NCBI GenBank assembly: GCA_963714275.1
Contig: CAVQNT010000002.1
Location: 160,001 to 224,000 of the forward strand
Length of the DNA: 64,000 bases
Reading direction: 5' to 3'
Source of the DNA: Candidatus Bathyarchaeota archaeon
GTDB taxonomy: Archaea; Thermoproteota; Bathyarchaeia; Bathyarchaeales; DTEX01
Positions 1 through 64,000 of this stretch are shown piece by piece. The position numbers and the translations under genes are program-made. Position 1 is the first letter of the stretch. Each line of letters begins with the position of its first letter. Under the pieces are notes generated by a model. The model was not told the DNA's origin. It worked only from the letters and a program-made list of their open reading frames with translations, and made no database searches.

Positions 1-1
1 C

Positions 2-265
2 GTCGTCGTCACAAACCAGGTTCAAGCCAACCCAACAGCTTTCTTCGGAGACCCAAACAGGCCAGCTGGAGGAAACATCATGGCTCACGCCTGCACCCAT
101 AGAGTCTACCTGCGCAAGGGAAGCAAAGGCACACGAATCGCTAGAGTGATCGACAGCCCATGCCTTCCTGAGGTTCCAGCCCGTTTCCTAGTTTCCGAAA
201 AAGGCGTAGAGGACACGCAGGAAGAAGGAGACGACAACTCGGACCAAGACGCTGACGCCCTCTAA
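2..265 (+). CDS. radA: DNA repair/recombination protein RadA, C-terminal part (truncated by window edge)
   Basis: Frame from nt 2 reads [40 protein letters not shown]...[13 protein letters not shown], the typical RadA/Rad51 C-terminus. Confidence 0.93.
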
Positions 266-1321
266 TCCGCCTTCACAATCTTATAACCCGACGCCTTCCT
301 AAGTCTATTCATGACCGCGAGACCTAAACCTTCTAGTGGTACACTCTCGGCAACAATAACGTCTACTTTTTCCTCGTCGAATTTCCTGAGAAGACCAAAA
401 AGGTTCTTGGCTGCAGACGCTGAGTCTGTCCTTTTTCCCAGTGACTTAATTATATTTGCACTATAGTCAGACACGGTTTCATCAGTTGCCAAAATACCTA
501 CCTTTCTTTCCGACCTTTTTTGTGAATCCGCAATTTGCTGAACCTTCTTCATCATGGCTTCAAGCGTTCCCTCAACAAGAATTAGTTTAGCTTTCGGTGC
601 GTAATGCCTGTGTTTCATGCCTGGAGACGGCACTTTAGCTAATCGAGTCCCTTTTCTCGCCAAGATAGACGGATGCAGCTCAACTTTTCCCAACGCTTCC
701 AACAGTTCTTCGTACGGTGTTCCTCCTGGTCTCAGAATTTGGGGAGGGTCAACGGTCATGTCGAGTACGGTTGATTCGACGCCTATATCTGCGGGTCCAC
801 CGTCCAGAATCATTTCTATCCTTCCGTCCAAGTCCTGTTTCACATGTTCCGCCGTGGTTGGGCTTGGTCGTCCCGAAAGGTTGGCGCTTGGAGCCGCTAT
901 GGGCACGCCTGATTCTCTGATTAAGGCTAAGGCGACTTTGTGGCTGGGCATTCTCACAGCCACCGTGTCTAAACCTCCCGTTGTGGCGTCAGGCACCTTC
1001 TCCAAAGCCTTCAGCACCAAAGTCAACGGTCCAGGCCAGAACAGGTCCATCAGTTTCTCAGTCTTTCGAAGGAACCTCCTTAGCCAGTTGAAGGATGTCC
1101 TGTTTGCTGGCTACGTGAATTATTATGGGGTTGTCCAATGGTCTTTTCTTTGCCGCGTAGATTCGTCTTACAGCTTCCGTGTTCATGGCGTCTGCTCCGA
1201 GGCCGTAGACTGTTTCTGTTGGGAACGCAACCAGTCTTCCCTTCTTGATTGTTTGGGCTGCTGAACGGATCTTCGCAGTTTCGGGTTTTTCGCAGTTCAC
1301 TTTTAGGATGATTGTGTGCAA
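262..1321 (-). CDS. sua5: L-threonylcarbamoyladenylate synthase Sua5/TsaC (frameshift near 1055)
   Basis: [15 protein letters not shown] and [12 protein letters not shown] in ORF 1058-1321; [20 protein letters not shown] and [11 protein letters not shown] (SUA5 domain) in ORF 262-1050. Confidence 0.95.
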
Positions 1322-1501
1322 AGTTTTTCAGTCTTCCAGAGGTTGAAGAGGCGGATTAATGTTTTAATGAAGGCGGATTTCTTCTTGTTTCAGTAAACCT
1401 TTATCCTCGTGTTGTGGCTTAAAGACTGTGTGTTGGAGGTTTTTTTGTGCTGGTTCGTGATGGCCACAATTCGGAGAAAGAGTTCAATTTTTCACTGGAA
1501 C

Positions 1502-1864
1502 ATGAGAGCTTGTCAGTGTATACTTTTGGACCGCGACTTGGCAGCTTTAGGAGACGCGTACGTCAATTTCCTTTACTCTCTGGCTCTTTCAAATAGGCAC
1601 CATAAGCCTATTGGTAGAAAAGTTGACAGTTCAATTCTCGCAGTTTCCGTTAGAAAGGCGGGGTTACGGGCGATTTTGCCTTCGAGGACTGACAGGCATA
1701 AGCAGGCGGATGCTGCGGAGGCGTTGATCGTTTATTCTTGGCTGAAGGGCGTTGTTTCGCTTGATGAAGCCGTCCACATATTAGAGAAAGAGGAAAATAT
1801 GGAAGAGGCTTTCAGCGTCTTATTGCGGACGGTCGTTGAGAGACTGAAGATGGAGAAAGTTTAA
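1502..1864 (+). CDS. Archaeal ribonuclease III-family (mini-III-like) protein
   Basis: LAALGDAYVN and ADAAEALI match the two RNase III acidic motifs; no dsRBD; start codon uncertain. Confidence 0.75.
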   Translation: MRACQCILLDRDLAALGDAYVNFLYSLALSNRHHKPIGRKVDSSILAVSVRKAGLRAILPSRTDRHKQADAAEALIVYSWLKGVVSLDEAVHILEKEENMEEAFSVLLRTVVERLKMEKV

Positions 1865-1925
1865 TACCTCATTAAACGATTTTTAAAATGCAATAAATGC
1901 AGTCATCTTTCCAGAAGGTTGGCTA

Positions 1926-2234
1926 ATGAGCGAGGTTTTGACCCCCGTCGTGTACCAGTTGGGAATCGGCGGATTTTTAGGCTTCTTCGTCGGATATGCC
2001 ATAAAAAAGATGACGAAGGTTTTAGCTGTCCTTATTGGTATAGGCGCTCTCATCCTCATCTATTTGGGGTATGAAGGCATCATCAGCATAAACTATGACA
2101 AGCTGGTTGAGATGATTGAGCGCCTGATGGGAACGGCAAGCCAAGCCTCAACTGTTTTGACGCCTATAATTGCGAATCTGCCTTTCGCTGGAAGCTTCAT
2201 CGCAGGCTTAGCTGTCGGCATAAAACTTGGATAA
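1926..2234 (+). CDS. FUN14-family membrane protein
   Basis: QLGIGGFLGFFVGYAIKK...GIISINY...FAGSFIAGLAVG pattern. Confidence 0.85.
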   Translation: MSEVLTPVVYQLGIGGFLGFFVGYAIKKMTKVLAVLIGIGALILIYLGYEGIISINYDKLVEMIERLMGTASQASTVLTPIIANLPFAGSFIAGLAVGIKLG

Positions 2235-2301
2235 AAAACTGTTTCTTTTTTTCTTGAATATCCTGAAAAAGGATGTTTAAAGGACTAAATTTTTATTTTG
2301 T

Positions 2302-2583
2302 TTATTCCTTAAGTGCAGTAGCGAAGGCTTCGTTGAGTTCTTTGCCTCGTTGAAGGATTTTTTCGCATGCTTCTTTCAGGGCTTCTTCTGGCTTTTTTCC
2401 TTTGCCTGTTCGGACCGTGACTATCGTATTAGAAATTAGCGGATGTATCATGTTGTAACCTGCGAACTCAACCTTTTCGTCTTCCAGAAGAACTGACTCC
2501 AGCAGATTGCAGAAGGTGTGTCCTTCGCCTTCAACCTCAACCTTCATTTCGCGGTCGGATTTTTCAAGAACTTTTAACTGCAT
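2302..2583 (-). CDS. rpoL: DNA-directed RNA polymerase subunit L (Rpo11)
   Basis: GEGHTFCNLL...FAGYNMIHPL signature; follows csl4. Confidence 0.95.
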   Translation of the reverse strand: MQLKVLEKSDREMKVEVEGEGHTFCNLLESVLLEDEKVEFAGYNMIHPLISNTIVTVRTGKGKKPEEALKEACEKILQRGKELNEAFATALKE

Positions 2584-2597
2584 CGGTGTTTCCTCTT

Positions 2598-3170
2598 TCA
2601 CAGTGTTCCTTTACCGTAATCTAGGGCAATCTTCCGTCTTTCGATATAGTCGCACTCTTCGCATTTTAGTTCGTTGCGACTTAATGATAGGATGCCTCCG
2701 CAATGCGAGCAGTAGGCTAAGATTACGCCGAGGTTGTCGCCCTTTGTTGAAAGGTGGAACGTCTGGTTTTTATCGCTGATGACCTTCGCTCGGACGAGGT
2801 CTCCAGGCCTGAAAGCGTCAAAAATGTTTTCGGTGTACTTGAAACTCACGTCTGAGACGTGGATGAGTCCAGAAAAATGGCTTGATATAAACCTGTTTCC
2901 AACCATATTAATACGGATGTTAGCCATTGAGATTTGAACGCCTGTGGCGTCGCCGACGATTATGTCTCCTACCTGTGGGACGTTATAATTTTTGGCTGCA
3001 GCGTAGACTGAAACCTTTTTGTTGACGTGGTCCATCAGGACGTACCCGACGCTTTTTGAGTGTATGACGCCTTCTTCAACGTACGTGCCTGAGTCCGCGA
3101 TGAACTCTTCAATCACGCCGAGCTTCTGTCCCGGGACGACAAACTGTCCGCTCTGTCTGTTTTCGCTCAT
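2598..3170 (-). CDS. csl4: Exosome complex RNA-binding protein Csl4
   Basis: VVPGQKLG..EEF N-terminus, S1 domain (FRPGDLVRAKV), C-terminal Zn ribbon CSHC..CEEC, ERRKIA. Confidence 0.93.
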   Translation of the reverse strand: MSENRQSGQFVVPGQKLGVIEEFIADSGTYVEEGVIHSKSVGYVLMDHVNKKVSVYAAAKNYNVPQVGDIIVGDATGVQISMANIRINMVGNRFISSHFSGLIHVSDVSFKYTENIFDAFRPGDLVRAKVISDKNQTFHLSTKGDNLGVILAYCSHCGGILSLSRNELKCEECDYIERRKIALDYGKGTL

Positions 3171-3278
3171 AACTGTTTCAACTTTTAGATGTGCCGTTTA
3201 GGATTGACTCTAAAGAAACCATTGGAAGCTCACATATTCAGCTTTGCTGTAAAAGATAATCTGCGTGAACCATTTTTC

Positions 3279-3894
3279 TCAGCTGGTTTTTAGGATTCTG
3301 TACATGTCGACCATGACTGGATACTTTCGTTTCGTGTGGAAGCTGTAGGTGCGTTGGATGACGATTTCCATTTCTCGAATCTGGTCGATTTTTCCTCCGA
3401 TTCTGGGCATTTTTTGTTTAAGAAAACCGCGGACTGAGTCGCTTTTTTTGTGCAGAGAATAGACAACATCCACGATTTCCAGGGCTTTTTCCAAGAATTG
3501 GACGTCGGCTCCTCTTTTTCTCGTGCCAAAAGGCGGGTTCATTAATGCCGTGTCGAAGTGTCCCCTTACGCATTGTATGTCGCCCGCAATTAAATCGACG
3601 TCTGCATCCGCTTTCAAGGCGTTGCTTTTGGCTGCTTTCACCGCTTCTTTGTCTATGTCGACTCCGACAACCATTTTTGCTCCCGTCAACGCCGCTGAGA
3701 TTGCTAGGATACCCGAGCCGCAGCCTAGGTCCACAACGGTTTTTTCGTTGATATCATCGTTTACCCACGAGGCGACGTGCACCATTTCAGCCTGCAGCTT
3801 CAGGGTCAAGGGTGTATCCTTCCCATCTGAGTTTCGGCTTTGGGCTGGGAGCGAGCTGAGAAAGCAGCATTGAAAGGTGCTTCTTTTTCATCAT
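3279..3894 (-). CDS. METTL5-family SAM-dependent methyltransferase (frameshift near 3790)
   Basis: [22 protein letters not shown]-terminus; DLGCGSG; NPPFG; HTKR; conserved dph2-METTL5-csl4-rpoL gene order. Confidence 0.9.
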
Positions 3895-3934
3895 GGCTGT
3901 TTCAAACCAGCGATTGGTCTTTTGGGTTGTCGGT

Positions 3935-4939
3935 TCACAACAGACCCTTTTTGAGCAGGTCTTCCCATCCTGTCTTTCCAAGAGCCACGCTGACCTCGGC
4001 GACGGTGAGCACGGGTTTCTTGAAGCCTGAAGACTCGTCTAGAGCAATTCTTGGGCAGGCTGTGTTCACGAACGCGTCTAAGTTTGGGAACTGCATGAGG
4101 TTGGCTGCGGTTATTTCACGTAAAGACAGTAGGACTGTTTTTTTGCCGTTTTTTTCGAGTTCTATCTTGATGTTTGTGGCTGCTTGAATGTTGGTTTGGC
4201 CAGGTTTCAGTCCAACTATTACGCCGAAGTTTCGGGCGTTTTGGGCTTCGACGATGCTGGTCCACCGTTTTCGGATAGTTTTTTGCGCATACTCGTCTAT
4301 GGCGTAGGCTGTGTTCTCGAAGGGGTCAGCAACCACGGTTGGCTTCATCGTGGCGAGGAACAGTCCAAGTGGATGGAAGCGTCCTCCTCCTATGTAGAGG
4401 AAGGCTTCAACCTCGTCCTTGACAACTTTTGCGTTGGCGTAGTCGCAGCCCAGTATTTGACCTGGGGATTTTCCGTGTCCCGTGTTTCCGATGTAGACCG
4501 TTTTTTGGGCTTTCTCAAGAATTTTCTTTGCCTGTTCAAGCCTGTCTGCGTGCTGGATTGTCGTAGCGAGCCCGATTTTTTTCCACGGTTGAATGAGTAG
4601 AACTGCCTTTTTGAGTATCGGTTCAACTTTGAGTTTGGCTTTCGCCACGATGTAGACTATTGGCGCTGAGACATTTTTTGGCTTAACCATTTCGGAGTGG
4701 CCATAGTGGACGATGAGGTCTGCTCCGAGAATTTCAGCATCGCACAACGGAATGTCGCAGGCTCCGTAACATGGGTCTCCAGAAACTTTTGCTTGGGCTC
4801 CAGCCTTCTTTATGGTCTCAGATAATCTTAGAGCTTGAGGTTTCAGCCCTTCAGGTAGCTGAAGTAGAACTTTTTTGGCACCCCGTTTTTTTATTTCTTC
4901 CTGAAGCTTGGCTTCTTCCAGGTCAAAGAGGTCGTTCAA
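3935..4939 (-). CDS. dph2: Diphthamide biosynthesis enzyme Dph2
   Basis: LQLPEGLK, CYGACD, HYGH, GQILGC, GGGRFH, TACPRI. Confidence 0.95.
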   Translation of the reverse strand: MNDLFDLEEAKLQEEIKKRGAKKVLLQLPEGLKPQALRLSETIKKAGAQAKVSGDPCYGACDIPLCDAEILGADLIVHYGHSEMVKPKNVSAPIVYIVAKAKLKVEPILKKAVLLIQPWKKIGLATTIQHADRLEQAKKILEKAQKTVYIGNTGHGKSPGQILGCDYANAKVVKDEVEAFLYIGGGRFHPLGLFLATMKPTVVADPFENTAYAIDEYAQKTIRKRWTSIVEAQNARNFGVIVGLKPGQTNIQAATNIKIELEKNGKKTVLLSLREITAANLMQFPNLDAFVNTACPRIALDESSGFKKPVLTVAEVSVALGKTGWEDLLKKGLL

Positions 4940-5017
4940 CGTTTTTTCCCGCTACGGGTATCGTTTCTGGTTCTCGTTTAAAGCTTGAATTGGGTTTCAC
5001 TTAAGGGTTGTCTAGGA

Positions 5018-5340
5018 GGTCTGTTTTGTTCATCATCCGAATTTGCTGTTTGAACAACACTCTGCATTGGCTGAGACCTGTCTGTTTTGTGTGACATTAG
5101 GATTTTCCGTTTGCATAACAATACACAATCTGTGAAGACCTGTCCTGTTTTGTGGCGCACCTACTCTGTTGTTTTGGGACGCAAATCCTGTTTATCATAT
5201 TGATTGTGAAGTTTTTTTTATGAATTTATGGATACGCTGTGGATTTTGGAAAGATTTTCTGGTCTGATGTATGTAACAACAGAGTTTTCAATTTGAGTAA
5301 CAAATCGTAGGCTGTGAAGAATGTGCTTTTTGTAGCGCGA
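5018..5340 (+). repeat. Phased intergenic repeat array, copy A of a dispersed family
   Basis: Paired TTTG sites at 5025/5049, 5086/5110, 5149/5173 and (5268)/5292, plus 5329; 5261-5340 is a degenerate repeat of 5079-5160; colinear with 42743-42865 and, reverse-complemented, with 31300-31385. Confidence 0.8.
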
Positions 5341-5364
5341 TTATTCTTTAAAACACGGTAGTGG

Positions 5365-6543
5365 TTACGTGTATTTTCCGTGGCGCTTTGTTATTTGGTA
5401 GGCATAATTAAGGTTTTCTGATGGAGTGTTAGGTGCTACGTTATTTCCTTCTCCGAAGATGAATTTTCTTCCCCTAGTCACGTTGGACCTTATTATTCTC
5501 AGGATTTCTTTTTCAATCTTTTCTTTGGGACCTTCCAAAAGGGTTGCTATATGTAGATTGCCTCTCATGATTACGTCTTCGCCGAGGATTTCTCTGGCTT
5601 TCTCCAAATTCAGAGGGAAGCCTGTATCCAAAGACCTTATGTGGAGCTCGTCTCTCAAAGTTTCGAGGTGCTGCTCCACGGCTCCGCACAGATGTATTCC
5701 AGGTCTTCCAGCGCAGAAGGTCTCTACAATTCTTTTATGCAGAGGTAGGACGAACCTTCTGTAGGCTTTGGGTGATAGAAACTGTATGCCATCATCGGCG
5801 AAGCCGAAGTTTTTGTAAGGAAAGATGATTCCCAAAAACTTGTGCCAAGCCTTCATTCTTTCTGTCAATGCGTCCGCCATGAACCATAGAAAATTCTCCG
5901 CGAAATCGGGGTCTCTATAGAGCATTTTGACGATTTCTCCCCCAGTTGTGGTGACAGCTATCGTGAAGGGTCCGTCCGTTCCTGAAGGGGTTCCTATGTT
6001 CCCAAGGGGCACATCTTTGAAGGTGAAGCCTTCATTTCGCTTATCCTGATAGTATTCGTAGTGGTTTTTGACCCTTGCCATAAATCCCGTGAATGGGTCA
6101 GGTATGCCTTTTGCCATAAAGTTTTTCATGTCTTCTCTGGTTTTAAGGAAAGGCTTGACGTCTGGAACCTGTTTTTCTATAAAGTTGAGGGGTGCTCCAA
6201 GCCAGGATGCCTCGTAGACGTTTTGGAGGCTGACGCTTACGTCCCACTTCTTGGGAAGCCCCATTTCCCAATCGCACCATACGTTGTGTCTCCTCCAATA
6301 CTCAAACTCAAGCTCAACCTTCAATGAGACTTCGGGTTTCTCGAAAACATCCGCAAAGCTGTAGCCCCAAATATTCAGAGAAGGGTCAAGAAGAACCATT
6401 TTATTGTTCAAGGACCATTGGACGGGGATTCTGTCGGGTTTTCCATCCTCAAAATTTTTCCAAAGCCTACTTACTTCCTTGTTGTGCTTCTCGAAAACCG
6501 AGTCTGTTCTGTCACGGGAAACCTTTCCTGTATCATTGCTCAT
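5365..6543 (-). CDS. Uroporphyrinogen decarboxylase (URO-D)/MtaA-like methyltransferase family protein
   Basis: GPFTIA, FADD..FLSP..Y..FVLP, HLCG, GNLH, FIFGEGNNVAPNTP.EN. Confidence 0.85.
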   Translation of the reverse strand: MSNDTGKVSRDRTDSVFEKHNKEVSRLWKNFEDGKPDRIPVQWSLNNKMVLLDPSLNIWGYSFADVFEKPEVSLKVELEFEYWRRHNVWCDWEMGLPKKWDVSVSLQNVYEASWLGAPLNFIEKQVPDVKPFLKTREDMKNFMAKGIPDPFTGFMARVKNHYEYYQDKRNEGFTFKDVPLGNIGTPSGTDGPFTIAVTTTGGEIVKMLYRDPDFAENFLWFMADALTERMKAWHKFLGIIFPYKNFGFADDGIQFLSPKAYRRFVLPLHKRIVETFCAGRPGIHLCGAVEQHLETLRDELHIRSLDTGFPLNLEKAREILGEDVIMRGNLHIATLLEGPKEKIEKEILRIIRSNVTRGRKFIFGEGNNVAPNTPSENLNYAYQITKRHGKYT

Positions 6544-6741
6544 AATGGAAACTCCGACTGTTGATCTTTTATAATGTTTTTTAGTGTGAACAATCAATCC
6601 TCATGATTGTATAAAGCTTATTGTTTCTAGACAGAACCTTTTTGAATACTTCAGCCTTTTACAGTTGCCTTATGAACGAAAAGAAAAAGAGGCGAATACC
6701 TTGATGGCTCAGAATGGTTGCTAGACCTATTTCAAAAAAAT

Positions 6742-7065
6742 TTATTTGATTTCGATGAGTTCCATGGCTTCGTTAAAATAGTTTAGGACATTTATACCCT
6801 TCTCTGTTATCTTGTAGGTTACATGTGTTCCCTGGTTTTCGGGCGCAATCAGCTGCTGCTTAATCATGGCGTCGAGAACCTGCATTAGAGGCTTCCAAGA
6901 AAGATTTGTCCTGTACATGATGCGGGTCGGCTTGTGCACGCCTTTCCTTATTGCCTGTAAGACGTCGAGGTAAATCTCAATCCGTGACCGTTTAGAGCTC
7001 ACTCTAAACACCAAGAAGATAACAGTAACTGAAATACATAAAAGACAATGTGCGTATCTTAACAC
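6742..7065 (-). CDS. Winged helix-turn-helix transcriptional regulator (true start probably near 7000)
   Basis: KRSRIEIYLDVL..PTRIMYRTNLSW..YKITEKG, archaeal wHTH pattern. Confidence 0.85.
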   Translation of the reverse strand: MLRYAHCLLCISVTVIFLVFRVSSKRSRIEIYLDVLQAIRKGVHKPTRIMYRTNLSWKPLMQVLDAMIKQQLIAPENQGTHVTYKITEKGINVLNYFNEAMELIEIK

Positions 7066-7214
7066 GACACAATGGGCTCATATTAGAAATAAAAGACATG
7101 TCAAAATCAATGTTTGATAAATTATTGATTAGATCATCTTTATTTTAAAACCAAAAAAGAAATATCGAATCCTGCAATATATCTAAAGCATACAAAGCTT
7201 AATGGAGTTAAGGA

Positions 7215-7748
7215 TTGGAAATGGAGTTTTTTGATGTTATTCGAACCCGTCGCAGTGTGCGTTCGTTCAAGCCTGATCTTGTTCCAGACGAAGTGTTAAG
7301 CAGAATCTTGGAAGCTGTCCGCATTGCGCCGAGTGGAAGCAACCGTCAGCCTTGGCGGTTCATAATCGTCAAAGACGAAACCGTAAAAAAGAAGCTCATC
7401 CCAGCGTGCGGAGACCAGAAGTGGCTGGCTGAGGCTCCCGTCATCGTCGTGGCTTGCGGGCAAATTTTCGACTGGAACCGAGGCAGCTACATGGGCGAAC
7501 ACAGCGTGCTTGTAGACGTAAGCATCGCCATGACGCACCTAATTCTTGCAGCCAGAAACGAGGGGCTAGGCACATGCTGGATAGGATTCTTCAACAATGC
7601 TGAAGTCAAAAAGGTACTCGAAGTCCCCGAAGGCTGGAACGTCGTAGGGGTGACACCTCTCGGCTGCCCTAAAGCTGTAGAAAAAGCCTTCACTGAACCT
7701 GGACCCCGAAAACAGCTCAGCGAAATCGTGTCAATAGACAAGTTCTAA
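7215..7748 (+). CDS. Nitroreductase family protein
   Basis: RRSVRSF, APSGSNRQPW, GLGTCWIG. Confidence 0.93.
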   Translation: MEMEFFDVIRTRRSVRSFKPDLVPDEVLSRILEAVRIAPSGSNRQPWRFIIVKDETVKKKLIPACGDQKWLAEAPVIVVACGQIFDWNRGSYMGEHSVLVDVSIAMTHLILAARNEGLGTCWIGFFNNAEVKKVLEVPEGWNVVGVTPLGCPKAVEKAFTEPGPRKQLSEIVSIDKF

Positions 7749-7805
7749 CCACGATTACGGATTGGAAAGGAAGGAAAAAACATCCGTTCTGAACTCTTCC
7801 GCCGC

Positions 7806-8190
7806 ATGCTTGACAAAAACAACATCATAGCCGTGGTTGGAGCCAGCCGGAACCCCGAAAAATACGGACACCGAGTCTACATGGACCTTAAACAGGCAGA
7901 CTACAAGGTTTACCCCGTTAACCCTAATGCGGACGAGGTCCTCGGAGACAAATGCTTCCCGAGCCTTACGTCGTTGCCAAGGAAACCTGACGTCGTCAAC
8001 CTTGTTGTTCCGCCGCCCGTCACCGAACAAACCGTCCAAGAATGCAGACAGACTCAGCGTAACCATGGCGTGGATGCAGCCCGGCAGCGAATCAGAAAAA
8101 GCCATAAAATACTGCAGAGAAAACGGCATCCAAGTGGTCCATGGCGAATGCATCATGGTCCAGAGGAGACGGCTGCAGCAGCTGCTATGA
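7806..8190 (+). CDS. CoA-binding protein (frameshift near 8050)
   Basis: IAVVGASRNPEKYG..YPVNP in one frame; WMQPGSES..ECIMV in another. Confidence 0.9.
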
Positions 8191-8206
8191 AGGAAGGTGA
8201 ACAATA

Positions 8207-8752
8207 GTGCAGAGACTGAAACCGCAGGAAACAACAATCGTCGAGCTTAAAGCCAAAGTGGACAACCTCGAACCGTTCAGAAAAAAGCTCGAGTCCTTAA
8301 AAGCGGAGCACATTGGAGCCGTCCGCCAAATCGACACGTACTACGAGGTTCCGCAGGGGAGACTGAAACTCAGAGAAACCGAAGGCGAAAACGAGGCGCA
8401 GATCGTCTACTACGAAAGACCCGACGTCAAAGGTCTCAAAAAAAGCCAAGTTTTCATAACTGAGCTCCCGAAGCCGCAGTTCATGAAGCAGTTCCTCAGC
8501 AACGTTCTCCGCACAAAAACCATCGTCGACAAACAACGGATAATCTACAAAGTCGAAGGAACGCAAGTGCACCTCGACAAGGTAAAAAACCTCGGAACCT
8601 ACGTCGAATTCGAAAGACCAACCGAAAACACGCCTGAAACCACAAAGAAAGCCCATGAAACACTGGAAAAACTCATGGAAACATTAGGCATAAAACCTGA
8701 GACCCTTCAGAAGGGCAGCTACAGCGACCTCATCATGCAGCGTGGGGGATGA
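8207..8752 (+). CDS. cyaB: Class IV adenylate cyclase / CYTH-domain protein
   Basis: ELKAK, QIDTYY, RLKLR, HLDKVKNLGTYVEFE, SYSDL. Confidence 0.88.
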   Translation: MQRLKPQETTIVELKAKVDNLEPFRKKLESLKAEHIGAVRQIDTYYEVPQGRLKLRETEGENEAQIVYYERPDVKGLKKSQVFITELPKPQFMKQFLSNVLRTKTIVDKQRIIYKVEGTQVHLDKVKNLGTYVEFERPTENTPETTKKAHETLEKLMETLGIKPETLQKGSYSDLIMQRGG

Positions 8753-8798
8753 AGAACAAAATCCAAGAAAAAAAAATAAAAAAAGGGATATACTGAAG

Positions 8799-9308
8799 CT
8801 ACTTTTTCAGTAGCTTAAGGGTTTCTCGGCAGAAGTCAGGTAGATCAGGCGGAACTCTGGACGTCACAAGGTTCCCGTCTACAACCACGGAACGGTCCTC
8901 CCAAGTAGCGCCCGCGTTCCTCAAATCCGTCGCCACCGCAACGTAACTTGTGACCTTCCTTCCCCGCACCACGTCAGCCTCAATAAGCATCTGTGGACCG
9001 TGACAGATTGCAGCTATGACTTTGCCCTTTTCGAAGGCGGACTTAACCAAGTTAACTAAAGGTTTCTTTGTCCTCATCCTATCCGGCGCCCTTCCTCCGG
9101 GAACAATAACAGCATCGTACTCGCTAATTTTCACGTCTTCCGCAGCTAAGTCCGCTACCAAACGGTAACCGTTGTCGCCAACGTACGCTTCCTTAGCTTT
9201 CGATCCAACCAAATCTACCTTGAAACCTGCTTCCTGAAGCCGATAATACGGAACAAGAAGCTCCGCTTCTTGAAACCCATTGTCAATCAGAACCAGTGCC
9301 TTCCGCAT
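8799..9308 (-). CDS. pfpI: PfpI/DJ-1 family protease/deglycase
   Basis: VIVPGG.APD, AAICHGP, DGNLVTSR.P.DL. Confidence 0.92.
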   Translation of the reverse strand: MRKALVLIDNGFQEAELLVPYYRLQEAGFKVDLVGSKAKEAYVGDNGYRLVADLAAEDVKISEYDAVIVPGGRAPDRMRTKKPLVNLVKSAFEKGKVIAAICHGPQMLIEADVVRGRKVTSYVAVATDLRNAGATWEDRSVVVDGNLVTSRVPPDLPDFCRETLKLLKK

Positions 9309-9450
9309 GAACATCACCAAAAACAAAAAAAAGCACAGCAACAGTTAAACATTCCGAACGCAACAGACAAACCACGGAAACAAGACTTGAAAACTTTTTA
9401 ATTTAGGAAACCCATAATCTTTTCAGAAAACTGTGCGAAGGCAGTTAGCA

Positions 9451-10389
9451 ATGTACGACGTCATAATAATCGGTTCTGGACCCGCAGGCTTAACCGCAGC
9501 CATCTACACGAGCAGAGCGGGGCTAAAAACCCTCGTCGCAGCCGGAACCGCGTGGGGCGGACAGCTCATGCTCACAGCTGATGTAGAAAACTTTCCGGGA
9601 TTCAAAGACGGAATCCTCGGACCCGACCTCATGGACAACATGTACAAGCAGGCTGAACGGTTCGGCGCAGAAATCATGTTTGAAGATACCACCGAGGTTG
9701 ATTTTTCAAAAAGACCCTTCAAGGTGAAAGCCGGAGACACAGTGTACGAGGGGTTTTCCGTAATCATTTCAACCGGAGCTTCACCGAAGTGGCTGGGGCT
9801 TGAAAGCGAACAACGTTTAAGGGGCAGAGGAGTCTCAGTCTGTACAACCTGCGACGCGGCTTTCTTCAGGGACAAAGTAGCCGTGGTCGTGGGCGGAGGA
9901 GACACCGCACTGCAGGAAGCCTTAGAACTATCAAGGTTCGTAAGCCAAGCCAAAATTGTCCACAGAAGAAACCAGCTGCGGGCTTCAAATGTTCTTCAGG
10001 AACGAGCCTCCAAAAATCCAAAAATTGAGTTCATCTGGAACAGCATGGTTCAGGAGATTCTCGGCAAAAACCAGGTTGAAGGTGTTAAGCTAAAAAGGAC
10101 AGACACGGGTGAGGAGTCTGAGTTGAAATGCGACGCGGTTTTCGTGGCCATCGGGCATGAACCTAACACTCAGGTTTTCAAGGGGCAGGTTGAACTTGAC
10201 GGAAAAGGCTATGTCGTCGTCAAAGGCGAGACCAGAACAAGCGTCGAAGGAGTCTTCGTAGCAGGCGACGTTCAGGACTACCGATACAAGCAGGCTGTAA
10301 CCGCCGCAGGCGCAGGATGCAAAGCTGCGTTAGACGCCCAAAGATTCCTTGAAGAAAACATAGAAAACAGTTTCATATACACTGCCTAA
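9451..10389 (+). CDS. trxB: Thioredoxin reductase
   Basis: GSGPAG, GGQL, CTTCD redox motif, GGGDTA, FVAGDV, QAVTAAG.GC. Confidence 0.96.
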   Translation: MYDVIIIGSGPAGLTAAIYTSRAGLKTLVAAGTAWGGQLMLTADVENFPGFKDGILGPDLMDNMYKQAERFGAEIMFEDTTEVDFSKRPFKVKAGDTVYEGFSVIISTGASPKWLGLESEQRLRGRGVSVCTTCDAAFFRDKVAVVVGGGDTALQEALELSRFVSQAKIVHRRNQLRASNVLQERASKNPKIEFIWNSMVQEILGKNQVEGVKLKRTDTGEESELKCDAVFVAIGHEPNTQVFKGQVELDGKGYVVVKGETRTSVEGVFVAGDVQDYRYKQAVTAAGAGCKAALDAQRFLEENIENSFIYTA

Positions 10390-10662
10390 ACAAAAGCTGC
10401 AAATGCATAATTCATCTTGATTGTACGAATACTGGATTTTTTAGGGTTTATCGTGTTATTCTTACAGTTTGACCCAAAGGTCGAAAATCCACTCGTTGGG
10501 TGGCTTGTTTTCTTGCCAGTTAATATGTTCCTCGTAGCCGTCGACCTAGCCGTATTCCTCCTTCCTGAAACCCACATGTTCACGCTTGCTTTCTTCGAAC
10601 CACGCCCAAAGCTTCTGCCAAGCTTCCCCAATCTTTTTTAAATTCTTGACTTGAAGAACCGC

Positions 10663-10944
10663 TTAAGACCCTCCGGTGATTTCTTTCAGGTCAACGTCTC
10701 CTTCGGGCTTAACATCCTGCGCGATTGTTAAGAACTCGTAACCGTGAGGCTCCATGTTGTCAGTCGGATACGTATTTCTCCCGAACAAGCAGACGTCTTT
10801 CCTGACTGCTCCGTTGTGTTCAACCCAACCCATGAGTTTTTTGTTTGCGTCCTCCTCAGGCGTTTCGCTGAAGACATGAACATGAGCTGCACGCCTCGGC
10901 TTCAACTCTTCCAGCCTAACCTTCATCTCTTCCAAGTCTATCAA
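10663..10944 (-). pseudogene. GyrI-like/AraC effector-binding domain, apparently truncated
   Basis: VRLEELKP.RAA..HVFSETPEEDA..LFG.N..HGYEF..DLKEITGG, stopping where the domain normally continues (YAV...). Confidence 0.6.
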
Positions 10945-11027
10945 CCTCGACCTTTACCATTCTATTAACGAATTTCTTAAAATTTTTGTTTTGCGCTGAA
11001 CCCTAAACAATTCTGGAGATGACCTAA

Positions 11028-12089
11028 TCATGTTGAACCTATGCCGCGGTTGTGCAAGCGTTCGCGTTCCCAAACTGCGAAGTCTAATGGCGGATTCACG
11101 ATTTCTTCTTTCGGCTTCAGGTGAAGTTTCGCAGCGCCGTTTGGGCATCCCGTAACGCAGAGTCCGCATCCTATGCACCGTTTTCGGTCCACAACGGCTA
11201 CGCTATCCTGTTCAGAGATGGCTTTTACTTGGCACCGTTTTATGCATGTTCCGCATCCCACGCATTCGTCGCGGTCAATTTCGGAATAGTAGTTGGCGTA
11301 GGCGACGGAGTTCTGTATGCCCCAATCGTTGATACCTCTGAGAATTCCGCAGCAGCAGCCACAACAATTGCAGACGTACGAAAAATCCTTCATTACGTTG
11401 CTTACAGTGTGTACCAGCCCAATCTTCTCAAACTCGTCCAACAGAGCCAAAGCTTCCTCCTTCGAAACGTCTTCAGGTCTAGGCAGACGCTCATACGCTG
11501 AGAAACTCAGGCAAGTCTTAACTGGGAAACTGCATCTTCGACTTTGAAGAAGGTCTTGCTGCACACGGCAGATGCAGTCCCGAAGACTGAACGTCTTTTG
11601 TGATATAAGCAACGCTTTAACGTCGTCGTAGGGGAGAATCCACTCCGACTTCACTGCAGTTTGCGAAGGAATAACGCGATGCAAAGCAGGCTGTGGCTTC
11701 ATTATTCCCTCCGCTCCACCCTCAGCAAAATATTCCTCGACCAAATGAGCAAACTCATGGTTCATCGTGTGCAACTGCGACTCGAAGAACCCAACGACGA
11801 AAGGCGCCAGTCTAAACAGAGAAACACCATCAACCGCATCATACCAAATTAAGCCACGCCCAGCCATTCCCATCAATACGGTTTTTAGCTTCGCAGTGGT
11901 TTTGCCGACCCGTTTGGCTATATCATCAACAGATTCATATTTACCGCTAAGTTGACTTACCAAAGTAGCCTCCTCAAGCGAGAAAATCATTTTCAGAATG
12001 GCAATCTCAACGCCCGATTTTGTTCTCGGAAACCCGTTAGGAAGCTTGTCCAAAGCATAAGCAAGCTTCTCGTAAGCATCTTCTTTCAT
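11028..12089 (-). CDS. 4Fe-4S binding protein (N-terminal wHTH-like region, Cys-rich core, C-terminal 2x[4Fe-4S])
   Basis: CICR, CNCCGCCC, CVGCGTC..RC, CIGCGLC..GCP. Confidence 0.9.
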   Translation of the reverse strand: MKEDAYEKLAYALDKLPNGFPRTKSGVEIAILKMIFSLEEATLVSQLSGKYESVDDIAKRVGKTTAKLKTVLMGMAGRGLIWYDAVDGVSLFRLAPFVVGFFESQLHTMNHEFAHLVEEYFAEGGAEGIMKPQPALHRVIPSQTAVKSEWILPYDDVKALLISQKTFSLRDCICRVQQDLLQSRRCSFPVKTCLSFSAYERLPRPEDVSKEEALALLDEFEKIGLVHTVSNVMKDFSYVCNCCGCCCGILRGINDWGIQNSVAYANYYSEIDRDECVGCGTCIKRCQVKAISEQDSVAVVDRKRCIGCGLCVTGCPNGAAKLHLKPKEEIVNPPLDFAVWERERLHNRGIGST

Positions 12090-12170
12090 GTTAGGTGACC
12101 AATCCTTATTCGAAAACACTATTAATAAAATCTTGGAAAGCTTAAATCCGTTGCTGCGGATGGAAGTATT

Positions 12171-13349
12171 ATGCCAAGGTTTTCAAGCACACTGGACAAG
12201 GTGCCCAAGTACCCCTTTGCCAGGGTCAGCCAGCTCTCAAGGGAAGTTCAGGAAAGAGACGGAGTAAACGTGGTCAACGTCAGAATTGGGATACCTGACA
12301 AGGAAGCCCCTGAAACAATCAAGAGGCTAATGTCTAAGTTTATTCTCGAAAAAAACTCAACCTTCGGCTACCCGTGCGACACTCACCCAGAGCGGGGAAT
12401 CCCTGAACTTGTGGATGCCATCATCCAGCACTACGATGAGAGACACGGCGCAAACCTGAAACCCGAAAACATCGCTGTCACAAGCTGGACCAAAGAAGCC
12501 CTCCACAACATCGCGCGGCTTTTCGGCGAAGGACGCGGAGTGGTGCCGGTCCCAGTGTATCCCGCTTATGTGGCTGGGATACTGCTTTCAGGCCACGAAC
12601 CGAAGACTGTTCCTACGTCCGAGGAAACGGGCTGGCTTCCGAACATGAAGTTTGAGAAAGAGGACGTCTTCTTCTATTTTTGTGACCCCAACAATCCCAC
12701 GGGTGCCATTGCAAAACGGGAATACTATGATGATTTATTAAAAAAAATGGTTAGGCACGACATGGGAGGCATATTCGACAAAGCCTACAAGGATTACACT
12801 TTCGACGAAAACGTGAAGCCCTTGTCCATAACCGAAATTCCAAGCATGATGAACTACGGCTTCGAGGCGGTTTCTCTTTCGAAACACTGCAACTTCGTAG
12901 GCATCGGGCTTGGGTGGATAGTCAGCAGCAAAAACAACATAGACAGATGGCTCAAGCTCTCAAGCCAGTACAGCCAAGGCGTCGCATGGTACGAACAGAA
13001 AGCAGGCGTCGAAGCCCTCACGAATCCCGACGTAAAAAAGGAAATCAGGGACTACATGCAAGAAGTGAAACAGAGAAAAGACACCTTCGTTAACGGTCTC
13101 AACAAGCTAGGATTCAAATGCAAGCCACCAAAAGCGACTCCGTACCTGTTCCCAAGGATTCCAGAAGCGTTCAAAGACAACGACGAACATTTCGCTCTGA
13201 AGACACTTCTGGAAAAAGCGCACGTCGCAACGATGCCTGGCTCCTATTTCGGGGAAAGTGGCAAAGGACACATCCGGGTCACATTGTTCCAGCCTAAACC
13301 CGTGATTGAGGAAGCCCTCAGAAGAATAGACGAAATTCGAGACTGGTAA
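12171..13349 (+). CDS. PLP-dependent aminotransferase class I/II (LL-DAP aminotransferase-like)
   Basis: YPFA N-terminus, PNNPTGA, DKAY, SLSK (PLP Lys), PGSYFGE.GKGHIR. Confidence 0.9.
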   Translation: MPRFSSTLDKVPKYPFARVSQLSREVQERDGVNVVNVRIGIPDKEAPETIKRLMSKFILEKNSTFGYPCDTHPERGIPELVDAIIQHYDERHGANLKPENIAVTSWTKEALHNIARLFGEGRGVVPVPVYPAYVAGILLSGHEPKTVPTSEETGWLPNMKFEKEDVFFYFCDPNNPTGAIAKREYYDDLLKKMVRHDMGGIFDKAYKDYTFDENVKPLSITEIPSMMNYGFEAVSLSKHCNFVGIGLGWIVSSKNNIDRWLKLSSQYSQGVAWYEQKAGVEALTNPDVKKEIRDYMQEVKQRKDTFVNGLNKLGFKCKPPKATPYLFPRIPEAFKDNDEHFALKTLLEKAHVATMPGSYFGESGKGHIRVTLFQPKPVIEEALRRIDEIRDW

Positions 13350-13416
13350 CACCCATAGTTTGTTAGGAAGCCAGAGTAACGGCGTCATTTTAATCAGTAA
13401 AGAAGGAACATTGCGG

Positions 13417-13614
13417 ATGGCTCAAACGGGATTCAACGCTCATCTCGAATGGATCAGGTCAGCTGAAAAAGCAGTCAAAGAAGGCAATTACGAGTCCGCA
13501 GCCCGACTTTTCCTTCACGTCAGCACGTACTATGGCGTCGTCAACGATGAACCCAACAGAAAGCCAGCTCACTGGCTTGACCTACGCAATCTGCGAATCG
13601 GCATGTCTCGGTAA
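13417..13614 (+). CDS. Short helical (TPR-like) hypothetical protein, possibly truncated
   Basis: AEKAVKEGNYESAARLF helix pair; no other support. Confidence 0.4.
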   Translation: MAQTGFNAHLEWIRSAEKAVKEGNYESAARLFLHVSTYYGVVNDEPNRKPAHWLDLRNLRIGMSR

Positions 13615-13703
13615 ACCTGTCAATGTCAGCGATGTTGAGAATGGTAAAATATCCAGTTACCAACAGACGATCAACCAAGCTTGGAACATAGACTGAGATG
13701 CGT

Positions 13704-15116
13704 CTATCGCACGAAATAGTCGCCGAGACCGCTTTGCTTTCTCGTTTCTTGCCACTTTGACCTTATTACTTTTATTTTGTCCACGAAGTAGTTCAATTGT
13801 TCGAGCCTCAAATCCTGAGGGTTCACGGTCTTATCTTCCCTGAGTCGCACTTTGTAGGGACGCAGAGACGTAGCCTTGACTGTGCCGACCTTAATGTACC
13901 GATTGCCGTTTAACTGGTAAACTGGCCTTTCCCTGTCGACGTAAAGTTGGTCGCCTTGATACGACACCTCAACAATAACCTCAGGCTTAACCCACAGGTA
14001 CCTGCTGTCTTCGTAAAGTGGCTCAACAAGGTCAAGAATCGGCGAAATCGACGAAATTTGCGCTCCATCCGCCATATCCACAAAACCTCCGTCCGGCGTC
14101 ATCAACGCAATCTTTGCTCCCAAAACTGGTCCCGCGGATTCAGTGATGGGTCCACCGCATACAGGGCATGAGACAATGTTTTTTGTTGAAACCCACAGGT
14201 CATTTTGTGCTTTGTCTTTGAGCAAGCGACCCTTAGGATCGAACCACTCGGACTTTTTTACAACTCCTTCTCTGGCGAGCTTTCTAAGCCACAATGTGTC
14301 AAATTTTGCCCCACACTTTTCGCATATCGGTCGGTCATTACCCGACAATCTGAAGGCAATGATTACTACGTCCAAGGTGTCTCTGAACTTAATCTTGTAT
14401 TCCTCGCCATTCTCTGTGTGCATCACCAACCCTTCGAACCGTCTTTCGCCGACGAATGTGTTCCAAAAATCTTGTATCAACCCATAGGAATTCTGAAAGT
14501 TGCCCTCAACCTCGAGATAGTCCGGAAGATGAACTGCACCGCTGTCGCATCCCTCTTGAAAACCGAAGTCGTCTCGAAGCCTCTTGAACCGTTCAATGTA
14601 CTTTTGTTCTGGCTTATCGAAGCTACCGTCTTCCCCCATTTTTGCATAGTCGAAGACAGCCAGTTTTATTCTGTCCACGTCTTCAACGGAACGGGGATTT
14701 TTGATGATGCTCATGGCATAGTTGAAGTCGGTCATGAAGCTTTTGTCACCAATTTTTCGCACAACGTAGGTTTCCGCTAAAAAAGCAAGGTCCCTGAATT
14801 CTCTCAAATGAGAATTGAAATACTCGATTACTGGGTGTTTTCTGTCGTCAGCCAAAGAAAAGTAGCATCGTCCTCTGGGACCCCAAGCGACGAAGCCGCC
14901 TCTCTTCTCGTTCCACATTACGACCGACAGCATCCCATTGTATTTTACCTGAACAATTCCGCCCATGTCTGACGGAAGAGGTGGCATACGGTCTTTGACA
15001 GCGAAGCCATACTGCGACATAGCAGGCTTCAAGACGCTTAGGCGAGTGCAAAAATCCCTTTCAGAAGTGCCGTTTTCGAAATGCTCTTGACCGAAGAACT
15101 TTTGGTTATATCGCAT
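13704..15116 (-). CDS. Divergent ATP-dependent DNA ligase-like nucleotidyltransferase with OB fold and Zn-ribbon insert
   Basis: Motif I KYNG, IIIa AVFDY, IV FEGLVM, V YKIKFRDTLDVVI, VKPEVIVEVSY, VI RLREDK; CEKC...CPVC insert. Confidence 0.8.
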   Translation of the reverse strand: MRYNQKFFGQEHFENGTSERDFCTRLSVLKPAMSQYGFAVKDRMPPLPSDMGGIVQVKYNGMLSVVMWNEKRGGFVAWGPRGRCYFSLADDRKHPVIEYFNSHLREFRDLAFLAETYVVRKIGDKSFMTDFNYAMSIIKNPRSVEDVDRIKLAVFDYAKMGEDGSFDKPEQKYIERFKRLRDDFGFQEGCDSGAVHLPDYLEVEGNFQNSYGLIQDFWNTFVGERRFEGLVMHTENGEEYKIKFRDTLDVVIIAFRLSGNDRPICEKCGAKFDTLWLRKLAREGVVKKSEWFDPKGRLLKDKAQNDLWVSTKNIVSCPVCGGPITESAGPVLGAKIALMTPDGGFVDMADGAQISSISPILDLVEPLYEDSRYLWVKPEVIVEVSYQGDQLYVDRERPVYQLNGNRYIKVGTVKATSLRPYKVRLREDKTVNPQDLRLEQLNYFVDKIKVIRSKWQETRKQSGLGDYFVR

Positions 15117-15198
15117 TGTTCCACACTATTTTTAAATGACTGTCATTTAGACTATTTTACTTTAGCCAACAATAAATCATAGAGAGTTAAGTCAAGTT

Positions 15199-17180
15199 CT
15201 AAAGAGTAAGCAAAATCGGCGCAATGAGCAGCGCAGTCATATTTGTCAGCTTCATGAAAATGTTTAGTGATGGTCCAGCGACATCTTTCAACGGGTCGCC
15301 GACAGTGTCACCAATTACAGCAGCAGCATGTGTGGGGGTACCCTTCATCCAAAAATCTCTCTCAATATGCTTTTTAGCGTTGTCCCACATTCCACCACCA
15401 AACGTGAAGAAAGGCGACAAAAGCGCAGAAGATGTTAGTCCTCCAAGAAGCATGGCACCTAAAGCGTATTTTCCGAGTAGAAGTCCCACGACGATTGGGG
15501 ACGCGATTGCCAGTAGCCCAGGCGCTGTCATCTGTTTAAGGGCGTTTCTGGTGCCTATGTCAACGCATCTAGCGTAGTCAGGTTTTGCTTTGCCTTCAAT
15601 AATGTCAGGATTCTCTTTGAATTGTCTCCGCACCTCGTCGACCATTTGTAATGCCGTTTTTCCTGTAGCCCCTATGGCGAGAGACGAGAAAATGAAGGGA
15701 AGAGTAGCGCCTAACAGTAGCCCAACTATCATGATGGGACTTAAAAGACCTAAGCTAACATTGTAGAGTTTCACAAGTTCCCCGTAAGTGGCAAAAATCT
15801 CGACTGTGGAAACGGTGCCGGACGCCGTGGCAAAAGCTTTCGTGTAAGCCTTAGTCGTGTTACCCAAAGCATCCAACTCTTCAAGCGCTCCGCCGTTGTG
15901 TGTTTTGGCTCCAACCATCTGCGCTATGCCTGCGGCGTTGTCAGTTATGGGTCCAAACGCGTCGCTTGACATTATGATGCCTATCGCGAGGTCCGTGCCG
16001 AGGTTCGCTGCGACTATTCCGTAAAGTGAACCGTTCGTTATGTAATAAGAAAACATTATGGACGACAGCACAAAAAGGATTGGCAAAAACGGGCTTTGAA
16101 AAGCATAAGACAAGCCTGTAATGATGGTGATGGCTGGTCCGCGCTCAGAGGATTCCGCTATGCCCTTCACGAATTTTCCATCAATTCCTGTGTAGTACTG
16201 AACAACAATGCCGACTGCGAGGCTGGCCACCAAGCCACTGACCACCGCGAAAAATATGGTCATGTCATTAAGAAGAACCCAAGATGACACAAAAGTACCG
16301 AGGGCAGCAAAAACCGCGGTTATGAAAAGACCCAAATTAAAGGTGTGAACTGGCTTAGTTTTTTTCAGTTACTTAATGACGAAGACGCCGATGATTGTTG
16401 CCACGATTCCGGAGACTCCGAGCATCAAGGGAAAAAGCAGAGCGTTAGTTCCTTGGGAGCCTAGAAGTATGGTGCCTATGATCATGGCTGTTATGTAGTC
16501 GTCGCTTATGGACTCGAAAAGGTCGGAGCCTCTTCCCGCACAGTCGCCTTCGTTGTCGCCTACTAGGTCAGCGATCACAGCTGGATTACGCGGATCATCC
16601 TCCGGAATACTCTGCTCAATCTTACCAACGATGTCTGCTCCAATGTCAGCAGCCTTAGTGAATATGCCGCCTCCCAACTGAGCGAAAAGCGCTGTCAAGC
16701 TTGCGCCAAAACCATAACCAACAATCATGGCGGGGTCTATATGAAGCAAATAAAGCAGGCTTACCCCAAAAAGGCTCAGCCCCACAACGGACAACCCATC
16801 ACTGCGCCTCCGCTGAAAGCCATCGTAAAAGCCTCCGCGGAAGAGGTCGTCGCCGCATGGGTTGTTCTAACGTTGGTTCTGACCGCAATGCGTAAGCCAA
16901 TGTAAGCTGCAAGTAAAGAAAAGAAGGCACCAAACAAAAACGAAACGACCATGGTCACGTTTCTGAAAAAAAGTGCCAACGGAATAATCAGCAAGGCGAC
17001 AATGATGGCGATGGTTCGGTACTGGCGTCTTACGAAGGCTCGGGTTCCGTCCTCAATGTAATCCGCAATCTCAATCATCTGCGGCGAACCGGCAGGTGCC
17101 TTGCTGATGGACCAAGCTAAATAGGCAACAACGAACATGGCAAGGGCTCCGACAGTCAACGCAAGCCAAGCAAGGTCCAT
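15199..17180 (-). CDS. hppA: Membrane-bound H+/Na+-translocating pyrophosphatase (two frameshifts, near 16790 and 16350)
   Basis: GGGIFTKAADIGAD, IPEDDPRNPAVIADLVGDN, DAFGPITDNA.GIA, GNTTKA, GG.WDNAKK, GDTVGDPLKD..GPS. Confidence 0.95.
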
Positions 17181-17296
17181 TTCCCACAGTTGCTCCTGCT
17201 CCTTTCAATAATAATAAGCCTTTTTTTTCTTAAACTAAACGAAAGGAGGTATAAACACCGCCTAATAAACCTAATTAAATTATATTCAAATTGAAA

Positions 17297-17397
17297 TGGC
17301 GGGTCCGCTGGGATTTGAACCCAGGGATCTCCGGCTCCGGAGGCTTGCGCGCTTTTATTGTGGCTCGGCGCCTTTATCCTGGCTGGGCCACGGACCC
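17297..17397 (-). tRNA. tRNA-Arg(CCG) with a 21-nt non-canonical intron at position 29/30 (17345-17365); CCA encoded
   Basis: GGGTCCG/CGGACCC acceptor stem followed by G-CCA; D-loop AGCCAGGATA; after splicing the anticodon arm is CCGGC-CT-CCG-GA-GCCGG; T-arm CTGGG-TTCAAAT-CCCAG; BHB central helix GCGC/GCGC. Confidence 0.9.
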
Positions 17398-17427
17398 GTT
17401 TTGTTTGTCTTTATAATAACATGAAGG

Positions 17428-17934
17428 TTATGTGCTAGTTTCTATTAGTTCCTCGTTAAACCACCACGCCTTTCTTTTACCAGCCTTTTCTCCGCCAAAG
17501 TATTCGATGACGGGTTTTCCAAGTTCCTTTTTAGATCGGCTCATTATCCGTTTTAAGCGGTTGAGGATCAGCCAGCGATTGATTTTTAGGGCTTCCGCCA
17601 GTTCAGGGGTTGTTGCACCGTTGTAGTGGATCAGGTAGTCGACGATATCGTGGTCAATCTTGTCGACGCAGAACGCGTGGGGATTGATTTTTCCTCTTTC
17701 GTAAGTTAAAACCTCAAGGTCGGCTAGACTCTTCTTTATCGCAGAAACATCGTCTTCCGTCTTGCGAATCCTTTCTTCGAGCTCGAGGATTCTGTCTGGA
17801 CGCGGAGTCTTTTGAAGCTTCTCGATTATGGCGTCGCGGATGAGGCTGCTTCTTTCTCCTTCTGGCCAACGCAAAGCCATCTCGTCGTAAATGTCTCGAG
17901 GTATCTTCGCTGAAATTGTAACCGTTTCTGACAT
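17428..17934 (-). CDS. Putative regulator: ribbon-helix-helix + coiled coil + winged HTH
   Basis: VTISAKIPRDIY...RSSLIRDAIIEKL (RHH); ILELEERIRK (coiled coil); IVDYL..GATTPELAEAL (wHTH). Confidence 0.75.
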   Translation of the reverse strand: MSETVTISAKIPRDIYDEMALRWPEGERSSLIRDAIIEKLQKTPRPDRILELEERIRKTEDDVSAIKKSLADLEVLTYERGKINPHAFCVDKIDHDIVDYLIHYNGATTPELAEALKINRWLILNRLKRIMSRSKKELGKPVIEYFGGEKAGKRKAWWFNEELIETST

Positions 17935-18055
17935 TTTAAACTCTGCACTCTGGGCTTCTTTGTGTCAAGCAATAGGTTTCACTGAAGCCCTATTAAACCT
18001 TAACAGCCAACACAGAAAACAATGCTTGAGCAAAAAAATACGGATTTTTTGGGAG

Positions 18056-18250
18056 TTACCGCGGTATTTTTATGGAAAATTTATTTTTGGACGAAGCCCC
18101 CACGTCAACGTTCATGGGCGACAAAGACAGCTTAGTGCCACACTTGGGGCATTTTCCTTCATGCACCTGCAAAATTTCTTCGGGAGACCTCAGTTCTTCG
18201 CCTTGATACAGAACATAACCACATTGGTGACAGTTAACCTTCTGAGGCAA
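18056..18250 (-). CDS. Small Zn-ribbon protein
   Basis: CHQCG...CPKCG in a ~64-aa ORF divergent from topA. Confidence 0.7.
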   Translation of the reverse strand: MPQKVNCHQCGYVLYQGEELRSPEEILQVHEGKCPKCGTKLSLSPMNVDVGASSKNKFSIKIPR

Positions 18251-18439
18251 CTTCCCAACCTCTTTAAGTGGTAATGAACAGAAATAAGGATGACTCTGCC
18301 TAATAAGGACCACGGAAACGCATATTTATCAGCCGCAAAACTAAATAACCACAACTTTAAGAGGCTAACTGACTCACAACCCGTTCTGGATGCCATAAAA
18401 TTGCTATGAAAGGTGCAGGTTTGAAAGAGGAAAACGCAG

Positions 18440-20519
18440 TTGGCTACACAAAACGTTTTTGTGCTGTGCGAGAAGCCGAGTACCGCTGAACGCATCGCAA
18501 AAGCTTTAGACGAAAATGGCAAACCTCAGAAAAAAGAGACCGACCGGGTTCCGTATTATGAAACTTTCCGTGTCGGCAAGAGGCTGATTGTTGTCGCTGC
18601 ATTAGGGCACCTTTACACTGTCGCTCCGAAGGTAACTGACCGCAACGTTTACCCAGTTTTCGAGTTTGATTGGGTCCCACGATACACTGTTGAAAGGGAC
18701 GCCAGAGACACGAAGAAGTGGGTCGAAGTCATCACGAACCTTTCTAAGGGGGCGCAAGAATACATTTTGGCAACAGACTACGACATTGAAGGAGCAACAT
18801 TAGGATACACCATTCTCAAATATGCCTGCGGAGAAAAAGACAAAGAAGCCAAAAGGATGAAGTTTTCAACACTTACCGCTGAAGAGCTGAGAAAATCGTA
18901 TGATGAGCTCTTTGAACACATCGAGTTCCCGACGATTGAGGCTGGAGTCTGCCGCCACTTCCTAGACGCAATGTACGGCATTAACCTTTCCCGAGCGATG
19001 ACCGTCGCCGCGAAACAGTACAGCGGAAAATACCTCACTCTCAGCACAGGCAGAGTTCAGGGACCAACATTAAAGTTCCTTGTGGACCGAGAGAAAAAAA
19101 TCAACACTTTCGTCACTATTCCTTTCTGGGCAATAAAGACGTCAGTTGAAATAAACGGGCAAGTCTTCGAGGTTGAGTACGAAAAAGCCGAGATGCAAAG
19201 CCGAGAAGAAGCCGAAGCCGTTGTTAACGCGTGCCTCGGAAAAAAAGGCAAAATTTCGAAGATGGAAGTAAAAAAGTTCCATCAGAACCCGCCTGAGCCT
19301 TTTGACTTAGGTGCCCTTCAAGCTGAAGCTTACAGTTTTTTCAAGTATACACCTAGGCGAACCTCTGACGTCGCTGAAAGACTATACTTGGAAGCCTTGA
19401 TATCCTACCCGAGAACATCAAGCCAGAAACTGCCACCAACAATCAACAGCCGAGCCATTCTTGAATTATTAGCTAACGAGCCAAAATACACGAGCTTAGC
19501 CCACCAGCTTCTTAGCGAAAAAAAACTTGTCCCAAACGAAGGAAAAGGAGAGGACTCAGCGCATCCCTCGATTTACCCGACGGGCATTCTCCCAAGCAAA
19601 GCCTTAGGCGACCCTGAAAGGAAGATTTGGGACCTTATTGTGAGGAGGTTCATGGCTGTTTTCAGCAAACCAGCTTTAAAGCAAAGTGCAAAGGTCACGA
19701 TAACGGTAGACGGCTACTCGTTCTTTTTGCACGGCAAGCAGGTTTTAGAAGAAGGCTGGATGGTTTTCTACAAACCTTTCATACGGGCTGAAGATGTTAT
19801 TCTTCCGCCTTTAGAGAAGGGACAAGAGATTGCGTTTAAAGAGGTTGTTGTGGAAGACAAGTTTACGAAGCCTCCTGTTAGGTACAATCCGAGCAGTTTG
19901 CTCAAGAAAATGGAGGACGAAGGCATCGGAACAAAGGCTACGAGAGCAGGCATAATCGACACGCTTTACACCCGTGGATATGTAGGTGGAGAAAGGGCTT
20001 CCATCTCAGAGTTAGGGCTTGACGTGACCAACATTCTTGAAAGGTACTGCCCCGAGGTCGTCTCAATAGAGCTTCACGAGAGAAATAGAGAAAAACATGG
20101 AGGAAATTCAGAACGAAAAAGAAAAAAAAGACGTTGTTATCGCAAAAGCCACCATCCGGTTGGAGCCAGTTCTGACCGAAATGAAGAAACATCAGGAAAC
20201 GATGGGGCAAGAGCTCACTGAGGCTGCGAAAAAAGCCCAAATGCAGCAACGAGTCGTCGGCAGCTGCCTGCAGTGTGGAACAGGCAAACTTGTCATCGTT
20301 TACTCTCGGCGAACGGGCAAACGTTTCTTGGGCTGCACGGGCTTCTTTAAAGGACAATGCAAGGTTTCTTTTCCTCTTCCGCAAACGGGCACCGTTAAGC
20401 CAGTCAGCAAAGACTGCGGCGTTTGCGGATGGCCTATGATTCAGTACCAAACAAAGGGTAAACGACCTTGGGTCTTCTGCGTTCGACCTGATTGCCCATC
20501 CAAGGAGGCTAGAAGATAG
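18440..20519 (+). CDS. topA: Type IA DNA topoisomerase (frameshift near 20075) with C-terminal Zn fingers
   Basis: EKPS, GHL, ATDYDIEG (Toprim), STGRVQGP, ISYPRT (catalytic Tyr), GIGTKATR; C-terminal CxxC motifs. Confidence 0.96.
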
Positions 20520-20768
20520 GTGCAATGCGAAATCTGCGGCAGAAAGTCCGAGGGCAACTTCTGCGAACTGCATAAAGCAGCCTACGACAATTTGCTGAAA
20601 AACTACGAAGCATGGAAGAAGTCCATGAAAGTTTCGTGGAAAGAATATCTGACGCATATAAAGGTCAATGAGTTTTCAGGCCTTTGGGTCAAGGAGGTTG
20701 CTCAGCACCTTTTGGCTTCAGACTCATCGAAACAACAGGGCGTCCAAAAAGCCGAATTAGATAAGTAA
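20520..20768 (+). CDS. Hypothetical Zn-finger protein coupled to topA
   Basis: CEIC...CELH; starts immediately after the topA stop. Confidence 0.7.
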   Translation: MQCEICGRKSEGNFCELHKAAYDNLLKNYEAWKKSMKVSWKEYLTHIKVNEFSGLWVKEVAQHLLASDSSKQQGVQKAELDK

Positions 20769-20837
20769 GGTTTAAATTTGGACTCGTTTCTATATGACAC
20801 ATCCACATAACGGACAGAACTAACTGCGTAGTAAAAT

Positions 20838-21269
20838 TTGGCGAAGAAAATGAACAAGAAATTCTCGTCTTGGGGCTACTCTCTTCAAAAGATCACCACC
20901 AAGTTGGCGACCTACCGTCCGTCCCGCTTTTTCATAGCCGCAATCGCCATGTCTGCAGCCATCTTTCTGTTGGGAGGCGGAATCTACGACATCCTCATGG
21001 AGCCTGTTGCAGCGATTCCCTTGGGGTCGGGAAGGTTCCTTTCCTTCATTCCTTACCAGATTCATGAGCAGCTGCTTATGGGCAGTCTGGCGGTCATGAT
21101 CCTTTATGCCTTGGGGACAACGGGGTTGTTGCTGATTTACCGCAGCACAAGATACGTTCGTAACCCGCGCCAAGTTTCGTTTCTCACAAAGATCGGCGTC
21201 GCGTTCATTCTCGTGTCCTTTGCAGCTATTGAAATCGTGCTCTATTGGATTCTGAACTACCAATCGTAA
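20838..21269 (+). CDS. OSTC/DC2 (OST3/OST6 family)-like oligosaccharyltransferase accessory subunit
   Basis: Three TM helices; FLLGGGIYDILMEP...F.PY....Q..M.SL....LY.LG..GL resembles eukaryotic OSTC (recalled from memory, not aligned). Confidence 0.7.
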   Translation: MAKKMNKKFSSWGYSLQKITTKLATYRPSRFFIAAIAMSAAIFLLGGGIYDILMEPVAAIPLGSGRFLSFIPYQIHEQLLMGSLAVMILYALGTTGLLLIYRSTRYVRNPRQVSFLTKIGVAFILVSFAAIEIVLYWILNYQS

Positions 21270-21376
21270 AGCTGAAGTTTGCTTCCGAGTCATTCTTGCA
21301 CATTACTTCAGGTTAAAAACTATATTAATGATGAGCCTTCTGTATTTTCTTGTTGACTGACGAATAAGGTTTAAGG

Positions 21377-22426
21377 GTGGCTGTATCCGTGAGAACCATT
21401 GAATGGAAAGACGGCGTCGTCGTAACGATTGACCAAACAGTTCTCCCCAGAAAAGAAGTCTGGATCGAACTGAAAACGTGCCAGCAAGTGGCTTCAGCCC
21501 TCAAAGAAATGAAGATTAGAGGAGCACCCCTAATCGGCGTGGCAACAGCCTACGGCGTAGCCTTAACAGCTCACCATTCAAAGGCGCAAAAAAAGGAAGA
21601 TTTTATACGGGAACTCGAAGACGCTGCAGAGACCATAAAAAACACACGGCCAACTGCTGTGAATCTGTTCTGGGCTGCTGACAGGATTCTGAAAGCGGCA
21701 AGAGAAACAAGGGGCGATGTTGAGGACATAAAAAAGGCAGTCGTTGCTGAAGCCCAGAAAATGGCTGACGAGGACGCAGCGGTTAACCGTAGAATCGGAA
21801 AACATGGCGCAAAACTGATTAAAGATGGCGACACGGTTTTGACTCATTGTAATGCTGGAAGCTTGGCGACCGTTGACTACGGCACAGTCTTAGCTGTCGT
21901 TAGGGCTGCGTGGGAAGAAGGAAAACGTTTTAAGGTCATCGCAGACGAAACTCGACCGTTGCTTCAAGGCGCAAGGCTCACCGCGTTTGAGCTTATGAGA
22001 GACGGCATTCCAGTAACTTTAATCACGGACAACATGGCTGGCTACTTTATGTCTAAAGGTCTAATTAGTAAGGTCATTGTCGGCGCTGACAGAATCGTTT
22101 GTGACGCTGTAATAAACAAAATAGGCACCTATACCGTCGCGGTTCTGGCTCATGAACACGGCATCCCATTCTATGTTGCTGCGCCAACCTCAACATTTGA
22201 CCTTTCAGAGAAAGCCAAAGACGTGACAATAGAAGAAAGAAACCCAACCGAAGTAACCCACATAAGCTCAGTAAGAATAGCACCTGAGGGCGTAAAGGTT
22301 ATGAATCCAGCCTTTGATGTTACGCCAATAAAATACGTGACCGCCATTGTCTGCGAAGAAGGAGTTTTAACCCGTAGGAAGTTTCAAAATCGCGTCGAAA
22401 ACAAGTTTAAACAGAATTCACTTTAG
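21377..22426 (+). CDS. mtnA: S-methyl-5-thioribose-1-phosphate isomerase (eIF2B-like family)
   Basis: IDQT.LP, IRGAPLIG, TRPTAVNL, LTHCNAGSLAT, ETRPLLQGARLT, NKIGTY, NPAFDVTP. Confidence 0.93.
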   Translation: MAVSVRTIEWKDGVVVTIDQTVLPRKEVWIELKTCQQVASALKEMKIRGAPLIGVATAYGVALTAHHSKAQKKEDFIRELEDAAETIKNTRPTAVNLFWAADRILKAARETRGDVEDIKKAVVAEAQKMADEDAAVNRRIGKHGAKLIKDGDTVLTHCNAGSLATVDYGTVLAVVRAAWEEGKRFKVIADETRPLLQGARLTAFELMRDGIPVTLITDNMAGYFMSKGLISKVIVGADRIVCDAVINKIGTYTVAVLAHEHGIPFYVAAPTSTFDLSEKAKDVTIEERNPTEVTHISSVRIAPEGVKVMNPAFDVTPIKYVTAIVCEEGVLTRRKFQNRVENKFKQNSL

Positions 22427-22436
22427 GAGAACAGTT

Positions 22437-23006
22437 ATGTCAACAAATATCGATAACGGTAAAGCTGAGGAAAAAGAAGAAAAGGTCCTTCTAAAGGTCT
22501 TACTAAAGGATGAAGGTGTTTGGGTTCCTTCCTCAGAGGACACTGAGGGTCTTACGTCCCGCGGGTATGGGACTCCCCAAAACAGCAATGTTCTCCTTAA
22601 TTATTGTGAAGCCCTTTACCTGATGGACAAGGGCATAATCGAGGTTAAGGACGAAGAGACCGAGTCACAGGTCAGTTTTCAGCAGCTCCTAACCAGAGCC
22701 CGAACCGTCGATGGGGACGCTTGGGTGCGGTACCTCCTCTATCGGGACCTCAGAAGCAGGGGCTACGTTGTCAGGGAAGGGTTCGGCTTAGGCATCGACT
22801 TCAGAGTCTACAAAAGAGGCGAGTACGGCAAATCCATCGCGGACTATCTAGTCCTTGGAATAAAAGAGGGGCAACCTGTCGCTATTGAGGACCTTGCGAG
22901 AATATTGTCGCGGGCACAAGGTCTGAAAAAAACATTGATCCTTTCGGTTCTGAACAGAAGAGGCGAAATTGTCTATTACACTCTTTCGCGTTTGGCTTTC
23001 AAGTAA
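22437..23006 (+). CDS. endA: tRNA-intron endonuclease subunit
   Basis: EALYL, YRDLRSRGYVVREGFGLGIDFRVYKRG, KKTLILSV...IVYY. Confidence 0.9.
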   Translation: MSTNIDNGKAEEKEEKVLLKVLLKDEGVWVPSSEDTEGLTSRGYGTPQNSNVLLNYCEALYLMDKGIIEVKDEETESQVSFQQLLTRARTVDGDAWVRYLLYRDLRSRGYVVREGFGLGIDFRVYKRGEYGKSIADYLVLGIKEGQPVAIEDLARILSRAQGLKKTLILSVLNRRGEIVYYTLSRLAFK

Positions 23007-23127
23007 TCTGTATTATTTTTCTGTTTCCTCTAAAATGGATTATCTTCATTAATAATCTTTTTTGACCATAAAATATAAATACTAAGAATGTAGAAATTTA
23101 ATACGTTAAAAATAGGAGATTAGTTCT

Positions 23128-24518
23128 ATGAATATAGAAAATAAAAACATTAAACAGTCCTCACAAAAAGAAAACAATGAAGAAAACACTGAATTCACTG
23201 TTGATCAGATGGCAGGAGCCATGAAAGCTTTAGCGTACCCCCAGCGGATCAGGATTCTTCAATCACTTTCCCAAAAAGGCATGTATTTCTCTGAGCTGTC
23301 CAGGCTAACTGGACTGAAGACAACAGCGTTGAACAGCAACCTTAACATTCTCGTGGACGCTGAGCTAATAACCCAAGAACACAAAAAAGGCCGCTACTTG
23401 GCAACAGAAACTGGAAAACAATTGCTGTCAGCCTTGTCCAACGTCCTCAGCGGCATGTCGCCCACAGCGTCAGACTACATAAAACAGTACCATCGGCTGT
23501 ACAGTTTAACTCGCGCACGAAAACAGGTGCTGGAAGGCGTGTCAACGCTTGGTTGGGGGAAAGATGTCGAATGCACCTTCTTTGGCGCCCTAGACGCGAC
23601 ACTGCGTTTCCTCAAAGAACCAGTCGACTACACCTACCTGATGGGAGTTTCAGCCGCCGCGTTTCGCTTCAGCTTCCATCAGCCTGATTGGTGTCCAAGT
23701 TCGCCAGATGCAGCAGTTAACGAAACCTATGCATGGCAAGCTTTGAAGGTTGTAGGCTACAAGGGGCAATTCTTGAACACTGAAATGATAGGTCAAAAAG
23801 AGATCAACCAAACGATTAGGGACGAAATTGACAAGGGCATACCTGTCGTCGCGATAGACATGGTTCAAGTTGCAGACTGGGGAGTCGTCACCGGGTATCA
23901 GAACGGGAAGCTGATCTGTCGAAGCTATTGGGACAAGGGAGACGAATATTCAGTCGCTGAGAAGGAGCCGTGGGCAATTCTCAAAATAGAGAAAATAGGA
24001 CCATCTCCACCTAAGATTAACAGCATCAGGGAATCAATCAAATTGGCTGTTGAGTCTCAAGGAAAAAGGAGATTGACCACTACGCGAATGGTTTAGCAGC
24101 TTACGATGCTTGGATGAGGGACCTAGAAAACGAAACGTCGTTCAGAGGAATGAACGATGCGACCTTCATGCACTATTGGCACGTGAATGGCTGGGTCTAC
24201 GACAGCCTCTTCGATGCAAGGGTCGCGGCTACCAGATACCTCCAAGCAGTGAAGGAAGAGTTCTCAGGAAAAGAAAAGACGGTAATCAGCGACGCTGTCC
24301 AAAGATTCGAGGACATAATGAAGACCCTGTTTGACAACTGGATACACTTCCCCATGCCCTCATGGGTGAGAAAGGACGAGAAAAAAACGTGGACTCCAAA
24401 AGGAATGATAGATGCCAACACTTGGACCGAGGACATGAGAAAAAACGGCGTCAACGCGTTAAGAACCATAAAACGTAAAGAAGAACAAGCGTTCGAAGTG
24501 CTATCAAGCATAAGTTGA
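23128..24518 (+). CDS. ArsR-type HTH fused to a BtrH/C39-like papain-fold region (frameshift near 24070)
   Basis: ALAYPQRIRIL..FSELS..LNSNLNIL (ArsR); DYTYLMGVSAAAFRF, EIDKGIPVVA, DWGVVTGY; continues in ORF 24114-24518. Confidence 0.7.
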
Positions 24519-24532
24519 GTGCCCATTAACCA

Positions 24533-24551
24533 TCCCCCTTTTTTTAGGGGA
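24533..24551. terminator. Hairpin with T-tract downstream of the ArsR fusion gene
   Basis: TCCCC...GGGGA stem enclosing a T7 run, 15 nt after the stop. Confidence 0.45.
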
Positions 24552-24645
24552 CATTTATGAAAAACTTGGACTACAAGAAGTGCTTAATAAAAAAAAGGAA
24601 GCCACTTGTCAACATTGTAGTCTAGTTCATAAGGAAAGAGCTTTT

Positions 24646-24665
24646 TATTCTATTACAATAGAATA
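24646..24665. promoter_or_regulatory. Perfect 9-bp inverted repeat upstream of hisS
   Basis: TATTCTATT-AC-AATAGAATA, about 37 nt before the hisS start. Confidence 0.4.
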
Positions 24666-24701
24666 TGCAGCTTATTAGATGATGTTGATTTCACAGAACA
24701 G

Positions 24702-26030
24702 GTGTTAACTTTGGCTTCAGAATTCCGCCGAACAGTGCGGGGCATGAGAGACCTTGTTGCTGACGAAGCTGAAAGGCTGAGGTTCATTGAACAAAAAGCC
24801 AGAGAAGTGTCTAGACTCTTTGGATTCCGCGAAGTCATCACCCCTCTTGTTGAACACTACGAGCTTCTGGCTGCCAAGGTGGGCGAGGACAACAGGAAAC
24901 GCATGTACGTCTTCGACGACCTCGGTGGACGAAAGGTTGCCCTAAGACCGGAGTTCACAGCCTCAATAGCTAGGCTTGTGGCGACAAAAATGCAGAGTTT
25001 CCCGAGACCGTTGAGGTTGTTTTCTGTTGGCAGCCTGTACCGTTATGATGAACCCCAGTTTGGAAGATACCGCGAATTTTGGCAAGCCAACTACGAGCTT
25101 TTTGGCTCCAGCAAACCTGAAGCTGACGCTGAAATTTTGGCTTTAACGGACAGTTTATTGGAGGAGATTGGGCTTCGGGGCTACTACTTTAAGGTTGGTC
25201 ACGTTGGAATCTTGCGTAGCATTCTAAGCCATGACGGAATCGCTGAAGACCAGCAGAACAGCATAATGCAGCTCTTGGATAAGAAACAGTATGAAGATGT
25301 GCTTGAAGCGACCAAGAAGGCTGGAAGCCCTAAAAGCAGCTTAGATACTTTGGATTCGCTTTTCGAAACAAAAGGAAATGATTCTGAGACTGTTACTGCT
25401 GAAATAGGCGAAATCGTTAAAGACTACCCCGAGGCTTCGAAGGCAGCAAGGAACCTGAGTGAAATTCTAGGCTTGTTGAAAGCTGGTAGTGTAGAAGTGA
25501 ATTTTGTCATCGAAGCTGGATTCGCGAGAGGTTTAGAATATTACACGGGGATGGTCTTCGAAATTTACGCGTCAGGTATGGACATTGCTGTCGGAGGGGG
25601 CGGTCGCTACGACAAACTCATAGAGTCGTTCAGCGGAGGGCAGGTTCCCGCGGTAGGTGTTGCGCCGGGAATTGACCGTTTGTCGCTTGCGTTACAGAAA
25701 CAAGAGTCTTCTTTGTCCACGATTGAAAAAGTGGTGGAGCCTGAAAATCGTATATTGGTTGTCGCAGTCGACGGTTCGATGCTTGGAGAAGCCTTCAAGG
25801 TTGCGTCAAGGCTCAGAAAAGAAAGCGGCGTTACAGTTGAGCTTGAGACCATGGGGCGTTCTGTTTCTAAGGCGCTTTCTGATGCGGATAGACGCGGAAT
25901 CACCCACGCGGTTATCGTGGGTTCGAGGGAAATGAAGGAAAAGAAGGTCGTTTTACGCGATATGAGCGAAAGGACCCAAGAAACAATTGCCATTGAACAG
26001 CTTTTGGCGAATTTTGGTAAGCAAGGTTAA
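24702..26030 (+). CDS. hisS: Histidine--tRNA ligase
   Basis: VRGMRD, LRPEFTAS, YRYDEPQFGRYREFWQ, RGLEYYTG, GGGRYD. Confidence 0.97.
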   Translation: MLTLASEFRRTVRGMRDLVADEAERLRFIEQKAREVSRLFGFREVITPLVEHYELLAAKVGEDNRKRMYVFDDLGGRKVALRPEFTASIARLVATKMQSFPRPLRLFSVGSLYRYDEPQFGRYREFWQANYELFGSSKPEADAEILALTDSLLEEIGLRGYYFKVGHVGILRSILSHDGIAEDQQNSIMQLLDKKQYEDVLEATKKAGSPKSSLDTLDSLFETKGNDSETVTAEIGEIVKDYPEASKAARNLSEILGLLKAGSVEVNFVIEAGFARGLEYYTGMVFEIYASGMDIAVGGGGRYDKLIESFSGGQVPAVGVAPGIDRLSLALQKQESSLSTIEKVVEPENRILVVAVDGSMLGEAFKVASRLRKESGVTVELETMGRSVSKALSDADRRGITHAVIVGSREMKEKKVVLRDMSERTQETIAIEQLLANFGKQG

Positions 26031-26035
26031 AAAAA

Positions 26036-26707
26036 ATGAACTTGCGATTAGTCGCCAGTTTTCTTCTTCTTGTTTCTTTGGTTTTACCGTGGAAAATTAC
26101 TTGGGGAACTAACGAGTCTGGGGCGGCAACATCGTGGTTCACCATCCTTGAGTTTCCCTTTATGGTAGAATACGTGATGATTTATGGTCCGCAAGAAACA
26201 TGGACAACATGGGAATTATATAAGTCAATCCCGAAATACCTTGGCACAGCGCTTGTCCTATTAGGCGCAATTCTAAGTCTTTGGGGAAGCACCAAACGGA
26301 AACAGGGCAACCTTGTCGAGTGGGGCGGAATTTCCAGTTTGGTTGGATTAGTGTTATTCTCGGGCTCCGGATATGAAGAAGTTTTTATCCAATACACGCT
26401 CTTCCAAACTTACGCTAGTCTTCCCATCGGGATGTTTATTCCCGTAATTTTCTGGATTCTAATTTTCGTTTATCCTCAAAAGACAAGACAACACGTTACG
26501 AAGATTCCCTTCATTAAATCTGGATTTTTCTGCGGCGAATGCGGAAAGGAAATTTCGTCTGAATCTAGGTTTTGTCCCTTCTGTGGAAAAGAAAACAAAA
26601 AGATAATGTGTAAATCGTGTAGCGTGAACATCTCGGTTCAAAATGCCTTTTGTCCCCATTGTGGCAGTAAAATCCAGAGAGAACCTGAAAAAGCATTGGT
26701 CCTTTAG
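26036..26707 (+). CDS. Membrane protein with C-terminal double zinc ribbon
   Basis: About four hydrophobic segments; CGEC..CPFC..CKSC..CPHC. Confidence 0.8.
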   Translation: MNLRLVASFLLLVSLVLPWKITWGTNESGAATSWFTILEFPFMVEYVMIYGPQETWTTWELYKSIPKYLGTALVLLGAILSLWGSTKRKQGNLVEWGGISSLVGLVLFSGSGYEEVFIQYTLFQTYASLPIGMFIPVIFWILIFVYPQKTRQHVTKIPFIKSGFFCGECGKEISSESRFCPFCGKENKKIMCKSCSVNISVQNAFCPHCGSKIQREPEKALVL

Positions 26708-26771
26708 GTTTTTTGATGCAAGTTTTCCTTAGGTTCATCAGCTCTAATTTTTATCCATCTAGCCAGCTGAC

Positions 26772-27064
26772 ATGGAAGAAACTGAACTACTGAGCATACT
26801 GCATAAACGCTCACCAAAGATGATGAAGATAATGGTCACAGGCTATCCAGTCTCGAAAACGCCATGAAGTCATTGAACGTTAGCGCTGACGCCTATGTTG
26901 TCAAGCCTGTTGAGCCAAGCGAACTGGTTAGGATTGTTCAAGCCAAGCTTATGGAGCAGGAAGATGCAGAAGGCATGAGTCAGGAAAAGACAGACGACTG
27001 GATAACGTTGCGGCTTCAGAAGCTCGAAAAAAAACAAAATACAATAAAACATTATCTTTCCTGA
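26772..27064 (+). pseudogene. Response-regulator receiver domain remnant
   Basis: MEETELLSIL..SPKMMKIMVTGYP, then a frameshift, then LENAMKSLN.SADAYVVKP; the N-terminal DD and phospho-Asp region is missing. Confidence 0.7.
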
Positions 27065-27267
27065 TTCCGCTCAGCATGTTCAGAAACAATTAGATTAGGT
27101 ATTTGAACATCAAAGTACTCAAAGCCTATTCCTTACAATCCTGCTAAAAGCGTGATTAAAGCTAGTAATATAACCCCAAAAAGGAACTATAAAAAATGGA
27201 TAGCTGACTTATTGAGGAACAGCAAACAAATAAGTGGTATTTGCCACCCAGTTAGAAGGCGCTGTTT

Positions 27268-27720
27268 ATGGGTGAGGAGAAGCCAAAAATCGAGGATTTA
27301 GTTAAACGCATCGACGACCTAATTCGGGTCCTAAAATTTCTTTCAGAGGACCTTGCCAACATATCGACAAACCTGAAAGCTGGTTTAGGCAGTCATCCGC
27401 CGTCTCAGGCAGCTGAACCTTCAAGGCCTCTTCCTCAACCAAAATCTTCGCAGCAAACAATACCCGTCACTGAGCCTTCAGCCGCTCCCATCCTAATAGG
27501 CGGTGTAAAGTCAGCTGAGGACGTGCAAAAGGTTTTTCCGCAGGATTTGTCGAGTATGCTGTATTTTGAGGAGACGGACGGGCACGTTCTCGTTAAGCCG
27601 AGGCTTTTCTTGGGTTCAGACAACTTCAGACGCATTGCTAACATCATTCGTGACCAGCTCGGCGGAGAATACGTGAGCGCGGGAAAAGACAGTCACTTTA
27701 GAATTTCAAAAAAAGCTTGA
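27268..27720 (+). CDS. Hypothetical protein (coiled coil, Pro-rich linker, small globular domain)
   Basis: Clean 150-aa ORF; C-terminal KPRLFLGSDNF...GGEYVSAGKDSHF. Confidence 0.75.
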   Translation: MGEEKPKIEDLVKRIDDLIRVLKFLSEDLANISTNLKAGLGSHPPSQAAEPSRPLPQPKSSQQTIPVTEPSAAPILIGGVKSAEDVQKVFPQDLSSMLYFEETDGHVLVKPRLFLGSDNFRRIANIIRDQLGGEYVSAGKDSHFRISKKA

Positions 27721-27728
27721 AACGAAAT

Positions 27729-28097
27729 TTATATGTAGAATATGTCATCTGGGCTTCTTCGGGCTTTTTCTTCAGCTTCTCTTCTCGCTTTCTGTGCTGC
27801 TACGGTTTTGCCTTCTCCCTTCTGGGTTACTTCGATGTCGTATTTTATGAAATCTTCTATGAAACCTATGAGCTTCTTGTTCATGGCTTCTAGTTCCTCG
27901 GGGTTGAATGACACCATTATATCCGGGTTGTTCACCCAGTTCAACCAGCCAAGTATGCTTCTATGCAGCGCATACAACGAAAACCGCATAGACTGAACTA
28001 TGTCTAGCCGATCCTTGTCCTTTTTTTCCGCCATTTTCTCGATTTGTTCAAGAATTCTGGTGCAGGTTTCGGTCCATCCTTCACTCATTAATATCAC
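27729..28097 (-). CDS. DUF2153-like archaeal protein
   Basis: DRLDIV..MRFSL.ALHRSILGWLNW..NP....F..EEL..M.....FIKYDIEVT. Confidence 0.75.
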   Translation of the reverse strand: MILMSEGWTETCTRILEQIEKMAEKKDKDRLDIVQSMRFSLYALHRSILGWLNWVNNPDIMVSFNPEELEAMNKKLIGFIEDFIKYDIEVTQKGEGKTVAAQKARREAEEKARRSPDDIFYI

Positions 28098-28185
28098 CTA
28101 ACTTTTTTTGGACGCTTAATCTGATAAGGCGCATCAACTAACAACTTTCTGTTGATTAATATTCCTTTTGGTAAACTCGACGATT

Positions 28186-28461
28186 TCAGTATTGAACCCG
28201 GAACCTGTCAGACTCTCCTGTCGGCTTTTCCCAAAGCACGTCGACGCTTTTGACCGCAGCACCCGGCGGACCACGATGGCAAAAAGTAATCATGGCTTCA
28301 ACATCTACTTTTTCTCCCTCGAAGACAGCTTCAATCCTTCCGTCGCGCAGGTTTTTGATCCAGCCAGTCACTTTATGCTGGATTGCTTTTGTCCGAGTTT
28401 CGTACCTGAAAAATACGCCTTGAACGTTTCCACTGACGAAAATGTGAGCTCTGGCTTTCAA
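28186..28461 (-). CDS. acyP: Acylphosphatase
   Basis: VSGNVQGVFFR, GWIKNLRDGRIEAVFEG, GPP. Confidence 0.95.
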   Translation of the reverse strand: MKARAHIFVSGNVQGVFFRYETRTKAIQHKVTGWIKNLRDGRIEAVFEGEKVDVEAMITFCHRGPPGAAVKSVDVLWEKPTGESDRFRVQY

Positions 28462-28543
28462 CCTGTTTCGCCCGTTTAGAATTTAGAGTGAACTGATTGT
28501 AAGCTGATGAGCTTTTTCATTGACCAGCTTAAGGGGAGAAAGT

Positions 28544-28876
28544 TTAGGTGACCTTTTGAAACTTGATGTTGCCGTCTGCAAGTTCAACATCGAAGACTTG
28601 GTTTACGTCGAACCTTACGCCTAGCGCTTCATACTCCTGTTCTGTCAAAAATAGAATCATCTTCGGAGAATTGAACTGGGCTTTCACGCCTAACATGGGC
28701 ATCTGTTGCTGCATAGCTTTAAAAACGTCCTGCACCATTCGTGCCTCTTCTGTTGGCGGTCTGATGGCGAAGCTCGGCATTAAGCTTTCTTCAATCAGCT
28801 CCACCCGTTTGCCTAGGTTGCCAGCTGGGTCTTTTATGGATTCTATTCGTTGAACGATGACCCTCATTTCAGTCAT
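28544..28876 (-). CDS. Arcadin-1-like protein
   Basis: V.RIESIKDP.G.LGKRVEL.E...EEARMVQDV....QQ...PK.ILFLTE.EYE.LG..FDVNQVF pattern, recalled for arcadin-1. Confidence 0.7.
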   Translation of the reverse strand: MTEMRVIVQRIESIKDPAGNLGKRVELIEESLMPSFAIRPPTEEARMVQDVFKAMQQQMPMLGVKAQFNSPKMILFLTEQEYEALGVRFDVNQVFDVELADGNIKFQKVT

Positions 28877-28920
28877 TCACCATGTTACATGTTGAGGCAT
28901 GTTGCTTAAAAAGAGGCGCA

Positions 28921-30124
28921 TCACTCCATCTCTATTGTTGCCGGAGGTTTGGATGTCACGTCATAGTAAACAGCTGAGACATTGGAGCATTCCTTAAGAA
29001 TCTGACCTGCTGTTTCTTGAAGGGTCGACAATGGAATATTTGCAACTTCTGCTTTAAGAAAATCTTTTGTCTCGACAGCTCTGACAGAAATTACGTATGG
29101 TTGTTTTCTGTCTCCTTCGCCTACCTCATACAGCACCCGTGTAGCAGACCGCATCTGCGCCAAAACCCTCTGTTGCAGCCCAAACAGTTTTTCTATACTA
29201 GGCTGATACAATTTATCGTTGTCTTTTCGGCATGTCACCGCCACAATTTCGCCATACCTTCGAGCCCTCTGTTTCATGCCAGTGGCTTTATCTAAAAACA
29301 CCTTTATCCAAACCTTTGTTGGGCTTAAATTCAGATATCTGGCTGTTGAATCTACCATTTTTCTCAGGTTCGGGCGAGGATAAATTTCGTCATTATCAAT
29401 GATGGCAGCAAAATACTGGCTTGGCTTATGCTTGGTAAGGTTGCTTTCCGTAATCGAAGTTACTTTCTTAAGCGACGCCAACTTTTCAGGCGTAATTTCT
29501 CCCACGACTCTTACGGAAAGTCCAGGTCCAGGGAAGGGCTGCCTTTCCGAAATTTCAGGCGGGATTTTCATGTATCTGGCTACTTCCCTAACTTGATTTT
29601 TCAGCAGAGTCACTAAGGGTTCGACAACCTTGAATCCATAGAGTTCCCGCGTGCTGATGCCCATCTGTTCGAGGACGTTGTGTTGGGTCTTTATTCCGCC
29701 TTTAGTCTCGATGATGTCTGCGAGGATTGTGCCTTGAACCATAAACTGGCTTCCCTCGCGTTTCGCTATGTCGCTTAGGGTCTCATAGAAAGTTTTCCTG
29801 AAGGCTTTCCGTTTCTCTTCGGCGTCTCTCAGTCCGCTGAGTGCCTTTAAGAATCTTTCTTGTACCCGTTCAATCTTCATTGGGAGGTTCAAAGGGGGCT
29901 GCGAGAGGAGCTCTGAGACTTTTTCGGGTTCGCCTTCTCGCATGAACGCGTCGTCCAGTATGACGCAGATGAGGTTTTCGCCTATTGCTTGATGGACCAA
30001 TACAGCGCACGTTGAGTCTGTCTACTCCGCCTGAAACTGCTATTACGGCTTTCTCGTTGCCTATGACTGCTTTTATTTCTTTTATTTGGTTCTTAACAAA
30101 GTTTTTCGCACTAAAACCTTTCAT
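28921..30124 (-). CDS. guaAB: GMP synthase ATP-pyrophosphatase subunit B (frameshift near 30015)
   Basis: AVSGGVD(S) PP-loop, QGTILAD.IE, IKTQHNV, RQPFPGPGL, YYDVTSKPPATIE. Confidence 0.92.
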
Positions 30125-30218
30125 GTGACAACACTCTCTTTTTTTGGATGTCGTAATCCTCAATCAAGATTTGATATACACTCTATTTTAATAGCAAATT
30201 CTTTTAAACTTAAGTTTT

Positions 30219-30243
30219 ATACATAGTATTAATATTAATGTAT
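30219..30243. promoter_or_regulatory. Palindromic putative operator upstream of the small RHH gene
   Basis: ATACAT-N13-ATGTAT overlapping the perfect palindrome ATTAATATTAAT (30228-30239). Confidence 0.4.
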
Positions 30244-30273
30244 TCGCGCATGTTATGTTGAGGCGTAAGCTGT

Positions 30274-30417
30274 ATGAAGCTTGTAACGGTCCTACTTCCC
30301 GAAGCTTATCTTGAAGGTCTCGATGAACTCGTCAGGCAAAACATGTACCCAAGCCGAAGCGCAGCCATCCGAGCTGCAGTACGCGACCTCCTAAGAAGAG
30401 AACTGTGGACCAGATAG
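30274..30417 (+). CDS. Small ribbon-helix-helix regulator, CdrS/aCcr1-like (47 aa; absent from the ORF track)
   Basis: MKLVTVLLPEAYLEGLDELVRQNMYPSRSAAIRAAVRDLLRRELWTR*. Confidence 0.88.
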   Translation: MKLVTVLLPEAYLEGLDELVRQNMYPSRSAAIRAAVRDLLRRELWTR

Positions 30418-30456
30418 CCAAAAAGGGCTTTTTGTCAGTGACAATTAGATTGACTG

Positions 30457-31218
30457 TTATGTTTTAACGGAATCTCGGAACGTTCTCGCAGACTTTTTTG
30501 GACTGTAAGCGAGCGTTATTGCTCTACCAACAATCAGGTATTGTGAGCCAGCTTCAGCAGCTGCTTTAATGTCTCCGCCTTGGGCACCAACGCCGGGCGA
30601 ATAGATAGGCACCTTTCCTCCAAGTACAGCGTGGACTTCCCTTATTTTTTCGGGGAATGTTGCACCCACAATTACGCCATCCGCTTTCCACGATAAAGCC
30701 TTTTGAGCGAAAACCGTGTACTGCAACTTAGGTTCGCCGGTATTTGGGTCGTGGATTTTTTGTCCGTAGCCTTCCCACGCGGCTTTGTGGCTCATATAGA
30801 CGAGTAGAATTACGCCTCGATTCATGGTTTCCGCAACCTCGAAGACGGATCGAAGCCCATCTTCCCATCCCACGAACGGGTTCGCAATCACTGCGTCGAA
30901 GCCTGCGCGAAAATAGTTTTCGGCTATGACGCGGTTCGTGTATCCTACGTCGTTGATTTTGCAATCCATTATGACGGGCAGTCCGAGGCTGTGCGCTTTG
31001 TCAACGATTTTTTTCACTCCGTCAAACAGTCCAAGAGGCAAGATTAGATGATAGTTCAACTTCAGCCCGCATAGGTACTGATGCGTCTCCTCAAGAATCT
31101 TGATGCCTTTTTTGGTGAGGTCTCCAGCGTCTTCTGGGATTTGATCCAAAGCCAACACAATGTTGGAATCCTTCTTTTCCGCTGACTCTTCCATCTTCAA
31201 CCTGAACGACAACCACAT
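30457..31218 (-). CDS. pyrF: Orotidine-5'-phosphate decarboxylase
   Basis: IVLALD, DCKINDVGYTN (DxKxxD), VGAT, SPGVGAQGG, IVGRAI. Confidence 0.95.
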   Translation of the reverse strand: MWLSFRLKMEESAEKKDSNIVLALDQIPEDAGDLTKKGIKILEETHQYLCGLKLNYHLILPLGLFDGVKKIVDKAHSLGLPVIMDCKINDVGYTNRVIAENYFRAGFDAVIANPFVGWEDGLRSVFEVAETMNRGVILLVYMSHKAAWEGYGQKIHDPNTGEPKLQYTVFAQKALSWKADGVIVGATFPEKIREVHAVLGGKVPIYSPGVGAQGGDIKAAAEAGSQYLIVGRAITLAYSPKKSARTFRDSVKT

Positions 31219-31299
31219 TCCCCTTTCCTTCACAATCCTTTTCCGCATTCTTAAGCCTTTACGGTTGATAAATAAAACAGACAAGATAAAACCCGCACA

Positions 31300-31400
31300 C
31301 TTTTACGCCCAAAAAATGCAGAACAGGTGTGCTGCAAAAAAGAACAGGTCTTCACGGATAATGGCTATTGTCACACAAACAGACCAGTCTGATACACAAT
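31300..31400 (-). repeat. Phased intergenic repeat, copy B (reverse orientation)
   Basis: Reverse complement GTTTGTGTGACAATAGCCATTATCCGTGAAGACCTGTTCTTTTTTGCAGCACACCTGTTCTGCATTTTTTGGG aligns with 5109-5180. Confidence 0.75.
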
Positions 31401-31519
31401 GAATCAAGAATTGTTGAAGGACATTAAAAAACTATAAGAATTTTGCACATTCGTTGTCGTTTTAGAATTTTGGTGTTAAGCGCCACACTTATAAGATATT
31501 GCAGTATTTAGGATGAACC

Positions 31520-31868
31520 ATGTCTACCACTTTGACCATCGCAATACTGCGGAAAGAACAAAAAAAGATCGAAGATCTGCTTGTTGAGCTAGAAGCCAAA
31601 AAGAAGACTGTTGACGCGAAATACGCTTCGGTGATGGAGGAGGAAAACAAGGTCTACGATGAGCTCAGGAAATGCCGCGATGTGCAACTGTATAATAAGC
31701 TCCAAATTCAGCTAAACGCAGTCTTCAAGACGCAGGAAAGAAGTGGAAGCCAAGAAACAGGAGACGGACAGAAAAATACGTGGATATCAGGACGAACTGG
31801 AAAAAGTTAAAGCTAAAATTGAATACATGAAGCCCAAAAGCGAACTAGTGGAACACAAAGAAGAGTAA
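31520..31868 (+). CDS. Small coiled-coil protein (frameshift near 31725)
   Basis: Continuous E/K-rich heptads; the second frame continues RRRKEVEAKKQETDRKIRGYQDELEKVKAKIEYM to TAA at 31868. Confidence 0.65.
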
Positions 31869-32033
31869 TTAATGTAAAATGCTCACTTCAAATTTGAATT
31901 ATAAACAGCCATTATCACACAAATTCAGTCTTTTTCCTCAAAAAAGGCAATAGTTGACAGCACAACTTGTCTTACGTCAGCTTAGCTTGTGTTTATATGT
32001 GACGGTTCAAGTAAAAATCACGGTACTACTACT

Positions 32034-32981
32034 ATGGAGCGCGCTGAGGCACTGGATTTCGCTAAGGCGGCGCTTCATAACGCTGGCTTTGACGTTTCCC
32101 GAATGTGCACTTCCAGAACAAGCTGTTTCGATTTTGCCGCCCGAAAAGAAGAGACACTCGTCTTCATCAAGGTCATTCATAACATACGGGACGTTTCCCG
32201 AAGCGACGCCGTTGAACTCAAAATCGTTGCGAAATGCCTCAACTGTTCTTCGCTGATAATTTCGGACGTGAACGGCGAAGAAACGCTTAGCAACGACACC
32301 ATCTACTCACGTTACGGTGCCCAAGTTGTAACCTCAAAGACGCTTGAGGACATAGCTCAAGGCACCTACCCACTGATCGAAGCGACTCCAGGCGGCTACT
32401 ACGTGAGAACCGACGGAAACAAGATCAGGGAACGCAGGCACGAGCTCGGATTGTCAATCGGCAAACTTGCCACAATGGTCGGCATCTCAAGAAGAGCCTT
32501 ATATGGCTACGAAAGAGAAATGACTCGGGCTTCCGTCTCAGCCACGTATCAGCTGGCAGAGATTCTTGGAGTGCCGCTTGTTAAGTCAATAAACATACTT
32601 GAAGTCAACCTAGACAGCCCAAAAAAGGATAATCTCCCAAATAATCCAGACAGTAACGTAAGAAACCGTTTCCTCCGTTTCGTTTTGAACAAGTTTTCAA
32701 AATTTGGTTTGAACGTTTTCGTCACGAACCGATCTCCCTTCGATTTCGCCGCTTTCTGCCCCCACACGGAACTCAAGTTAATCGTAGGTATCCTCAAAGA
32801 AGACGAAGAAGGTACAGATGACCGCATGGAAGAGATCGCGAGCCTAAGCAAAGTGATAGAAATAAGGCCCATTTTATTTGGCAACGAAAATGTATCAAAT
32901 CCTCTGGGCATCGCTTTCTTTAGCTTCGACGAACTTGAAAAAATACCAGATAGACAAAAGCTCGAAATCCTGCTCAAGTAA
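32034..32981 (+). CDS. Archaeal HTH transcriptional regulator (COG1395-like)
   Basis: SCFDFAAR, YSRYG, GGYYV..DG.KIRERR, HTH LSIGKLA..VGISRRALYGYE, RSPFD. Confidence 0.88.
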   Translation: MERAEALDFAKAALHNAGFDVSRMCTSRTSCFDFAARKEETLVFIKVIHNIRDVSRSDAVELKIVAKCLNCSSLIISDVNGEETLSNDTIYSRYGAQVVTSKTLEDIAQGTYPLIEATPGGYYVRTDGNKIRERRHELGLSIGKLATMVGISRRALYGYEREMTRASVSATYQLAEILGVPLVKSINILEVNLDSPKKDNLPNNPDSNVRNRFLRFVLNKFSKFGLNVFVTNRSPFDFAAFCPHTELKLIVGILKEDEEGTDDRMEEIASLSKVIEIRPILFGNENVSNPLGIAFFSFDELEKIPDRQKLEILLK

Positions 32982-33650
32982 GCCTCTTCTGGAAAACGCT
33001 ATAGTTTGCCTCCACCTTTTTCGCTGGCTCCCAAGACCTTCGAACGAACTCCGGAAAAGACCCATGCTTCCTCATCCACTTTTCGAGAAAAATTTTTGTT
33101 TCAGGATCGGAAGGATAACCTGACCCTAGGTTTCCATGAATTTTCGTGATCTCAGCAACTGCTTTGTCGCGTTCAACCTTAGCAATTATCGACGCAGCGG
33201 AAACCACAGGATAAGTACTATCTGCCTTATGTTCCGAAATCAATTTGACGTCGAACGGAACCTTCTCTGCGACGTGCTCAGCATACCTTCCAGGCAGAAC
33301 GTCCGAAGCGTCAATGTAGGCTATGTCGGGTTTGAGGAAGGTTATCACTTCAGCCATGGCGTGGGCTTCAAGCCTATTCAGACGGTGAAGCTTGCCACCA
33401 GTTTCGACAACTACGTCGATTTCGGCAGGCGTCAACCTCACAACATGATGGTTCAGGGCGATCTTGACGATTTGGGGCGCCAGCTGGCTTCTTCGGGCTG
33501 GTGAAAGGAGCTTGGAATCCTTGACGCCGAGAGCTTGAGCTTGTCTATTTCCTTGTCGTTGACCAATACTCCAGCTATGACTAAGGGTCCAATGACTGAC
33601 CCTCGCCCCGCGTCGTCGACACCGCACACAAGCATGTTTTTAACCAACAA
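32974..33650 (-). CDS. rnhB: Ribonuclease HII (frameshift near 33535)
   Basis: GVDDAGRGSVIGPLV, GVKDSK, EHKAD, VSAASIIAKVERD, GSGYPSDP. Confidence 0.95.
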
Positions 33651-33669
33651 CAGCGCCTTAGTTTTTCAA

Positions 33670-34146
33670 TTAGAATTGTTGGAAGATGTCTTTTTCTTCC
33701 ATAATGTTGTTGCAGTAGTGGCACCTCAACCTCAGGGGATCAGCCTCTTCCATGTAAAAGATGGACTTAACGGGTTCGTTTCCGCTGTTTGAGATGCACG
33801 AAGGCTTGATGCACTTCACGATTCCCTGAACGATCGACGGCAACTTTACCGTCTGTTTCTCCGCGACCTTAAAATTCCGTATAATGTTGATTGTGGCGTG
33901 GGGGGCGATGAGGGCGATCTTGTCAACCTCTTCCGAGCTGAGTTCACGTCCCTCGATTTTTACGATGTCTTTAACACCGAGTCTTCCGCTCTGAACATTC
34001 ATTGCGATCGTCACGATCCCTCCGGAGCGTCCGTTTATACCTAGAATCTTTACAACGTCCAACGCGCGTCCCTTCGTAATGTGATCAATGACTGTACCGT
34101 TCTTGATTTTTGACACCCTTAAAGTTCCATGAGACATATCAACCAA
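33670..34146 (-). CDS. pyrI: Aspartate carbamoyltransferase regulatory chain
   Basis: IKNGTVIDHI, KDIVKIE, ATINII, C..P.CISN, RCHYC. Confidence 0.96.
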   Translation of the reverse strand: MVDMSHGTLRVSKIKNGTVIDHITKGRALDVVKILGINGRSGGIVTIAMNVQSGRLGVKDIVKIEGRELSSEEVDKIALIAPHATINIIRNFKVAEKQTVKLPSIVQGIVKCIKPSCISNSGNEPVKSIFYMEEADPLRLRCHYCNNIMEEKDIFQQF

Positions 34147-34307
34147 ACCGCCTAAAGCTATCTATTAAGTTAACTGCATAAAAAATTAACCTTAACTAAA
34201 ATCACACAAACGCATTCAACATGATTCATTTGTGTCCTCGTCTTCATAAGAATGAACAAAGGTTAAAAGACTTAAATTCCTTTACCCAGTATTTGCTGTT
34301 TAGGTGC

Positions 34308-35252
34308 ATGGTCGCCATGAAAAGCGGGTTTAACTTCACAAACAGGGACATAGTCTCGATTAAGGGCTTCACACGCGATGAAATCGACTACATTCTGGAA
34401 GTCGCGAAATCCATTGAACCCATGGCAGAAAAAGGGTCAGACATGCTCCGCAGCAAGGTTTTGGCTGAACTCTTCTTTGAACCAAGCACAAGAACCATGC
34501 TCAGCTTCCAAACAGCCATGTATAAGCTCGGCGGAAACGTCATAGGCTTCGCTGAGCCTGGAGTTTCGTCTATCTGGAAAGGCGAAACCTTGGCTGACAC
34601 AGTTCGAGTCGTCGAAAAATACTCGGATATCATCGTGCTTCGCCACCCCCTTGAAGGATCAGCGAGGTTTGCCGCCGAATACGCTCAGGTTCCAGTCATC
34701 AACGCTGGCTCCGGAGCTGAGGAACATCCCACTCAGGCGTTGCTTGATCTTTACACGATTTTGAGGGCTAAAGGCAAGATTGATGGTTTGAACATTGCCT
34801 TGATGGGCGACTTAAGGTACGGAAGAACAGTTCATTCGCTGGCTTACGCTCTGTCGCTTTACAACGTTAAGCTCAACATGGTTTCGCCTGACCTTCTGAA
34901 AATGCGTAGCGAAGTCCTGCAGGACATCAGAAGCCGAATAGAGGTGACCGAGTACCGGGACATCGACGAGATCCTTCCAGAACTCGACGTGCTCTACGTG
35001 ACGCGCATCCAGAAAGAAAGGTTCCCCGACCTCGGCGAATACGAGAAGGTTCGAGGCACTTTTGTGGTAAATTTGAAGCTGCTGAAAAGCGCAAAGAACG
35101 ACCTTATTGTTCTGCATCCGCTTCCACGCGTCGAGGAGATAGCGGTCGAGGTTGATGCAACCCCGTTCGCAAAATATTTTGAGCAAGCCCGAAACGGCGT
35201 CGTGGTCCGAATGGCTCTTCTCGCGTTGGTGTTGGGCGCAATCAAAAACTAG
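34308..35252 (+). CDS. pyrB: Aspartate carbamoyltransferase catalytic chain
   Basis: FFEPSTRT, HPTQALLD, GDLRYGRTVHSL, RIQKER, HPLPR. Confidence 0.97.
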   Translation: MVAMKSGFNFTNRDIVSIKGFTRDEIDYILEVAKSIEPMAEKGSDMLRSKVLAELFFEPSTRTMLSFQTAMYKLGGNVIGFAEPGVSSIWKGETLADTVRVVEKYSDIIVLRHPLEGSARFAAEYAQVPVINAGSGAEEHPTQALLDLYTILRAKGKIDGLNIALMGDLRYGRTVHSLAYALSLYNVKLNMVSPDLLKMRSEVLQDIRSRIEVTEYRDIDEILPELDVLYVTRIQKERFPDLGEYEKVRGTFVVNLKLLKSAKNDLIVLHPLPRVEEIAVEVDATPFAKYFEQARNGVVVRMALLALVLGAIKN

Positions 35253-35260
35253 ATTTTCCT

Positions 35261-38149
35261 TTATTGTTTGGCTTTTCTTGAATTTTTGTCGTCCCAGAAT
35301 TGTCGGGTCTTCAGGAACTGGATTTTGGCTTTTAGAAGGTCCATGTAAAAGTCGTCTTCGTTCACGTGCATCTTGCCAAGGATTCTGGATCCAGTTTCGG
35401 GTCCTACCCCTTTGACTTGTAGAGCTATTATTGCCTGTTTTCCGTAACTCAACGCCAAATCGGCTGCTCGACGGGCGGTGCTTAGCTCCTTCACTCCTCG
35501 TCAGCGAGCTGCTCTCCCTTAACCCGCCTATCAAAGAACCCTTTTAATTTTTCAGCCTCTTCCATTCGCCTAAGGCTTGCCAGAAGCCCAGCGCCACATT
35601 TTCCGCAGACTGGTTTTTCCTGAAGATCGCGGACTCTCGTTTCCGTGATCCAGTTTCTGCATGAAAGGCACAAAAGCACGATCTTGCGTGATTCTACAGA
35701 TTTTTTCATCCGTTCTATGTTGCTGACTAAAACCTGTCTGGGAGCCATCAGTTCAGGGACATCCGCGTACTTAGCCAGCATGTGGTAGGCGATTGGCGAC
35801 GGAGACTCGTGAGATAAGAGGGTTCGAATGTGGATGGCGCCAGACTTGATGGAAGCCATTATCCTTTTTACAGAGGGCAGGTCAACCTTTTCAGCCATGA
35901 CCTCTCTTATGGTTTCCTCGTAAACAGGCGTGTCCTTGAACCTTTCAGGCAACTGGGAAAGTAGTTCAGGTCCCGCCAGCCTTCCTCTTGGGAGGGCGCC
36001 GAACCTTTCGGCAATATGCTTCATCCTTTCAGGGAACGGGAAACGGGCTTTAAGGTATTCGCTGAACGCCTTTTCCACCGCGTCGTCGTCTAGGCTGAAA
36101 AGCATGGCTGGAAGTTTTTCGAGGTCTCGGGATTCAACTTTCCGAGGTGCCTCAATCAGAATGCGGAATGCGTCGTGCCACCAGCCCGTTATTAGGTCGC
36201 GGTCGGAGAGGACAGCGTCAAAGATGCATCCCAATGTGACATTAACGGTTTCGCCAAAGCAAGAGTGTATGATGAAGTAGTTGCCGAAGCCCTCAACAAG
36301 AATAAGATTGTTTGTTGGAATGGGTAAGCCTCGTTTAATGTGCTCGTTTAACTCGTCAGCAATTTCCCGTAAAACTTCGGGCTTAACAGAAAGTTTTCCT
36401 GCAACATTTTCCAATGCCTTCTCAAGGTCTCCCAGCCTTTTGAGTTCGTCCGAAATTTCCTGCCTTAGCCTTCCAGATTCTTCAGCAATCTCGATGGGCA
36501 ACGCCAGCAGCTCGCCGTCCCAGCCGGGTCAGCTGCAAACGGGTTCTCGGCGGGAATCACGTAAACTCTTCCTGTTTCGTCTTCGATCTGGACGATGCGC
36601 CAAACCTTTCCTGCGCAGAGGAAGTTAAGCCCGATTCGGGCTCTGAGAGCCATGAATTCTTCGCCTACGATGCCTATTTTGCTGTCTGAAACTACGTCGA
36701 TCACTGGGTAGCGTCTCTCATCAGGAATCATGGAAAGGTTGTTGTAGTAATAGCGTCTCGTCCTCTCCGTTTTGCCCAAAACGTCTCCTTCCATCCACAG
36801 ACTCCCTAAGCGAGCTGAGATACTTAACTACTTCGAGAAATTTCGCCTTAGATAAGTTTCGGTACGCGTATGCTCTGTGAATGATGCTGTAAGCTTCGTC
36901 GATTGTGACTTTACCCTTGTCCATCAGAATCCCTGCAACCTGATGGGCTAAAACGTCCAAAGAGTTTTCGTAGAAACGAATCGGCTCTGAAAGGTTCAAG
37001 TATGCCCGTCTGACTGAAGCTATGGCTTCCAGCGTGTCGTCAGGAAAAGCCGTTACTACGACGCCTTGAGAGACTTTGTCCAGTCTGTGCCCGCTTCTTC
37101 CTACCCGCTGGATAAGGCTAGAAACATGCCGGGGTGAAAGGTACTGGACTGCGAAGTCGACGTTGCCTATGTCGATGCCTAGACTCCAAAGTGCTTGTGC
37201 AGATGAGGGCTTTCAAGGCTCCGTCCTTGAACTTGTCTTCCATGGCGATCCTTTCCTCTCTTGACAGAGACCCATGATGAACCGCTATGTCCTTGGATAA
37301 TTCCCTAAGCTTGTGCCCAAGCATCTCAGCGTTGGTTCTGCTGTTGACGAAAACCAATGTCGAAATATGACTGTTAACAAGGTCAAGAATCCGCCTTATC
37401 CTCGCAGCAGCCTCAGGAGCAATGTTAAGGTCTCCAGCCAAATCGTAATCATGCTGGTCAGGCACGGGGCATTCGATTGTGTACCTGTAGCTTTTCGGAG
37501 GAAAAACCTCAACAACCCTTACTGGGCGGTCAGTTCCAGCGATGAATGAAGCCATTTCCTTCGGGTTACCGACTGTTGCGGACAACCCTATCCTCTGAAA
37601 CTCGTGACCTGTTACTTCACTTAGTCTCTCAAGCGCAAGGGTAAGCTGGACTCCACGCCTGTCTTCAGCGAGCTTATGGACCTCATCAATAATGACGAAG
37701 CGTACATCGCTGAGATTTTTTTTCATAAGCCCGCCTGGAAGGATGGCTTGAAGGGTTTCGGGAGTCGTCAAAAGCATGTTCGGAGGCGACAAAGCCTGTT
37801 TTCGGCGAACCTTAGCTGCAGTGTCTCCGTGTCGCACCTCAACCGTCAAGCCTAGAATTTGCGCCCATCCTGAAATCCTCTTAAGCATGTCCCTGTTCAA
37901 GGCACGAAGCGGAGTAATGTAGATGATTGAAATTCCTTCTTTACTAGGAGTCTCAAAAAATCTAGAAAAAACTGGAAGTAACGCAGCTTCTGTCTTTCCG
38001 CTTCCAGTGGGCGCCACCAACAGAACGTTCTCGCCATCCATGATAGGCGGAATAGCCTTCACTTGCGGCTCAGTTGGCGCGGATAATCCCATCTCAGATA
38101 ATGCCATGCGTACTTTTTCAGTTAGAAGAGAGAATACGCTAGTTCCCAA
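35261..38149 (-). CDS. lhr: Lhr-family SF2 helicase with C-terminal Cys-rich region (about four frameshifts)
   Basis: APTGSGKT, PLRALNRD, TTPET, DEVH, GLSATV, HHGSLS, LDVLAHQ, SMIPDE, CLSC..CGKC, GVGPET. Confidence 0.92.
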
Positions 38150-38203
38150 AAAACTCTACCTGCAAATACCTCAGCTGCACTCAAATGAGTATGTTTTTTC
38201 TTT

Positions 38204-38722
38204 TTAGTCTTTACGGTCCGCGTTCTCGATATGTTTTAAAAGTTCCCTGAAAGCCACTTTGAATCCGTCTGCGAACTTTTTTTCTCCCGTCTTGATGCTG
38301 CGTTTGATGTCTTCTATGCTGAAAAAGCCTCCCTCAGTAATTTCGTTAGTATTAAAATTAACTCGCCCATTGTAACGGCAGATGTAAAGCATTGAGATTT
38401 CCTGTTCATTTTTTGTGAAGCTTTTGACTTTACCTAGCTGCAACAACTGTGCGTCGATGTCGAGTTCCTCCTTGAGTTCTCTTTCAGCTGCGTCATCATA
38501 GTCTTCACCATAGTCCACATGCCCAGTTGCTGAGCCCGTAAAATAGCCTGGGTAAAGGTCCTTGGACAGTGACCGTTTCTGGAGGAAGACCTCGTTTCTG
38601 TCGTTGACAACAAAAATGTAGACCGACCTGTGAATTAGGCTACGGTTTGAGTGGCATTCTTCCCTTGTCGCTTTTCCTAAGACTTTATCGTCCTCGTCTA
38701 CGACAACGAAATACTCAGTCAC
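38204..38722 (-). CDS. NUDIX hydrolase (IDI-1/YfcD-like)
   Basis: HRSVYIFV, LQKRS..K, GHVDYGEDY..AAERELKEEL Nudix box. Confidence 0.88.
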   Translation of the reverse strand: MTEYFVVVDEDDKVLGKATREECHSNRSLIHRSVYIFVVNDRNEVFLQKRSLSKDLYPGYFTGSATGHVDYGEDYDDAAERELKEELDIDAQLLQLGKVKSFTKNEQEISMLYICRYNGRVNFNTNEITEGGFFSIEDIKRSIKTGEKKFADGFKVAFRELLKHIENADRKD

Positions 38723-38774
38723 TCCTTCTTTTCTCCAGAAAATATTGTTGTAGGTTTCCCTTATATAACGTGAA

Positions 38775-39842
38775 TTAAGACCTAGGTCCAGCACCAGCTT
38801 CTTCCAAAGCTTCGCAGAGAGCTTCGATGTTTTCCAAAGGAGTAGGCGGATAGATGCCCGCGGTGACCATGAGTCCTCCTTCAGGCGAATTAAGTGCTGA
38901 AACAACGTTATGTACGTGTTTTTTGATTGCAGTTGCGTTTTCCGAAGGGAACAACTTTTTGCCTGTCTATGTCGATGTCAATGCACACGCGGCCTTTCAG
39001 TTTGTTTTTTATGTTTTCGACGCCGTTTACGAGGTCCTGAGGATTCAATATTGACACTCCAGCCTTAACTAGGTCTTCGGCTATCTCGAGTATATGACCG
39101 TCACTGTGAAGGAAAACGTGGACTCCGTGTTCCCGCGCAGCCCCAAACATTATTGAATAGGCGGGAACCAGGAATTTTCGGAACGTCCGCGGATTAATGA
39201 CCAGCCTGTCCTGCATCCCAAGGTCGTCGCCGCAGTGAGAAGATCTACGCCAACCTCGAGCCATCTGCGAATAAGTTTCATGTTGTAGTCGAGAACAATG
39301 CCAATCAGCTTGTTAAGCTCAAGAGGTTGCAAAACAAAATCCTTCATAAGGTTAGTGAATCCCCGCAAATAGTAAAGCCGCTGAAACATGAAACCGTGAG
39401 GGCAAGACCCAACCGCAAGTTTCCCCTCTTTTTTTGCTTTTTTAAGGTAGTCTGTAGCCATTTCGAAACTGTTCGGATAAGGCGGATACCCCTCTCCAGG
39501 CACATTGTTCAGCTGAATCGGGTCCTGAGGTTTGAATGAAGCTAGAAGTTTCAAGTTTTCCAGAGGATGCTTAATCACCTGACCCTGAAGCCCGTCTGCA
39601 AGAAATGACCACACGCAGCCCCACTCGTCCGTGATGGTGTCTCCCTTGCGGCGGACTCCGAAATCATCGTAATCTCGGTTCCCCTTCTGATACTCATCGA
39701 ACAGCGTTGGGTGTCTCAGAACAAGGTCTCGCAGCTGTTCGCGGTATTTGTGCCAAAGAGGAGGTGAAACCGAGATGCTGCACGGAATCCATTCTGGACC
39801 CGTCATCTCAGCTGACCGTAAATAATTTTCCTTTACATCCAT
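38775..39842 (-). CDS. URO-D/MtaA-like methyltransferase family protein (two frameshifts)
   Basis: DEWGCVW, YLRGFTN, DDLGMQ, HSDG, DIDRQ; the last frame reads GGLMVTAGIYPPTPLENIEA. Confidence 0.85.
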
Positions 39843-39866
39843 TCTGTGTCACTATATAGTTCTCTT

Positions 39867-41266
39867 TCAGATTTGTATCGCCTTATTTGAGACTGCCCTT
39901 GCTGCTTCCATGAGAGCTTCACTTATAGAGGGGTGCGAGTGGACCAGTTCGCCAATCTCTTCGAATGTGCATTCTAATTTTATGGCCAAAGCAGCTTCAC
40001 CTATCAATTCCGTTGCGTGAGGACCAATCAAGTGGACTCCTAAAATCTCGCCTGTTTCTCGGTCGCAGACAACCTTTGCGAACCCGTCTGTTTCACCTAA
40101 GGTTAATGCTCTGCCACTTGCCTGTAATGGGAACTTTCCAGTCGCCACCTCATATCCCTGCTTTTTCGCCTCATCCTCAAATAAGCCTACGCTTGCGATT
40201 TCAGGCTCACAATATACGCAGATTGGAACTGTTTTGTAGTCCATAACTGATCCATGCCCAGCTATATTCTCGGCTGCTACTATGCCTTCTGCAAAAGCAA
40301 CGTGTGCAAGCATTTTGCCACTTGTTACGTCTCCAACTGCGTAGATGTTTGGCACGTTAGTTCTTTGATGATTGTCAACAACAATAAAACCGTCCTTTAA
40401 CACTATACCTATTTCTTCTAAGCCTATACCAGATGATATAGGTCGCCGCGCTTCAGCAATGAGTACTTTCTCGGTTTTAACGTGAATTTCTGATCCTTTC
40501 ATCAAGGCATCTACGCTAACTATCCCATTGGATTCGATTTTTACGGATTTTATAGAGGCGTTTACGTAAATTTCAATCCCTTTTTTCTTAAGAATCCTTT
40601 CGTAATTTCTGCTGATGTCAGCGTCAAACATTGAAAGAAGACTTGGACCAGATTCAAAGATTTTGACAGCTGATCCTAATGCCTTGAAAATTGCAGCGAA
40701 TTCAACTCCGATTAGGTTGCCGTCAATAACAGTGAGCTTTCTGGGCATTTCTTAAGGTTTAAGGCTCCTTTGCTTGTCAGGATTTTGTCTTCATCAACTA
40801 TTGCGTATGAAGGCTTAGGCTCCTCTGATCCCGTTGCTATAATTATGTTTTCAGCTGTAACAGTTTCTGCTTCTCCAGTCGGGTTCTGGATATGAATCTG
40901 GTTCTTAGAAATGAGATGTGCCTTCCCCTTAACAAAAGTAACCTTGTTCTTCTTTATCAGAAATTCCACACCTTGAATTAGGCGTTTGATGACAGCATCT
41001 TTCCTCGCCATGACCCTTTCGAAATTGACCTTTAAACCATCTATATGTACTCCGAGCTCTTCTGCCTTCGCAACTTTGCATAGGAAATCAGTTGTTGCCA
41101 GAAGCGTTTTTGTAGGGATGCAGCCTCGGTTTACGCATGTTCCGCCTATTATGTCTTTTTCGATTAGGACAACCTTCTTTCCAAGCTGGGCTAAACGGAT
41201 CGCTGAGACATAGCCACCTATGCCTGCGCCTATCACGGCAACATTGTATTGCGATGAGTCCGTCAT
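39867..41266 (-). CDS. lpdA: Dihydrolipoyl dehydrogenase E3 (frameshift near 40745)
   Basis: GAGIGG, GGTCVNRGCIP, ATGS, AVGDV, LAHVA, HSHPSISE. Confidence 0.95.
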
Positions 41267-41305
41267 TACGTAACCACCGATAACAAATGAGTACGCGAAC
41301 CTCGT

Positions 41306-41509
41306 TTATTGGGTTTCAGATATTTCCTTTTCCAGCACCTGTTTAAGGCGTTGCACGAACCTTGCTGCCGGAGCATTGAAGGGTCCCAAACTTTCTCTTC
41401 GAACCTCCTTGTTTCCGGTAGTTTCCTGTACATCTTTTTCAAGGTTTCTTTCCCGATGTTTGCTGTTCTGGAAACCTCGGTTGACAACACAGTATCCTCC
41501 AACTGTCAT
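41306..41509 (-). pseudogene. Fused remnant of 2-oxoacid dehydrogenase E1-alpha N-terminus and E2 C-terminus
   Basis: LKKMYRKL.ETRRFEEKVWD (E1-alpha) joined near 41380 to APAARFVQRLKQVLE (E2 terminal helix). Confidence 0.75.
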
Positions 41510-41570
41510 TTTCTATTAGTGTTTCTTAGGTTAAGACAAAGCATTGACGGTTTAAAGATTTACCCCAGAA

Positions 41571-42608
41571 TCACGAGGGGACGAGGAGAACTTTGAGGGC
41601 TTTCCGTTCTTCTATTAGGCTGAAACCTTCCTGCCACTTCTCCAATGGTAACTTGGCGTTGATTAACGGCGAAACCCGCATCATCCCGGAACTGAGGAGG
41701 GTCAAGGTGCGCCTCCAGCTCGTCCACACGGTTCCCCATGAACCCTTAACGTCCAATTCCCCTTCAACGATTGTGTCAAGGTTGATGTCAGACGGCTTTC
41801 CCGTAAGCCCGATCAAGCCCACTTTTCCGCATCTTCTGACCATGCTGAAGGCTTGTTTTCGAGCAGCAGAAGAACCGCTTGCTTCAAACACTACGTCCGC
41901 GCCCAATCCTTCCGTAAGGCTTTTAACAACATTAATTGGGTCTTCGTTCTCAACGTTGATTATCGAATCCGCACCAAGCTCCTTCGCGATGCTGAACCGT
42001 TCCTTGTCTGCGCTCACCCCAGATAAAATTACGTGTTTTGCTCCCGCAATTTTTGCAGCTTGAACTATCAGGAGCCCCATCGGTCCCGGTCCTAAGACGG
42101 CGACTACTTCTCCGGGTTCTACTCTGACTCTCTCAAAAACAGCATGGACAACGCACGCTGCGAGCTCAGTGATGGCTGCTTCCTCTAACGAGAGCTTCGC
42201 AGGAATCTTGTGCAGTATCCCGATTGGGACAGCCACGTACTTCGTAAAGGTTCCGTTGGCTTTATGGGTGCCCAGAATACGTTTCTGTTCTCCCGTGCAT
42301 CTGTTCGCATGGTTGGTTCTGCACATAAGGCATTTTCCGCACGGGATTGTCGCGGGGGACGTTACGCGGTCTCCCAGCTCAAAACCTGCCACTTCTGAAC
42401 CTTTCTTGGCTATGATGCCTGAATACTCGTGTCCCAAAACAACTGGGGGCGTATAAAAAGCAGAGTCGTGGTAAATGTGAATGTCGGTTCCGCAGATTCC
42501 CGTAAATTTCACCTCGACTAAAACTTCGTCTGGCTTAACTTTTGGGACTTCGATGTCTCTTAACTCAACGTTTCCTGGTCCACGTTTCGTCTTCACAGCC
42601 GCCTTCAT
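41571..42608 (-). CDS. Zn-dependent alcohol/polyol dehydrogenase (MDR family)
   Basis: GICGTD, GHEYSG, CGKC..C, GPGPMG. Confidence 0.93.
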   Translation of the reverse strand: MKAAVKTKRGPGNVELRDIEVPKVKPDEVLVEVKFTGICGTDIHIYHDSAFYTPPVVLGHEYSGIIAKKGSEVAGFELGDRVTSPATIPCGKCLMCRTNHANRCTGEQKRILGTHKANGTFTKYVAVPIGILHKIPAKLSLEEAAITELAACVVHAVFERVRVEPGEVVAVLGPGPMGLLIVQAAKIAGAKHVILSGVSADKERFSIAKELGADSIINVENEDPINVVKSLTEGLGADVVFEASGSSAARKQAFSMVRRCGKVGLIGLTGKPSDINLDTIVEGELDVKGSWGTVWTSWRRTLTLLSSGMMRVSPLINAKLPLEKWQEGFSLIEERKALKVLLVPS

Positions 42609-42742
42609 TTCGTTTCCATCCAAGAATAGACTATAATACCTTGAGGGATTTAAAAATAAAGAGTCTGGCACAAGAAAACATTCTAGTTCTCTTCCAAAAA
42701 TGGGGAATTATCGTTTAGTCATCGATTTCCATGGGTTCGTCT

Positions 42743-42865
42743 GGTCTGATTTGTTCAACATCCAGAATTGTTGTTTGATCAATAAATGTTGTCTTCGAGA
42801 GGCTATCTGATTTGTGTGACATTCGAGTTTTCCGTTTGTGTGACAAACGCAGAGATTGTGAAAAA
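42743..42865 (+). repeat. Phased intergenic repeat, copy C
   Basis: TTTG pairs at 42750/42774 and 42811/42835; colinear with 5018-5140, including a 23-nt variable linker of identical length. Confidence 0.8.
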
Positions 42866-43026
42866 CAAACGGTTTAAATCGTGTTTGTTCAGTTGTTTCA
42901 GGACAATTGACCCTTTTTTGTGTGGGTTCCTGCGCTTCAAAGATTTTTCTTTAAAAAGAGAAAGCTGTTATGGAAGGTCATAAAAGGTGAAGCTCTTATC
43001 CTAACAATTCATTATGATGTTCAGGC

Positions 43027-43806
43027 TTGGGAACCAAAATGGACGAGTGGAGACTTTTGGACGATACGGTTTCGAATGGGGCAGCGATGAACGTGGCTAT
43101 TGAGGAAGCCATCTTCCAAGAAAAAATCGCGAACAAAAATCGTCCGACAGTACGTTTCTGGATGAACAGCCCCGCGGTGATAGTGGGTTACTCTCAAAGC
43201 GTTGAGGCTGAGGTTAACCTCGACGTCTGCAGAAAAGAAGGAATAGAGGTGGTTCGAAGGTTCAGCGGAGGCGGAACCGTTTACCAAGACCCCGGAACCC
43301 TGAACTACAGCATAACAATCGAAGCGGACAATTCTCTCGTTAACGGACAAGACATTTTACAATCTCAGGAGACACTTTGTTCAGGCATCATTGCAGCATT
43401 AAGGGCATTTGATATCCATCCCGTCTTTGAATCCCCAAGCAACATTCTATTAAACAACAAAAAAGTCTCGGGGAACGCACAGGCAAGAAGAAAAAACGTC
43501 GTTCTGCACCACGGAACCATTTTAGTCAATGCAGACTTGGGTTTGCTGGTTAAGGCTCTCGATGTTCCGAACCTTGTGATAACGGTAAAAGGCGTTTCAA
43601 GCAAGAAAAGCCCTGTGACCAATCTCTCAGACGAGCTAGGCTGGCTGGTTTCAATTGAGAAAGTTAAGGACGCTCTTAAAAAAGGATTTGAACAAGCCTT
43701 CTCAGTACATCTCCTAAAAAATAGTCTCAGCAAAACAGAAGAAAGGTTAGCTGAGAAACTCTACATGGAAAAATATTCTCGGAACGAGTGGAACTTTTGG
43801 CGTTAA
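43027..43806 (+). CDS. lplA: Lipoate--protein ligase A family
   Basis: NVAIEEAI, VRRFSGGGTVYQD, KKVSGNAQ, HHGTIL. Confidence 0.92.
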   Translation: MGTKMDEWRLLDDTVSNGAAMNVAIEEAIFQEKIANKNRPTVRFWMNSPAVIVGYSQSVEAEVNLDVCRKEGIEVVRRFSGGGTVYQDPGTLNYSITIEADNSLVNGQDILQSQETLCSGIIAALRAFDIHPVFESPSNILLNNKKVSGNAQARRKNVVLHHGTILVNADLGLLVKALDVPNLVITVKGVSSKKSPVTNLSDELGWLVSIEKVKDALKKGFEQAFSVHLLKNSLSKTEERLAEKLYMEKYSRNEWNFWR

Positions 43807-43869
43807 ACGTTTAAACTTTGTGTTTCTTTGTTATTGTGTGTTTGAACCGTTAATTAGAGCTTCAGCATA

Positions 43870-44943
43870 TTGAATAGTGAGTGTGGCTCCTTGAAAGGTA
43901 AGATGAAGGCTGTAAGGTTTTATGCTCCCGGAAAGATTGTGCTGGAAGACATTGACATCCCCCAGATTGGTCCAGAAGAAGTTCTCGTCAAAGTGGAAAC
44001 AGCGTTAACCTGCGGAACAGACGTAAAAATGTACAAGCGTGGTCACCCAAAGGTTAAACCACCAATAACGTTGGGACACGAATTCTCTGGCACAATCGTT
44101 GAAGCTGGAAAGAACGCTGTCAACCGCTTCAGGAAGGATGACCGAGTTGCTGTTGCCAATTCAGCGCCGTGCAACAGCTGCTTCTTCTGTAAGACTGGGA
44201 AGCCGAACCTCTGCGAACGTTTATTGGAGACCCTTATCGGATTCAGCGTTGATGGCGCCTATGCTGAATTCATACGTGTGCCAGCACCCATCGTGAAACA
44301 GAACACTTACGTGATGCCTGAGAACATTTCATTCGAGGAAGCTGCGCTGCTTGAGCCCCTAGCATGCGCGGTCAACGGAAACGACACTGCGAACATTGGA
44401 TTAGGGGACGTAGTGGTGATTCTTGGCAGTGGACCCATCGGTTTGATTCATCTCCAACTAGCCAAACTGAAGGGAGCATCAAAGGTGATTGTCACGGACA
44501 TGCAGGCTGAACGGCTTAAAATTGCAAGCAAGCTCGGAGCCGACGTAGTGATTGACGCCCAAAAAGAAGACCAACTAAGCCGTGTTAAGGAGATGACAGG
44601 CGGGTTGGGGGCGGACAAAGTCATAGAAGCAGTTGGTCTCCCACAAACTTGGGAGCTTGCCTTCCAGATGACGAGAAAGGCTGGAACAACGCTATTTTTT
44701 GGCGGCTGCCCTTCGGGCACAAAAATTTCTTTAGACACGGAAAGGATTCACTACGAGGATTTGACGCTTAAGGGCATTTTCCACCACACGCCAGCGTCTG
44801 TTTTAAAGGCTTACAGGCTCATAACAAGCGGAAGGTTCAACGGAAAACCCTTAATCACGGAAAAGATACCGCTTTCGGACTTGGAGAACGCTTTATTGAA
44901 GATGAGCAAAGGGGAATGCATCAAAACAGCCATTGTGCCCTGA
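43870..44943 (+). CDS. Zn-dependent alcohol/polyol dehydrogenase (MDR family)
   Basis: CGTD, GHEFSG, CNSCFFC..C, EPLAC, GSGPIG. Confidence 0.93.
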   Translation: MNSECGSLKGKMKAVRFYAPGKIVLEDIDIPQIGPEEVLVKVETALTCGTDVKMYKRGHPKVKPPITLGHEFSGTIVEAGKNAVNRFRKDDRVAVANSAPCNSCFFCKTGKPNLCERLLETLIGFSVDGAYAEFIRVPAPIVKQNTYVMPENISFEEAALLEPLACAVNGNDTANIGLGDVVVILGSGPIGLIHLQLAKLKGASKVIVTDMQAERLKIASKLGADVVIDAQKEDQLSRVKEMTGGLGADKVIEAVGLPQTWELAFQMTRKAGTTLFFGGCPSGTKISLDTERIHYEDLTLKGIFHHTPASVLKAYRLITSGRFNGKPLITEKIPLSDLENALLKMSKGECIKTAIVP

Positions 44944-44994
44944 AGAGAAAAGTGCAATCAATGGAAAAGCAATTAAGCAAGATCGTGGGTAAAT

Positions 44995-45672
44995 TTGGAA
45001 AAACATGGAAGGATGAGCGGAATGCCGAACGAGAAAGAAATCTTGTCGAACCTGAGAGACGCCATCGTCAATTTAGACATTGATGGAGTCAAGAAAGCAG
45101 CTGGAGAAGTGATATCTTCAGGAATTCCAGCCTACAAAGCCGTCATAGAAGGAATGGCGAAGGGCATGGAAATTGTGGGACAAAAATACGAAGACGGCGA
45201 ATACTTTCTCGCGGAGTTGATTATGGCGGGAGAAACGATGAAGGAAGGCATGACGGTTCTTGAACCTTACCTCAAAGCAGGAGACATCAAGTCCGCTGGC
45301 AAAGTCGTCATTGGCACTGCGAGAGGCGACCTACACGACATAGGCAAGAACGTTGTTGTCACCCTTCTTAAAGCCGCAAACTTCGATGTCATCGACCTTG
45401 GAGTAGACATTTCAGCAGATCAGTTCGTTGAAGCAGTGAAGAAGAATAACCCGGACATCGTCGCAATGTCAGCATTGCTGACGACCACCATGATAGAGAT
45501 GGAGAGCGTCGTAAAAGGGCTCAAGAAAGCAGGAATGCGGAACAAGGTCAAGATAATCATAGGTGGCGCGCCAATAACCCCTGAATACGCCAAGAAGATA
45601 GGGGCAGACGCAGCTGCAAAAGACGCGGTTGAAGGCGTCCGCACCTGCACACAATGGACGAAAGCGAAGTAA
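44995..45672 (+). CDS. Methyltransferase cognate corrinoid (B12-binding) protein
   Basis: VG.KYEDGEYFL.EL cap domain; GDLHDIGKN (DxHxxG); SALLTTT; IIGGAP. Confidence 0.95.
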   Translation: MEKHGRMSGMPNEKEILSNLRDAIVNLDIDGVKKAAGEVISSGIPAYKAVIEGMAKGMEIVGQKYEDGEYFLAELIMAGETMKEGMTVLEPYLKAGDIKSAGKVVIGTARGDLHDIGKNVVVTLLKAANFDVIDLGVDISADQFVEAVKKNNPDIVAMSALLTTTMIEMESVVKGLKKAGMRNKVKIIIGGAPITPEYAKKIGADAAAKDAVEGVRTCTQWTKAK

Positions 45673-45769
45673 CATTTCACATTTTTGGGAATGGTTCCGC
45701 CATCCCTTATTCGTGAAATCGAAAAACGGGATTTCAAACTCAACTAATGATGCTATTCCTGTGGCTTCA

Positions 45770-46111
45770 TTAATACTCGGTGAACTCGATTCTTGTTCGA
45801 TAAAGTATTTTTCCGTCGCCGATGAGGCTGTAACGGTACCCTCCCAAAACTAAAGAGCCAGAATTCCGGATGCGGCCAGTCAAGTAAGAGTCAGTTTCAG
45901 AGGGCATCCATTCGCCTTCACCGTTTTTGGCTGGCTTCCAATGAGTCTTCAGATGAAACTCGTAATCAGTTTGACTGAAGAACTGGCAAACGCAATACCG
46001 ACATTTAATGACCTTCACGCCGTCCACCTTGGTTGGACCCTTACAAATTGAACATCTTTGAGACCAATATTGCTCTTCGTTTTTAACCCTTTTTGTTATG
46101 CCCAAAAACAT
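45770..46111 (-). CDS. Small protein with a canonical C2H2 zinc finger
   Basis: CRYCVCQFFSQTDYEFHLKTH fits C-x2-C-x12-H-x3-H; extra CSIC upstream. Confidence 0.7.
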   Translation of the reverse strand: MFLGITKRVKNEEQYWSQRCSICKGPTKVDGVKVIKCRYCVCQFFSQTDYEFHLKTHWKPAKNGEGEWMPSETDSYLTGRIRNSGSLVLGGYRYSLIGDGKILYRTRIEFTEY

Positions 46112-46127
46112 GGGAGGCTCAGGATTG

Positions 46128-46910
46128 TTAAGAGGCAGAGGGCTTAGTCCATTTTATTAGCACAGACGCAAAAAAGATTGTGACTCCTGCCAAAACTACC
46201 AGTGGCCCCGGATGCAAGTTTAGATAACTTGACAGTAGGACCCCTGAAAATGCACTGGCTCCACCAAAGATCGAGCTCAATATCGAATATCGGTACAAGT
46301 TTGAGCTAACGATTTTTGCTGCCGCTGCAGGGGTAACAACAAGAAAACCTACTAAGAGGGTTCCTGTGATCTTGATGCCGATGGCGACTGCCATGGATAC
46401 GAGCAGAAGATACAGAAGGTTCATTCTGGCAACTTTAACGCCTTTAGAGATCGCTAGTTCCTCCGAGATCATACCCAACACAATTCCTTTATAAATGGTC
46501 CTCGTGAGGAATATGGCTACGACTGAAACGGCTATCGCTATTATTGTGTCCATTAAGCCCACCGTGGTTATATCACCGAAAAGTGCTTCAAGCAATTCTG
46601 GTTCTGGAATAATCAATATCCCTATTGCCAGGGACAGTGTAAACACAGCGCCTACAAGCGTTTCAAAAGACAACTTCGTGATTCTACCTAACTGCCAAAT
46701 CATGACGGCTGATGTAAAGAGAAAAGCGAACGCTCCGATGAAAGGATTAAAACCATACAGTATTCCCAAAGCGATACCTGGCAAAGCCACATGCGATAAA
46801 GCGTCACCTACAAGCGCCATTTTTTCCAGCACCATGAGGGACCCAAGGTAACCAGCTGCAACTCCAACAGAAATTCCTACTGTCAGACTGAATATCAATG
46901 CTTCCGTCAT
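46128..46910 (-). CDS. znuB: Zn/Mn ABC transporter permease
   Basis: ALVGDALSHVALPG, LFGDI, PAAAA, GPLVV. Confidence 0.9.
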   Translation of the reverse strand: MTEALIFSLTVGISVGVAAGYLGSLMVLEKMALVGDALSHVALPGIALGILYGFNPFIGAFAFLFTSAVMIWQLGRITKLSFETLVGAVFTLSLAIGILIIPEPELLEALFGDITTVGLMDTIIAIAVSVVAIFLTRTIYKGIVLGMISEELAISKGVKVARMNLLYLLLVSMAVAIGIKITGTLLVGFLVVTPAAAAKIVSSNLYRYSILSSIFGGASAFSGVLLSSYLNLHPGPLVVLAGVTIFFASVLIKWTKPSAS

Positions 46911-46914
46911 TAGA

Positions 46915-47614
46915 TTAGTCACCTGTTGGGCTTGGACTGTGTTTGCATACTGTCTCACCATAAATAATCGTCTGCAAGGATGGACTTTTTATTTCCTTGG
47001 ATTCTCCAAAGAAATTCATGCATCTGTTGAGAGCCAACATATAATCCGAGTATTCTGTCACAATGTGAACGTTGTGCGATATTATTATCGTCGTAATTTC
47101 ATTTTTTATAGCGAGATCTTTCAACATCCTATAAATAGTCTTCTTCGCTGTCAAGGTCAACACCTGTCGTAGGTTCGTCGAACAATAAAACATTAGGTTT
47201 ATCGATTATGGCCCAAGCGATCAGAACCCTTCTTAGCTGGCCTCCTGATAGGACACCAAGTTTCTTTTCCATTATATTTTTACTGTCTAGCCCAACTGAA
47301 TTAAGAGAGTTCTCCACGTTCGAGGCATCCTTAAATGACAAAAACTCCTTAACAGAGATCGGTATGTCGCCTGCAGAAAGATTCTGAGGTACATAACCTT
47401 TCTTGATTTTGTCACGCCACTCGATTTTACCACTGTACGGAACAAGATTCAATAATGCCCTGAACAATATCGTCTTGCCTGCGCCGTTCGGACCCACTAT
47501 CGCTAAAGTTGAGCCTTTCTTAACTTTGAAACTTATGTCATCCAGGATTAACTGATCCTGAATCGTTACACTAAGGTTTGAAACCCTCAAAATATAATCA
47601 TCAGGGCTTTCCAT
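46915..47614 (-). CDS. znuC: Zn/Mn ABC transporter ATPase (frameshift near 47140)
   Basis: GPNGAGKT, GYVPQ, LSGGQ, DEPTTGVD, ISHN. Confidence 0.9.
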
Positions 47615-47809
47615 GATAAATGAACTTCTAAAAAAATATTTAAACCCTTCTGCAATATAAAAGCCGATTACACTTGATTTCTTGACATTTAATAGCCTTC
47701 ACGCTGTCCCCCCTAAATATACACTTAAAAGTTAAAATCTTTGAGACCAATATCACTAATTATTTTTTTACTTCATAATATAAAACCAAAAATTTAAAAT
47801 TATGTTATG

Positions 47810-47937
47810 CGGGCCCGCTGGGATTTGAACCCAGGATCTCCGGCTTTCCCTTAGCTTTTTGGGCTTTAGAGGGCCAGCGCGCTGTCCTGGCTGCGCTTCC
47901 CGAACGAGGCCTTGTTTAGGCGCCATTTCACGGGCCC
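47810..47937 (-). tRNA. tRNA-Arg(TCT) with two introns: 32 nt at 9/10 (47897-47928) and 21 nt at 37/38 (47846-47866); no encoded CCA
   Basis: Spliced product GGGCCCG TG GCGC AGCCAGGACA GCGC G CTGGC CC TCT AA GCCGG AGATC CTGGG TTCAAAT CCCAG CGGGCCC G; Arg identity elements A20 and G73; position 33 reads C. Confidence 0.8.
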
Positions 47938-48156
47938 TTTTCTTATCCCAGCTGGGCTGTCTAAATTTGGTGTTCTCCGTGATTTAAATTTGATGCTGAG
48001 GGTTCAGAATTTAGTGCCTTTACTTTTGTCGTCGATGGTTTCGTAACGAAGCCTTGTCAATCACAGTCATTATTGGCTATTTTAAGTTGACCAGTTAGAC
48101 TTAAATCGACCTACAGCGTTTCTGTCTTTCACATCAATTCAAAAAGGAGCATAAAT

Positions 48157-49821
48157 TTGAAGAAATATTTAGCCAGCTTCGTGGGTGGACTTGCCATCCT
48201 TTGCGTTATGGGCTGGTCAATCATGACTATGTCACTTAACCCTGAGGCTGCGAATTTGCCCTTATACACATTTAGTACAATTTCTCGAATAGTTATTACG
48301 CTGGTTATTTCTGTTGTTTGGGGAGTCTTCTTCGGCATACTTGCTGCGACAAATAAGGTTGCCTCAATGGTCCTGACTCCGTTTATAGACCTTCTGCAAT
48401 CCATTCCCATACTCGGGTATTTTCCCATGGTCATAGGGTTTCTATTTATGTTGGGTCCTTGGGGAATCGAGTTATCGGTCATCATACTGCTTTTCACGTC
48501 AATGGCTTGGGCCATTTTCTTTGGCGTGTTAGGTGCAGTCAGAAGCATACCAACAAACGTTGTTGAATCAGCCCAAAGCTTCGGCTTGAGCGGTTGGCGG
48601 TACATAAGACACATAGTTCTCCCCGCAATTGCGCCTACGGTGGTTGCAGGTGCAAACCTTGCATGGTGCGATGGCTGGTTCTTCATGATTGCTGCTGAAT
48701 ACATTCAGTACCAAGGAAAAGTGGTGCCGCCACCTTCAGGCGGATTGGGTTACCTACTTGCCAGAGCTTCATATTTTTATGAAGACATGCCTTTTGCGAT
48801 AATGCTGTTGGTCTTCATCACCTTCATCGTAGTGTACTTCAACATGCTGACCTGGCACAAGCTTATGGAGAGAGCAAGCACTGGTACTTTCAAACCCATT
48901 ATCAGAATGGACCTTTCAGGAGTGGGAAAAATTGGGGTCGCAAGATCAGTTCATTGGTTCCACTTTGGAAGTATACATTGGCCAAAAACATTTTCCATAA
49001 TATCACAAAGCCTACGAAAATATTCTCGGATTGAAAAGGTAACTGCGGCAATTTTGGCTCTTGTGGCAGTGTTTATTGCATTGTACCTACAGAGTGAGCA
49101 CCTGCCTACATTGGCCATGATACAGCAGGGCTTTAGTAGTCCGCCTGCTGATGAGCTTTCCCGCCTGCCTTCCCTGATTTTTTTGACAATGAGCCGTTTA
49201 ACAATAGCATACATAATCTCTCTTGTGGTCGCAATAGGCTTGGGAGTTTTAGCGGCTGAGCATAAACGTTTGTCGGCAATCATTTATCCAATCTATGACA
49301 TCGGGCAAGGGGTGCCGATTCTTGCTTTGTTCCCCGTGATGTTCCTTGGACTAAACAAAGTTTTCGGTACGCCTGAAATTGCCCTTGAGTTAACCTGCAT
49401 AACGATGCTCGTTCTGGACATGATTTGGTACATGTTCCTTAACGTTGTCAGCGCAACAAAGAACATCCCCACGGAGATAAAAGAAATGGCGGAACTTTTC
49501 GGGTTTAAGGGCTTCAAAAGAGTTACCCACATAGTAATCCCCTTCATCCTGCCTTCGATAGTTACTGGAAGCATACTTTCGTGGGGAACAGGCTGGAACA
49601 CCATAATATTCGCTGAATACATGCCTTCCACGGACCCGTCTGTTCCGCCTCTTTCAGTCCCGGGCATTGGTTCGCTGCTTGACAAGGCTGGATACCAATA
49701 CGGAAACACCGTCTTACTTGTTTTCATTTTGGGTATAATCGCAACCATCGTTCTGTTTATGGAAGGATTCATTTGGCGACGACTACTTAGGAAGTTTGAA
49801 AAATATCACATAGAGGTATAA
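48157..49821 (+). CDS. NitT/TauT-type ABC permease with duplicated TM module
   Basis: Two halves: DLLQSIPILG / DIGQGVPILA; EAA loops; W.F.I.AE occurs twice. Confidence 0.9.
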   Translation: MKKYLASFVGGLAILCVMGWSIMTMSLNPEAANLPLYTFSTISRIVITLVISVVWGVFFGILAATNKVASMVLTPFIDLLQSIPILGYFPMVIGFLFMLGPWGIELSVIILLFTSMAWAIFFGVLGAVRSIPTNVVESAQSFGLSGWRYIRHIVLPAIAPTVVAGANLAWCDGWFFMIAAEYIQYQGKVVPPPSGGLGYLLARASYFYEDMPFAIMLLVFITFIVVYFNMLTWHKLMERASTGTFKPIIRMDLSGVGKIGVARSVHWFHFGSIHWPKTFSIISQSLRKYSRIEKVTAAILALVAVFIALYLQSEHLPTLAMIQQGFSSPPADELSRLPSLIFLTMSRLTIAYIISLVVAIGLGVLAAEHKRLSAIIYPIYDIGQGVPILALFPVMFLGLNKVFGTPEIALELTCITMLVLDMIWYMFLNVVSATKNIPTEIKEMAELFGFKGFKRVTHIVIPFILPSIVTGSILSWGTGWNTIIFAEYMPSTDPSVPPLSVPGIGSLLDKAGYQYGNTVLLVFILGIIATIVLFMEGFIWRRLLRKFEKYHIEV

Positions 49822-49824
49822 AAA

Positions 49825-50599
49825 ATGACAATACTTGTGGTGGAAAACATCAAGAAAACATTCACAAATGGCAAATCCGAAATCCTAGTCTTGGACAACG
49901 TTAGTTTTTCAATCGATGACAACGAATTCGTGTGTCTAGTTGGACCTTCAGGTTGCGGAAAATCTACCCTCCTGAGGATAATATCTGGCTTGGAAAAAAC
50001 ATATTCGGGTAGAATACTTTTTCACGATCAGCCTGTCACCCATCCGATTCCACAGATCTCCATGGTCTTTCAACTGTTCGGGTTGCTGCCGTGGAAGACA
50101 GCGTTAGAGAACATTGAATTGCCAATGGAAGTACTCGGTATAAAAAAGGAAGACCGGGCTCGCACCGCTCAGGAATACCTTAAAATGGTTCAGTTAGAAG
50201 GATTCGAAAACACGTACCCGCATGACCTTTCAGGCGGAATGAAGCAACGAGTTGGGTTGGCGAGGGCGCTTGCCTTACATCCAGAGATTCTGCTCATGGA
50301 TGAGCCTTTCTCTTCGCTTGACGAACTGACTGCGAAAACGCTTCGTGAGTTATTTCTCTACCTCTGGCGTGATCCTTCTGCTCCGCCAAACAGCATGATC
50401 ATGGTTAGTCACAACGTTGAAGAAGCTTGTGTATATGGCGGATAGAGTGCTGGTTATGTCGTCGCGTCCAGGAAAACTCGTTGGAGAAGTAAAAATCGAC
50501 ATTCCAAGACCTCGCCAAGAACATGTGAGAGAAACCATATACTTCGAACATGTTGATAAAGTCGTTGAGATGCTAGAGAAAGGCAAAAAACAAACTTAG
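49825..50599 (+). CDS. NitT/TauT-type ABC ATPase (frameshift near 50425)
   Basis: GPSGCGKS, LSGGMKQR, MDEPFSSLD, SHN; C-terminus ADRVLVMSSRPG. Confidence 0.92.
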
Positions 50600-50636
50600 A
50601 GCATGAAGCCCATCAATCGCACAATATGAAATCAGT

Positions 50637-51869
50637 CTAATGAACCTTCTTTCTAAGAAACAAGGTTAAAACCATGCCTAACAAAGCCAAGACAATCGAA
50701 ATGTAGAAGGCTGGAAGATAGGATCCTTGATACGTTCTGAAGTAGTCTGCCATAATCGGTCCTAGAACACTACCGGCGCCATAAGCGGTGAAGACGACGC
50801 CATAGTTGACTCCCAAGTTTTTGCTTCCGTAATAGTCTGAAGTCAAAGCTGGATACGAAGCTAGAAATCCGCCGAAGCATAGACCTTCAAGGCAGAATCC
50901 AACAAGGAAGACGGTTGGCTCGGACACTGTGCTGATGATGAAAAGAGCGACAGCACATGCCAGAAACCCTATTGACAAAGCTTTTTCTCTTCCGATTCTG
51001 TCTCCGATGAGTCCCCACAAGATTCTACCTGTGGCATTGAATGCTCCCAGTATTGAGACTGCGAAAGCAGCCTGCAAACTGTCCATTTTCGCTATTTCCA
51101 TCGCAACCTGTTTGGCTTGACCAATTGTCATCAACCCAGCGGTGGTGCCGAACCAGTAGCTTACCCACATAAGAATAAACGGCAGGGTTTTAATCATGGC
51201 TGTTGGTTCAAATTCTGTCTTGGTTACTTTGCTTTTCTCTGGTGGGTTCCAACCTGCTGGCTTATAGTCTTTAGGCGGATTTTTCATAATCTGGGCTGAG
51301 GTTACGGTTAATGCCATGAAAAGTAAGCCTGAAACGAGGAAGTTGAATTGCCACGAATAATTATTTATAAGAAAGGTCCATAATGGGGCGAACAAGATGG
51401 CTCCTCCGCCGAATCCGAACACAACTAACCCTGTGATAAGCCCTTTTTTATCGGGGAACCATTTATTGCATGTTGCGATTGGAGCACCGTATGCGAATCC
51501 GATACCGAGTCCGAGGAGAACCCCATAGCTCACATACAGCCACAGCAGAGAGTTCGTGTAGCTGGACAGCATCATTCCCAGTCCGATTAGGATGCCTCCG
51601 ATGGTTACTACGGTTCTTGGTCCCTTTCGGTCTTGCAGTCTTCCCGCTGGTATCATGGAAAGAGCGAACGTGAGCAGGGCGATTGTGAAGGCAGGCGAGG
51701 TTTCGATTCTTGTCCAATGAAATTCCGCTTCAAGGGGCGGAACGAGGATGCTGAAGGCGTAAACAGCGCCTAAACATAGGTTGATCACAACTGCAGCAAC
51801 GACATATTTCCATCTTGCCGGTCCATCATGGTTTGTTTTTATGTTTGCGCTAGCCAAGTTACCCACCAC
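50637..51869 (-). CDS. MFS transporter, oxalate:formate antiporter (OFA) family
   Basis: CLGAVYAFS, GRLQDRKGPR, KWFPDKKGL, DYYGSKNLGVNYG. Confidence 0.92.
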   Translation of the reverse strand: MVGNLASANIKTNHDGPARWKYVVAAVVINLCLGAVYAFSILVPPLEAEFHWTRIETSPAFTIALLTFALSMIPAGRLQDRKGPRTVVTIGGILIGLGMMLSSYTNSLLWLYVSYGVLLGLGIGFAYGAPIATCNKWFPDKKGLITGLVVFGFGGGAILFAPLWTFLINNYSWQFNFLVSGLLFMALTVTSAQIMKNPPKDYKPAGWNPPEKSKVTKTEFEPTAMIKTLPFILMWVSYWFGTTAGLMTIGQAKQVAMEIAKMDSLQAAFAVSILGAFNATGRILWGLIGDRIGREKALSIGFLACAVALFIISTVSEPTVFLVGFCLEGLCFGGFLASYPALTSDYYGSKNLGVNYGVVFTAYGAGSVLGPIMADYFRTYQGSYLPAFYISIVLALLGMVLTLFLRKKVH

Positions 51870-51914
51870 ATAAACTACAGAGTTTCTTTCAAGATGAGGT
51901 TTTCCCTATAAAGG

Positions 51915-52615
51915 TTAGCTCATGTTTAACGCACCGAATAAGTCTTTGAGATAGTCAAGTGCTTCGTTAATGTCGCTGAACCTTTTAGCTCCGTGATGAG
52001 CGACGGGATTGTTGCCTACGATTATTGATTGACCCGCGTTTCTGAACAACAGCACATCGTTGCTTGAGTCTCCGACAGCCACGACTTCGCCCTTTGACAT
52101 TCCCAGAATCCTCAATACTTCTAGAAGTCCCTTTCCTTTATCGATTTTAGCAGGCAAAACATCAACGGCGTCCTCATGAACGACGACCGCCAGTTCGTCC
52201 TTGAAAGGTTCCGCGGCTTTATGTACGAATGAAGCGACGCTCGGAATCTTTCTGTGGTCTTTCGGAACAATTGTTAACTGCACTTCGTTAGGGTGCAACC
52301 AAACAGATTCGCTGAACTGCTCTAGGGCTTCGTTTTTGATTATCGTCATTTCTTTGGTCATTTCAACCATCTTTTTCAGCTCAGCTTTCTCGACGTCAAA
52401 AACTAGGCAGCCACTCTCTGCGATTACGAAAACAGGTTTTACGCCGATGCCTCGCGCGAATCCTAAAAGGTAAGAAACGTTTTTCCCAGAAGCAAGTACA
52501 ATTTTGGCTCCAAGTTTTTCTAGGTCTCTTAGTTTCCGCGAAACATCCAGCTTCGCTGGTCGGTGGATTTCAGTAAGGTTCCATCCACATCGAACACGGC
52601 AAGCTTGAAACTCAT
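51915..52615 (-). CDS. HAD-IIB (Cof/phosphoglycolate phosphatase-like) hydrolase (frameshift near 52575)
   Basis: MSFKLAVFDVDGT from 52615; ASG; DKGKGL; AVGDSSND. Confidence 0.88.
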
Positions 52616-52790
52616 GTTTCCAAACCTCATTAATGGTTAGCAGAGTGCGAAGCTTAAGTATTAAACATAATATACGGATATATCTCGGAACCCGAATGTT
52701 TCGGATGGAAATATAGATTGTTAGGTATAGGCTCATAAGTCAGCACATGAAGTCTATTTTGCGCACAAAGGACCTCTTTGGCGAAGAACG

Positions 52791-53585
52791 ATGCGAGAGC
52801 CGATTCAGATTGTACCTTTGGAAGACATGGATGAACGACTGTTCCTAAATTACTTAAATAAAGACAGGATTCGGCACATCTTCACGCTTTGTGACCTCAA
52901 GAACATACGCGAAAAAACAAGGGTCTGGGTCGCCCTCAGAAACACCGAAGTCACGGGTTACATTTTTGAGTACGACAATAGAATCGTCCATACACATGGA
53001 GACCCAAAAAACGTACCAGAACTCTTAAGCAAGATCGATCTGGATGAACCTGTCCTCGTTGTGCAGCCTAACCACGTAAGGGCGGTCAAAAAAGTTTTCG
53101 ACCCCGTTGAACGCATGGACCCCCTAAGTAAAGGCAAGACTACAACGTTTCTTGTCATGAAAACGGGTTCAGACACCTTTACACCTACAATTAAACATGC
53201 AGTAAAGAAGCTTGAAACCGAAGACCTTAACGAGACTTCGAAGAGCTTAAGCGAAGAGCTAAAAAATTTAGTCCAGAACGCGATAAACAGAGGGTTTGCT
53301 TATGGTGGATACGAAAACGGATTGTTGGTTTCATGCGCAACCATTTCAGAGTATCTCGAAGATGTGGCGCTTATCAGAGGCGTGTTCACTGTTCCCTCAA
53401 TGAGAGGTCAGGGGTTATCGACATCCGTATGTTCGGCTTTGGTCGAAGAATCAATAAAATTAGGCAAGACGCCGATGCTTTGGGTTTCAAAAGACAACCT
53501 TCCAGCGCTGAAGCTTTACGAAAAATTGGGATTCAAACAAACAGGCATCGTGCTAAAATGCTTCAAGGCTAAGAGAAAAGGATAA
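52791..53585 (+). CDS. GNAT-family acetyltransferase
   Basis: GVFTVPSMRGQGLS, N.PA..LYEKLGF. Confidence 0.88.
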   Translation: MREPIQIVPLEDMDERLFLNYLNKDRIRHIFTLCDLKNIREKTRVWVALRNTEVTGYIFEYDNRIVHTHGDPKNVPELLSKIDLDEPVLVVQPNHVRAVKKVFDPVERMDPLSKGKTTTFLVMKTGSDTFTPTIKHAVKKLETEDLNETSKSLSEELKNLVQNAINRGFAYGGYENGLLVSCATISEYLEDVALIRGVFTVPSMRGQGLSTSVCSALVEESIKLGKTPMLWVSKDNLPALKLYEKLGFKQTGIVLKCFKAKRKG

Positions 53586-53664
53586 CCATAAAAACAATAA
53601 AAGCCCGTTCTCAGATAGAAATTGCCAACATAAACTTCGTTCAAGACGAGAGGTTGTGAGCCTA

Positions 53665-54615
53665 ATGGAGTTAGATGGGACCCCATAATGAGCCAATGGG
53701 TCATCGTTTCAGGCAAAAGGGGAAAACGTCCACTGCTGCCGGAGGGTTACTGCCCTTTTTGTCCTGGGTCAAAGGAAGTTCCCGAGAAGGGCTGGAAGGT
53801 TCTGAGCTTGCCGAACGCGTTTCCGGCTTTACGGTCTGATCCTCCTCCGCCTGACGTTGAGGGTGACAGGTTGTACCGTTCTCTGTCATCTAAGGGTGTA
53901 TGCGAGGTTCTCATCTACACGCCTAAGCATGATGCCTCCTTGGCTGACTTGACCGTGGAGAACATACGGGCTGTTGTTGACTTGTGGACTCAACGGTTCG
54001 AGGAGTCGGCAGCAGAGATTACGTGAAGTACGTTTTCATCTTCGAAAACAAGGGCAGGATAATCGGGGTTACGCTTGACCATCCGCACGGGCAGCTTACG
54101 CTTTCCCGTTCGTCCCGTCCGTCATCCAGAAGGAGCTGACTTCGAGCCGAAAGTACTGGAAAAGGACTGGAAACTGCCTTTTCTGCACGATTATAGAAAA
54201 AGAGCTCAGGGAAGCTGTCCGCATCGTTTGCGAGAACGATGATTTCGTTTGTTTCCTGCCATTCTTCGCCCATTGGCCCTACGGCGTTCACATGTACCCG
54301 AAAAGGCACGTTGCAGCCTTGACTGACTTGACGGACAAAGAGAAAACGGCGTTTGCTTCAATCTTGAAGACTGTTCTCAGAAAGTTCGAGAACCTGTTTA
54401 ACACGAGTTTCCCTTACATGATGGTTCTGCATCAGAGACCCACGGACGGGAAACATTACCCGCACTACCATTTCCACGTGGAGTTCTATCCGCCGTACCG
54501 AGAAAAAGACAAGATAAAATATTTCGCAAGCGTGGAAAGCGGAGCTGGAACAATAACCTTCGACTATGCGCCGGAGATGAAGGCTGAGGAGCTGCGGAAT
54601 GCTCCTGCGACCTGA
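53665..54615 (+). CDS. galT: Galactose-1-phosphate uridylyltransferase (several frameshifts)
   Basis: WDP..QWVIVS, CPFCPG, FENKG..IGVTL.HPHGQ, FPYMM.LHQ, HFHVEFYPP. Confidence 0.93.
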
Positions 54616-54689
54616 AGAATTTTAAAAATCTTTTAAATATTAATAATAAGTCGTCAACGCCTTAATGGTGGCGAAGGAGACTGCGTTTC

Positions 54690-55919
54690 TTGAAAGGGCT
54701 GGTTGTGGTTTCGTCGCCTGGAAGAGCGGATTTCCTCAACACCCATCAGGACTACAAGGGCTTGCCTGTTGTGCCTGTCGCCATCAACCTGAGAATGCAT
54801 TTTACAGCTGAACCTACCAAAGACGAGACATTCACAATTGTGTCGCTTGACCTCCAAAAATTAAATGAACGCTTCACGGACAGTTTCAAAATCGGAATTA
54901 ACGAGATGCTAGAGGGAAGGTTCTTTGGCAACTATTTCCGCGGAATCGTAAACGTGCTGGTCAAACAAGGGCTAGCCGAGAAGCTTCGTGGCATGAACGT
55001 GACGATAAGAAGCGAAATACCCGTAGGCTCTGGGTTGTCCAGCAGCGCTGCGCTTGAGGTTGGGTTCGCAGAGCTACTTAACCACGTTTGCAGGCTTGGG
55101 CTTACAAAACACGACTTGGCGGAAGTAGCCTTCGCCGCGGAAAACCAGGAAGCAGGCATCCCCTGCGGCAGGCTTGACCAATACGGCGTTACCTTCGGCG
55201 GGATAATCAAACTTGAGTGTGTGCCACCTTACAATGTCGAGCCCCTTCCATTCAAGGACCTAACCTTTGCCATCGTTGATTCTGGAATTAGACATTCAAC
55301 GGCTGACATCCATCCGAAAAGGCAAGATGACATAAACAGGGGACTCAGGGCGCTCATGGAAAGCCCGTTGGTTCCTGAAGCCTTGAAAAGAAATCTTGGC
55401 TACACGTTCAACGAACCGAAATGGAGAAAAATCAGCGAAGACGAGATTAAAGATTGTCTTTCAGTTCTGGACGACAATGCAAGAAGCCGAATCCTCTTTA
55501 CTTTGAGAATGCAAAAGTCAACTGAGTTCGCCCTAAAAGTTTTACGTTACGAGAAAATAGGTGGCTCAGAGGCTGGTCTTTACTTCGGAGAAGAAAGGTG
55601 GAAAGTCCCAAAAAAGGAAGCATCTTCGGAGCTTAACTACCGAATTTTGGGCGCTGTAATGAATGACCAGCAGACTTTGCTAAGGGACCTCTACGACGTT
55701 AGTTTACCGAAGCTTGAAGACATCTGCCAACACGCCCTGAATGCGGGTGCTTATGGTGCCAAAATATCGGGAGCAGGCTTGGGTGGAAGCATAATTGCGC
55801 TGGTTAAGAACGGCGAGGACGGAAGGAAAGTCATTGATGCCTGCCTTTGCGTTGGCGCCAAAAACGGGTGGGTCTCCAAAGTCGGTGAAGGCGTAAAAGT
55901 TGAGCAAGTGTGCAATTAG
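54690..55919 (+). CDS. galK: Galactokinase (GHMP family)
   Basis: SPGRAD...HQDY, IPVGSGLSSSAALE, CGRLDQ, GAKISGAGLGG. Confidence 0.88.
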   Translation: MKGLVVVSSPGRADFLNTHQDYKGLPVVPVAINLRMHFTAEPTKDETFTIVSLDLQKLNERFTDSFKIGINEMLEGRFFGNYFRGIVNVLVKQGLAEKLRGMNVTIRSEIPVGSGLSSSAALEVGFAELLNHVCRLGLTKHDLAEVAFAAENQEAGIPCGRLDQYGVTFGGIIKLECVPPYNVEPLPFKDLTFAIVDSGIRHSTADIHPKRQDDINRGLRALMESPLVPEALKRNLGYTFNEPKWRKISEDEIKDCLSVLDDNARSRILFTLRMQKSTEFALKVLRYEKIGGSEAGLYFGEERWKVPKKEASSELNYRILGAVMNDQQTLLRDLYDVSLPKLEDICQHALNAGAYGAKISGAGLGGSIIALVKNGEDGRKVIDACLCVGAKNGWVSKVGEGVKVEQVCN

Positions 55920-55969
55920 AGAGACATTTAAAACGCACTTTACGTTTATTATTAGTTTGGTTCTGGGTT

Positions 55970-57143
55970 ATGGTCTCTAACCTGCCAGCTGAAGCAAAAA
56001 ACAAGTGGGCGGAAGTTGCAGCCTGCCATTCTACGCCTGAAAAGATTAAGTTGATGCGGGAGTTCATCTCGCTTGTTCCAAAACACAAGGGAACCGCTAA
56101 GCTCTTGGGTAACGTGAGACGTCGCATAGCCACCCTTGAGAACGAAGTTGAGAAGACTAAGGCTCGAAGAAAAGGCAGCCGTGCAGGAGGCTTCTCGGTT
56201 CCCAAAGAAGGCGCTGGGCAAATCATCGTCCTGGGTCTAACAAAAGTTGGACGAAGCAGCCTTTTGGCTTCAGTAACTAACGCCAAGGTGGAGGCATCGC
56301 CAATCTTCTTTGCCACACGGAAACCCGTCATTGGGATGCTGCCGTACAAGAACATCCAGTTTCAGCTCGTGGAGGCGCCTGCTTTGGTTGAAGGCTCATC
56401 TCAAGGCAAAATGGGCGGGTCGCAGATTTTGGGTCTCGCGCGGAACGCTGACGGTTTGATGTTGATGGTTGATTTATCCGAGGACCCGGTTGAACAGTTT
56501 CACTTGTTGCGTTCAGAGCTGGAGCGGTCAGGCGTGTTGATTGGGAGGTCCGAAGGCGAGGTGGAGGTTACCCGTCGAAGCGTCGGAGCAAGCGTCCAAG
56601 TTGTTGGAGGTGGAATATTGGTTAACTGCACCTTAGACGACATCAGAAGGATGCTTGAGAGCCTACCGAATCAATTCCGCACTGGTGAGGATTCGAGGAA
56701 AAGTAGCCTTGGACGACATCGAGACCTCGTTGTTCTCAAGCACCGTTTACAAGCCAACATTAATCGTGGCAAACAAGCTCGACGCGCCAAAAGCTGGGGA
56801 AGCTCTACAGAAATTTAGGGAGGAACTAAAGGACTTTGAGATTCCGATTCTTCCAGTTTCATGCCTCAAAAGTCAGGGACTGGAAGATATCGGCAGATAC
56901 ATCTTCAAGATGTTAAGCATAATAAGAATCTACACAAAAGAACCCAGCGATAAAGAGCCGTCTCCGAATCCCATTGTTGTCAAAGAAGGAACCACGGTCA
57001 TCGACATCGCCAAGGAACTGCACAGCAGCCTTTACAAAAGGTTCCAGTACGGACGCATTTGGGGACAAAGCGCCAAGTACCCGGGGCAAAAAGTGGGTTC
57101 AAACCACATGTTGAAAGATAGCGACATACTCGAAATTCATTAG
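55970..57143 (+). CDS. DRG/OBG-family GTPase with TGS domain (frameshift near 56655)
   Basis: PKHKGT, GLTKVGRSS, FATRKP, NKLD, IRIYTKEP, ARIWG-like GRIWG.SAKYPGQKVG. Confidence 0.92.
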
Positions 57144-57171
57144 TATCGCCAATCTTGTCATGTGCCCAAAC

Positions 57172-57537
57172 CTAAGTTGTCGTTAAAAAGGTTTTCAGCA
57201 TTGTTCTGCAGCCTTCGTAGGTTATTTTTTCTCCCCACACAACCTCGCCCCTTGTTGGCTCAACAACCATGCCCTTGTACATTCCTGAAGGGTTCAAAAT
57301 GTAGAAAGCCTGAGCGACGAAAAGCAGCAAGTTAAGGTCTCTGCCTGAAAAGGTCTGCTCCAGAAACCTGCTTTGCTGGTCAGTCAACTGGATTCTTTCC
57401 CGTAACGCTTCCATTATGCCTTTTCTTTCCTCATCCATTATGCTGAGAAGGTCAGAAAGCGTGATTCCTTGTTCCTTTAGATAGTCTTTCAAAGCCTCTC
57501 TGAGAGGTATATAACCTGTTTCCTGAGGCACACCCAT
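57172..57537 (-). CDS. Hypothetical protein
   Basis: Clean 121-aa ORF divergent from the CdvA-like gene. Confidence 0.65.
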   Translation of the reverse strand: MGVPQETGYIPLREALKDYLKEQGITLSDLLSIMDEERKGIMEALRERIQLTDQQSRFLEQTFSGRDLNLLLFVAQAFYILNPSGMYKGMVVEPTRGEVVWGEKITYEGCRTMLKTFLTTT

Positions 57538-57634
57538 AACGCTCCTTCCGTTAAGAGACAACGTGCAAAAGAATTTAACATTAAGGATTAAATATATACA
57601 GTGCATTGGTTCTACTACATTAGGAGGCAGTTAC

Positions 57635-58538
57635 TTGTCTGATTTAAGTGAACCCCGCGTTCGCTGTCCAGGCTGCGGCAAACTCGCTCCAGCCATGAAA
57701 TACTGCATATACTGCGGAGCAAAATTACCTGAACCGACTCCGCCATCAATTAAGCCACCGCAATCTGCGACTCTTCCTCCTCTGCCGCCAACGATATCGC
57801 CGCCGACCCAATCTTTACCCCGTGCGGTTACGTCACCTTCGGTTGTGGCTAGAGACGAGATTGCCAGTCTTATGTCAGGCGTCGAAACCCTCTACGAGAG
57901 GAAGATTTCGCTTCTTGGCCTCTTTCGGTCAGGAGAAGTCACAGAACGGATATTCCTGAAACTCTTCAGCGAGTACGAGGGCAAATTGAACAGTTTTCTT
58001 AAGGCTAGGGAAATAAAAGTGGGGGAGTTCAAAGACAAGCTAGACGAAAGAAACAAGCGACTCACCGAGATTTCATTGAAGCTTGAGGAGCTTGATGTTC
58101 GCCACAAAGTGGGAGAGGTGGACTCCAACCTTTACACTCAGCAGGCGGACAACCTAAGGGCGGAGGAACGCGAGCTCATCGAGTCGTCGAAGATGCTGAG
58201 AACCAACATCAACAATCTAGAAAACATGTTGTCAAGTAAAAGACCAGGCCAAATTCGGGACTTCGAGAATAAACTGAAATCTTGCCTAAGCGACCTTGAA
58301 AAGCTTGTAACTGAAGGAAAGGTTACTGCAGAGACCTTGAAAACCGTTAAACCCGACATCGATGAAACCTTGACGTTTTTCGACTCGCTAATCAAAGAAC
58401 ACAAAGAGAAAGACCGAAGCCTCAGAGAACAGACTCGAAACCCTCCAAACAAGGTATAAACTAAGCGAACTTTCCATTGAAGAGTACGAAAGAAAAAAAC
58501 ACGAACTTCAGACAGAAATAGACAAAATCTGGGTTTAA
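57635..58538 (+). CDS. Zn ribbon + Pro-rich linker + CdvA-like coiled-coil protein (frameshift near 58430)
   Basis: GGAGG RBS; CPGC..YCIYC; repeated L...F.SGEV / LEEL.VRH.VGEV / LQTRY.L.ELS.EEY motifs; ends at TAA 58538. Confidence 0.65.
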
Positions 58539-58642
58539 CCTCGCCCTCAAGGATTTTTCCATTCTTCTTTGTTCAGAAGTATGCTTCAAAGACCTAAAAG
58601 CTGAACTCCTCAGCCACGACTACAATAAAGTAGGAGTCCACA

Positions 58643-60328
58643 ATGAAGTTCCAAGCGTTAACCGAGATTTGCGAAAAACTGTCATCAACAACCAAACGTA
58701 ACCGGATGACCGACGCAGCTGCAGAGTTCCTGAAGGTTCTTGATGACGACGAGGTTGAGCCAGCTGTTTCGATGATGCTTGGACGCGCCTTCCCGAAGTG
58801 GAACCAGAGGACCCTTGATGTCAGCTGGGCAACCCTCAGCAGCACCATCGAACGATTGACAAAAACGGACTGGAAAGAATTCTCAGCCACATTTCGAGAA
58901 ACAGGCGACATAGGCTCAGCAGTCCAAGCCATCTTCGAAAGGAACAAAGTTCGCAGGCAGGCTACCCTCTTTGAGAACCCGCTGACGATACTTGAGGTCA
59001 GAAGAGTCCTTGAAGCTATGGCTGAGTCAATTGGGCAGGGTGCCCGTGAAAAGAAGGAACGGCTTATCGAAATCCTTTTTGGGCGAGCTGAACCGCTGGA
59101 AGCCAAGTACCTCGTCAAAATCATACTCAGCGAGATGAGAACAGGATTCCACGAAGGGCTCATGGAAATAGCGGTTTCCAAAGCATTTTCCATTCCCCTT
59201 AAGACCGTTCAAAAAGCCGCAATGTTCACCGGAGACATCGGCGAAGTCGCGTCCATAAGCAAGACCCAAGGCGCAGAGGAAGTTGCAGGGCTTAGCTTCA
59301 AGGTTTTTAGACCCATAAAACCGATGCTTGCCAGCATGGCTGAAAATCCATATGAAGTCTTAAAGGAATATGGGGGAAAATCTGCTTTTGAGTATAAGCT
59401 TGACGGTGCCAGAATTCAGATTCACACATCACTCGGTGAAGTGAAGATTTTCAGTCGCCGACTAACGGATGTTACTGAAAGTCTTCCAGAGGTTGTGCAG
59501 CAAGTTCAACACGAAATAAAGGCAGAAGAAGCCATTTTAGAAGGCGAAGTCATCGCCGTGGGGCAGGACGGTAACCCCTTTCCGTTTCAGCACCTGATGC
59601 GCCGTTTCCGAAGAGTTTATGACATCGGAACTATGCTTAAAGAAATCCCGGTCAAGTTGTACTTGTTCGATGCAATATACCTCAATGGCGAAAGCCTCAT
59701 CAGCCTTCCTTATTTGTCTCGGCGACAAAAATTGACGGAAGCAGCTGGAAGCATCCCCCTTACTGAGCAAATTGTATCTGAAGACTTGGAGGAAGCTGAG
59801 CGTTTCATGCGTAAAGCCGTGGATGAGGGACACGAGGGGCTTGTGGCGAAAAGGCTTGATGGTCCCTACACGCCGGGAGTCCGCGGCAAACACTGGTTCA
59901 AAATCAAAGAAATCTTGGAACCGTTAGACCTGGTGATTGTCGCCGCTGAATACGGTTACGGGAGAAGGCGCAGGTGGCTGTCGGACTATCATCTTGCAGC
60001 GAGAGACGAGCAAAGTGGCGAGCTTCTCACCTTGGGCAAAACCTTCAAGGGATTAACGGACAAAGAGATGGAGGATATGACCCAGCGGCTCCTAAAAATT
60101 GCTGTGAGGTATGATGGGCACAGGGTTGTTGTTCAACCAAGCATTGTCGTTGAGGTGGCGTACAATGAGATTCAGGAAAGCCCGACCTACAAGTGCGGGA
60201 TGGCTTTAAGGTTTGCCCGAATATCGAGGATACGGGAAGACAAAAGCCCAGATGAAGCCGACACAATCCAAAGGGTCCAGAAAATATATGAAAAACAGTT
60301 TGAAAAGAAAGCTAGATTCGGTATGTAA
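58643..60328 (+). CDS. lig: ATP-dependent DNA ligase (archaeal, with DNA-binding domain)
   Basis: KPMLA, EYKLDGARIQIH, FSRRL, EGEV, LFD, EGLVAK, WFKIK, ALRFARI..IREDK. Confidence 0.97.
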   Translation: MKFQALTEICEKLSSTTKRNRMTDAAAEFLKVLDDDEVEPAVSMMLGRAFPKWNQRTLDVSWATLSSTIERLTKTDWKEFSATFRETGDIGSAVQAIFERNKVRRQATLFENPLTILEVRRVLEAMAESIGQGAREKKERLIEILFGRAEPLEAKYLVKIILSEMRTGFHEGLMEIAVSKAFSIPLKTVQKAAMFTGDIGEVASISKTQGAEEVAGLSFKVFRPIKPMLASMAENPYEVLKEYGGKSAFEYKLDGARIQIHTSLGEVKIFSRRLTDVTESLPEVVQQVQHEIKAEEAILEGEVIAVGQDGNPFPFQHLMRRFRRVYDIGTMLKEIPVKLYLFDAIYLNGESLISLPYLSRRQKLTEAAGSIPLTEQIVSEDLEEAERFMRKAVDEGHEGLVAKRLDGPYTPGVRGKHWFKIKEILEPLDLVIVAAEYGYGRRRRWLSDYHLAARDEQSGELLTLGKTFKGLTDKEMEDMTQRLLKIAVRYDGHRVVVQPSIVVEVAYNEIQESPTYKCGMALRFARISRIREDKSPDEADTIQRVQKIYEKQFEKKARFGM

Positions 60329-60495
60329 TATTTCAAGTGGTGAGAAAACCTTCGAGCCTTCATGAGAAAGGTTCAGGTAACAGAGACTTTAAGCTTTCTC
60401 GCATATTGTATGCCTAGCTGTGTGGATGGGTAACAGTCATAAACCTTTTAGCATAATAAAGTAATAGCCAATTTATGATGTTACGGTGACTAGAC

Positions 60496-61111
60496 TTGTC
60501 CAGAAAGACCTCGATTGTTGCTGAGGCTTTGGTTCGTTCAGGCGCCCTAAAGTTTGGAAGCTTCAAGTTAAAATCTAGCATTATAAGCCCATACTACATT
60601 GATTTGACATGGCTTCTGTCTTCTCCGAATGATTTCGGTTCCGTTGTCGATGTTGTGGCTGAAGAAATCAAGCCCATGGTTTCTTCGAGAAAAGTGAACA
60701 AGCTAGCCTCTATCGAGCTCAAGGGCGCATTGTTGATTCCAAGCATAGCTGGCAAATTGGGTTTGCCCTGTGTTGTCATCAGGAAGGAATCGAAGACCTA
60801 CGGCTTGACAGACAGAATAACGGGAGGCGAAGTTCGGAAGGGCGACCGCATAGCATTCTTTGACGACGTGATAACTTCAGGTGCCTCCAAAATTGAAGCT
60901 CGTTAAGCTGATAGAGGAAGCGGGCGGAAAAATCGAAGCCGTGGTCGTTGTGGTTGACAGAGAGCAAGGTGGAAAACAGGAATTGGAAAAACAAGGCTAC
61001 AAGGTTAAACCTGTTACAACCATTTCGGAAATCGTGAAAAACCTTGTTTCAGCCAAAACTCTTTCTAGTAATCAAGCTGACAAAATTTTTATGTATTTAG
61101 GAAAAGTCTAA
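60496..61111 (+). CDS. pyrE: Orotate phosphoribosyltransferase (frameshift near 60900)
   Basis: KFGSFKLKS...SPYYID, IRKE.K.YG, FDDVITSG.S, VVVDREQGG. Confidence 0.93.
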
Positions 61112-61210
61112 GCCATCTGATATTACTTAAGAGGTTCAGAACGCCTAGACAATAAATCAAAGCAGAGAAACGAACAGCTCAGCTATTCAAACCTGACCGA
61201 AGATAGCGAA

Positions 61211-64000
<2,790 letters not shown>

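Follow-up and report, generated by a model that had tools for sequence, protein, structure and literature searches.

REP/BIME elements are mosaic intergenic arrays of short units and linkers, present at high copy number and thought to be bound by host DNA proteins; their REP units are imperfect hairpin palindromes that co-occur with a RAYT gene. A second modular design is the BOX element of Streptococcus pneumoniae, for which the portion of the published account consulted here gives the order boxA-boxB(n)-boxC and 125 elements with 422 modules per genome (PMC3049150). The same portion describes lone modules, a module number that varies between strains, ends that are terminal inverted repeats like those of ISSpn2, and predicted stem-loops (PMC3049150). 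The region analyzed here, positions 5018-5340 of a 64,000-nt stretch of bathyarchaeal DNA (the window), represents a single locus of a modular repeat that is intergenic and lineage-restricted, and our preferred though tentative interpretation is that it serves as a multivalent docking array for a sequence-specific candidate protein. Little is known about the non-coding DNA of uncultured archaea such as Bathyarchaeia. A literature search found, in the text accessible to it, no description of such a repeat in this group, and the family is apparently undescribed so far.

A description made from the letters of the window without database searches (the sequence-only reading) had proposed that three intergenic regions share homology, and direct reading of 5018-5340, 42743-42865, and 31302-31398 agreed with it. 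The homology is borne out by a 44-nt repeat present in five window copies (5017, 5078, 5260, 42742, and 42803; 61-82% identity to the reference copy) and by an inverted match of 58 nt at 76% identity between 5128-5185 and 31302-31359, returned by a repeat search of the window. Searching for the bipartite pattern CTGNTTTG-N5-CA-N13-TTTG-N5-CA with at most one mismatch gave five window matches against 0.01 expected, a number attained in none of 100 dinucleotide shuffles. The TTTG pairs lie where they had been placed (5025/5049, 5086/5110, 5149/5173, 42750/42774, and 42811/42835), as does 5268/5292, in which the 5268 partner is degenerate. Beyond that reading, a well conserved terminal module of its own type (C) was recognised at 5145-5185, a ~98-nt module (D) continues the 42.8-kb copy, and the family proved to be genome-wide. 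The 31.3-kb copy lies on the minus strand (Table 1). With R1, a sequence-only covariance model of the units, the unit at 5079..5139 scores 60.5 bits. Tails comparable to that at 5186..5219 follow other C modules too, and the ~25-nt left flank is conserved ahead of the first unit in many loci.

Table 1. Parts of the repeat family located in the window
Feature	Coordinates	Strand	Details
Module A (5' unit)	5018..5077	+	Boxes TTTGTTCATCA at 5025 and TTTGAACAACA at 5049; nhmmer, 65 bits
Module B (middle unit)	5079..5139	+	Boxes at 5086 and 5110; variable linker to CTGTGAAGACC; nhmmer, 68 bits
Module C (3' unit)	5145..5185	+	Boxes TTTGTGGCGCA and TTTGGGACGCAAA; 47 bits; 55-module C alignment
Short tail behind C (..GATTGTGAAG)	5186..5219	+	Terminates in an 8-T run, 5212-5219
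Second B unit, more degenerate	5262..5320	+	First box ATGTATGTAACA; module B, 32 bits
Partial B (31348-31398) and C (31302-31343)	31302..31398	-	Repeat search and module profiles
Left flank ("leader"), ~25 nt	42719..42742	+	tCATCGaTTTc..g.GtTTc.gtCTG; information content
Module A (42743-42786), then module B (42806-42852)	42743..42852	+	Module profiles
Module D, alternative ~98-nt 3' tail	42851..42948	+	68 bits; T5 run at 42944-42948; 29-D-tail alignment

The main locus is flanked by a Dph2-type diphthamide synthesis gene and a URO-D family gene, the 31.3-kb locus by an OMP decarboxylase gene and a 96-aa ORF without a Pfam match, and the 42.8-kb locus by genes for a zinc alcohol dehydrogenase and a lipoate-protein ligase. 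On their predicted identities, these flanking ORFs are ordinary genes. All three window loci point their 5' end towards a divergent gene. Elsewhere in the window, two ~100-nt tRNA-like genes at 17297-17397 and 47809-47900, both on the minus strand, have a common 27-nt 3' part. ARAGORN reported no tRNA in the window; with the Rfam tRNA model, 47817-47899 reached 25.8 bits where the gathering score is 29, and 17297-17397 gave only stray matches. Both are probably archaeal tRNAs with introns, which standard settings overlook. Direct repeats at 46000-46084 and 47684-47767, 74-78% alike and 1.68 kb apart, adjoin a tRNA-like gene.

The window is positions 160001-224000 of contig C2 in G000, a 2.64-Mb assembly of 10 contigs whose 16S matches the archaeal model. 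Searching this genome with the three window spacers by blastn detected dozens of further loci, and a profile built from five units recovered 90 units at E<0.01. When separate profiles were run for each module and the best score retained, 129 modules (A 43, B 44, C 25, and D 17) were located at 65 loci. Gene calls were crude longest ORFs of at least 90 aa, so distances to gene starts are approximate; although these calls cover 56-83% of each G000 contig, they overlap 281 of the 7101 family bases (4.0%). Both the dispersal and the intergenic placement proposed from the window thus extend to the genome. Family loci are confined to contigs C2-C7, with no match to the module profiles on C1, C8, C9, or C10. 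At the genome-wide density about four modules would be expected on C1 (162 kb); the absence from C1 and C8-C10 could reflect chance, a different replicon, or binning.

Loci follow a common grammar, in which an optional A is followed by one or more B and then by C or the ~98-nt D. The commonest architectures at the loci of G000 and of G002 and G004, two genomes of the same genus, were ABC (17), AC (15), AB (14), BD (10), and ABD (7); longer loci are two elements in tandem. Lone modules occur, and single units and short arrays are common in G000. The module consensus sequences show A, B, and C to be variants of one unit, (T)CTG-A/T-TTTG-N5-CA, 13 nt, TTTG-N5-CAA, and a variable linker. Its two boxes are 11-nt near-palindromes of the form TTG-N5-CAA, the first preceded by CTGA/T. 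Measured between TTTG anchors, the distance from box to box is 24 nt in 300 of 318 units of types A, B, and C, and of 129 neighbouring pairs of units 78 show a period of 61-63 nt, while a smaller group falls at 54-58 nt; both spacings had been read from the window and hold across the family. The boxes of a unit also co-vary: their last three core letters are identical in 217 of 323 units, compared to 65 expected when box 2 is dealt at random, the main core pairs (box 1/box 2) being TGA/TGA (90), CAA/CAA (49), GCG/GCG (37), and TAA/TAA (33).

Several roles tied to neighbouring genes were considered and rejected. A divergent-promoter marker was abandoned because the four gene-orientation contexts of the G000 loci are about equal genome-wide (17/17/17/14). 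Relative to the upstream gene there was no co-orientation bias of the kind a terminator would show (31 same, 34 divergent). Among the 130 flanking ORFs in G000, small paralogue groups were the only sign of a recurrent neighbour. A small ORF in D was dismissed, since the 29-D alignment showed its ATG not to be conserved and indels to disrupt every frame. We also observed family loci near rRNA genes. The G000 16S (C6:491752-493254) and 23S (C2:815015-818083) genes lie on separate contigs and are thus unlinked; loci at C6:489839, 493527, and 495462 are close to the former, and one at C2:814121-814299 lies ~0.7 kb downstream of the latter. This proximity may reflect the long non-coding flanks of rRNA genes.

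We examined how far the family extends among relatives. By blastn it was found in 3 of 31 relatives, all of one genus (G000, G002, and G004). A sequence-only covariance model built from 48 units matched 89 times in G000, 131 times in G002, and 115 times in G004; elsewhere in the family it matched 10 times in G013, which belongs to another genus, and once weakly in each of G001 and G010, with zero matches in the other 41 of the 47 genomes. At the genus level, 3 of 7 genomes therefore carry 89-131 unit matches, three carry none, and the seventh has one weak match. At the order level, the sample of 121 genomes contains 6 with a match at E<=1e-4. Direct searches gave 10 matches in G013, 7 in G060, 9 in G075, and 1 in G077, the last three being genomes of two other families. 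Further copies are accordingly present in G002 and G004 and, as single units, farther afield; most relatives lack them.

The units in G013, G060, G075, and G077 are single and carry genome-specific box variants; boxes are perfect palindromes in G075, as is box 2 of G060. A hand count found the 24-nt spacing kept in three of three single units of other families. Five of the 22 distant units fall inside crude ORF calls, and not all 22 need be real sites. In G013, single units occur in the divergent PyrI/PyrB spacer as well as between convergent genes only 60-90 nt apart, too close for a promoter of their own, and one lies antisense, 33 nt from a gene start. Neighbours of the distant units are varied housekeeping genes (PyrI/PyrB, ThiS/NadA, an archaeal integrase, RFC, prephenate dehydratase, Thi4, and others), with diverse Pfam annotations in G013 and G060. 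The G075 units additionally share flanks, ..ccaagcc.. before and AAAGGATTGGGAACGGAGAGACAGG after, and therefore form a repeat of that genome's own around the same paired-box core. In metagenomes, the B-type pattern was present in at least 120 contigs; the 80 of these that were analyzed contain 193 modules in total, and 59 of them show 75-100% identity to G000.

To trace the history of individual loci, 40 copies from G002 and G004 were mapped by their flanks; these were taken from blastn matches and are not a random sample. All nine copies mapped by both flanks fell at a G000 family locus, as did 18 of 27 mapped by one flank, and four were unmappable. Since 27 of the 36 mappable loci are positionally common to G000, the loci are old, and most are positionally common to three species of one genus. 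The Dph2 and LplA loci of the window have arrays in G002 and G004 (the G004 LplA locus being cut by a contig end). No module match was found at the Dph2 locus of G001 or G006 or at the LplA locus of G001, G005, or G006; the Dph2-URO-D spacer of G001 is short, with its left edge kept. Orthologous loci differ in unit number and type: the site of the 31302..31398 locus, for example, holds an A-C array with other unit content in G002. Within ~97% identical DNA, we detected a clean B-C indel block of 172 nt lying between two B units, and unequal recombination is therefore indicated. One filled/empty pair was also seen. At G002:C137:1-1500, an ABD element starts within the stop codon of the upstream gene (..CTGGTCTGA), and the homologous gene end at G000:C2:834400-836100 (..CTAGCCTAA) is without an element. 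The pre-existing G000 site resembles the element's own 5' end, and this single pair (n=1) is rearranged on one side.

The proposal that spacing is kept while linkers vary freely was examined at 8 orthologous loci outside the window, with 18 motif positions fixed beforehand. Motif positions differed at 15 of 215 comparisons (7.0%), compared to 105 of 303 at other in-unit positions and 92 of 205 in linkers (Fisher p 1.7e-20 versus motif), or 197 of 508 for the rest of the element pooled, with the caveat that aligners favour matching motifs. Between species, differences affect 10.5% of codon positions 1+2 and 30.4% of position 3; for element columns the figures are 14.1% where conservation is high and 47% where information is low. 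These data support long-term constraint on the motif positions. In the short term, evolution of the element looks near-neutral: against contigs at least 95% identical, a comparison that includes one locus region only 81% identical, element identity is 95.3%, compared to 94.4% at codon position 3 and 98.1% at positions 1+2, and substitutions fall at 23 of 559 high-conservation and 35 of 688 other positions. A units are nearer to paralogues in their own genome than to units of the sister species (40 versus 2 in G000; 18 versus 4 in G002), and concerted evolution is therefore at work; it, or self-propagation, could mimic constraint. Recent copies are few, with 2-4 units per type at least 95% identical to another locus.

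Because the boxes are locked in spacing and co-vary while the linkers are free, recognition by a protein is suggested. The working part of the element would be the paired box, two direct near-palindromic 11-nt copies 24 nt apart. Near-palindromic boxes are usual for sites of dimeric DNA-binding proteins, and each unit would most likely be bound, as double-stranded DNA, by one dimer or tandem dimer of a putative protein. A double-stranded DNA target is favoured because the boxes are near-palindromic, because no RNA structure was detected, and because single units occur where no independent transcript fits; the mixed gene contexts, from a divergent spacer to tight convergent gaps, are easier to reconcile with a DNA site than with one kind of transcript. 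In the G000 genus, such units would be strung at ~61-63 nt intervals into arrays that may grow, shrink, and homogenise through recombination between units. A protein that reads the boxes, its action on DNA rather than RNA, and any advantage for the host are all inferences. Against docking on DNA, no candidate for the binding protein was found, the neighbour genes lack a common theme, and a distance of 24 bp does not complete an integral number of helical turns. The sequence-only reading had suggested a helically phased protein-binding array, and it survives in part: spacing, box co-variation, and motif constraint fit a protein-binding array, but the two boxes are not on one helix face, since 24 bp is ~2.3 turns, and only the 61-63 bp period approaches a whole number (~6).

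A different reader of the same boxes is conceivable if the loci are independently transcribed as unstructured, GU-rich non-coding RNAs, each with a promoter ~45 nt upstream, a leader, the units, and an oligo-U end, whose boxes bind an RNA-binding protein as a scaffold or sponge; we consider this somewhat unlikely. The fixed module order and strand, the G+T-rich element strand, and a placement independent of neighbour orientation fit it, and the polarity, the upstream TATA-like peak, and the downstream T runs would all suit a transcript. Upstream of the first unit, TATA-like hexamers are most frequent at a distance of 31-50 nt (30 starts, 57 G000 loci), where they reach about threefold the level in other intergenic DNA (~10 per 10-nt bin in 100 sequences). 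At loci towards which the upstream neighbour points its 3' end, they still occur in 12 of 29 cases compared to 0 of 29 in the control window. Across four data sets they were present at -55..-25 in 55 of 170 loci, compared to 14 of 170 in the control window, and among metagenome copies in 28 of 75 compared to 9 of 75. Runs of T5+ follow the terminal C or D within 60 nt at 63 of 108 loci, compared to 28 of 108 for A5+ and a baseline of 24% in random intergenic windows. However, G002 (4/21) and G004 (2/17) show the TATA-like signal only weakly, and T-run asymmetry is lacking in G002 (6 versus 7 of 17). Nor is there a fold signal: over 46 whole loci the MFE z-scores averaged +0.16 for the element strand and -0.01 for its reverse, and those of units were ~0 (A, -0.34; B, -0.11; C, -0.30; G013, +0.87), with only the distant G060, G075, and G077 units folding at z about -2.1 to -2.7. 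RNAalifold was weak for each module, with small energies. A structured RNA was rejected. By eye, the BD alignment contains a small GACCAA/UUGGU hairpin that is inconsistently kept, and a terminal GGUCU/AGACC stem per unit was discarded because the alternative junction GAGAGGC lacks compensation. Rfam 15 gave no match at the gathering score anywhere in the window and chance-level matches only at E up to 10. A guide RNA was likewise set aside: linkers are not conserved across orthologues, and the longest 16S/23S duplexes are no better than those of shuffles. The G013 units in 60-90 nt convergent gaps, or antisense near a gene start, are also hard to fit to an independent transcript, and it is not obvious what a single-stranded RNA would gain from palindromic boxes.

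Turnover of the units raises the alternative of a selfish or neutral modular repeat, BOX- or BIME-like in behaviour and without host function, in which the boxes are a requirement of the copying or recombination machinery and old copies decay or are overwritten by conversion or insertion. We regard this as distinctly unlikely, less probable than an RNA role. It would account for the patchy distribution (three of the seven genomes of the genus are rich in units), the differing unit content and clean 172-nt indel at orthologous loci, the near-neutral short-term substitution, the preponderance of same-genome unit relatives, and the G002-filled site that is empty in G000. Against it stand the age of the loci, the scarcity of recent copies, and the persistence of the same boxes and 24-nt spacing across families of the order, as well as the lack of hairpins, of terminal inverted repeats (the A 5' end GGTCTGATTTG was compared by eye with reverse-complemented C/D 3' ends in consensus), and of a fitting mobilising enzyme among the families tested. 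None of PF01797, PF07282, PF01609, and PF00589 follows the repeat: the Y1 transposase (PF01797) is absent from G000, G002, G004, G013, G060, G075, and G077, although the same search matched in 6 of 14 known genomes; TnpB gave no match in G000 and G004 and DDE_Tnp_1 none in G000 and G002; and integrase counts do not track the repeat (1 in G004, 13 in repeat-free G001). As a separate observation, G005, a repeat-free genome of the same genus, has six matches each to Y1_Tnp and the TnpB zinc ribbon; such IS200/IS605-type genes are missing from G000. An array positioning archaeal histones, as tetramers or a hypernucleosome, is highly improbable. The histone tetramer footprint is ~60 bp, and the 61-63 bp unit period is close to that figure, which had led the sequence-only reading to raise the link. 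Over 45 arrays, however, no 10-10.5 bp periodicity was found in AA/TT/AT/TA (z -2.1 at 10 bp and +2.4 at 10.5 bp), the strongest dinucleotide periods, 8 and 12, are divisors of 24, positioning does not need conserved non-periodic boxes, and single units and short arrays are common.

Returning to docking on DNA, a bolder version would make the paired boxes the genomic address of a new sequence-specific architectural or regulatory protein of Bathyarchaeia, with sites order-wide as single units that were multiplied in one genus into ~65 phased arrays per genome, a docking system spanning the chromosome in which paralogous proteins may read the box variants (TGA, CAA, GCG, and TAA cores); we consider this doubtful, and less probable than the RNA alternative. 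Whatever reads it, the family is a sharply defined and testable signal, with boxes constrained about as strongly as protein-coding positions and more than 100 repeats per genome. If a protein reads the boxes, they would open a way into how a major sediment lineage organises its chromosome or regulates genes globally; if the repeat is selfish, its spread without hairpins, inverted ends, or the tested transposases would need a new mechanism. As array length differs between close relatives, the loci could also be a practical marker.

Among known systems, REP/BIME, CRISPR, and C/D sRNA each fail on at least one tested defining feature. A CRISPR array was rejected, in line with the sequence-only reading, because units belong to different module types, are 61-82% alike, and have linkers partly conserved within type. 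Archaeal C/D box sRNA, which carries boxes C (RUGAUGA) and D (CUGA) terminally and C'/D' internally, was rejected because minus-strand matches scored 17-21 bits against gathering scores of 50-70 and depend on a TTCATCA variant lacking conservation. Compared with a MITE, no inverted ends were seen and the DDE_Tnp_1 search gave nothing in G000 and G002. The alternative of a non-coding RNA or a REP/MITE-like family, held open in the sequence-only reading, stands at the level of broad classes, but the tested defining features of REP, CRISPR, and C/D RNA are missing, as are the inverted ends and stem-loops of BOX. Like REP/BIME, the family forms mosaic intergenic arrays of short units and linkers at high copy number; unlike them, its units have z-scores about 0, and PF01797 is absent in seven carrier genomes. 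The near-palindromic TTG..CAA arms recall Lrp-type archaeal boxes, and repeated short boxes with fixed spacing and free linkers are shared with iteron and Lrp-type site arrays. In contrast to such arrays, the family is found at ~65 loci, whichever way the adjacent genes point and even where they converge; its 24-bp spacing falls between whole helical turns, and no such protein was found. BOX, in the portion of its description consulted, is the closest architecture, likened by build alone: the family here has an archaeal host and is without inverted ends, fold signal, or partner IS, but it has in common with BOX a fixed 5' module, variable middle modules, a 3' module, lone modules, and a unit number that varies.
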